A stretch of 31,988 bases of DNA from a virus (Duplodnaviria > Caudoviricetes): positions 1 through 31,988 of IMG/VR virus record IMGVR_UViG_3300020044_001514. One strand, 5' to 3'. Position 1 is the first letter of the stretch, and every line of letters starts with the position of its first letter. The notes under the pieces are model-generated. The model saw only the letters and a list, made by a program, of their open reading frames with translations, did not search any database and was not told the origin of the DNA. A program made the position numbers and the translations under genes. Shown in pieces: positions 1 to 31,988 of the stretch.

Positions 1-459
1 AAACAAGAGCAAGTCCTTCAGCAAATGGGTCCAGCTAATCCTTTGGTGACAATGGGTCAGTACCGTAACACCTTGGGTCGTATGGTTGAAGCCGCTGGTT
101 TCAAAGACTCTGCTGAGTTCTACAAGGCAATTACACCTGAACAAGATCAGGCAATGAGCCAGCCTCAACAACCACAACAAGCGCCAGTGCCACCTGAAGT
201 TCAGGCTTACATGGCCAAGACGCAGGCAGACATTCAAGCCCAACAGATGAAGGCTAAAGCTGACATTCAATTGGCGCAACAAAAAGCCATTGCTGAATTG
301 CAGTTGATGCGTGAAAAGAATGCTGCTCAGATTCAACTTGAGCGCGAGAAAGCCGCTGCGAATCTTCAACTAAAAGAAGAAGAATTTATGGCTGAAGCTC
401 GATTGAAGGCTATGAAAGTCGGCGCTGGCATCACTTCTAACGTTGAAATACCAGGGTAA
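1..459 (+). CDS. portal protein, C-terminal part (5'-truncated by window edge)
   Basis: Frame is open from base 1 (KQEQVLQQMGPANPLV...). Gln/Ala-rich coiled-coil tail resembles P22-like portal barrels. The matching N-terminus starts at 31723, after terL. Confidence 0.85.
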   Translation, partial: KQEQVLQQMGPANPLVTMGQYRNTLGRMVEAAGFKDSAEFYKAITPEQDQAMSQPQQPQQAPVPPEVQAYMAKTQADIQAQQMKAKADIQLAQQKAIAELQLMREKNAAQIQLEREKAAANLQLKEEEFMAEARLKAMKVGAGITSNVEIPG

Positions 460-463
460 TAGC

Positions 464-1534
464 ATGAAAGAACTGCAAGCCTTCTTTGATGAACTAGCAT
501 CTCAAGGTCGTAATGGCGACACAATGCTTGCTCATATCAACCCGCAAGAAGCTGAATTATTGAAGGCTTTAGGCGGGGCTGGAACAATAAACCCAAAAAC
601 AGGATTGCCTGAGTTTTTTGGAATCAGTATCGGTGGATATGGCGTTTCTACTGATGGTGGTGGTTCAATTACAACGCCAAACACATCTCTATCTGTCAAT
701 GATGTGGCAACAACTGCAACTAAAGCTGGAAGGTCTTTAGACCAGTTCGTTCGCGAAGAAGTACCAGGCGGTTGGGCTGGCGCTATTCTGATTGCTGCTG
801 GCATTTATTACGCACCAGAAATAGGTGCGTATTTCAATGCTTCTGGTGAATATGTGACTGCCGAACAAGCCGCAGCCGCTGTTGAGACTGAACAAGCCGC
901 TGCCGCAGCTTCTGCCGCAGCCGCTGAACAAGCCGCTGCACAAGCCGCCGCAGAGCAATTGGCCGCTGAACAAGCCGCTGCTCACGTTACTTCTTCTGTT
1001 AGCGCAGAGGCATTGGCTGCTGCAAATGCAACTTCTGACCCATTGGGCGCTTTGATTGCTGAACAAGGTTGGTCTGTTGTTGACCCTGCTTATTTGGCTG
1101 CAATTGGCGTGACTGAAGGAATGACTCCAGCCGTGGCTGCTGGCGTAAGCAAAGGCTTGACATTTGCACAAGCCGCTGATTTGGCAAGGGCTGGATTGTT
1201 GGTAAACGCTATTACTGGAGACCCATTGGGCTTGTCAGGTGGTGGTCAAGGCTCTACTGCGCCAACAGGCTTTGCAATGGTTCCAATCCCTGAAGAATGG
1301 GAATCGCCAACTTACGCTGCATCTGCTGCTCCGATTGATCTGAACTCGATTTTCAGCAATCAGAATATGCTGATGAACACGCAATGGAAAGACCTGCCAT
1401 CTCAAAGAAATATGTCGTTCAATGATATATTTGCTTCAGGACAGCAACAAACGCCAATGGGTACGCCCGTTGACATTAACCAGATCGTGAGTTCCATCCT
1501 TGGACAAGCCGCAACTAGCCAAAAACCTGCTTAA
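464..1534 (+). CDS. hypothetical virion-associated protein with N-terminal GRNGDTMLAHINPQEA...GTINPKTGLPEF motif and Ala/Gln-rich repeats
   Basis: ATG 464 lies just after the portal stop. Long ORF with phage-like codon usage, between portal and scaffold. Confidence 0.7.
   Translation: MKELQAFFDELASQGRNGDTMLAHINPQEAELLKALGGAGTINPKTGLPEFFGISIGGYGVSTDGGGSITTPNTSLSVNDVATTATKAGRSLDQFVREEVPGGWAGAILIAAGIYYAPEIGAYFNASGEYVTAEQAAAAVETEQAAAAASAAAAEQAAAQAAAEQLAAEQAAAHVTSSVSAEALAAANATSDPLGALIAEQGWSVVDPAYLAAIGVTEGMTPAVAAGVSKGLTFAQAADLARAGLLVNAITGDPLGLSGGGQGSTAPTGFAMVPIPEEWESPTYAASAAPIDLNSIFSNQNMLMNTQWKDLPSQRNMSFNDIFASGQQQTPMGTPVDINQIVSSILGQAATSQKPA
863..982 (+). repeat. degenerate tandem repeats gaacaagccgc encoding EQAAA helix
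   Basis: gaacaagccgc occurs at about 863, 890, 926 and 968, with further variants. Confidence 0.8.
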
Positions 1535-1730
1535 CGATGATTTCTTTATTGGCGAGATTGAAGCCTTAAAGAATTCAGAGTTGCAGACAATCGTTTATTC
1601 CCAACCGAATCAAACGGAAGAACGCGAACTTGCGTACATGAGGATTAACGCATTACAATCAGTTATCGCGCACTTTGAATCAATTGCCGCAACAAGCGAG
1701 ATTGTCAAAAAGCGCTGGAAGATTTTGTAA
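1500..1730 (+). CDS. small head-module protein
   Basis: 76 aa helical ORF (TTG start) directly before scaffold. Confidence 0.65.
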   Translation: MDKPQLAKNLLNDDFFIGEIEALKNSELQTIVYSQPNQTEERELAYMRINALQSVIAHFESIAATSEIVKKRWKIL

Positions 1731-1777
1731 GGAAACTTACACCGTGGTCACGGATTGACTGACAACTTGGGTATGAA

Positions 1778-2725
1778 ATGAGCGAAGCCACGACACCTGC
1801 GGGTAGTGAATCGTTAAATGTGAATCAAGCTGCAAATGCTTTTTTCGGCATGATGGGTACTGACGAAGGCGCTGAAAACAGCCAACCAGAAGAAGTAACC
1901 GAAGACGAAGAAATCATTGAAGGCGAGTCTGAAGCTGAGTTGGTGGATTCTGAAGAAGCAGAGCAAGAGCAAACTAGCACTTTTAAGGTCAAAGCGGCTG
2001 GCGAAGAACGTGAAGTAACTCTTGAACAGCTTATTGAGGGCTACCAACTAGGTCAAGACTACACAAAGAAGACCCAAAAGCTCTCTGAAGATAAGCGTGT
2101 CGTTGAAGCTGAACGCACAAAGATCGCAGAAGCAAGCAAATTAAGAGACCAGTACGCCCAACGTTTGCAGATGATGGAACAATTCCTGAATCAGCAAAAC
2201 AAAGGTGAAAATCTTGAGGCTTTAAAGGAAGTTGACCCGATCGGCTATGCCGTGAAAGTCGCTGAACAGGCACAACGAGAGAAGCAGTTAGCAGTCCTGC
2301 AACAAGAACAGCAACGCATTGCACAACAGCAACAAGCCGAGCAATCTGAGCGTCTGCAAAGCCATCTCGCTGAAGAAAGTCAGAAGCTGACAGCAGCTAT
2401 TCCTGGTTACGGTTCAAAAGAAGGCGATTCCATCCGCAAGGATATTCGTGAATACGCCAAGTCGATTGGATGGAGTGACCAAGAGCTTGCAGGGTTGTAC
2501 GACTCTCGGGCTGTTTTGAGTTTGTATCATGGCATGAAGTATTCGAAACTTCAGAGCAATAAGCCTTCAATCACCAAAAAGGTGGAAGCTGCTCCGAAGA
2601 TGATGAAAGCGGGTACTTCAACACCACGAAATTCAGACTCAGAACAGCAGAAAAACACAATGGCGCAGTTGAAGCGGACTGGTAAAGTTCGTGACGCTGC
2701 AAACGCATTTGAACGATTCTTATAA
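1778..2725 (+). CDS. capsid scaffolding protein
   Basis: Acidic N-terminus, FKVKAAGEEREVTLEQLIEGY..DYTKKTQ motif and coiled coil, immediately upstream of the capsid gene. Confidence 0.85.
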   Translation: MSEATTPAGSESLNVNQAANAFFGMMGTDEGAENSQPEEVTEDEEIIEGESEAELVDSEEAEQEQTSTFKVKAAGEEREVTLEQLIEGYQLGQDYTKKTQKLSEDKRVVEAERTKIAEASKLRDQYAQRLQMMEQFLNQQNKGENLEALKEVDPIGYAVKVAEQAQREKQLAVLQQEQQRIAQQQQAEQSERLQSHLAEESQKLTAAIPGYGSKEGDSIRKDIREYAKSIGWSDQELAGLYDSRAVLSLYHGMKYSKLQSNKPSITKKVEAAPKMMKAGTSTPRNSDSEQQKNTMAQLKRTGKVRDAANAFERFL

Positions 2726-2738
2726 GGAAACTTGAATC

Positions 2739-3674
2739 ATGGCAACTTACCAAACCTACACCGCTATTGGTCAGCGCGAAGACCTGTCTGACGTTATCTA
2801 TAACATCAGCCCAACAGATACACCATTCATGTCGTCTATCGGCAAAGGTAAAGCTACTGCTACTTACCACGAATGGCAAAAAGACAGCCTCGCTGCTGTG
2901 AACACTTCTAACGCTGCTGTTGAAGGCGCTACCGCTTCTGACGCAACAATGACCCCCACCGTTCGCGCTGGCAACCGTACCCAGATCAGCCAAAAGACCG
3001 TTAAAGTCTCTGGCACTTTGGAAGCTGTTGACAAAGCTGGTCGTAAGTCTGAAAAGGCTTACAGCTTGGCTAAAGCCTCTGCTGAAGTGAAACGCGACAT
3101 GGAAGCCATCTTGTTGAGCAACCAAGTTGCTTCTGCTGGTAATGCTTCTACTGCTCGCACTTTGGGTGGTTTACAGGCTTGGTTGGCTACTGCTGGTGAT
3201 TTCGGTACTGATGGCGTTGCTGGTGCAAACGGTACAACTGCCCGTACAAACGGCACTGACCGCACTTTCACTGAAACCATCTTGAAGACTGTGGTTGCTG
3301 AAGTCTACTCGGCTGGTGGCAATCCCAAAGTATTGATGGTTCGCCCTAACCACAAGCAAGTTGTGTCAACTTTTGCTGGTATCGCTGCACAGCGTTACAT
3401 GGCTCCAAGCGACCAACCTACCACCATCATCGGTGCTGCTGACGTGTATATGAGCGATTTCGGTACGATCTCTGTTGTGCCTAACCGCTTCATCACTGAC
3501 ACTGACGTGGCTTTCGTGATCGACCCAGATATGGCTTCTGTTAACTATCTGCGCCCATTCCAAACCAATGAATTGGCTAAGACTGGTGACGCTGAAGTTA
3601 CTCAATTGCTGGTCGAATACACCTTGCAAGTGAACAACGAAGCTGCTCATGGCATCATCGCTGACTTGACCTAA
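2739..3674 (+). CDS. major capsid protein (SU10/DUF5309-like, HK97 fold)
   Basis: GQREDLSDVIYNISPTDTPFMS..HEWQKDSL, NRTQI and ELAKTGD motifs. Strong RBS (aaggaa), highly biased codons, downstream terminator. Confidence 0.9.
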   Translation: MATYQTYTAIGQREDLSDVIYNISPTDTPFMSSIGKGKATATYHEWQKDSLAAVNTSNAAVEGATASDATMTPTVRAGNRTQISQKTVKVSGTLEAVDKAGRKSEKAYSLAKASAEVKRDMEAILLSNQVASAGNASTARTLGGLQAWLATAGDFGTDGVAGANGTTARTNGTDRTFTETILKTVVAEVYSAGGNPKVLMVRPNHKQVVSTFAGIAAQRYMAPSDQPTTIIGAADVYMSDFGTISVVPNRFITDTDVAFVIDPDMASVNYLRPFQTNELAKTGDAEVTQLLVEYTLQVNNEAAHGIIADLT

Positions 3675-3699
3675 TCTGATTCTCCTAGATTAGATTAAC

Positions 3700-3730
3700 C
3701 GCCCCAAGGTTCACGCTTTGGGGCGTTTTT
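3700..3730 (+). terminator. rho-independent terminator after major capsid gene
   Basis: Stem cgccccaagg / ctttggggcg with 6-nt loop, followed by ttttt. Confidence 0.85.
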
Positions 3731-3738
3731 GTTAGAAT
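3730..3738 (+). promoter_or_regulatory. extended -10 promoter (TGtTAGAAT), probably giving a leaderless mRNA starting at ATG 3745
   Basis: TG-n-TAGAAT ends 6 nt before the ATG; no Shine-Dalgarno. Confidence 0.5.
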
Positions 3739-3744
3739 AACTGC

Positions 3745-4059
3745 ATGAATACACCTGTTCAATTTCGTCAATCTACGGCTCATCAAGATGGTGATGGTGG
3801 TCTCATCATTGCAACAAAGCAAGATGTTTCTGGCATTATTGAAGCAAACCGTAAGGAATTTAATTCTTACGATGAGCGTGCTAAATGGTCAGATGACCCG
3901 TTTGGCAACAAAGTAGCTTCAATTCCATTTACTGCAATTGATGAACTGAATAAGCAAGGTGTTATGCGTGGGTTTGCTGTTTTGGATGAGAAGCGTTTTG
4001 CCATGTATCTGAACGACCCGATGAACCGCGCTTGGCGCACACGACCAGGACAAGTATGA
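3745..4059 (+). CDS. hypothetical protein (post-capsid)
   Basis: 104 aa ORF with KVASIP and LNDPMNRAWRT motifs, between capsid and adaptor. Confidence 0.75.
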   Translation: MNTPVQFRQSTAHQDGDGGLIIATKQDVSGIIEANRKEFNSYDERAKWSDDPFGNKVASIPFTAIDELNKQGVMRGFAVLDEKRFAMYLNDPMNRAWRTRPGQV

Positions 4060-4676
4060 GCATTGCAACATATTCAGAATTGAAGACAGCGGTTGCCAAT
4101 TATTTGGCTCGTACCGACCTGACAGATCAAATTCCAGACTTCATTCGTTTCGCTGAGTTGCGTTTGCGCCGTGAACTGCGTATTCGTCAAATGCTCAAGT
4201 CCGTGACCACTTCAACAACAGGTGGCGATTCAACTGTTGAGCTGCCATCGGATTTCATTGAGATTCGCGACTTTTCGGTTTCTACAAACCCAGTTCAGCC
4301 TTTGACTTACTCAAGCCCTGCTGTTTTTAGTCGCAACACCCGTTCAACTCAAAGCGGAAAGCCTCTTGATTACACAATCTTGGCTTCTGAGTTTCAGTTG
4401 GCCCCAATCCCTGATGGTGATTACACGCTGAAACTGTTGTACTTTGCAGCTCCTACATTCTTAGGCGATACAAACTCAAGCAACGTTTTCATTGCTAATG
4501 CACCTGATGCGCTTTTGTATGCTTCATTGCTTGAAGCAGAGCCTTACATCATGAACGATGCTCGAATCAATACATGGGGAACTATGTATGACCGAGCAAT
4601 CTCCACAATCACCAAGTCTGATGAATCTTCTCAGTATTCTGGTGTTCCACTGTCAATGACAACCACACTGAGGTAA
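4056..4676 (+). CDS. head-tail adaptor protein
   Basis: ATGA overlap with previous gene. TYSELKTAVANYLAR.DL...IPDFI.FAE and PDALLYASLLEA motifs fit podoviral adaptors. Confidence 0.75.
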   Translation: MSIATYSELKTAVANYLARTDLTDQIPDFIRFAELRLRRELRIRQMLKSVTTSTTGGDSTVELPSDFIEIRDFSVSTNPVQPLTYSSPAVFSRNTRSTQSGKPLDYTILASEFQLAPIPDGDYTLKLLYFAAPTFLGDTNSSNVFIANAPDALLYASLLEAEPYIMNDARINTWGTMYDRAISTITKSDESSQYSGVPLSMTTTLR

Positions 4677-4679
4677 TTT

Positions 4680-5066
4680 ATGGCTGAAATGAGTAACTAC
4701 TTAGAGAACGCACTGGTTAATGCAACCTTGCGTAATACCGCTTACACAAGCCCATCGGCTGTGTACTTGGCGCTCTACACCGCAGACCCAACTGATGCAG
4801 ATTCAGGCACTGAAGTCTCTGGCACTTCTTACGCTCGTCAAGCAATCACTTTTGGCTCGCCTTCTAACGGCGTGACAACCAACTCTGCCGCAATTGAGTT
4901 CCCTCAAGCTGGTGGCTCATGGGGTACTGTTACGCACGTTGGCATCCGTGACGCACTGACAAACGGAAACTTGTTGTATCACACCGCTTTGGATGCTTCT
5001 AAGGCCATTGCAACTGGTGACGTTTTCCGTGTTGCTTCTGGCTCTTTGAGCGTAACCTTGGCGTGA
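4680..5066 (+). CDS. small tail/fibre-associated structural protein
   Basis: MSNYLEN...VYLALYTADP...EVSGTSYARQ...WGTVTHVGI.DA...GNLL beta-sandwich pattern seen in phage tail proteins. Confidence 0.7.
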   Translation: MAEMSNYLENALVNATLRNTAYTSPSAVYLALYTADPTDADSGTEVSGTSYARQAITFGSPSNGVTTNSAAIEFPQAGGSWGTVTHVGIRDALTNGNLLYHTALDASKAIATGDVFRVASGSLSVTLA

Positions 5067-5067
5067 T

Positions 5068-5898
5068 ATGGCTGACCTGCTCCCACCGTGGACAATAGAC
5101 AGTCTAGATAACCTAAAAGGAAGTCTAGACAATTTAACTCTGTCTCTTGACAGTGAGTTATATACAACGTCAGTCACACTTTGGGATGCTTACGGTTCAG
5201 TCAATGCGGCTGCAACTGTAAGTTCTGGGTCAACCGTTACGTTTGGAGCTTCGGCTTCTGTTTCCACTTCGGCGACAGTATCGTGTGAAGCAATCAGAGT
5301 CGTAATTGGCACAGGCTCAATAGATGCCTCTGCAACAGCCTCATGCGATGCGACTAGGGTTTGCATTGGCAACGCCACAATTACGGCTTCTGCCACTGTT
5401 TCCGCTGATGCACAGCGTATTGCTATTGCTTCTGCTGATGTTGCCTGCAATGCAACTGTTGAAGCCGTTGGTGGACTGCTCTTAAATGGCGTTGCTGATG
5501 TAGCGTGTGCCGCTACGGTAAGCGCTGATTCTGTTCGTGTCCGTCAAGCGGATGCGGCTATTTCTGCTGATGCAACATTTACTGCTTTGGGTGGTATCAC
5601 TGCAAACGCAGATGCTTCTGTTGTCTGTGAAGCAAGTCTTACTGCTGACGCTTATGCAGTATTTGACTTTGCTGGCTCTATCAATTGCGAGGCAATCATT
5701 GTCTGCAATGGCATAAGGATGGGCGACAATTGGGGTGATGTTGCAGGCTCTGATAACACTTGGTCTGATGTATCGACAAACGGTAATACATGGACTGATG
5801 CAAGCGCAAATTCAAACACTTGGGAAGATGTATCGGTTGGCTCAAATTCTTGGGCTGATTCATCAACCTCTACAAACACTTGGCTGAGACAGGGTTAA
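5068..5898 (+). CDS. Ala/Val/Ser-rich repetitive fibre-like structural protein with C-terminal Trp repeats
   Basis: Roughly 20-aa degenerate repeats, then six 10-aa NTW repeats; lies in the tail module. Confidence 0.65.
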   Translation: MADLLPPWTIDSLDNLKGSLDNLTLSLDSELYTTSVTLWDAYGSVNAAATVSSGSTVTFGASASVSTSATVSCEAIRVVIGTGSIDASATASCDATRVCIGNATITASATVSADAQRIAIASADVACNATVEAVGGLLLNGVADVACAATVSADSVRVRQADAAISADATFTALGGITANADASVVCEASLTADAYAVFDFAGSINCEAIIVCNGIRMGDNWGDVAGSDNTWSDVSTNGNTWTDASANSNTWEDVSVGSNSWADSSTSTNTWLRQG

Positions 5899-5900
5899 AA

Positions 5901-7340
5901 ATGGCTACACAACGAATTGTTTTTGGCGAATGGATGCCAGATCAGTCAGGTATCACAGGCGCTTTGAGCGATGCTAAGAACTGCGTTTCTCAAGCTGCTG
6001 GCTATGGCCCTTTTCCTCAAGCTGTTGAGTTCTCTGCTGCGGCAAGTGAGAATCTAACAAGTTTGTTCGCTAGTAAGCAACCAGACGGAGTTACTAAGCT
6101 GTTTGCGGCTGGTCGCAGTAAGATTTTCACAGTTTCAGGCGTTGGCGCCGTAACTGAGGTGAACTCAGGTTATACGACTTCTGCAAATGAGCGATTCCGC
6201 TTCACGCAGTTTGGTGATGTTGTTATCGGAACTGACAACTCATCAAAGTTGCAGGCTTGGACATTAGGCACTTCAACAGCGTTTGCTGACTTGTCTGCTT
6301 CTGCTCCTGTCGCAAAATACGTTACTGTTGTTCGTGACTTTGTCGTTGTGGCAAACACCTTTGAAAGCTCGAAACAAGAACAGTACAGAGTTCGTTGGTC
6401 TGGTCTAAATGATGAGACTGTTTGGACTCCTTCTGCAACTAACCAAGCTGACTATCAAGACATTGCTGATGGCGGTCAAATCATGGGCATCCGTGGTGGT
6501 GAGTTTGGGCTTGTGCTTTTGGAGCGCAGTATTCACCGAATGAGCTACATTGGCTCGCCTCTTATTTTCCAATTTGATAACATCAGCCGCAACAAGGGCT
6601 GCATGGTTTCTGGCTCTATTGCTCAATACCAAGGCATCACGTTCTTCTTGTCTGACGATGGCTTCTATATGTGCGATGGTCAACAAGTAATTCCAATTGG
6701 CTCTGAAAAGGTCGACCGTTGGTTCTTGGATGATGTGAGCGAAAACGACTATCCAACAATGTCAGCGGCTGTTGACCCTGTTCGCAAGTTGATTCTGTGG
6801 AACTACAAGAGTAAAGACGGAAGCCGTAAATTGATGGCTTACAACTTCACGACAAAGAAGTGGACTTACACAGACGCTGGCACAGATTTCATTTCTGACG
6901 CATCTAGCGCATCGTCTACGCTTGAAGAATTGGACAGCATCAGTTCATCTATTGACGCTTTGGCTACTCCATTGGACTCAATCTTGTTCACTGGGGGTAA
7001 ATACTTCTTGGGTGGAACGCTTGCAAGTAAGGTTATTACCTATACAGGTACACCAATGACAGCGCGAATCCAAACAGGCGATATTGAAGCTGGTGGGCAG
7101 TCGCTGCTTACTTTGGCTCGCCCTCAAGTAGACCAAGGCTCTGCAACTGTTTCTGTGGCTTCTCGCCGACTTTTGAGTCAAGACATTACTTACAGCACAC
7201 CTGTTGCGGCAAGTGACGACAACCGTGTGTCTTTGCGTGGCTCTGGTAAGTACCACCGAATTGAGGTTAATCCAACTGGCGCACGATGGAAGTCAGCCGT
7301 TGCAGTTGACATTGACCTAGTTGCTCAAGGGGTTCGCTAA
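5901..7340 (+). CDS. tail nozzle / DNA stabilisation protein (P22 gp10-like beta-propeller)
   Basis: About 480 aa, beta-rich, FGEWMPDQ start, RVRWSGLND motif; between adaptor and ejection genes. Confidence 0.7.
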   Translation: MATQRIVFGEWMPDQSGITGALSDAKNCVSQAAGYGPFPQAVEFSAAASENLTSLFASKQPDGVTKLFAAGRSKIFTVSGVGAVTEVNSGYTTSANERFRFTQFGDVVIGTDNSSKLQAWTLGTSTAFADLSASAPVAKYVTVVRDFVVVANTFESSKQEQYRVRWSGLNDETVWTPSATNQADYQDIADGGQIMGIRGGEFGLVLLERSIHRMSYIGSPLIFQFDNISRNKGCMVSGSIAQYQGITFFLSDDGFYMCDGQQVIPIGSEKVDRWFLDDVSENDYPTMSAAVDPVRKLILWNYKSKDGSRKLMAYNFTTKKWTYTDAGTDFISDASSASSTLEELDSISSSIDALATPLDSILFTGGKYFLGGTLASKVITYTGTPMTARIQTGDIEAGGQSLLTLARPQVDQGSATVSVASRRLLSQDITYSTPVAASDDNRVSLRGSGKYHRIEVNPTGARWKSAVAVDIDLVAQGVR

Positions 7341-8122
7341 TGTTTCGAGTTCTACCACCTTTTGGTGGCGATCAACGCGCTGTTGCTGAAGTCGTCAACG
7401 GAATAATGAACGGGAAGACCAATAACACTGGCCTAGTGACACTGGCTACTGGCAACGCTACGACAACAACAATCACCGATGAGCGAATCAGCTCTGACAG
7501 CAAGATTGTTGTAATCCCATTCTCTGCGGCAGCTTTTGCGGATGATTGCCCACAAGGTTCTTGGATTAACACAACTGGTCAATCTGCTCCTAGCATTGGC
7601 ACAAGTGCTGTTATTGAATTTGATACTGCTTTGATGGAAAACGGTGTTCATTTAGAAGATGACACAAAGTTATATGCCCGTGATGCTGGCGTGTATGAAA
7701 TTACTTGGTCTTTGCAGTTAGCAAATTCCGATATAACCGAAGAACATGCTGATGTTTGGATTCGTGTGAATGGCGTTGATATACCTAATTCAACAAGGCG
7801 ATATTGCCCAAGGCAAAGAAAAAGTGCAACTGAGCCATCACACCTTATTGGATTTGGTAACAGGTTTGTTGAGTTGCAAGCTGATGATTACGTTGAAATT
7901 GCTGGCGCGGTTACAAGTACGCTGGTGACGCTTAATTATTTGGCAGCAGATGCTGGTGTTCCAAAGCCAGCAACTCCCGCTGTTGTTGTAACAATGAAGC
8001 TAATTTCTCCACTTGCTTACTCAAACATTTACGTAAGTTCCCAGTCGAAGGGTTCTGCCGTTTTGAGCCATTACGCAAATGCAACATCAAACAAAACATA
8101 CGCCTACATAATTGTGGGATAA
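7340..8122 (+). CDS. tail-associated protein with an inserted jelly-roll (C1q/TNF-like) domain
   Basis: TAATG overlap. Internal AGVYEITWSLQL..VWIRVNGVDI..VELQADDYVEI pattern. Confidence 0.6.
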   Translation: MFRVLPPFGGDQRAVAEVVNGIMNGKTNNTGLVTLATGNATTTTITDERISSDSKIVVIPFSAAAFADDCPQGSWINTTGQSAPSIGTSAVIEFDTALMENGVHLEDDTKLYARDAGVYEITWSLQLANSDITEEHADVWIRVNGVDIPNSTRRYCPRQRKSATEPSHLIGFGNRFVELQADDYVEIAGAVTSTLVTLNYLAADAGVPKPATPAVVVTMKLISPLAYSNIYVSSQSKGSAVLSHYANATSNKTYAYIIVG

Positions 8123-8125
8123 ATG

Positions 8126-8131
8126 TATAAT
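8126..8131 (+). promoter_or_regulatory. TATAAT -10 box of a possible internal promoter for ejection genes
   Basis: Perfect TATAAT in the intergenic gap; no clear -35. Confidence 0.4.
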
Positions 8132-8182
8132 TCTCTCCGTGGATGACCCGCCTCGGAGTCCCTTGAAAAGAAAGGTGCTTTT

Positions 8183-9052
8183 ATGGCAGTCGAAACAACC
8201 ACATCCACACAGACCACACAGATTGACCCAACAATTCAGCCATATTTGAAGTATGGTCTGGAAGAAGCTCAACGCTTGTATCAAGCTGGTGGTCCTCAGT
8301 ATTACCAAGGCCAAGGCTACGTTAGCCCATCGGCAGCTACTCAAACAGGTATTCAAGCCCTTCAAGCTCGCGCTCAAGCTGGCAATCCTTTGCTTGGTGC
8401 TGCTCAGAATCAGTTGATGGGTACTGTTCAAGGCGATTACCTCGGTGGAAATCCATTCTTTTCAGGTGCTTTCCAACCTGCCGCACAAGCTGCGACAACA
8501 GAGTTCAACAAAGCAATCAGCGACATAACTTCTCAGGCTTCTAAGGCTGGTCGTTATGGCTCTGGTGCTATGACTAACCTGCAAGGCGCTGCTGCTGGTC
8601 AATTGGCAAAGTCGTTGACTGGTACTGCTGGACAACTGGCATACCAAAACTATGCAGACGAACGCGCTCGCCAACAAGCCGCAACATTTGGCGCGCCTGC
8701 AATGGCTGAAGCTGATTATGCTGACATTAACAAACAACTTGCCGCAGGTCAGTTGGGTGAAGGCTATCAAAACCAAGCCTTGCAAGCTGACATGGCTCGA
8801 TGGGCTTATGAACAAGACTTGCCACAGTCTCAGTTGACAAACTACCTGAATCAAGCCTACGGTTTCCCTGCTGGCAAGACAACTACTGCTCAAACTCCTT
8901 ACTTCACCAACCCAACAGCTACGGCCTTGGGTACTAGCCTACTTGGCGTTCAATTGTTGGGCGGTCTTGATAGATTAGGAACTGATGGCACTGGTGGATT
9001 GAGTCAAGGCTACGACTGGTTGAAAAACAAATTTTTGACAGGTGGTGCGTAA
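8183..9052 (+). CDS. DNA ejection (internal virion) protein 1, P22 gp7-like position
   Basis: Gln/Ala/Gly-rich with GRYGSGA motif and hydrophobic C-terminal segment; first of three tandem low-complexity genes. Confidence 0.65.
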   Translation: MAVETTTSTQTTQIDPTIQPYLKYGLEEAQRLYQAGGPQYYQGQGYVSPSAATQTGIQALQARAQAGNPLLGAAQNQLMGTVQGDYLGGNPFFSGAFQPAAQAATTEFNKAISDITSQASKAGRYGSGAMTNLQGAAAGQLAKSLTGTAGQLAYQNYADERARQQAATFGAPAMAEADYADINKQLAAGQLGEGYQNQALQADMARWAYEQDLPQSQLTNYLNQAYGFPAGKTTTAQTPYFTNPTATALGTSLLGVQLLGGLDRLGTDGTGGLSQGYDWLKNKFLTGGA

Positions 9053-9053
9053 T

Positions 9054-10313
9054 ATGGCACTTTTAGACTCTCTCTATGGCGAAACGCCTGCTTACCTTGG
9101 TGGCTTGCTTGGCGCTGATGAACTGAAGCGCTTGCAAGACCAAGCCGCTAGTCAGTCAAACCTTGGCATGGCGACTGCTTTGCTTCAGGCTGGCGCTCCA
9201 AGTCGTACACCTGGCGGTGGCGCTTTGGCTATTGCTCAAGGCTTGCAGGCTGGTCAAGACTTGTATAAAAAGACCTTGAACCAAGGTTTGCAAGAGAAGA
9301 TGGCTGCAATGCAAGTTGGCGAATTGATGCGTAAGCAACAAGAAGCAGAAGCAGTGCGTAAGTTCTTGCCTAGCTTGATTCAGCCTGGTGCAGTCGAGCA
9401 AAATTGGTCTGGCGCTCCTGAGCAAATTGGTCAGTACTTTCAAACTGGTGCAATTCCTACACAGCAAGGCCCATCGACTATTAACCGTGATGCTCTGCAA
9501 CGTTTGGCTTTGGTTTCTCCTGAGACTTATGCCAAGTACAAGCCAGAATACAAAGAAGTTGATGGTAAGTTGGTTGAGATTTCTCCATTGACAGGCATTA
9601 GCACTGTCGCAGGTACTGGCAAGCTGTCATATCAAGATCTTGGTAATGTTGTTGTTGCACTTGATTCAAGTGGCAAAGAAGTCGGTCGTTTTGCTAAAGG
9701 CGCTGCGCCATCTGGCCCTGTTTCTCTACAATCTGTCGAAACAGAAAATGGCGTGATGACATTCAACCCTAAAACTGGTGCATATACGCCTGTTGTTGCT
9801 GGCGGTCAGCCTTTGATGGGTAAGGGTGCTGGCAAACTGACTGAGTCTGAAGGTGCTGCTGTAACTTACGGCATGCGCATGAATCAAGCCGATTCAATTC
9901 TTAAGCCATTGGAAAATGCTGGTTTGAAAGACGCTGGCAAGATTCGCGCAGGCATTAGCGGAACTCTTGGAGCTACACCTTTGATCGGTGATGCGTTATC
10001 TCGTGGCACTGACAACATTTTCAACACATTGCCAACAGTTCTTGGCGGTCTTAACGAAGATCAACAAAAGACTGCTCAAGCTCGTGTGAACTTCATTACT
10101 GCTGTATTGCGTAAGGAATCTGGCGCTTCTATCTCGCCAACTGAATTTGCAACTGCTGAGAAAAACTATTTCCCTGCTCCTGGCGATTCTGAGAAGATCG
10201 TTAAACAAAAACAGGATGCTAGAGATATGGCGATCAAAGGCATGAAGATTCAGGCTGGCAAAGGTGCAAAATTCATTGGTCAAAACCAATATGAATGGGA
10301 AGTGGTGCGCTAA
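9054..10313 (+). CDS. DNA ejection protein 2
   Basis: Gly/Gln-rich N-terminus, C-terminal NFITAVLRKESGASIS..EF..AEKNYFP.PGD motif; synteny. Confidence 0.65.
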   Translation: MALLDSLYGETPAYLGGLLGADELKRLQDQAASQSNLGMATALLQAGAPSRTPGGGALAIAQGLQAGQDLYKKTLNQGLQEKMAAMQVGELMRKQQEAEAVRKFLPSLIQPGAVEQNWSGAPEQIGQYFQTGAIPTQQGPSTINRDALQRLALVSPETYAKYKPEYKEVDGKLVEISPLTGISTVAGTGKLSYQDLGNVVVALDSSGKEVGRFAKGAAPSGPVSLQSVETENGVMTFNPKTGAYTPVVAGGQPLMGKGAGKLTESEGAAVTYGMRMNQADSILKPLENAGLKDAGKIRAGISGTLGATPLIGDALSRGTDNIFNTLPTVLGGLNEDQQKTAQARVNFITAVLRKESGASISPTEFATAEKNYFPAPGDSEKIVKQKQDARDMAIKGMKIQAGKGAKFIGQNQYEWEVVR

Positions 10314-12106
10314 TGGAAACACAAATCTACAAAGTTCGTGACCCAAGCGGTGCGCTGCGAGAAATTCGCGGCCCTGTTGGGGCAGACGATGAAACAATCA
10401 TTGCAAAGGCTAAAGAGCTTTTTGCTGATGTGAAGCCTGCTGATATGGCAAGCAAGATTCCTAATCAGGCATCAACATCACAAGCCGAACCTGAAATGTC
10501 AATGGCTGACATTATTCGCGGCATTGTAGAAACGCCTGCTGCTGTGGCGGCTAACCTTGTTTCTGGCCCTGTGACGTATCTTTCTGGTGCTGGTGGTCCT
10601 GAGTTCCAACAAGCTGTTGCTCGTAATATCCAGTATCAGCCTCGCACTCAAATGGCGCAGGATGTGCTTGGCGCTATTGGTCAAGGTTTTGAAGCCGCAA
10701 AGATTCCACCTTTCATGCCTCAGTTTGTTGGCGCTCGACCAAGTGGTGTTGCAACACAAGCTCAAGAAGCTGTAACTGCACAATCCTCAAAAGCTCCTGT
10801 GGCATTGGCTGATGTTATTAGCTCAATTAAGGGTGAAGCGCCAACTCCTCAAATGATTGGTATGGGCGCTGCTGAGACTTCTAAGGCTTTAGAGCGTCAA
10901 ACACGCGCTCAAGGTTTGCGTGTGCCTGTGGAGCTTACAAAGGGCGAAGCAACACGATTGCCAGGCGTTCAAGGTTTTGAATCTGAGACCCGCAAGGTTT
11001 ATCCTGAGTCTGTTGGCAAGCCGCTTATTCAGCGTCAGATTGACACAAACCAAAAGATTCTCAGCAACTTTGATGCGTACACAACCGCAACTGGTGCTGA
11101 AATGTCAGGTAATTTGCGACCTGTTGGCAAGATTGTTGACGCTGCTTTGGTTAAAGAGGCCAAGAGCGCAATGGGCGAAGTTAATTCTGCTTACCAAAAG
11201 GCTCGCGCATCTGGTGAGACAAAAGAACTTGTCCCTTATGAAGGTTTGTTGACATATATCAACGAGCAAGGCCCAACAGTTAAAGACAAGTTGGCTCCTA
11301 TTCTTGGCGCTGTTGAAGATCAGTTATTTAAGAATGACCCAACAAAAACTGGCGCTGTCACAATTGACGCGCTAGAAGATGTTTATCAGTTCATCAACAA
11401 GAACGCACAAGAAGGCACTCCAAACGCTGTGCAAGCTCGTGAGTTAAAGAACCTGATTAACCAAGCAACTGAAGGTGCTGGTGGTGATCTTTATAAAGAA
11501 GCTCGCCAAAAGCGTGTGCAATACGCAAAGCAGTTTGAAAATGCTGCGTTTGTTGACAAGATGCTTCGCAATAAGCCTGGCACTACTGATCGCGCCGTTG
11601 CATTTGAAGATGTGTTTGAACACGCAATTTTGAAAGGCAGTTTTGACGATACACGCAACATTGCTGTTTTGTTGAAAAAAGGCGGTGAAGAAGGTCAGCA
11701 AGCATGGAAAGAGCTGCAAGGCCAAACTATCCAATACATCCGCGACCAAGCCACTAAAAACATTCAGCGCGATGCTGCTGGCAATCCAGCTCCATCTGCT
11801 GCTGCAATGAACAAGGCAATCCGTGATTTGGATTCTGACGGAAAGTTAGACTACATCTTTGGTAAAAAAGGTGCAGAGGAAATCCGTGAATTGCGTGACG
11901 TTATGGTTGACGTTTACAGCCCTGTTTCTGGAACTACAAACACATCAAACACTGCAAGCGCGTTGTTGCGTGGTTTAGAACGAATCAATGCTTCACCACT
12001 TTCTAAAATTCCTGTTGTTGGCTCTGCTACTAAATACGCAGAGGAGTCATTGCAACAGAAAGCCATGAGAAAGTTAGTTGATGAATCGCTGAAGTATCAG
12101 CCTTAA
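10313..12106 (+). CDS. DNA ejection protein 3 (large helical)
   Basis: About 600 aa helical protein, TAATG overlap, third of the ejection trio. Confidence 0.6.
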   Translation: METQIYKVRDPSGALREIRGPVGADDETIIAKAKELFADVKPADMASKIPNQASTSQAEPEMSMADIIRGIVETPAAVAANLVSGPVTYLSGAGGPEFQQAVARNIQYQPRTQMAQDVLGAIGQGFEAAKIPPFMPQFVGARPSGVATQAQEAVTAQSSKAPVALADVISSIKGEAPTPQMIGMGAAETSKALERQTRAQGLRVPVELTKGEATRLPGVQGFESETRKVYPESVGKPLIQRQIDTNQKILSNFDAYTTATGAEMSGNLRPVGKIVDAALVKEAKSAMGEVNSAYQKARASGETKELVPYEGLLTYINEQGPTVKDKLAPILGAVEDQLFKNDPTKTGAVTIDALEDVYQFINKNAQEGTPNAVQARELKNLINQATEGAGGDLYKEARQKRVQYAKQFENAAFVDKMLRNKPGTTDRAVAFEDVFEHAILKGSFDDTRNIAVLLKKGGEEGQQAWKELQGQTIQYIRDQATKNIQRDAAGNPAPSAAAMNKAIRDLDSDGKLDYIFGKKGAEEIRELRDVMVDVYSPVSGTTNTSNTASALLRGLERINASPLSKIPVVGSATKYAEESLQQKAMRKLVDESLKYQP

Positions 12107-12126
12107 ACATTTAAACAAGGAAAATC

Positions 12127-13134
12127 ATGCCAAAAACCAAAATCAGTGAGTACAGCGCAACCGCTAACTCCAACACAGACGTAGCGTCAATTAACATTGA
12201 CGAAGGCTGCGCGCCTAGCGGTATCAACAACGCTATTCGCGCTGTTATGGGTCATTTGAAAGACTTTCAGGCTGGCACTAACGGTGATTCGTTTAACGGC
12301 CCTGTTGGCACTACAACTGCTGCTGCTGGCGCTTTCACTACATTGTCAGCCTCTGGCAACGTAACGCTTGGCGATGCTTCTACTGATACTTTGAACGTTG
12401 GCAATGGCGGTCTTGTCAAAGATGCGTCAGGCAACGTAGGTATTGGTACGAGTTCACCATCGAAAAAATTAGAAGTCGGTGCTCTCGGCGCGTTCCGATT
12501 GCAGACTGGTTCGGTAACGATGGATTGCACCCCGACTGCGGGTGGCACTGATGGGTTTGTGTGGAACGTATCTGCTGGTTATTACGATTGGAGTATTGGC
12601 GCGGCGTCAAAGATGCGTATCGACTCCAGCGGTAACTTGCTGGTGGGGACTACAAGTCAAGTAAACGTAGCTAAATTTTCTTTTGTTGGTGATTTCTATA
12701 ACGCAAACGGAATGTCTCTTAAGACCACTAATGATGGTTCTAGCGCTCAATTTATTGGGTTTTTAAACTCGGCTGGAACTGTAATCGGCGGAGTAAATAG
12801 AGTTTCTACAACTAACGCTGTTGTTTACAACACTACATCCGATGAAAGGCTAAAGTCAAATATTGAAGATGCTGCGCCAGTTCTTGATAAATTGATGGAA
12901 GTAAAAGTTCGTCAATATGATTGGACAGAAGGTGATCTTCATCAAGATTATGGCTTTATAGCTCAAGAACTTGAGCCTTTGTTGGCTGGCGTAGTTACAA
13001 AAGGCAAAACAGAAGAAGATATTTGGCAATTGGATTACTCGCGACTTACGCCGCATTTGCTCAAAGCCCTCCAAGAACAACAAGCCATCATCACCACATT
13101 GACAGCCCGTATTGAAGCATTGGAGAACAAATGA
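12127..13134 (+). CDS. tail fibre with C-terminal intramolecular chaperone (peptidase S74) domain
   Basis: YNTTSDERLKSNI cleavage motif, GFIAQEL, LDYSRLTPHLLKALQE coiled coil; GNVGIGT and GNLLVGT fibre repeats. Confidence 0.88.
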   Translation: MPKTKISEYSATANSNTDVASINIDEGCAPSGINNAIRAVMGHLKDFQAGTNGDSFNGPVGTTTAAAGAFTTLSASGNVTLGDASTDTLNVGNGGLVKDASGNVGIGTSSPSKKLEVGALGAFRLQTGSVTMDCTPTAGGTDGFVWNVSAGYYDWSIGAASKMRIDSSGNLLVGTTSQVNVAKFSFVGDFYNANGMSLKTTNDGSSAQFIGFLNSAGTVIGGVNRVSTTNAVVYNTTSDERLKSNIEDAAPVLDKLMEVKVRQYDWTEGDLHQDYGFIAQELEPLLAGVVTKGKTEEDIWQLDYSRLTPHLLKALQEQQAIITTLTARIEALENK

Positions 13135-13430
13135 CCATCGAATTTAAAATTGCTCAACTTGAGCGTCAAACATCTGATGGTTTTGTGACCATAGTTCATT
13201 AGACTGCTTCTAAGACCGAAGGTGAGCACACTGTTGCCTCTTACGGCACAGTTGGTTTCAGTAAAGAAGACGGTGTAAACCTTATTCCTTTTGCTGACCT
13301 GACTGAAGCAGTTGTCATTGATTGGGTGAAAGAGAAGCTAGACGTTGAAGCTATGGAAACAGGCTTTGACGCTCAACTGGCTGAACTGGCTGCTCCTTCT
13401 AAAGCCTCTGGCTTGCCTTGGGGTGAGTAA
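13131..13430 (+). pseudogene. tail-fibre-associated protein (99 codons) interrupted by in-frame TAG at codon 24
   Basis: MTIEFKIAQLERQTSDGFVTIVH*TASK...IPFADLTEAVVIDWVK...SGLPWGE. ATGA and TAATG overlaps at both ends; TAG at 13200-13202. Confidence 0.75.
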
Positions 13431-13636
13431 TGAGCGACACAATTTCAGTAACCGCCGCTCGTTTGGACACTCACGAAGCTGTCTGCGCTCAACGGTATGA
13501 AACCATCAGCGACCGCCTTGATAAAGGTGCGGAGCGCATGGACAAAATGCAGTATCTGATTTATGCGGTTCTTGCTGCTGTTTTGCTTGGCCCTGGTGCT
13601 GCGGCAGAGTTCTTCAAGCGACTAATCGGTTTGTGA
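13430..13636 (+). CDS. small coiled-coil plus single-TM protein, holin/XhlA-like
   Basis: HEAVCAQRY motif, one C-terminal TM helix, first gene of lysis cluster. Confidence 0.55.
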   Translation: MSDTISVTAARLDTHEAVCAQRYETISDRLDKGAERMDKMQYLIYAVLAAVLLGPGAAAEFFKRLIGL

Positions 13637-13637
13637 T

Positions 13638-14324
13638 GTGCCAATTGGAACTGCGTTATTCGCGGCGACAACGGCTTTTCAGCTAGTCAAAGAAGGCTGC
13701 GCTCTTTACAAGGAAGTGAAGGGCGTAGCTGGAAACGTAAAGGGGATTATTGATGACATTAACTCTCAATTTTCTGGCAAGAAGGTTTCTAAGGAACAAG
13801 CTAAAAAGGTTGAAGCTGAGAAGGCGCGTGTTCAAGAGATAGCAAAGTCTGACCCTGACCAAGTTATTTTCAAGATTGGTGACGAGCTTGGAAATATGTT
13901 TGATGCGTTTGACAGGCTTGAGGCTTTGTTTTGGGAACAAGAGCGAGAAGCGAAGAAGGTTCAAGCGGCTGGAACGTCATTGAAACGGCTGGCATTGCAA
14001 AGAATCATGATTCGGAACAAGCTGTTGGCTATGCAGGTTGAGTTGAGAGAACAGATGGTTTATCACTCTCCACCTGAACTTGGCGCTCTATGGTCACAGT
14101 TTGAGGAAATGCGTGAACAGATTGAGGAAGAACAAAGAGTAGCAAGAGAGAAGCAAGCAAGAGAAGACGCTATTGCACAACGTGAGCATGATGAATTGAT
14201 GGAAGAAGTGCGGGTGAAATCAATGGATGCAGGAATTGCTGTTGTGATGTTGATTTTTATGGGGTTAATTCTGTGGCTAGTAAAAAATCAAGCGATTCAA
14301 CGAGCGTCTTTCTGGCGCACCTGA
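13638..14324 (+). CDS. coiled-coil protein with C-terminal TM helix
   Basis: 228 aa ORF (GTG start) in lysis cluster. Confidence 0.65.
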   Translation: MPIGTALFAATTAFQLVKEGCALYKEVKGVAGNVKGIIDDINSQFSGKKVSKEQAKKVEAEKARVQEIAKSDPDQVIFKIGDELGNMFDAFDRLEALFWEQEREAKKVQAAGTSLKRLALQRIMIRNKLLAMQVELREQMVYHSPPELGALWSQFEEMREQIEEEQRVAREKQAREDAIAQREHDELMEEVRVKSMDAGIAVVMLIFMGLILWLVKNQAIQRASFWRT

Positions 14325-14464
14325 TTGTTCTTGTTGTGCTTTTACTTGTGTTCACTTTTTCTTTTATGGCCTACGTTGATACCTTGTGGATGAAGGCAGA
14401 GATTAAAAAAGAAGCGCGTGAGTTGAGAAAACTGAAAGAGGAATTGAAGGAAAAAACAAAGTGA
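14273..14464 (+). CDS. small membrane protein (TM plus basic coiled coil)
   Basis: One TM helix; overlaps both neighbours. Confidence 0.55.
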   Translation: MASKKSSDSTSVFLAHLIVLVVLLLVFTFSFMAYVDTLWMKAEIKKEARELRKLKEELKEKTK

Positions 14465-14670
14465 AATATCTACTAACAATTGTTCTTTTTACTTTGGTTG
14501 GATGCCAGGACACATATCGCTATCCATGCCAAAACCCTGACAATTTTGGCAAGCCAGAATGTCAAAAGCCACGTTGTCTGTTTACTCAGACTTGCCCAGA
14601 ATACCTTGTTGCACCTGTACTGGAGAAGAAAATTGAACCAAGCCAACCAGCCGCATCGTCTGACCGCTGA
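14461..14670 (+). CDS. small Cys-rich lipoprotein
   Basis: Signal peptide with lipobox LVGC, then RYPCQNPDN..C...C....CP. Confidence 0.7.
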   Translation: MKYLLTIVLFTLVGCQDTYRYPCQNPDNFGKPECQKPRCLFTQTCPEYLVAPVLEKKIEPSQPAASSDR

Positions 14671-15082
14671 AGAACTAGAAACCTACGTCTGGGGTTTCGT
14701 GGTCGTGATGGTCACGTTAATCCTTGCGGGTATCGTATTTGCTCTGTTGTACTCTGTGACTTTCGTAGTCCAGCCAATCAAGTCAATGGCTCCGATTGAC
14801 GTTGCTTACACCAAGATGTTGAATGACATTGTTCTTCTTGTTGTTGGTGGCATTGGTGGCGTTATGAGCAAGAAGGGTGTTCAAGCTGCTTCACAAGCAA
14901 TTGCTCCAAAGGGAGACACGCCCCCAAAGCCTAATGACCCATCAGGTGCTTTGCCTGTATGGGTCAATCCTGATTTAGATGAATCGTGGGTTCCACCGCC
15001 ACCGCCTACAACGCCACCTGAGCATTTGGAATCTGACCATGAACGCGAACAACTCGCAATTGCACGATCTGGACAACAATGA
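14633..15082 (+). CDS. two-TM membrane protein with Pro-rich tail, holin-like
   Basis: Probable TTG start at 14633 after ggagaag RBS; two hydrophobic helices; PPPPPTTPP tail. Confidence 0.6.
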   Translation: MNQANQPHRLTAEELETYVWGFVVVMVTLILAGIVFALLYSVTFVVQPIKSMAPIDVAYTKMLNDIVLLVVGGIGGVMSKKGVQAASQAIAPKGDTPPKPNDPSGALPVWVNPDLDESWVPPPPPTTPPEHLESDHEREQLAIARSGQQ

Positions 15083-15543
15083 TTCGCCTGCCAAACCCTT
15101 GGATGATTCTTGGTGCTATCACTGCCGCTTCTCTTGTGTATTTTTACGCCCACCATGTAGGTTATGCGAAAAGAGACCAAGAGATGCAGATGGAAATTGC
15201 CCGTCTAAATGGTGAAGCGCGAGAGAAAGAGCAAAAACTTGCTCAAGATTTAAACAGCACATCTTCACAACTGAAAGAAGCTAACGATGTTGTCACTAAA
15301 AAACAAACTGATCTTGACATTGCCATTCGTGCTGGCAGGGTGCGCCTCAACTCAAGTTGCGTACAAGGGGGTTCAAGTACCACCACTTCCAGCGGAAATA
15401 TCCAAGAAGCAAGCGAATCTGAGCGAGAGACTCTCAGACTTATTGCTCAACTCGCAGCAGAAGGCGACAGGGCAATCAACGAGCTTAACGCCTGTATCAC
15501 AGCCTACAACCAAGTGAGGGACACGATAAATGGTCAACGCTGA
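15079..15543 (+). CDS. i-spanin (Rz-like)
   Basis: N-terminal TM, coiled coil, AGRVRL and LAAEGDRAINELNACITAY motifs. Confidence 0.8.
   Translation: MIRLPNPWMILGAITAASLVYFYAHHVGYAKRDQEMQMEIARLNGEAREKEQKLAQDLNSTSSQLKEANDVVTKKQTDLDIAIRAGRVRLNSSCVQGGSSTTTSSGNIQEASESERETLRLIAQLAAEGDRAINELNACITAYNQVRDTINGQR
15287..15517 (+). CDS. o-spanin (Rz1-like lipoprotein) embedded in +1 frame of i-spanin
   Basis: Lipobox LAGC and Pro-rich VPPLPAE, fully embedded as lambda Rz1 is. Confidence 0.75.
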   Translation: MLSLKNKLILTLPFVLAGCASTQVAYKGVQVPPLPAEISKKQANLSERLSDLLLNSQQKATGQSTSLTPVSQPTTK

Positions 15544-16129
15544 ACAACTAGCGAAACTTCATATAGGCCCACAATGGGTTGATGCTCTGAATGAGACTTT
15601 CAATCGCTTTGGTATCAACACGCCAAACCAACAAGCCGCCTTTATTGGGCAGTGTGGTCATGAATGTGCAAACTTTCGCATCCTTGAAGAAAATCTTAAC
15701 TATCGTGCTGCCACCTTGATGAAGCTGTGGCCTAAACGATTCCCAACTTTAGAAGTGGCAAATCAGTATGGCGGCAATCCTAAGAAAATTGCAAACATGG
15801 TTTACTCAAATCGAATGGGAAACCGTGACGAAGCGTCTGGAGATGGCTACCGTTTTCGGGGTCGTGGCTGTATTCAGCTTACTGGTCATTCAAATTATTT
15901 TCACGCTGGAAAAGCGCTAGGCGTTGACTTCGTGATGGAGCCTGATCTCGTTGCTACGCCAAAGTTTGCAGCTTTAACTGCTGGCTGGTTTTGGTCTACG
16001 CACGACTGTAACCGTCTGGCAGCTAACGCCGACTGGGTAGGGCTGACCAAAAAAATCAATGGCGGTACTATTGGCCTCGAAGACAGGGTCAAGCACACAA
16101 CCGAGGCCCTGGCTGTTCTTTCCCAATAA
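15530..16129 (+). CDS. endolysin, glycoside hydrolase family 19
   Basis: AAFIGQCGHE, EENLNY, GDGYRFRGRGCIQLTG.SNY and TKKINGG motifs. Confidence 0.92.
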   Translation: MVNAEQLAKLHIGPQWVDALNETFNRFGINTPNQQAAFIGQCGHECANFRILEENLNYRAATLMKLWPKRFPTLEVANQYGGNPKKIANMVYSNRMGNRDEASGDGYRFRGRGCIQLTGHSNYFHAGKALGVDFVMEPDLVATPKFAALTAGWFWSTHDCNRLAANADWVGLTKKINGGTIGLEDRVKHTTEALAVLSQ

Positions 16130-16187
16130 GTAGCCTTTGATGAAGAACTCGCGCTCCAACTGAGTACAGCGCGAGTTTCCTATCATC

Positions 16188-16331
16188 TCAGCTAGTGCTA
16201 TCTTTGCTTCTTTGATCGTCTTCTTTTCGTTCATCTTTTTTCTTGCCAAAGATTTCATTCCAACGCTTTTCCATTTCTTCTTCTGGGATTTCTGTCGGTC
16301 TTTGAGTTGACCCTTTACCACCTGCGCTCAT
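16188..16331 (-). CDS. small hypothetical protein (47 aa)
   Basis: Read by hand: MSAGGKGSTQRPTEIPEEEMEKRWNEIFGKKK... Confidence 0.5.
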   Translation of the reverse strand: MSAGGKGSTQRPTEIPEEEMEKRWNEIFGKKKDERKEDDQRSKDSTS

Positions 16332-16428
16332 CGTTAGCACTCCAAACTGCTGCTAGAAATAGCAAGATTACACCAACTAGAAGGCATCCCAAGCCAATCA
16401 GAAACGCAATCGTCAATATATTGGTCAT
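16315..16428 (-). CDS. small single-TM peptide (37 aa)
   Basis: Read by hand: MTNILTIAFLIGLGCLLVGVILLFLAAVWSANDERRW, with aaggtg RBS. Confidence 0.45.
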   Translation of the reverse strand: MTNILTIAFLIGLGCLLVGVILLFLAAVWSANDERRW

Positions 16429-16470
16429 ACAGTTCACCTTCTAGAACAAAATAAGCCACCATTAGCCAAA

Positions 16471-16761
16471 TCATACGGCCTTCATTACACGCTGTTGGCG
16501 ACCAGACTTTCCTTTGCGAGTTCCAGTTATTTCAATGAAACCCTTGTCATGCAAAGACTTGTATCGTGCCGTGATTGTTGAGTAAGGCAACTTCGGAAAC
16601 ATATCAATAACATTATCCGAAATGCAACCGTCAGGAAACGACTTAATCGCCTCATAAACGAGTTTTTCCATCTTTGTTGTGTCAACACCTTCAGCCGCTT
16701 CAAATGACGTTTGTGGGTCGTTTTTGCGAAACAGCTTGGCAAGAATAGTTCCAAATTTCAT
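16471..16761 (-). CDS. winged-helix DNA-binding protein
   Basis: R.NDP.TS.EAA N-terminal motif; YSTITARYKSL..KGFIE..G.R...SGRQQRV wing. Confidence 0.7.
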   Translation of the reverse strand: MKFGTILAKLFRKNDPQTSFEAAEGVDTTKMEKLVYEAIKSFPDGCISDNVIDMFPKLPYSTITARYKSLHDKGFIEITGTRKGKSGRQQRVMKAV

Positions 16762-16795
16762 TGTGTTCTCGATTCGTCTTAATTTGTCAATTGGA

Positions 16796-16880
16796 TGGGT
16801 ACTCGCTACTTCTAATTGGGACTAACCGCATGAACTTAATCACTTGGCTTGCCGTTATCAACTAGCATCCGCTTTCCCCA
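16796..16880 (-). ncRNA. candidate structured RNA (long hairpin with sarcin-ricin-like internal loop)
   Basis: Minus strand UGGG-GAAA-GC-GGA-UGCU...AGUA-GC-GAGUA-CCCA with inner CUAGUUG/CAAUUAG stem; intergenic. Confidence 0.5.
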
Positions 16881-16885
16881 AAACT

Positions 16886-17143
16886 TTAAAAATCTACATC
16901 ATCCGTTGGAAAGTCAAGGTCTGGGCCTTTAGGCAATCCAACATCATCTTTTGGTTTAGGTACGTTCATGTATGCCCAGCCAGACCAACCATTTTCAACC
17001 ATTGGAATACTATCAATCTTCAGCATTGGGCCGTTCTTTGTCTCAATGACTGAACCAATGCGCTGGTAACGGTTCTTCTCTTGGCCATCTTTGTTGGTGT
17101 ACTTTCCTGTAATGACAGAAATTTCGTATTGTGTTTTAGCCAT
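16886..17143 (-). CDS. small single-stranded DNA-binding-like protein
   Basis: GKYTNKDGQEKNRYQRIG motif, acidic DDVDF C-terminal tip, next to exonuclease and ERF. Confidence 0.6.
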   Translation of the reverse strand: MAKTQYEISVITGKYTNKDGQEKNRYQRIGSVIETKNGPMLKIDSIPMVENGWSGWAYMNVPKPKDDVGLPKGPDLDFPTDDVDF

Positions 17144-17393
17144 TTTTTACTTTCAGTGCGTTAAAAATCTTTTCAAGTGTTGGCGCTGCAACTCTGCAAA
17201 ACCCAACTGGTGTATTAGGATACCAATGCAAAACCCATAAGCTATCTGTATCAATTGCTTCTTGCATTTCATCTTTAGACAAAAACGCATCTTGCAAATC
17301 AAGATCAAGAATGTGATGTTCAACGCTTATGTAATAATTTTTATGCTCATTGTGTTCAAGTGACAAACCAGCTTCATGTTTAGGAAATTCCAT
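17136..17393 (-). CDS. hypothetical protein
   Basis: 85 aa ORF with WYPNTPVGF motif, overlapping both neighbours. Confidence 0.65.
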   Translation of the reverse strand: MEFPKHEAGLSLEHNEHKNYYISVEHHILDLDLQDAFLSKDEMQEAIDTDSLWVLHWYPNTPVGFCRVAAPTLEKIFNALKVKNG

Positions 17394-18024
17394 GATTTTC
17401 TTTCAGTTCGTTGAGTTTTATAATTTTGCCATCTAGCTCTGTAAGGAACTTTTTGACTTCTTCTTCAAGCATTGCAATGTAAGCATCATCACGATCAACG
17501 CGCTTAACAAACAACTGCAATTCTGTTGGAAGTCGTGGGTCAAAACTCACAAAGTCACACCATTTGCGACCAGTACAAGCCATTTGCCATTGCATTTGAG
17601 TATTGTATTTGCCTGGTACTGTCTGACTCAATAATGTGTCAATGTGTGTCGCCGTGTTCGGGCATTTAATCTCAAGCTGTCCAACATCGCCCACAAGCCC
17701 GTCAGGAGAAGCGCCAGCAGCTTCAATCGTTGGGTGGGTAATCATGGCAACTTCATCCACTAAAACATCAGCATAAGCCTCATACGCTGCCCTAGCCAAT
17801 GGTTCGGTTTCAGTGCCCCATTGCATAGCTGAGTTTGAATAGGATTCGGCTACGGTGTTGGTCATACGCTCACAAACCAACTGAGCCATGTAGTTGTCGC
17901 GGCTGGTGCTGTAACCCGTCTTTGTCTTGGCGATAACGTCAGCAACACGGCTGGCGGTTACTTTTCCCAAGCGTTGTGCAAACCAAGCATCACTGCCTTG
18001 CGTAATTTCAAGCGAATTTTCCAT
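17380..18024 (-). CDS. YqaJ / lambda-exonuclease family recombination nuclease
   Basis: QGSDAWFAQRLGKVTASR, WGTETEPLAR, ASPDGLV, LEIKCP and QMQWQM motifs. Confidence 0.92.
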   Translation of the reverse strand: MENSLEITQGSDAWFAQRLGKVTASRVADVIAKTKTGYSTSRDNYMAQLVCERMTNTVAESYSNSAMQWGTETEPLARAAYEAYADVLVDEVAMITHPTIEAAGASPDGLVGDVGQLEIKCPNTATHIDTLLSQTVPGKYNTQMQWQMACTGRKWCDFVSFDPRLPTELQLFVKRVDRDDAYIAMLEEEVKKFLTELDGKIIKLNELKENHGIS

Positions 18025-18499
18025 AAAGTTCCTTTCGTTTTGTTTCATAAATCGCTTTTGCTTCATTTGGTGTTTCAAACACCCCAAGATGTAATTGTTT
18101 GCCTTTGTAACTAATCCTTGCTTGGAATTTTCCGTTTGCCATGTTTCTTACACCCATTGGCAAATCAATTCTTCTTGTTCTTTTTTTGTGATTCCATGCG
18201 TTTTCAAGAACGCTTGCTTCTCTAAGGTTTTGAATCTTGTCATCAAGTGAATTGCCATTTATATGGTCAACACAAGGATTTGGAAAATTTCCATAAACAT
18301 ACAAAAACATTAAACGACCACGTTTGTATCTTTTGCCGTTTATTTTTATGTGCCAATATTCCTTGCAATTAGCCATTGATGGGCATCCTGCTTCTTGTCC
18401 ATTAAGACGTTTGTGATGTTTTGATACGTTTTTCCAAACAAACTTTCCTTCATCTGGAAACACATCAAACAAGTTGATAAGGTCATGTTTTGTAATCAT
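18008..18499 (-). CDS. HNH endonuclease with AP2 domain (free-standing homing endonuclease)
   Basis: VDHINGNSLDDKIQNLR, then GV...GKFQARI....HLGVF; AT-rich. Confidence 0.85.
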   Translation of the reverse strand: MITKHDLINLFDVFPDEGKFVWKNVSKHHKRLNGQEAGCPSMANCKEYWHIKINGKRYKRGRLMFLYVYGNFPNPCVDHINGNSLDDKIQNLREASVLENAWNHKKRTRRIDLPMGVRNMANGKFQARISYKGKQLHLGVFETPNEAKAIYETKRKELYGKFA

Positions 18500-18534
18500 G
18501 CCCACATCGTATCACACAAGATGCCCTTGTTCAA

Positions 18535-18885
18535 TCATTTCTTTTCCTTTGTTATTTCTTCTTTAGCTTTTTTTAATTCATTTTCAAGTTTCAACTCAAG
18601 AAGTTCAATCATTTGTTGGCCGACTTTTGTTTCAATGGCTTTTTCTGTCAATACAGCGCCAGCCATCATGTACATTGTTTTGCTTGATGGAATAAAACAA
18701 GCAAATACCAATAGAACAGATGGAACAATCCATGCCCAATTCTTTCCATGATATTCATTTGTATCAATTCCAACAACAAGTGTTGCTATTCCAAAAATAA
18801 GCAAACCAACTATTCCTAGAACGCCTGCCAATCCACCAATGTTGTTAAAAACTTCAGCGAAATAAAAAAATAATGCTGCACTCAT
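18535..18885 (-). CDS. hypothetical membrane protein
   Basis: Two TM helices and IPSSKTMYMMAG motif; AT-rich. Confidence 0.7.
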   Translation of the reverse strand: MSAALFFYFAEVFNNIGGLAGVLGIVGLLIFGIATLVVGIDTNEYHGKNWAWIVPSVLLVFACFIPSSKTMYMMAGAVLTEKAIETKVGQQMIELLELKLENELKKAKEEITKEKK

Positions 18886-19436
18886 TTCAAACTCGCTTTC
18901 TTTTCATCTTTGACAGCAATGATCTTTTTCTGCCAGTTAGCGTCTGTACCACAGGCTTTGTAAGCAGCTTGGTAAGCAGCTTTGAGCGATGGTTCGTCAG
19001 TTGCGTCTTGAATTGCTGTAATGTGGTCAGCCATCAAGTTTGAATCCACAACGGTCTTTGCTGGTCGTGCGGCTGAGTTTCCATCATCATCTTCTGGAGC
19101 AATGCCGCAAGCCGCCATCAAGCTGTAACGTCTAGCGTATGTCAGCGCAGAAGCGTAGCCTTGTGGGTCTTTTTTGACAGCAGGAAAGTGAACAATGCCA
19201 CACTCAAGCATCTCGCCTGATTCGTGAACAAAGACTGTTTCGCACATGATGCCATCGGCGCAGTCGTAATTCTTTTGTAACAAGAAAATGCCATTGTTGT
19301 TAAGCGCGTCAATGACAGCTTCAACGCAAGCTGAAAGGTCAGCATACTTTGATCGAAAGTGTGGATTGGTAGAAGTCTTGAGTGCAGGGCCAAAGGCTTT
19401 TTGTGCCTTGACCAAAGCTGATGCGATGTTTTTCAT
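18882..19436 (-). CDS. erf: ERF family single-strand annealing protein
   Basis: NPHFRSKYADL and DPQGYASALTYARRYSL...GIAPEDDDGN signature. Confidence 0.92.
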   Translation of the reverse strand: MKNIASALVKAQKAFGPALKTSTNPHFRSKYADLSACVEAVIDALNNNGIFLLQKNYDCADGIMCETVFVHESGEMLECGIVHFPAVKKDPQGYASALTYARRYSLMAACGIAPEDDDGNSAARPAKTVVDSNLMADHITAIQDATDEPSLKAAYQAAYKACGTDANWQKKIIAVKDEKKASLK

Positions 19437-19438
19437 GA

Positions 19439-19639
19439 TTAACCCCAAATGATGTGTGTGACAAAGCCAGCAGCAAAAGCGCAAGCGATATAAACCCAGA
19501 ATTCAGCTTGTGCTGATGCGTCAGAACGGTGGCCTTCCATCCATTCCCAACGCCTCTGGCGTTCTAAGTCATAGTAGTTATCACTAAATGCGTCACGCAT
19601 TGTGTTTGGAAAACGGCGGGTTGTGTCATTGAGTTTCAT
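19439..19639 (-). CDS. hypothetical protein (TRRFP.TM.DAF motif, C-terminal TM)
   Basis: 66 aa ORF with aagga RBS, first gene after the leader motif. Confidence 0.65.
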   Translation of the reverse strand: MKLNDTTRRFPNTMRDAFSDNYYDLERQRRWEWMEGHRSDASAQAEFWVYIACAFAAGFVTHIIWG

Positions 19640-19645
19640 TTTGGT

Positions 19646-19709
19646 TCCTTTAAAAGACCTTCTGCTGAAGGCATGAGATGCATCTTAAATCAGATTTTGC
19701 TTGTTTCAA
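19646..19709 (-). promoter_or_regulatory. early promoter plus leader hairpin/boxA-like element, copy 1
   Basis: TTGAAA-16nt-TAAGAT, then CTCATGCC-hairpin-GGTCTTTTAAAGGA; duplicated at 21886-21917. Confidence 0.6.
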
Positions 19710-19718
19710 ATCTTTTTT

Positions 19719-19892
19719 TCATTTTGTTGTTTTTATGCGAATCTGCAAAGCAAATCCCCAAGTAAGACCAGAAATAATCCAAAAGCAACGGTCAGCGTAT
19801 GACCAAAATTCTGGGTCTTTGTTCCAATTGACAAAGCCAATCAGTACATAGACAACTGCAATCATGATTGGATATGCGATAAGGTCTTTCAT
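19719..19892 (-). CDS. small membrane protein (57 aa)
   Basis: Read by hand: MKDLIAYPIMIAVVYVLIGFVNWNKDPEFWSY...; ATGA-coupled. Confidence 0.55.
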   Translation of the reverse strand: MKDLIAYPIMIAVVYVLIGFVNWNKDPEFWSYADRCFWIISGLTWGFALQIRIKTTK

Positions 19893-20023
19893 TTCTTTTC
19901 CTTCTCTAGTTTTTCAATACGTTTCTCAAGGGCTTTGATTTTCTTTTCAAGCTCCTCAATGGTTGACTTCTCTTTGTAGCCAACCTCTCGATATGGGACT
20001 GTGATGCCTATGGGCTTACGCAC
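19889..20023 (-). CDS. small coiled-coil protein (44 aa)
   Basis: GTG start after aggag: MRKPIGITVPYREVGYKEKSTIEELEKKIKALEKRIEKLEKEKK. Confidence 0.55.
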   Translation of the reverse strand: MRKPIGITVPYREVGYKEKSTIEELEKKIKALEKRIEKLEKEKK

Positions 20024-20399
20024 CGTTCTTCTCCTTTAGTTTGGCTTCTGCCCATCTAGCACCTTGCTTAAAAAAAAGATTTCCAACCCATTCTTCAGGC
20101 AAATCGCCCCAGTTCAGACCAACCCATGTGCGTTGTTGTGGTGTGGTGTAGAGCTTTGTGCCAACGTCAGGAACATAGCTAATCCAATCAACACCAACCC
20201 TTTCAAAATCATTAGGCCAAGCAACCATTTCTCCAACAGGCTCACCCGTATGCTCGCTAACGCTGCGCTGCTCTTGCTTGGCTAGTGCTTCTTCTAGGGC
20301 TTTGATGGCTTCAGTTACCCGAATAAATTGGACTTTATTCCAAAAATTACAAGGCATACGCAACGCCTCAAGCGCCAGCTTCATTGCTTCTTTACTCAT
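20016..20399 (-). CDS. modular early protein, copy 3
   Basis: MSKEAMKLALEAL / ALEEALAKQEQ / GEPV / LYTTPQQR linkers separating unique segments. Confidence 0.75.
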   Translation of the reverse strand: MSKEAMKLALEALRMPCNFWNKVQFIRVTEAIKALEEALAKQEQRSVSEHTGEPVGEMVAWPNDFERVGVDWISYVPDVGTKLYTTPQQRTWVGLNWGDLPEEWVGNLFFKQGARWAEAKLKEKNGA

Positions 20400-20785
20400 G
20401 GTGTTTCCTTAATGCCGTGGGCGGCTTCGATTGCTCTGGTCAAATCTTTCCAAAACAATGCTGGCGGTTCGTTACCGTTCATCTCAATCACAATGTCTGC
20501 AATCTGCTCATCCGTCAGCGGTTTGCGTTGTTGTGGTGTGGTGTAGAGGTCGTGCATACCTTCCACCAAAGAATCATCAATCCACCAAACATGACCAATT
20601 AACCCACCAGATTTGGCCTTTTCAATTCTTACTCGCATTACAGGCTCACACTGCTCTTGCTTGGCTAGTGCTTCTTCAATCTCAGCGGCCCAAACTTTGT
20701 GAATGAACTCCCCTTTGTACTTGTCAGCCAATGGGTTGTAGTATCGCAACTCACTAGCAATCCGCTTCATTGCTTCTTTAATCAT
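20396..20785 (-). CDS. modular early protein, copy 2
   Basis: MIKEAMK / EEALAKQEQ.EPV / LYTTPQQRKPLTDE / AIEAAHGIKE linkers. Confidence 0.75.
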   Translation of the reverse strand: MIKEAMKRIASELRYYNPLADKYKGEFIHKVWAAEIEEALAKQEQCEPVMRVRIEKAKSGGLIGHVWWIDDSLVEGMHDLYTTPQQRKPLTDEQIADIVIEMNGNEPPALFWKDLTRAIEAAHGIKETP

Positions 20786-20788
20786 GTC

Positions 20789-21241
20789 TCACTCCTTAAT
20801 GCCGTGGGCGGATTCGATTGTTGGTTTGCCACAGTTGGGACAAAACTTCATGTCGTTGTCTTTTGGGCCACCTTCGGTGAATGTCCACATTGCCCCGCAA
20901 TCTGCTTCCCATGTGTCAGGCATATTAAAGTCATCGTAGTTCTTCCATGTGCAGCACTCATCCGTCAGCGGCTTACGCTCCGCTGTGCGTTGTTGTGGTG
21001 TGGTGATGCTGTCTTGCCCTGAAATGTAGGCAATGCGTAATGCTTGAAGAAACCCAATTTCCTCTGGGTCACCATGTTGTTTTGACAGCCATTCTTCAAA
21101 CGCCACAGGCTCACCCTGCTCTTGCTTGGCTAATGCTTCTTCTAGGGCTTTGATTGCTTTTTCACGCACATTTGTAATGTTTTGATTAAAGCGACCAAAC
21201 TTCAACGCCTCAAGCGCAAGATTCATTGCTTCTTTACTCAT
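20789..21241 (-). CDS. modular early protein, copy 1 (with C-terminal zinc-ribbon module)
   Basis: Same linkers; last module has WEADCG...FCPNCGKP. Confidence 0.75.
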   Translation of the reverse strand: MSKEAMNLALEALKFGRFNQNITNVREKAIKALEEALAKQEQGEPVAFEEWLSKQHGDPEEIGFLQALRIAYISGQDSITTPQQRTAERKPLTDECCTWKNYDDFNMPDTWEADCGAMWTFTEGGPKDNDMKFCPNCGKPTIESAHGIKE

Positions 21242-21250
21242 ACTTGCCTT

Positions 21251-21385
21251 TCAATAGCGTTCAAACCAGCATGGCGGTTTGTTTTCTGACCAATACTCGT
21301 TTCGCACGAATCGAAAACGTGGACGGTCAGGACCAATTTGTAAATGCCACGCACCGAAGCGCCAGTTAATCCATAAATTACTCAT
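21251..21385 (-). CDS. small Trp-rich protein (44 aa)
   Basis: Read by hand: MSNLWINWRFGAWHLQIGPDRPRF...; ATGA-coupled. Confidence 0.5.
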   Translation of the reverse strand: MSNLWINWRFGAWHLQIGPDRPRFRFVRNEYWSENKPPCWFERY

Positions 21386-21498
21386 AACGGAGCCTCTGGC
21401 AGTTGTGCGCGTTGCGCTTGGTTGTACGCTTTGATTTGTTTAGCAGTCCAAGGCTTTGCGCCTGTTGCTGGTGGAAATGGCCAATTAGTCAATGTCAT
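21382..21498 (-). CDS. small protein (38 aa, WPFP...EAPL)
   Basis: Read by hand: MTLTNWPFPPATGAKPWTAKQIKAYNQAQRAQLPEAPL. Confidence 0.5.
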   Translation of the reverse strand: MTLTNWPFPPATGAKPWTAKQIKAYNQAQRAQLPEAPL

Positions 21499-21694
21499 AG
21501 CAATCATCATCATCTTTTTCTACTGGTTCAACGCCAGTGCCTTTGCATTTACTGCAAGTTGCACCGTCATACATTCCTTCGCCTGACCCGCTGCACCATG
21601 AGCAAATTTCGTCTTCGTCTTCTTCTATTTCATCTTCCATCACGCATTCAATGCAAGAGCAATGTGACGTTCCGCAGTTTTGTGGCTTGTTCAT
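21485..21694 (-). CDS. acidic zinc-finger protein (DnaJ-type CxxCxGxG repeats)
   Basis: CSWCSGSG and CSKCKGTG, plus an N-terminal CGTSHCSCIEC cluster. Confidence 0.65.
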   Translation of the reverse strand: MNKPQNCGTSHCSCIECVMEDEIEEDEDEICSWCSGSGEGMYDGATCSKCKGTGVEPVEKDDDDCYDID

Positions 21695-21879
21695 GGCTTC
21701 ACCTCTGCGTCAACAATGCGAATCAAGGCGGCAATCAAATCTTTGGCTTGTTCTTTTGTAAGCGTTACATGGCATCTGGCGGCTTCTACAACCACAGACA
21801 ACCAAACTTCATCACCGTGTGCGTCAACATTTAGGTGTCGGCGCTTGCGTGTTGTTTCAATGCGTGTATCTAGTTCCAT
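21691..21879 (-). CDS. hypothetical protein, first gene of leftward early operon
   Basis: aggag RBS; LTKEQAKDLIAAL motif. Confidence 0.65.
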   Translation of the reverse strand: MELDTRIETTRKRRHLNVDAHGDEVWLSVVVEAARCHVTLTKEQAKDLIAALIRIVDAEVKP

Positions 21880-21885
21880 CTCAAC

Positions 21886-22019
21886 TCCTTTAAAAGACCG
21901 CTTGATTGCGGCATGAGTTCATCATAATCAAAAAACAGCACATTTATCACAAGTTGCAAAAATACAACGAACAAAAAAATAGTTTTTAAAAGCTGATGTT
22001 TTGAACTAACAATAGCTGC
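21886..22019. promoter_or_regulatory. divergent early control region including leader motif copy 2
   Basis: AT-rich gap at the strand switch; leftward -10 TATGAT (21921-21926); leader repeat 21886-21917. Confidence 0.6.
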
Positions 22020-22232
22020 ATGAACACATCACACCCTAAGTGCTTTCCAACCTTTACCATTTTTCGCGAATGGGTATCGTTGGCAAAAGTAGCAAAAGAA
22101 AAAATCAGCCCTTGTGAAGACTGCACACTTTCATACGAGATGCAAATGAAACATCTAAAAAAATGTGATCGTCACTGGGTAGAAACGAATCTTGTAATCG
22201 GCGGTAAAACTTTAAACATTGGAACACTATGA
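22020..22232 (+). CDS. hypothetical Cys-containing protein
   Basis: PKCF...CEDC...C pattern; first rightward gene, no Shine-Dalgarno. Confidence 0.6.
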   Translation: MNTSHPKCFPTFTIFREWVSLAKVAKEKISPCEDCTLSYEMQMKHLKKCDRHWVETNLVIGGKTLNIGTL

Positions 22233-22621
22233 AACTACGACCTGCACACAGAGACTTGCTCAAGCGATTGATGCACAGCCCAACACACACAAAGACATTT
22301 ACACATGGAGACTCGGTTAATAGCCACCTTGGGTTTCACTATCAGCGATACCTTGAAGAAATGGCTCAATCTGGCTTTGTAGTCTGCATCCCAGAGCGTG
22401 GCGATGATTGGTGGCATATCACTGAGCATGGCCGTAAAGCAATGGCAGAGAAGCCAACAGTTGCGGCAACACGAAAAATTGTGGCTGGCACATCAGAAGG
22501 CACTTATGAAGGTCGTGAGTTGACGCAGACTTGTCAGCGACCAGGTGCTTACGACTTTCTAAAATATCCGTCTTTGCACATGGATAAGCTGTATTTCCCT
22601 CGCATCCCTAACAAACTTTGA
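22229..22621 (+). CDS. hypothetical protein (winged-helix-like N-part, RPGAYDFLKYPS C-motif)
   Basis: ATGA coupling; WHITEHGRKA wing-like motif. Confidence 0.65.
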   Translation: MKLRPAHRDLLKRLMHSPTHTKTFTHGDSVNSHLGFHYQRYLEEMAQSGFVVCIPERGDDWWHITEHGRKAMAEKPTVAATRKIVAGTSEGTYEGRELTQTCQRPGAYDFLKYPSLHMDKLYFPRIPNKL

Positions 22622-22631
22622 AAGGTTTAAC

Positions 22632-22784
22632 ATGAAAAAAGTAATCGCAATCATTTTGGCAACGCTGGCAATCAGCGCTAATGCTCAGTTCTACACAAAC
22701 ACCTACAACGTGGGAAACAAGACAGTTGTATGCACAACTTCTTGCATTGGTAATGGTCAATCTTGCACAACTAGCTGCTTCTAA
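22632..22784 (+). CDS. small secreted four-Cys peptide (50 aa)
   Basis: Read by hand: signal peptide MKKVIAIILATLAISANA, then QFYTNTYNVGNKTVVCTTSCIGNGQSCTTSCF; aaagg RBS. Confidence 0.65.
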   Translation: MKKVIAIILATLAISANAQFYTNTYNVGNKTVVCTTSCIGNGQSCTTSCF

Positions 22785-22793
22785 GGAAAACAA

Positions 22794-23102
22794 ATGTCGT
22801 CTTACGCAGAACTAGAAATGAAAATTGTGCAATGGTCTGAAGCTCGCAAGATCATTCCAAACAGCACACCATTTGCACAGTCAATCAAAGCTGTTGAGGA
22901 AATCAACGAATTGGTTGATGCGTTGCGTGATAACAACAAGATTGAAGCTATTGATGCCATTGGCGACACAGTGGTTTGTTTAATCAACGTATGTGCCTTG
23001 CTTGATGTAAACCTAACCGATTGCTTGGAAGCTGCTTATGAGCAGATAAAAGATAGATCGGGTACAATGCGAGAGGATGGAATTTTTTATAAGGACAAGT
23101 AA
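22794..23102 (+). CDS. MazG-like all-alpha NTP pyrophosphohydrolase
   Basis: EEINEL...DAIGD..V.L...DCLEAAYEQIKDR.G motif. Confidence 0.85.
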   Translation: MSSYAELEMKIVQWSEARKIIPNSTPFAQSIKAVEEINELVDALRDNNKIEAIDAIGDTVVCLINVCALLDVNLTDCLEAAYEQIKDRSGTMREDGIFYKDK

Positions 23103-23749
23103 TGCGTGGCGTTTTCCAAAATCTTATTGGCATAAAAAGTGGCAAATTAACAGTAATTGATGGGCCATTTAAAAGAGAAAGTAAACCTGGCTCTTTTTGG
23201 CTGTGTCGATGTGATTGCGGAAAAACGCTAGATCATTACATTGGCTCAAACAGAATCATAAAAGAAACAACAAAAAGTTGTGGATGTTTTATGGTTGAGC
23301 GTGTAAAAGAATCCAACAAAACTCATGGTCTTACAAAAACACGAACTTACATATCATGGCGATCAATGTGGCAACGTTGCACAGACAAGTCACATAAAAG
23401 TTATGAGTATTACAAGACAAGAACTCCAGTTGATCGCTGGAAATCTTTTGAAATGTTTTTGTCAGACATTGGTGAAAGACCACCAAACACTTCACTTGAA
23501 CGAATAGACAACTCAAAGCCTTATGCTCCTGAAAATTGCAAATGGGCATCTAACAGAGATCAAACGTTAAACAGAAGTTCAACTATTGTTCTTTTTATCA
23601 ATGGCATTGAAATGTCAATGAGAGAGGCTTGTATGACTTTAGGAACAAATTACAACAGAGCAAAAGCAAGAGTAAGAAATGGATGGAATCCTTATGATGC
23701 TGTAACAAAAGAAAAAACAAATCGTTGGAAAAACGAAAAACAAGTGTGA
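23102..23749 (+). CDS. putative free-standing homing endonuclease (HNH-like)
   Basis: G.LTV...WLCRCDCG..KSCGC, SW.SMWQRC, SLERIDNSKPYAPENCKWA; AT-rich. Confidence 0.75.
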   Translation: MRGVFQNLIGIKSGKLTVIDGPFKRESKPGSFWLCRCDCGKTLDHYIGSNRIIKETTKSCGCFMVERVKESNKTHGLTKTRTYISWRSMWQRCTDKSHKSYEYYKTRTPVDRWKSFEMFLSDIGERPPNTSLERIDNSKPYAPENCKWASNRDQTLNRSSTIVLFINGIEMSMREACMTLGTNYNRAKARVRNGWNPYDAVTKEKTNRWKNEKQV

Positions 23750-23760
23750 TATGATTTTCT

Positions 23761-23819
23761 GAAACATGGCTACCTTTAGCGGGGGAAAAGGCGATTCGTT
23801 ACCGCCCTGCCAATGTTTC
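23761..23819 (+). ncRNA. candidate three-way-junction leader RNA upstream of replication gene
   Basis: P1 gaaacat-ggc / gcc-a-atgtttc, P2 cctt/gggg, GAAAA linker, P3 ggcg/cgcc; extended -10 TGaTATGAT at 23747-23755. Confidence 0.5.
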
Positions 23820-23853
23820 TTTCAGTAACGACAACCGATAACGTGAGGTTTAA

Positions 23854-24597
23854 ATGCTTCTACAGCCTAAAAATTGGGCGCACTTTCAGCACTATAAAGA
23901 TCGCTGCCCACCTTGGATAAAACTCCACAGGGATTTGTTAAATAATCGTGATTTCATGCGCTTGCCTATTGCTAGCAAGGCGCTTGCGCCAATGCTCTGG
24001 TTGCTAGCAAGTGAATCAAAAGATGGTTCATTTGATGGCTCATTAGATGAGCTTGTGTTTCGATTGCACATCACAGAAAAAGAATACAACGATGGCATCA
24101 AACCATTGATTGATAAAGGATTTTTTGTATCTGATAGCGAAGTGCTAGCAGACTGCTTGCAAACTGCTATCCCAGAGAGAGAGACAGAGACAAAGAAAGA
24201 GACAAAGAAGAAAAGCGCAACTAACGTTGCTTGTCCTGATTCTGTTAATCAACAAGTTTGGAATGATTGGTTGATAGTTCGCAAAGGAAAAGGCGCTAAG
24301 TCTTTGACAGAAACAGCATGGACTAGATTTACCAACCAAGTTGAAAAGGCGGGTTGGGGTCTTGAACAAGCAATTAGCCATTGCTGTCTGAAAAATTGGG
24401 TAAGTTTTGAAGCTGATTGGGTTGCGCCTAAACAACAGTTTGCTAACAAATACGATGTGGCTCACATTACAACGCCACCACCGCCAAACCAAGACGCTGC
24501 GTTGCGGAAGATTGAGGAAGACAGCAAACGCGCTGCAAAGCCAAATGCTGACGTACAGGCAAAGATTGCTGAATTGCTGAAAGGCAGAGTTCAATGA
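23854..24597 (+). CDS. phage replication initiator / replisome organiser
   Basis: KNW..FQHYKDR.PPWIKLHR N-domain, low-complexity linker, helical C-domain; gagg RBS. Confidence 0.75.
   Translation: MLLQPKNWAHFQHYKDRCPPWIKLHRDLLNNRDFMRLPIASKALAPMLWLLASESKDGSFDGSLDELVFRLHITEKEYNDGIKPLIDKGFFVSDSEVLADCLQTAIPERETETKKETKKKSATNVACPDSVNQQVWNDWLIVRKGKGAKSLTETAWTRFTNQVEKAGWGLEQAISHCCLKNWVSFEADWVAPKQQFANKYDVAHITTPPPPNQDAALRKIEEDSKRAAKPNADVQAKIAELLKGRVQ
24132..24215 (+). repeat. putative replication origin: four iterons with 11-bp period plus purine-rich tract
   Basis: tgatagcg 24132, tgctagca 24143, tgcttgca 24154, tgctatcc 24165; agagacaaagaa x2 at 24186-24209. Confidence 0.6.
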
Positions 24598-24854
24598 ACA
24601 AGCAACAAGCCTTAAACCTGCTAGACCGTGTCAAATACGGCGCATTTGTGCCACTAAGCAGAATCAATGAAGCATTACTTAAAACAGGTGATCTAGATGT
24701 TTTTGGATGTAAGAGCCAAGCTAATCGAACACTATGCACAGATGGCTTTGAATCAGGGGAGTATCGGACAAGCAAGGCTGAGAGTTACAGAACTGGAATC
24801 ATGCAGCTCTCAACTGTGGTCAGGTATTGGGCAGCAAGTAAAACAACGAATTGA
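24594..24854 (+). CDS. hypothetical protein
   Basis: ATGA-coupled; INEALLKTGDL motif. The C-terminal half overlaps the next ORF. Confidence 0.5.
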   Translation: MNKQQALNLLDRVKYGAFVPLSRINEALLKTGDLDVFGCKSQANRTLCTDGFESGEYRTSKAESYRTGIMQLSTVVRYWAASKTTN

Positions 24855-24888
24855 GGAATTGAAAAATGAGACGAGCCGCAAGGGTTGA
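24697..24888 (+). CDS. hypothetical protein
   Basis: aggtg RBS; helical 63 aa. Confidence 0.5.
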   Translation: MFLDVRAKLIEHYAQMALNQGSIGQARLRVTELESCSSQLWSGIGQQVKQRIEELKNETSRKG

Positions 24889-25132
24889 CGCCACGCAAAC
24901 GCAAATAGTGTCTGCACTTAGGGCCGCAGGTGCTTTTGTTTGGATTATTGGCCTACCTGTTGATTTGTTGTGCGGGTACAACGGAAAGATTTTTCTTTTT
25001 GAGGTAAAGACAAATTCAAAGAAAAAGCTGACAAAATTACAGACGGACTTCTTCAACGACTGGACAGGTGGAAACCTTTACAGGGTAGAGAGTCCAGATG
25101 ACGCATTAAGACTAATTGGAGCAATCAAATGA
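24866..25132 (+). CDS. VRR-NUC / PD-(D/E)XK nuclease (possible resolvase)
   Basis: MRRAARVD..Q..IV.ALR..GA, PVDLL.G.....LFEVK, LT.LQ..F motifs. Confidence 0.8.
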   Translation: MRRAARVDATQTQIVSALRAAGAFVWIIGLPVDLLCGYNGKIFLFEVKTNSKKKLTKLQTDFFNDWTGGNLYRVESPDDALRLIGAIK

Positions 25133-25380
25133 GCATTGAAAAAACACTTAAACAACGACAAAAGACGCATGGAGAGTTCAAGACTCATGCACAGATTAGC
25201 CAAGAGCTAAAGGCTGTAATGCGTGAGCATGGATTGCTTGAGCTATCTCCAGATCAGGTTGAAGCCCTTGAGATGATTGCACACAAGATCGCTCGTATCT
25301 TGAACGGCAACCCTAATACACATGACCACTGGCATGACGTAGCGGGATATTCAACGCTTGTTGCTGATGAGCTTAAATGA
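25129..25380 (+). CDS. DUF6378-like protein
   Basis: L..R...HG.F, KIARILNGNP..HDHWHDVAGY motifs. Confidence 0.7.
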   Translation: MSIEKTLKQRQKTHGEFKTHAQISQELKAVMREHGLLELSPDQVEALEMIAHKIARILNGNPNTHDHWHDVAGYSTLVADELK

Positions 25381-25790
25381 AATACAACCTGATTGACCAA
25401 CAGCAAGCTACTGTGCTGATGCAAAGCCTTTGGCCTAAAGTCAAATCTGCATTGACTGCTGGTCGTAAGCTAACAATAGAAGTAAAAGACGCAAGCAAAA
25501 GCCGTGAGCAAGAGGAAAAGTATCACGCAATCATTGGCGATATTGCTAAGCAAGCGCAGCACATGGGTCACAAGTGGGATGCTGAAAGCTGGAAACGATT
25601 GATGGTGGACAAATACTTGCGTGAAACAGGGTTTATGAACTCTCCAATCATTCCAAATCTTGATGGAACTGGAATCATTCAACTTGGCTTTCAAACCCGT
25701 AAATTCAGCAAAGAACAGGCAAGCGAATTTGTTGAGTTTTTGCTTGCCTGGTGCGCTGACAATGGAATTGAACTGAAAGATACGCCATGA
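25377..25790 (+). CDS. NinB-like recombination protein
   Basis: SREQ..KYHA..GDIAKQ...WK, P.LDG..I..LG.QTR...EF.EF..AW motifs. Confidence 0.75.
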   Translation: MKYNLIDQQQATVLMQSLWPKVKSALTAGRKLTIEVKDASKSREQEEKYHAIIGDIAKQAQHMGHKWDAESWKRLMVDKYLRETGFMNSPIIPNLDGTGIIQLGFQTRKFSKEQASEFVEFLLAWCADNGIELKDTP

Positions 25791-26011
25791 CGCTTCAAGA
25801 ACTACGCGCATATTACAACTTGCGTCAGTATCAAATTTCTCATTTGTTAAACGCTCAAGAGTTTCACAAACTGTGCAGCAAAGGAGCTGACTGCGATTTG
25901 CAGCTTTGGTTGTATTTGTTTTATTGGGCAGATGCGATGTGGGAAGCAGATGCACTTTGGCAAAAGTTAGGAAATACAGATGCATATTGGAAATCAAGGG
26001 GTAAAAAATGA
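25787..26011 (+). CDS. hypothetical protein
   Basis: ATGA-coupled on both sides. Confidence 0.55.
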   Translation: MTLQELRAYYNLRQYQISHLLNAQEFHKLCSKGADCDLQLWLYLFYWADAMWEADALWQKLGNTDAYWKSRGKK

Positions 26012-26487
26012 GCAAGACTAGAAAAAAATACAAGCCCAAAGGTGTTCGCTTAGATGCGATGTCATGGGTTCTGTCTGGCTTCAAAAATGTGGCCGACATT
26101 CCTGATGCTGGAACAAAGCTAATGCTCAGAAACCATGCTGCATTTGACGAGATTCGTGCTGGTCGAGGTGATAAGGGTCACGTTGATCTACTCATCCAAA
26201 TGGTCAATATGTGTGAAGCACTGGCAAAACTTCAACTAGGCCGTGATTGGTTGCCTGAGATTGGACAAGCTCAAGACGCAGTGTTTGCAATGGCGCAACG
26301 TGGGATTAGCGGAAAGAACTTTATTTTTACTGGTGAAGAACTGAAACTTGTTCAGCAAGTGCTTGAATTGCATGATGAACAGCTAAGAAACTGTCCAGTT
26401 AGGACAATGGAACAGGCTTTGAGCGATATTGCAAAAGAGTACGTTCACAAGAAGATGCGCCGCATTGAACCATTGGAGACAGCATGA
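26008..26487 (+). CDS. hypothetical protein
   Basis: 159 aa, RKKYKPK N-terminus, LELHDEQL motif. Confidence 0.7.
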   Translation: MSKTRKKYKPKGVRLDAMSWVLSGFKNVADIPDAGTKLMLRNHAAFDEIRAGRGDKGHVDLLIQMVNMCEALAKLQLGRDWLPEIGQAQDAVFAMAQRGISGKNFIFTGEELKLVQQVLELHDEQLRNCPVRTMEQALSDIAKEYVHKKMRRIEPLETA

Positions 26488-26705
26488 ACAAAAATGAAAT
26501 TATTAAGATGGCAAACGATGCTGAACTGTGCCAAACCATTTGGATTGACGATGAAGGGACAGAGATTGCATCATTGGTAGACTTTGCCAATCTGGTAGCG
26601 GCCAAAGAACGTGATGAAATTTTGAAGCTTTGTGAACCTTCAGAGCATAGCCATCAGTTTGTTCACACGTTTAAGAAAGTAATCAAAGCAAGGGGTAACG
26701 TATGA
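26484..26705 (+). CDS. modular protein, family B copy 1
   Basis: EIIKMA..A / FA.LVAAKER..C / IKARG linkers. Confidence 0.65.
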   Translation: MNKNEIIKMANDAELCQTIWIDDEGTEIASLVDFANLVAAKERDEILKLCEPSEHSHQFVHTFKKVIKARGNV

Positions 26706-26905
26706 AATTCCCACGTTTGCCCCGCAAGTGCAATATCCTTGAAGCGAAATATTCAGCGCAGCAAATGCACGAATACGCAGAGTTATGCATCAAGGAACAT
26801 GTAATGTTGAACACGCCAAGGATGACTTTATTGCCTGCGTATGTTATGCCAGCAATTCCAGGTAAAACGTCATTCATTAAACAACTAAGGAAGGCATTGT
26901 TATGA
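26702..26905 (+). CDS. hypothetical protein
   Basis: YSAQQMHEYA motif; ATGA-coupled. Confidence 0.55.
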   Translation: MKFPRLPRKCNILEAKYSAQQMHEYAELCIKEHVMLNTPRMTLLPAYVMPAIPGKTSFIKQLRKALL

Positions 26906-27198
26906 CACAAGATGAAATCATTGAGATGGCTAGACAGGCTGGTATGCGTTTAGATAAGCACAATGGTGGCTTTGTAGACGCATCCGAACTTAAACGCCTT
27001 GTCAAACTGGTGGAAGACAAAACAAGAAGAGAATTGCGCGAGGAAATCATTTACACATGGGTTCCACCTCATTTTGTTGATCTTGCTGTTAAGGATGAGC
27101 GTGAGGCGTGTGCAAATGTATGTGAGGCGTATCAAGACCCGTTTGCTGGGAAAGCTATGGCTGACGAAATCCGAGCAAGATCAGGAGATCAAAAATGA
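26902..27198 (+). CDS. modular protein, family B copy 2
   Basis: MTQDEIIEMARQAG / EREACANVCE / EIRAR linkers. Confidence 0.65.
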   Translation: MTQDEIIEMARQAGMRLDKHNGGFVDASELKRLVKLVEDKTRRELREEIIYTWVPPHFVDLAVKDEREACANVCEAYQDPFAGKAMADEIRARSGDQK

Positions 27199-27671
27199 TT
27201 ACGCAAGATGAATTAAAAGTTATGTTTGACTACAAGAATGGGCAATTGATTGCAAAAACTAAAAGCAAGTTTAGAGAAATTGGCGATGTTGTTGGCTCAT
27301 TGAATAGCAATGGCTATTTGGTTGCAAGCGTTAAGTCAAAGATTCATCGAGTTCATCGTTTAATTTTTTTGTGGCATCACGGTTTTATGCCAGAACAAGT
27401 TGACCATATAAATGGCGTTCGATGTGATAACAACATACAAAATTTACGACAAGCAACGTCAAGTCAAAACAATCAAAACAGAAAAGCAACGTCTAAGAGC
27501 GGTTTCAAAGGTGTTCATTGGCATAAACAGTCAAAAAAATGGGTTGCTTCTATTTGTATGAACAGAAAAAGTGTTCATCTTGGCTCTTATGCAACTAAAG
27601 AAGATGCCGCAAAAGTTGCAATAGATGCTAGAAAAAACATTCATGGCGAGTTTGCAAGAGGTGAAGCATGA
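27195..27671 (+). CDS. HNH endonuclease with AP2 domain
   Basis: HRLIF...VDHING.RCDN.I.NLR, SGFKGVHW....KWVASI, HGEFAR. Confidence 0.88.
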   Translation: MITQDELKVMFDYKNGQLIAKTKSKFREIGDVVGSLNSNGYLVASVKSKIHRVHRLIFLWHHGFMPEQVDHINGVRCDNNIQNLRQATSSQNNQNRKATSKSGFKGVHWHKQSKKWVASICMNRKSVHLGSYATKEDAAKVAIDARKNIHGEFARGEA

Positions 27672-27838
27672 AAACCGTACTAGCCCCAAATGCGCCATGG
27701 CCCGTTGTTAAGCCCGTTGTTAAGCGAACTGTGAAAAAACGGACAGAAAGGGCAAAGCAAAGCCAAATTGATGCAAACTTTGCTTTATGGCTAGAGCGTG
27801 AAGGCATAAATCTAATTGGAAAAAAGAAGATTCAATGA
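27668..27838 (+). CDS. small basic protein (56 aa)
   Basis: Read by hand: MKTVLAPNAPWPVVKP...; ATGA-coupled on both sides. Confidence 0.55.
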   Translation: MKTVLAPNAPWPVVKPVVKRTVKKRTERAKQSQIDANFALWLEREGINLIGKKKIQ

Positions 27839-28155
27839 TTGCAAGACCAAAACACCAGTATTTCAGAAGTAAGAAGCTGATGGAAGCGTACAGAGTAATC
27901 CCATGCCAAAACTGCTATGCAGAGGATGGAACTGTTTGCGGCGCTCATGCTAACTGGGGTTTTGGAAAGGGCATGGCAGTAAAGGCAGATGACAGCAAAT
28001 GCGCTAGTCTCTGCTTTTCATGCCATTCAATGCTAGATCAAGGTTCTAAGTTATCTAAAGAACAGCGCCAAGATTTATGGAATGAAGCCCACCAAAAGAC
28101 AGTAAACAGGCTAAAAGAGCAAGGTTTGTGGCCTAAAGAGCTGTTGACAAATTGA
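27835..28155 (+). CDS. YbcO/DUF1364-like zinc-binding HNH-fold nuclease
   Basis: CQNC...AH.N...GKGM..K.DD....LCFSCH..LD. Confidence 0.7.
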   Translation: MIARPKHQYFRSKKLMEAYRVIPCQNCYAEDGTVCGAHANWGFGKGMAVKADDSKCASLCFSCHSMLDQGSKLSKEQRQDLWNEAHQKTVNRLKEQGLWPKELLTN

Positions 28156-28170
28156 GTTTTTTGGTAAAAT
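28144..28170 (+). promoter_or_regulatory. sigma70-type promoter
   Basis: TTGACA (28144) and extended -10 TGgTAAAAT (28162-28170); spacer is only 15 nt. Confidence 0.6.
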
Positions 28171-28177
28171 CTAAGAA

Positions 28178-28592
28178 AACCAAGACGCATGAGGATTGGG
28201 TCATAAAATCGGTCAATGAGCCTCTGATAGTTTGGTGTCTTGCAAGCCAGCCAACTACAAGTTCTTAAACCCGATGAGATCATGGGAGTTGCTACCCTAA
28301 ACAGTCCTCAGCCGTGTTGGTGTCGTGGTTCTAGTCAAGCATCTGTCGGAAACAGAAGGGTAATCCGTAACACCCCCCAAACCAATTGACGACTGGTTCG
28401 CCAACAACTAACACGCATGAGGATTGGAAAAAGCCGAAAGTGACCTAATGCTCTGGTCTACATCTCTCGGTGATAGAGCATCCAGTCCTCAGTCGTGTTG
28501 GTTGAGAAATCGTTGATCTTGTTAAGTGGGTGAGTAGGCACACGCGATTAGTATCAAGCAACCCCCCGAGCCTTGCAAGGGAACCAACAACT
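28178..28592 (+). repeat. non-coding array of two alternating complementary repeats with four variable segments
   Basis: acgcatgaggattgg at 28185 and 28413; cagtcctcagYcgtgttggt at 28302 and 28483; ccaacaact at 28401 and 28584. Confidence 0.8.
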
Positions 28593-28611
28593 TTTAACTG
28601 AAAGGCTCAAA

Positions 28612-29028
28612 ATGGCTGGATTACTTGCACCTGCTGCTGAGATCAAGATTGAAATCGAGGAAATCGAGGCAGAAAAGCCTGTAATCGAAGGCTTGACCGC
28701 AGAATCAAACAAAAAGACACGCGACACTTTGGTGGAAACGCAAATGCTTGGCCCTGTTAAGACAGGTCAGCCAAATAGCGACTACTGGCGTGGTCTAGCA
28801 AACGTCTGGCGCATCTCTCCTGACCAAGCTAAACGCAACCTTTGCGCTAATTGCGAATACTTTGATGACCAGCCAGAAACATTGGAAGCAATGGAAGTTG
28901 TGCCTCAAGATGAGTTTGACAAAGACGGTGGTGGTCGCGGTTACTGCCACAAGTTCGAATTCATCTGCCACAACTTGCGTACTTGCAAGGCTTGGGAAAA
29001 AGCCGAGCCAATGAAGGAGGAAGACTGA
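28612..29028 (+). CDS. Cys-rich protein with HiPIP-like cysteine spacing
   Basis: ATG 28612 after aaagg; CANCEYF...GYCHKFEFIC....CKAW. Confidence 0.65.
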   Translation: MAGLLAPAAEIKIEIEEIEAEKPVIEGLTAESNKKTRDTLVETQMLGPVKTGQPNSDYWRGLANVWRISPDQAKRNLCANCEYFDDQPETLEAMEVVPQDEFDKDGGGRGYCHKFEFICHNLRTCKAWEKAEPMKEED

Positions 29029-29201
29029 TGGGAACTAAGCTCAATAAAGCTGCTCACGCCAAACTTGCAAAAGTGATGGGTGAGTACAAAAAAGGCGAGC
29101 TTCATTCAGGTAAAGGCGGCAAAGTCGTCACAAACCCAAAGCAGGCAGTGGCAATCTCTATCTCTGAAGCTGCAAAGCTGATGAAAAAACGGATGAAGTA
29201 A
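29028..29201 (+). CDS. DUF6496-like small basic protein
   Basis: KVMGEYKKGELHSGKGGKVV.NPKQAVAI.ISEA. Confidence 0.75.
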   Translation: MGTKLNKAAHAKLAKVMGEYKKGELHSGKGGKVVTNPKQAVAISISEAAKLMKKRMK

Positions 29202-29783
29202 ATGGCAGATTGGAGAGTAACCGACCCATTAGTGGCTGCTGCTGTTAAGGCTGGCGGCTTGCTTTCCAATGTGTTGCCACAAGGAATGATGACTCCTGCC
29301 CGTATTCTTGATGAAACAGTAAGCGGCAACCAAAAATCAATCACAGAGCAAGATTTAACTCCTGAACAACGTAAATTCCTTAAAGACTTGATCGCCTATA
29401 AAGAAGATTACGCAAAAAAGACGGAAACGCCTTCAGGAAGCATAAATTACGAAGACTACAAGCGTTATGCAGAACAGTTGCCAGAAGGTCAGCGAGTCTT
29501 TAACAAGACGCCTGGTCTACTAAGTGTTCTAGACCCATACGGTCAAATGCAAACGACTCTTGGTCAATTCCGATACACAAACGGAAAAGACGGCATAAAT
29601 ATCCGTGATGTTTACGACTTCAACAACCTACAAAGCCAAGCTGGTGCAATGGAAACAGCTTTAGGAATGTACGGAGCTGTTAGAGACTATGCAGGAAGAC
29701 AAGTTCCAGAAGGCTCAGGAAGGCCAGTAAACATTAACCTTCTTAGCGAAGAACCAAAGAAGAAGAAAAGTCTGTTAGACTAA
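29202..29783 (+). CDS. hypothetical protein
   Basis: 193 aa; TTLGQFRY...IRDVYDFN motif. Confidence 0.7.
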   Translation: MADWRVTDPLVAAAVKAGGLLSNVLPQGMMTPARILDETVSGNQKSITEQDLTPEQRKFLKDLIAYKEDYAKKTETPSGSINYEDYKRYAEQLPEGQRVFNKTPGLLSVLDPYGQMQTTLGQFRYTNGKDGINIRDVYDFNNLQSQAGAMETALGMYGAVRDYAGRQVPEGSGRPVNINLLSEEPKKKKSLLD

Positions 29784-29827
29784 AGTTATATCAACAAACC
29801 AACGAGCCGTAAGGAATTGGTAAACAA

Positions 29828-30163
29828 ATGACTAAACAAAATGAAAATAGTGGAATGGGTCGCCCCAAAGGTAGCCCTAATAAGGCCACAGCCGCCGTTA
29901 GAGAGGCGATCGCAGTGTTCGCAGAGGGTAATGCCCATAAACTGCAAGAGTGGCTTGATGACGTTGCTATGGGTGTAGGTGGAAACCGACCAGACCCTGC
30001 AAAAGCTGCTGACCTATATCTCAGAGCGATTGAATATCACATTCCTAAGTTGGCTCGAACAGAATTGACTGGTAAAGATGGTGGCGCTCTTGAAGTGTCT
30101 AACTTGTCTGAAGATGAGTTGGATGCCAAGATCAAGGCTGCAATGTCTGCCTTAAATGGTTGA
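29828..30163 (+). CDS. terminase small subunit (putative)
   Basis: GRPKGSPNKAT and PKLARTELTGKDGG motifs; overlaps terL start. Confidence 0.75.
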   Translation: MTKQNENSGMGRPKGSPNKATAAVREAIAVFAEGNAHKLQEWLDDVAMGVGGNRPDPAKAADLYLRAIEYHIPKLARTELTGKDGGALEVSNLSEDELDAKIKAAMSALNG

Positions 30164-31583
30164 GAAGTTAGAACTTCTGATGCTGCTTGAGGAAAAGCAG
30201 CGCAGGCAATACGAATACCGATATAAATACATTTTTGGCAGTCTGTACGGCTGGCAACAAGAGTTCATCGGTGCTACTCACGACTACACGCAATGCTGCC
30301 TTATTGCTGCTAACCGTATTGGTAAGACGCATCTAGGCACATACATTGACGCAATTCATGCTTTAGGTGATTACCCTGAAGAATGGAATGGACACAAGTT
30401 TGAGCATCCACCATTGATTTGGTGTCTTGGCTACTCAGGCGAAAAGACACGCGACTTGCTTCAAGCTGCCATTGTTGGTAAGAAGCAGGGTGACAAGTTT
30501 ATGGGCGGCCTTGTGCCTGCCGATCGAATCGTTGGTCATGAATCAATGGCTGGAACGACAAACGCGCTTCGGTCTGTGTTTGTTCGCCATGCTTCTGGCG
30601 GAACTTCTACCATTCAGTTTTGGAGCTATTCACAAGGTCAACACGCCTTGATGGGTGACGCTGTTGATTGGTTCCATATTGACGAAGAACCAAGGGATAG
30701 GGCAATCTTTCCGCAGGTTCTTGTTCGTACAGCCACTGGCGACCATAACAAAGGTGGTCGTGGGATTCTCACGTTTACGCCTGAAAACGGCAGGACAGAG
30801 CTTGTCATTCAGTTCTTGGATTCTCCATCTCCTGCCCAATTCTGTATGCAGAAGGGTTGGGATGACGCGCCTCACTTGAGCGAAAAGGTTAAAACTGAAC
30901 TGCTTTCATCTTTTCCTGTTCACCAACGTGAGATGCGTACTCGCGGCGTTCCTATGCTTGGTCATGGTCGAATCTATGACTTTTCTGAGGAGTTGGTGTC
31001 GTGTGAGCCGTTTGAAGCGCCAGATCACTTCTTTGTCATTGATGGATGTGACTTCGGTTATGACCACCCACAAGCTCAAGTTCAATTGCTTTGGGATAAA
31101 GATTCAGATACTTTCTATGTCTCAAAGGCATGGAAGGCTCGCAATATGTCGCCTGCCCAGGCTTGGGGCGCTACAAAGAATTGGTCTGAAAATGTACCAA
31201 CGGCATGGCCTCAAGACGGATTGCAGACCGAAAAGGGAAGTAGCAAACAGCTAAAAGAGTATTACATCGAAGCTGGTTTCAATATGTTGCACGATCACGC
31301 TACTTGGCCTGATGGTGGCAACGGTGTTGAAGTTGGCTTGATGGAGATTCGAGATTTGATGGTAACTGGTCGTTTTAAGGTGTTTTCTGGCCTTAGAGAC
31401 TGGTTTGAGGAATTCACTCAGTACCATCGAGATGAGAATGGCAAGATTCACAAGTTGAAGGAAGACTTGCTTGATGCCACACGTTACGCCTATATGATGC
31501 GCCGATTCGCTGTGCAAAAGTCACAGGTTAGGTCTAATCTATGGGGCAAATCTATTAACCAACCAGCGAAATGGGTAGTCTGA
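30156..31583 (+). CDS. terL: terminase large subunit
   Basis: Walker A AANRIGKT, Walker B FHIDEEP, LTFTP coupling motif, nuclease DFGYDHP and EDLLDATRYA. Confidence 0.93.
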   Translation: MVEKLELLMLLEEKQRRQYEYRYKYIFGSLYGWQQEFIGATHDYTQCCLIAANRIGKTHLGTYIDAIHALGDYPEEWNGHKFEHPPLIWCLGYSGEKTRDLLQAAIVGKKQGDKFMGGLVPADRIVGHESMAGTTNALRSVFVRHASGGTSTIQFWSYSQGQHALMGDAVDWFHIDEEPRDRAIFPQVLVRTATGDHNKGGRGILTFTPENGRTELVIQFLDSPSPAQFCMQKGWDDAPHLSEKVKTELLSSFPVHQREMRTRGVPMLGHGRIYDFSEELVSCEPFEAPDHFFVIDGCDFGYDHPQAQVQLLWDKDSDTFYVSKAWKARNMSPAQAWGATKNWSENVPTAWPQDGLQTEKGSSKQLKEYYIEAGFNMLHDHATWPDGGNGVEVGLMEIRDLMVTGRFKVFSGLRDWFEEFTQYHRDENGKIHKLKEDLLDATRYAYMMRRFAVQKSQVRSNLWGKSINQPAKWVV

Positions 31584-31589
31584 TGCTTT

Positions 31590-31769
31590 ATGATGAAACA
31601 GGGAAACCTGATTGATGCTCGTGCTTTTGCACTTTTACAAAACCGTGTTACAGAGCTTGAAAATCTTGTAAAGTCGTTACAATCGGAGCAACGCCCTAAG
31701 TTGGGCAGGCCAGCAAAGGTAAATGATGAGCCAAGACAAACTCAAGTCGATAATCCAAGCCGAGATTGA
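31590..31769 (+). CDS. small coiled-coil protein (59 aa)
   Basis: Read by hand: MMKQGNLIDARAFALLQNRVTELENLVKSLQSEQRPKLGRPAK... Confidence 0.5.
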   Translation: MMKQGNLIDARAFALLQNRVTELENLVKSLQSEQRPKLGRPAKVNDEPRQTQVDNPSRD

Positions 31770-31988
31770 CGGTAGCCTCGGATTCTTAGAAACAGAAACA
31801 ACCCAGCAGCGCCAAGAGGCGTTGCAGGCATACCTTCGTAATCCTTACGGTAACGAGATTGAAGGAAAGTCCAGCATCGTTACAGGTGAAGTAGCAGAAG
31901 CCATTGATGGCGCTTTGCCGCCTTTGGTGCGAATCTTTACAGCCTCGGATGAGGTTGTTCGCTTTGACCCTCGTGGCCCTAACGATGA
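31723..31988 (+). CDS. portal protein, N-terminal part (runs off window)
   Basis: MMSQDKLKSIIQAEID...R.EAL.AY...PYGNE.EGKS.IV..EVAE.ID...P.L.RIF; aagg RBS; follows terL. Confidence 0.85.
   Translation, partial: MMSQDKLKSIIQAEIDGSLGFLETETTQQRQEALQAYLRNPYGNEIEGKSSIVTGEVAEAIDGALPPLVRIFTASDEVVRFDPRGPND

Follow-up and report, generated by a model that had tools for sequence, protein, structure and literature searches.

The Qin dicBF operon of E. coli contains, within a phage polycistron, two stalks that RNase III cuts on both arms, and four of these cuts have been mapped in vivo (1649182, 1649251, 1649454 and 1649584; PMC6212723). On the DNA sequence the 5′-arm cuts precede the A-W-G by one base and the 3′-arm cuts lie two bases beyond the fourth proximal position, a register identical to that predicted for the phage array described here; the fragment that follows the 3′ cut carries a GUUGUGG head. 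The operon differs from the array in its stalk sequence and in that DicF is a terminator-ended base-pairing sRNA (PMC10448788), and the passages on it in PMC10448788 and PMC6212723 describe no alternating slots or cassette exchange.

The ban leaders of P1, P7 and D6 and the late leader of λ also resemble the array, repeated stalks in the same register alternating with self-closing units and tRNAs (the closing stems of P1 were read by eye). Their stalk sequence and host group are different, and the four segments of the array, S1 to S4, were not found in them. In the corresponding GenBank records the annotation is confined to tRNAs, small ORFs and a “dicF-like region.” P1 and P7 have one stalk fewer each than a P1-like plasmid, and the last P1 cassette resembles STnc100, scoring below the Rfam cut-off. 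A tRNA-Sec-like unit, just below the Rfam cut-off, occurs in the P7 and D6 leaders (L375 1817–1901; L376 1836–1920); the D6 record remarks on an apparent UGA serine anticodon.

C4/CI antisense RNAs are small structured phage RNAs which a host RNase excises from a leader. The array resembles them (RF01695) in that its small structured RNAs are predicted to arise in this manner. The Rfam model gave no match, though it rings on a control locus, and no target was found in the phage's own genome; the commonest family in the second type of slot (B, see below) also failed as a C4 RNA on an Rfam scan. In type III antitoxin arrays a toxin gene is preceded by nearly identical repeats in tandem. This assignment was rejected, the segments being unrelated to each other and the window containing no Rfam antitoxin match.

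Stalks which enclose a product are likewise found in rRNA operons and in T7 early RNA (R1.1), and share with the array an 11-bp helix, a UA/UG distal box, and G-C and U-A proximal pairs (PMC1540722); arrays of the present family differ in that, taken together, they enclose hundreds of unrelated small RNAs, and in having A.G at proximal position 3. The tRNAs of phage tRNA clusters, which are reported to counter anticodon nucleases (PMC11555353, PMC11464382, PMC10264068), occupy the same slots, and in many B units the geometry of acceptor and T arm is retained, although S1–S4 are without an anticodon arm. The parts (RNase III-cut phage leaders, DicF and tRNA clusters) are therefore known, and narrow literature searches found no description of the combined layout, a two-slot chassis with a shuffled RNA library. 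The supplementary files of Fremin 2023 (PMC10690425) that were searched held no match; its other candidate sets may hold such motifs. The preliminary description proposed an undescribed system, which within these searches holds for the layout but not for the stems, given the precedents in Qin dicBF, the P1 ban leader and the λ late leader.

The window and its array

The window, that is, the whole stretch of DNA analyzed, is an entire virus record of 31,988 nt (91% complete), and encodes head, tail, lysis, recombination and replication genes. The array is flanked on one side by a YbcO/HNH-like ORF (27835–28155) and on the other by a series of ORFs that extends to the terminase large subunit gene (30156–31583). 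An exact sequence check agreed with the previously reported positions, order and segment lengths: R1 is found at 28185–28199 and 28413–28427, R2 at 28302–28321 and 28483–28502, and R3 at 28401–28409 and 28584–28592, with S1, S2, S3 and S4 measuring 102, 79, 55 and 81 nt. S1 and S3 are enclosed by R1/R2 stalks (A slot), and S2 and S4 occupy the B slot; the portion of R2 situated 3′ of the predicted cut at 28314 supplies the 5′ strand for the closing stem that follows. The features are as follows.

28144..28170 (+): promoter-like site, with TTGACA and an extended −10 (TG-n-TAAAAT) separated by 15 nt
28178..28199 (+): R1 and flank, 5′ arm of RNase III-type stem 1; predicted cut after 28187; score −26.6
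28200..28301 (+): S1, structured RNA of the A slot, enclosed by stalk 1; predicted product 28188–28314
28302..28321 (+): R2, 3′ arm of stem 1; predicted cut after 28314
28322..28400 (+): S2, B-slot RNA; predicted product 28315–28415
28401..28409 (+): R3, 3′ strand of acceptor-like closing stem, and linker
28410..28427 (+): R1, 5′ arm of RNase III-type stem 2; predicted cut after 28415; score −24.1
28428..28482 (+): S3, A-slot structured RNA; predicted product 28416–28495
28483..28502 (+): R2, 3′ arm of stem 2; predicted cut after 28495
28503..28583 (+): S4, B-slot RNA in which a covarying stem closes a conserved junction core
28584..28592 (+): R3, strand that closes the final cassette; no terminator 3′ of it
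28612..29028 (+): first downstream ORF, 138 aa, no family; leads to the terminase large subunit gene (30156–31583)

The sigma70 promoter formerly placed before the array is present in its two hexamers, TTGACA (28144–28149) and TAAAAT (28165–28170), but a scan allowing spacers of 16–18 nt misses it because the spacer is only 15 nt. With a TG at 28162–28163, it reads as an extended −10 site from which transcription may start near 28177. The −10 is kept in same-locus relatives whose −35 differs, and a −10-like hexamer lies 5′ of the first stem in 55/175 loci versus 26 in control windows.

As stated earlier, the array contains no credible ORF (an overlapping ORF of 81 aa on the minus strand has no Pfam match) and no cas gene was found among the 49 ORFs. 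The latter result, together with repeats that are alternating and complementary and segments (55–102 nt) that are conserved, led us to reject a CRISPR array, which has a single direct repeat, evenly sized unique spacers and cas genes. Two Rfam scans of the window, a comparison that had been recommended, showed no match on the array and none for S1–S4.

Elsewhere in the window an int-alpA RNA matches above the Rfam gathering score (39.9 bits) at 23763–23831 (+), between an HNH gene and a replication protein gene. This 32-kb genome carries three HNH endonuclease genes (18008–18505, 23102–23749 and 27195–27671), and 3′ of the tail fibre gene an ORF-like stretch (13131–13430) is apparently broken by an in-frame stop, as judged by eye.

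The R1/R2 stalk as a predicted RNase III site

The R1/R2 stems, with the 2×2 internal loop (C.Y, A.G) already noted for them, are present in the MFE fold and as inverted repeats I1 and I3. Support for the array RNAs comes from covariation and not from energy, since the whole region folds only modestly better than shuffles (z −2.1) and three of the four predicted products exhibit z values between −0.4 and −1.1. A loose stem scan of the whole window gave 34 matches, most likely chance, the three array stems having the strongest outer helices.

RNase III sites are characterized by an 11-bp helix with a distal box (UA/UG) and a proximal box (GC, AU/UA, AU, AU/UA),(PMC1540722) and by G-C and C-G pairs between the cuts (PMC6212723). 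Counting from the predicted cut at ACG^CAUG, the order in the stalk is C.Y, A.G, U-A, G-C, three free pairs, A-U, U.G and U-A. The comparison set comprised 370 sequences (369 loci and the window, whose own locus, L121, was dropped) with 328 distinct stalk cassettes; one stalk was found in 277 sequences, two in 73, three in nine, four in two and none in nine, and the stem finder made no match in 247,278 shuffled nt. Position 11 is paired in 319/328 cassettes and position 12 in only 144, which is chance-like beyond 11. At the distal box, which was placed at positions 9–10 in part from rows J and K of Table S4, U.G occupies position 9 in 291/328 and U-A is found in 325/328; the G-C and C-G between the cuts occur in 325 each, and the three middle pairs covary freely. 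Pairing at positions 3–10 was required by the finder, and most of the conserved letters were set by the patterns used for searching, for which reason the S1 homologues found by payload alone are the unbiased test of the stalk. These 19 sequences carry at least three different stalk sequences, with U-A at position 3 in 19/19, U-A at position 10 in 19/19, and U.G at position 9 in 17/19.

In the proximal box the first two pairs fit, the third being A.G and the fourth C.Y; R1.1 has U.C at this fourth position and is cut nonetheless (PMC1540722). The A.G mismatch and the short outer helix (only 7–8 bp) depart from the optimum, and one arm might therefore be only nicked or bound. An in vivo pair-frequency score was re-implemented from the pair table of PMC6212723, with thresholds of −25.5 (strict) and −33.8 (lenient); its rules derive from E. 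coli, and our version returns −22.7 for a site published at −23.9. Stem 2 of the window (−24.1) passes the strict threshold, and stem 1 (−26.6) misses it, passing the lenient one only. Within the family, 250/325 stems pass −25.5 and all pass −33.8, and the chosen register is the best of 13 in 298/325. The B stems, at −35, fail the threshold and were rejected as RNase III sites. RNase III is encoded in three bacterial genomes holding such stems and is not encoded in the window.

The stem statistics and this score bear out the earlier reading of a cassette-type small-RNA array with RNase III-type stems. The stems have the geometry of RNase III sites, and from sequence we predict with considerable confidence that the host enzyme cuts both arms. 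It is very improbable, in our estimation, that they are bound but not cut, thereby titrating the enzyme, or are cut by another nuclease. An invariant tandem mismatch does lie beside the predicted cut, and cleavage can be restricted or prevented by internal loops (PMC1540722), but the B stem starts exactly at the 3′-arm cut, tRNAs end 5 nt from the 5′-arm cut, and in the homologous Qin stems both arms undergo cleavage in vivo (PMC6212723).

Closing stems, payloads and exchange of units

In 195/316 cassettes, versus 19 when shuffled, a sequence 25–220 nt downstream is exactly complementary to the hexamer that begins at the predicted 3′ cut; for the hexamer one base earlier (offset −1) this holds in only 44/316, and another B-stem control is weak (257/316 versus 170 shuffled). 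Since the predicted cut is the very point at which the R2/R3 stem begins, the R1/R2 and R2/R3 folds are likely precursor and product. Both pairings are as had been claimed, but rather than the mutually exclusive states of a switch they are likely successive, before and after cutting.

The closing stem is of acceptor-stem length: a 5-bp hairpin abuts it in 25/119 B clusters versus 2–5 at other offsets, and the same hairpin is found in 3/187 A-slot cases. ACC or ACT stands 3′ of the stem in 152/236 B units. True tRNAs also fill the slots; 38/39 are on the array strand and in 7/10 cases the tRNA 3′ end is exactly 5 nt before the predicted stalk cut. T-arm hairpins are present in 15/298 payload clusters versus 0.2 shuffled, and anticodon-arm mimics show no enrichment (4/298 clusters versus up to 4 shuffled). 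S1–S4 were rejected as tRNAs, having no cloverleaf with an anticodon arm and CCA end; neither ARAGORN nor Rfam called a tRNA on the array. Four B-slot units in other loci (L193, L076, L231 and L280) are tRNA look-alikes with a D-arm start and a T arm, a long foreign insert replacing the anticodon arm.

BLAST clustering sorts the 553 distinct payloads into 298 clusters, probably an overcount because diverged families have probably been split; 186 are singletons and eight occur in both slots, and the Chao1 estimate is approximately 560. Over 142 payloads, folding z has a median of only −0.5. Judged by comparison of homologues, the payloads are conserved, covarying structured RNA families and not free variable spacers. 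Among the 19 S1 homologues, compensatory changes are seen in 15 of the 30 pairs, and 99.6% of cells pair versus 30–47% in slid controls (stalk included in both figures). S2 has the acceptor-like stem (28315–22/28399–406), a T-arm-like hairpin (28380–98) with no canonical T-loop which pairs in 35/35 cells with one compensatory change, and kissing loops (28347–50/28364–67). Four different loop 4-mers occur, complementing perfectly in 10 of 12 distinct sequences and in three of four pairs in the other two, with one further row unreadable; the covariation of S2 rests on 7–12 related sequences. S3 exhibits a z of −3.1, and two other variants of it were seen. The S4 core is closed in 11/11 distinct variants by a stem of 4–9 contiguous pairs of differing sequence. 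The motifs tcaagca and acccccc, reported as shared by S2 and S4, are probably chance, since most homologues of either segment do not keep them.

At the S1 apex (28238–28245) there is an invariant 8-nt palindrome that could allow dimerization, its conservation being partly imposed because it was in the search pattern. S3 (28428–28482) contains two competing helices with matching changes in the variants, seen by eye, and is possibly a pseudoknot or switch. In L416–L436 roughly half of the matches have the S4 core nested within a second family of scaffolds, such that modules both nest and alternate. One P1-type B family is common to relatives of the window and has weak matches in 1052/5426 E. coli genomes. 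A plasmid search gave no S1 match, and Rfam scans of further loci (20, 20, 11 and 20) returned only tRNAs and neighbours.

The search of metagenomes and phages for R1 and R2 that had been suggested at the outset revealed that unit number and segments vary and that the stems covary. An exact R2 19-mer is present in about 290 IMG/VR stretches, and a looser two-arm pattern in about 770 (20–50-nt loops) and about 580 (51–81-nt loops); these are estimates from partial scans that can overlap, and put the family on the order of a thousand stretches. In all but a few of 111 distinct loci an R1-like 15-mer lies 38–120 nt upstream. Ten GTDB contigs match, including three Burkholderiales MAGs, Fluviibacter and Polynucleobacter sp. 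UK-Kesae-W10, which suggests a Burkholderiales bacterium as host; in the last of these we read the array, which lies among phage-like ORFs near a repressor-like gene, as part of a prophage. Three small-share sequencing runs, probably of DNA, contained only related cassettes.

At the locus of the window, seven cassette combinations occur between the same promoter and the same downstream gene. In L106 and L394 the sequence is that of the window with exactly 181 nt missing between the copies of R2 (0 mismatches in 268 nt, tested on L394), S1 is paired with S4 or another B unit, and S4 with three different A units. The proposal of cassette exchange at the repeats is sustained by these relatives, in which units have been gained, lost and swapped there, probably through recombination; P1, P7 and the P1-like plasmid differ by units likewise.

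The attC sites of integrons have an invariant AAC/GTT core and extrahelical bases, and are served by an integrase. The precise unit indels recall such DNA-level recombination hairpins, as do the inverted arms, which terminate in AAC and GTT and surround a variable loop of comparable length. Of all the readings considered here we give this one the least credence: the 5′ core is AAG in 32%, the wobble pairs are G-U on the transcribed strand, there are no extrahelical bases, and no integrase was found among the 49 ORFs scanned of this 91% complete record.

Possible roles of the released RNAs

We propose that the late leader is transcribed from the extended −10 site and that R1 pairs with R2 in a stalk of 19–20 bp, the pairing being shown by covariation. 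Host RNase III would then, very probably, cut both arms after 28187/28314 and 28415/28495, leaving 2-nt 3′ overhangs. According to the register statistics, the A-slot RNAs (127 and 80 nt) would be released clamped by an 11-position helix, and the freed UGUUGG head would re-pair with R3 to form a tRNA-acceptor-like stem closing the B-slot RNAs. That these four exchangeable modules act in trans as decoys or tRNA-like mimics against host defences, binding proteins through tertiary folds rather than pairing with mRNA, is in our judgment an evenly balanced proposition. What favours protein-binding mimics is the conservation of junctions, together with kissing loops and T-arm hairpins, the use of the same slots by tRNAs, and the rapidity of the shuffling. 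More tentatively, phages of Proteobacteria may share the two-slot chassis as an RNA anti-defence island, filled from a shuffled repertoire that comprises several hundred structured RNAs serving as decoys for defence proteins.

The main rival, to which we assign a rather low probability, accepts the same processing and regards the RNAs as base-pairing regulators of host or competing-phage mRNAs, like DicF or Pas. DicF, the one characterized RNA of the homologous Qin layout, is indeed a base-pairing sRNA (PMC10448788), and a relation between STnc100 and PasD is described (bioRxiv 10.64898/2026.05.13.724894), the P1 cassette noted above resembling STnc100. Against this, the longest complements of S1–S4 in the own genome are 9–11 nt, like shuffles, and three bacterial genomes of candidate-host type yielded nothing beyond the prophage stems at E < 0.1, and no host-derived mimics; short seeds in the real host are still compatible with these results. 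Neither anti-SD words nor UNCG are enriched in the payloads, which are without terminators of their own and have conserved junctions and kissing loops. The antisense guides of the preliminary description, and the targets it had proposed to look for, thus found no counterpart in these genomes.

The stems may instead only cut or stabilize a late or early mRNA, the payloads being passengers or cis-acting leaders. There is no terminator after S4, and the last RNA may therefore stay on the late mRNA, where the unit would cap the processed packaging transcript. In some relatives the array is directly 5′ of the terminase large subunit gene, and a single stalk of this sequence type is what 277/370 loci possess. 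We nevertheless hold this to be improbable, and more so than base pairing, because payload families keep compensatory changes across unrelated contexts and stalks, which a single stabilizing hairpin would not need, and real tRNAs occupy the same slots.

The array had also been taken for the leader of the packaging operon. As a general link this fails: a terminase gene lies within approximately 1.5 kb downstream in only 17 of the 58 loci scanned (73 of 100 ORFs submitted), so that the array is not packaging-specific. In the other 41 no terminase match was found among the ORFs scanned, and elsewhere the array is upstream of polymerase, reductase, MazG or early genes. A pRNA of the φ29 type is a fixed RNA tied to the packaging motor. 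The position ahead of terminase, here and in those 17 loci, and the loop-loop pairing of S2 would suit such an RNA, yet several of the 41 loci precede polymerase, reductase or early genes and payloads differ among phages sharing the same downstream gene; we therefore think a packaging RNA highly improbable.

On the reading that we prefer, that of decoys, RNA-based counter-defence would extend well beyond tRNAs and CRISPR-repeat mimics; if the RNAs are not decoys, the chassis still explains the release of tRNAs and small RNAs from one phage leader. The data indicate hundreds of structured phage RNA families, those scanned being absent from Rfam, with ends predicted at single-base precision. The chassis is also a compact tool for obtaining several RNAs from one promoter, and the layout is open to trial in P1, P7, λ and the cultured Polynucleobacter strain with such a prophage.

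Further RNA-like units were seen beside arrays at other loci. Directly 3′ of the array in L031 (1269–1305, +) an abiF RNA match (55.2 bits, cut-off 37) doubles as a terminator-like hairpin and is possibly an antitoxin mimic. Terminator-ended units with anti-SD-like words adjoin the arrays in L005 (1785–1887), L056 (1310–1371) and L042 (1933–2004, −), and weakly match Burkholderia anti-hemB/toxic sRNA models.
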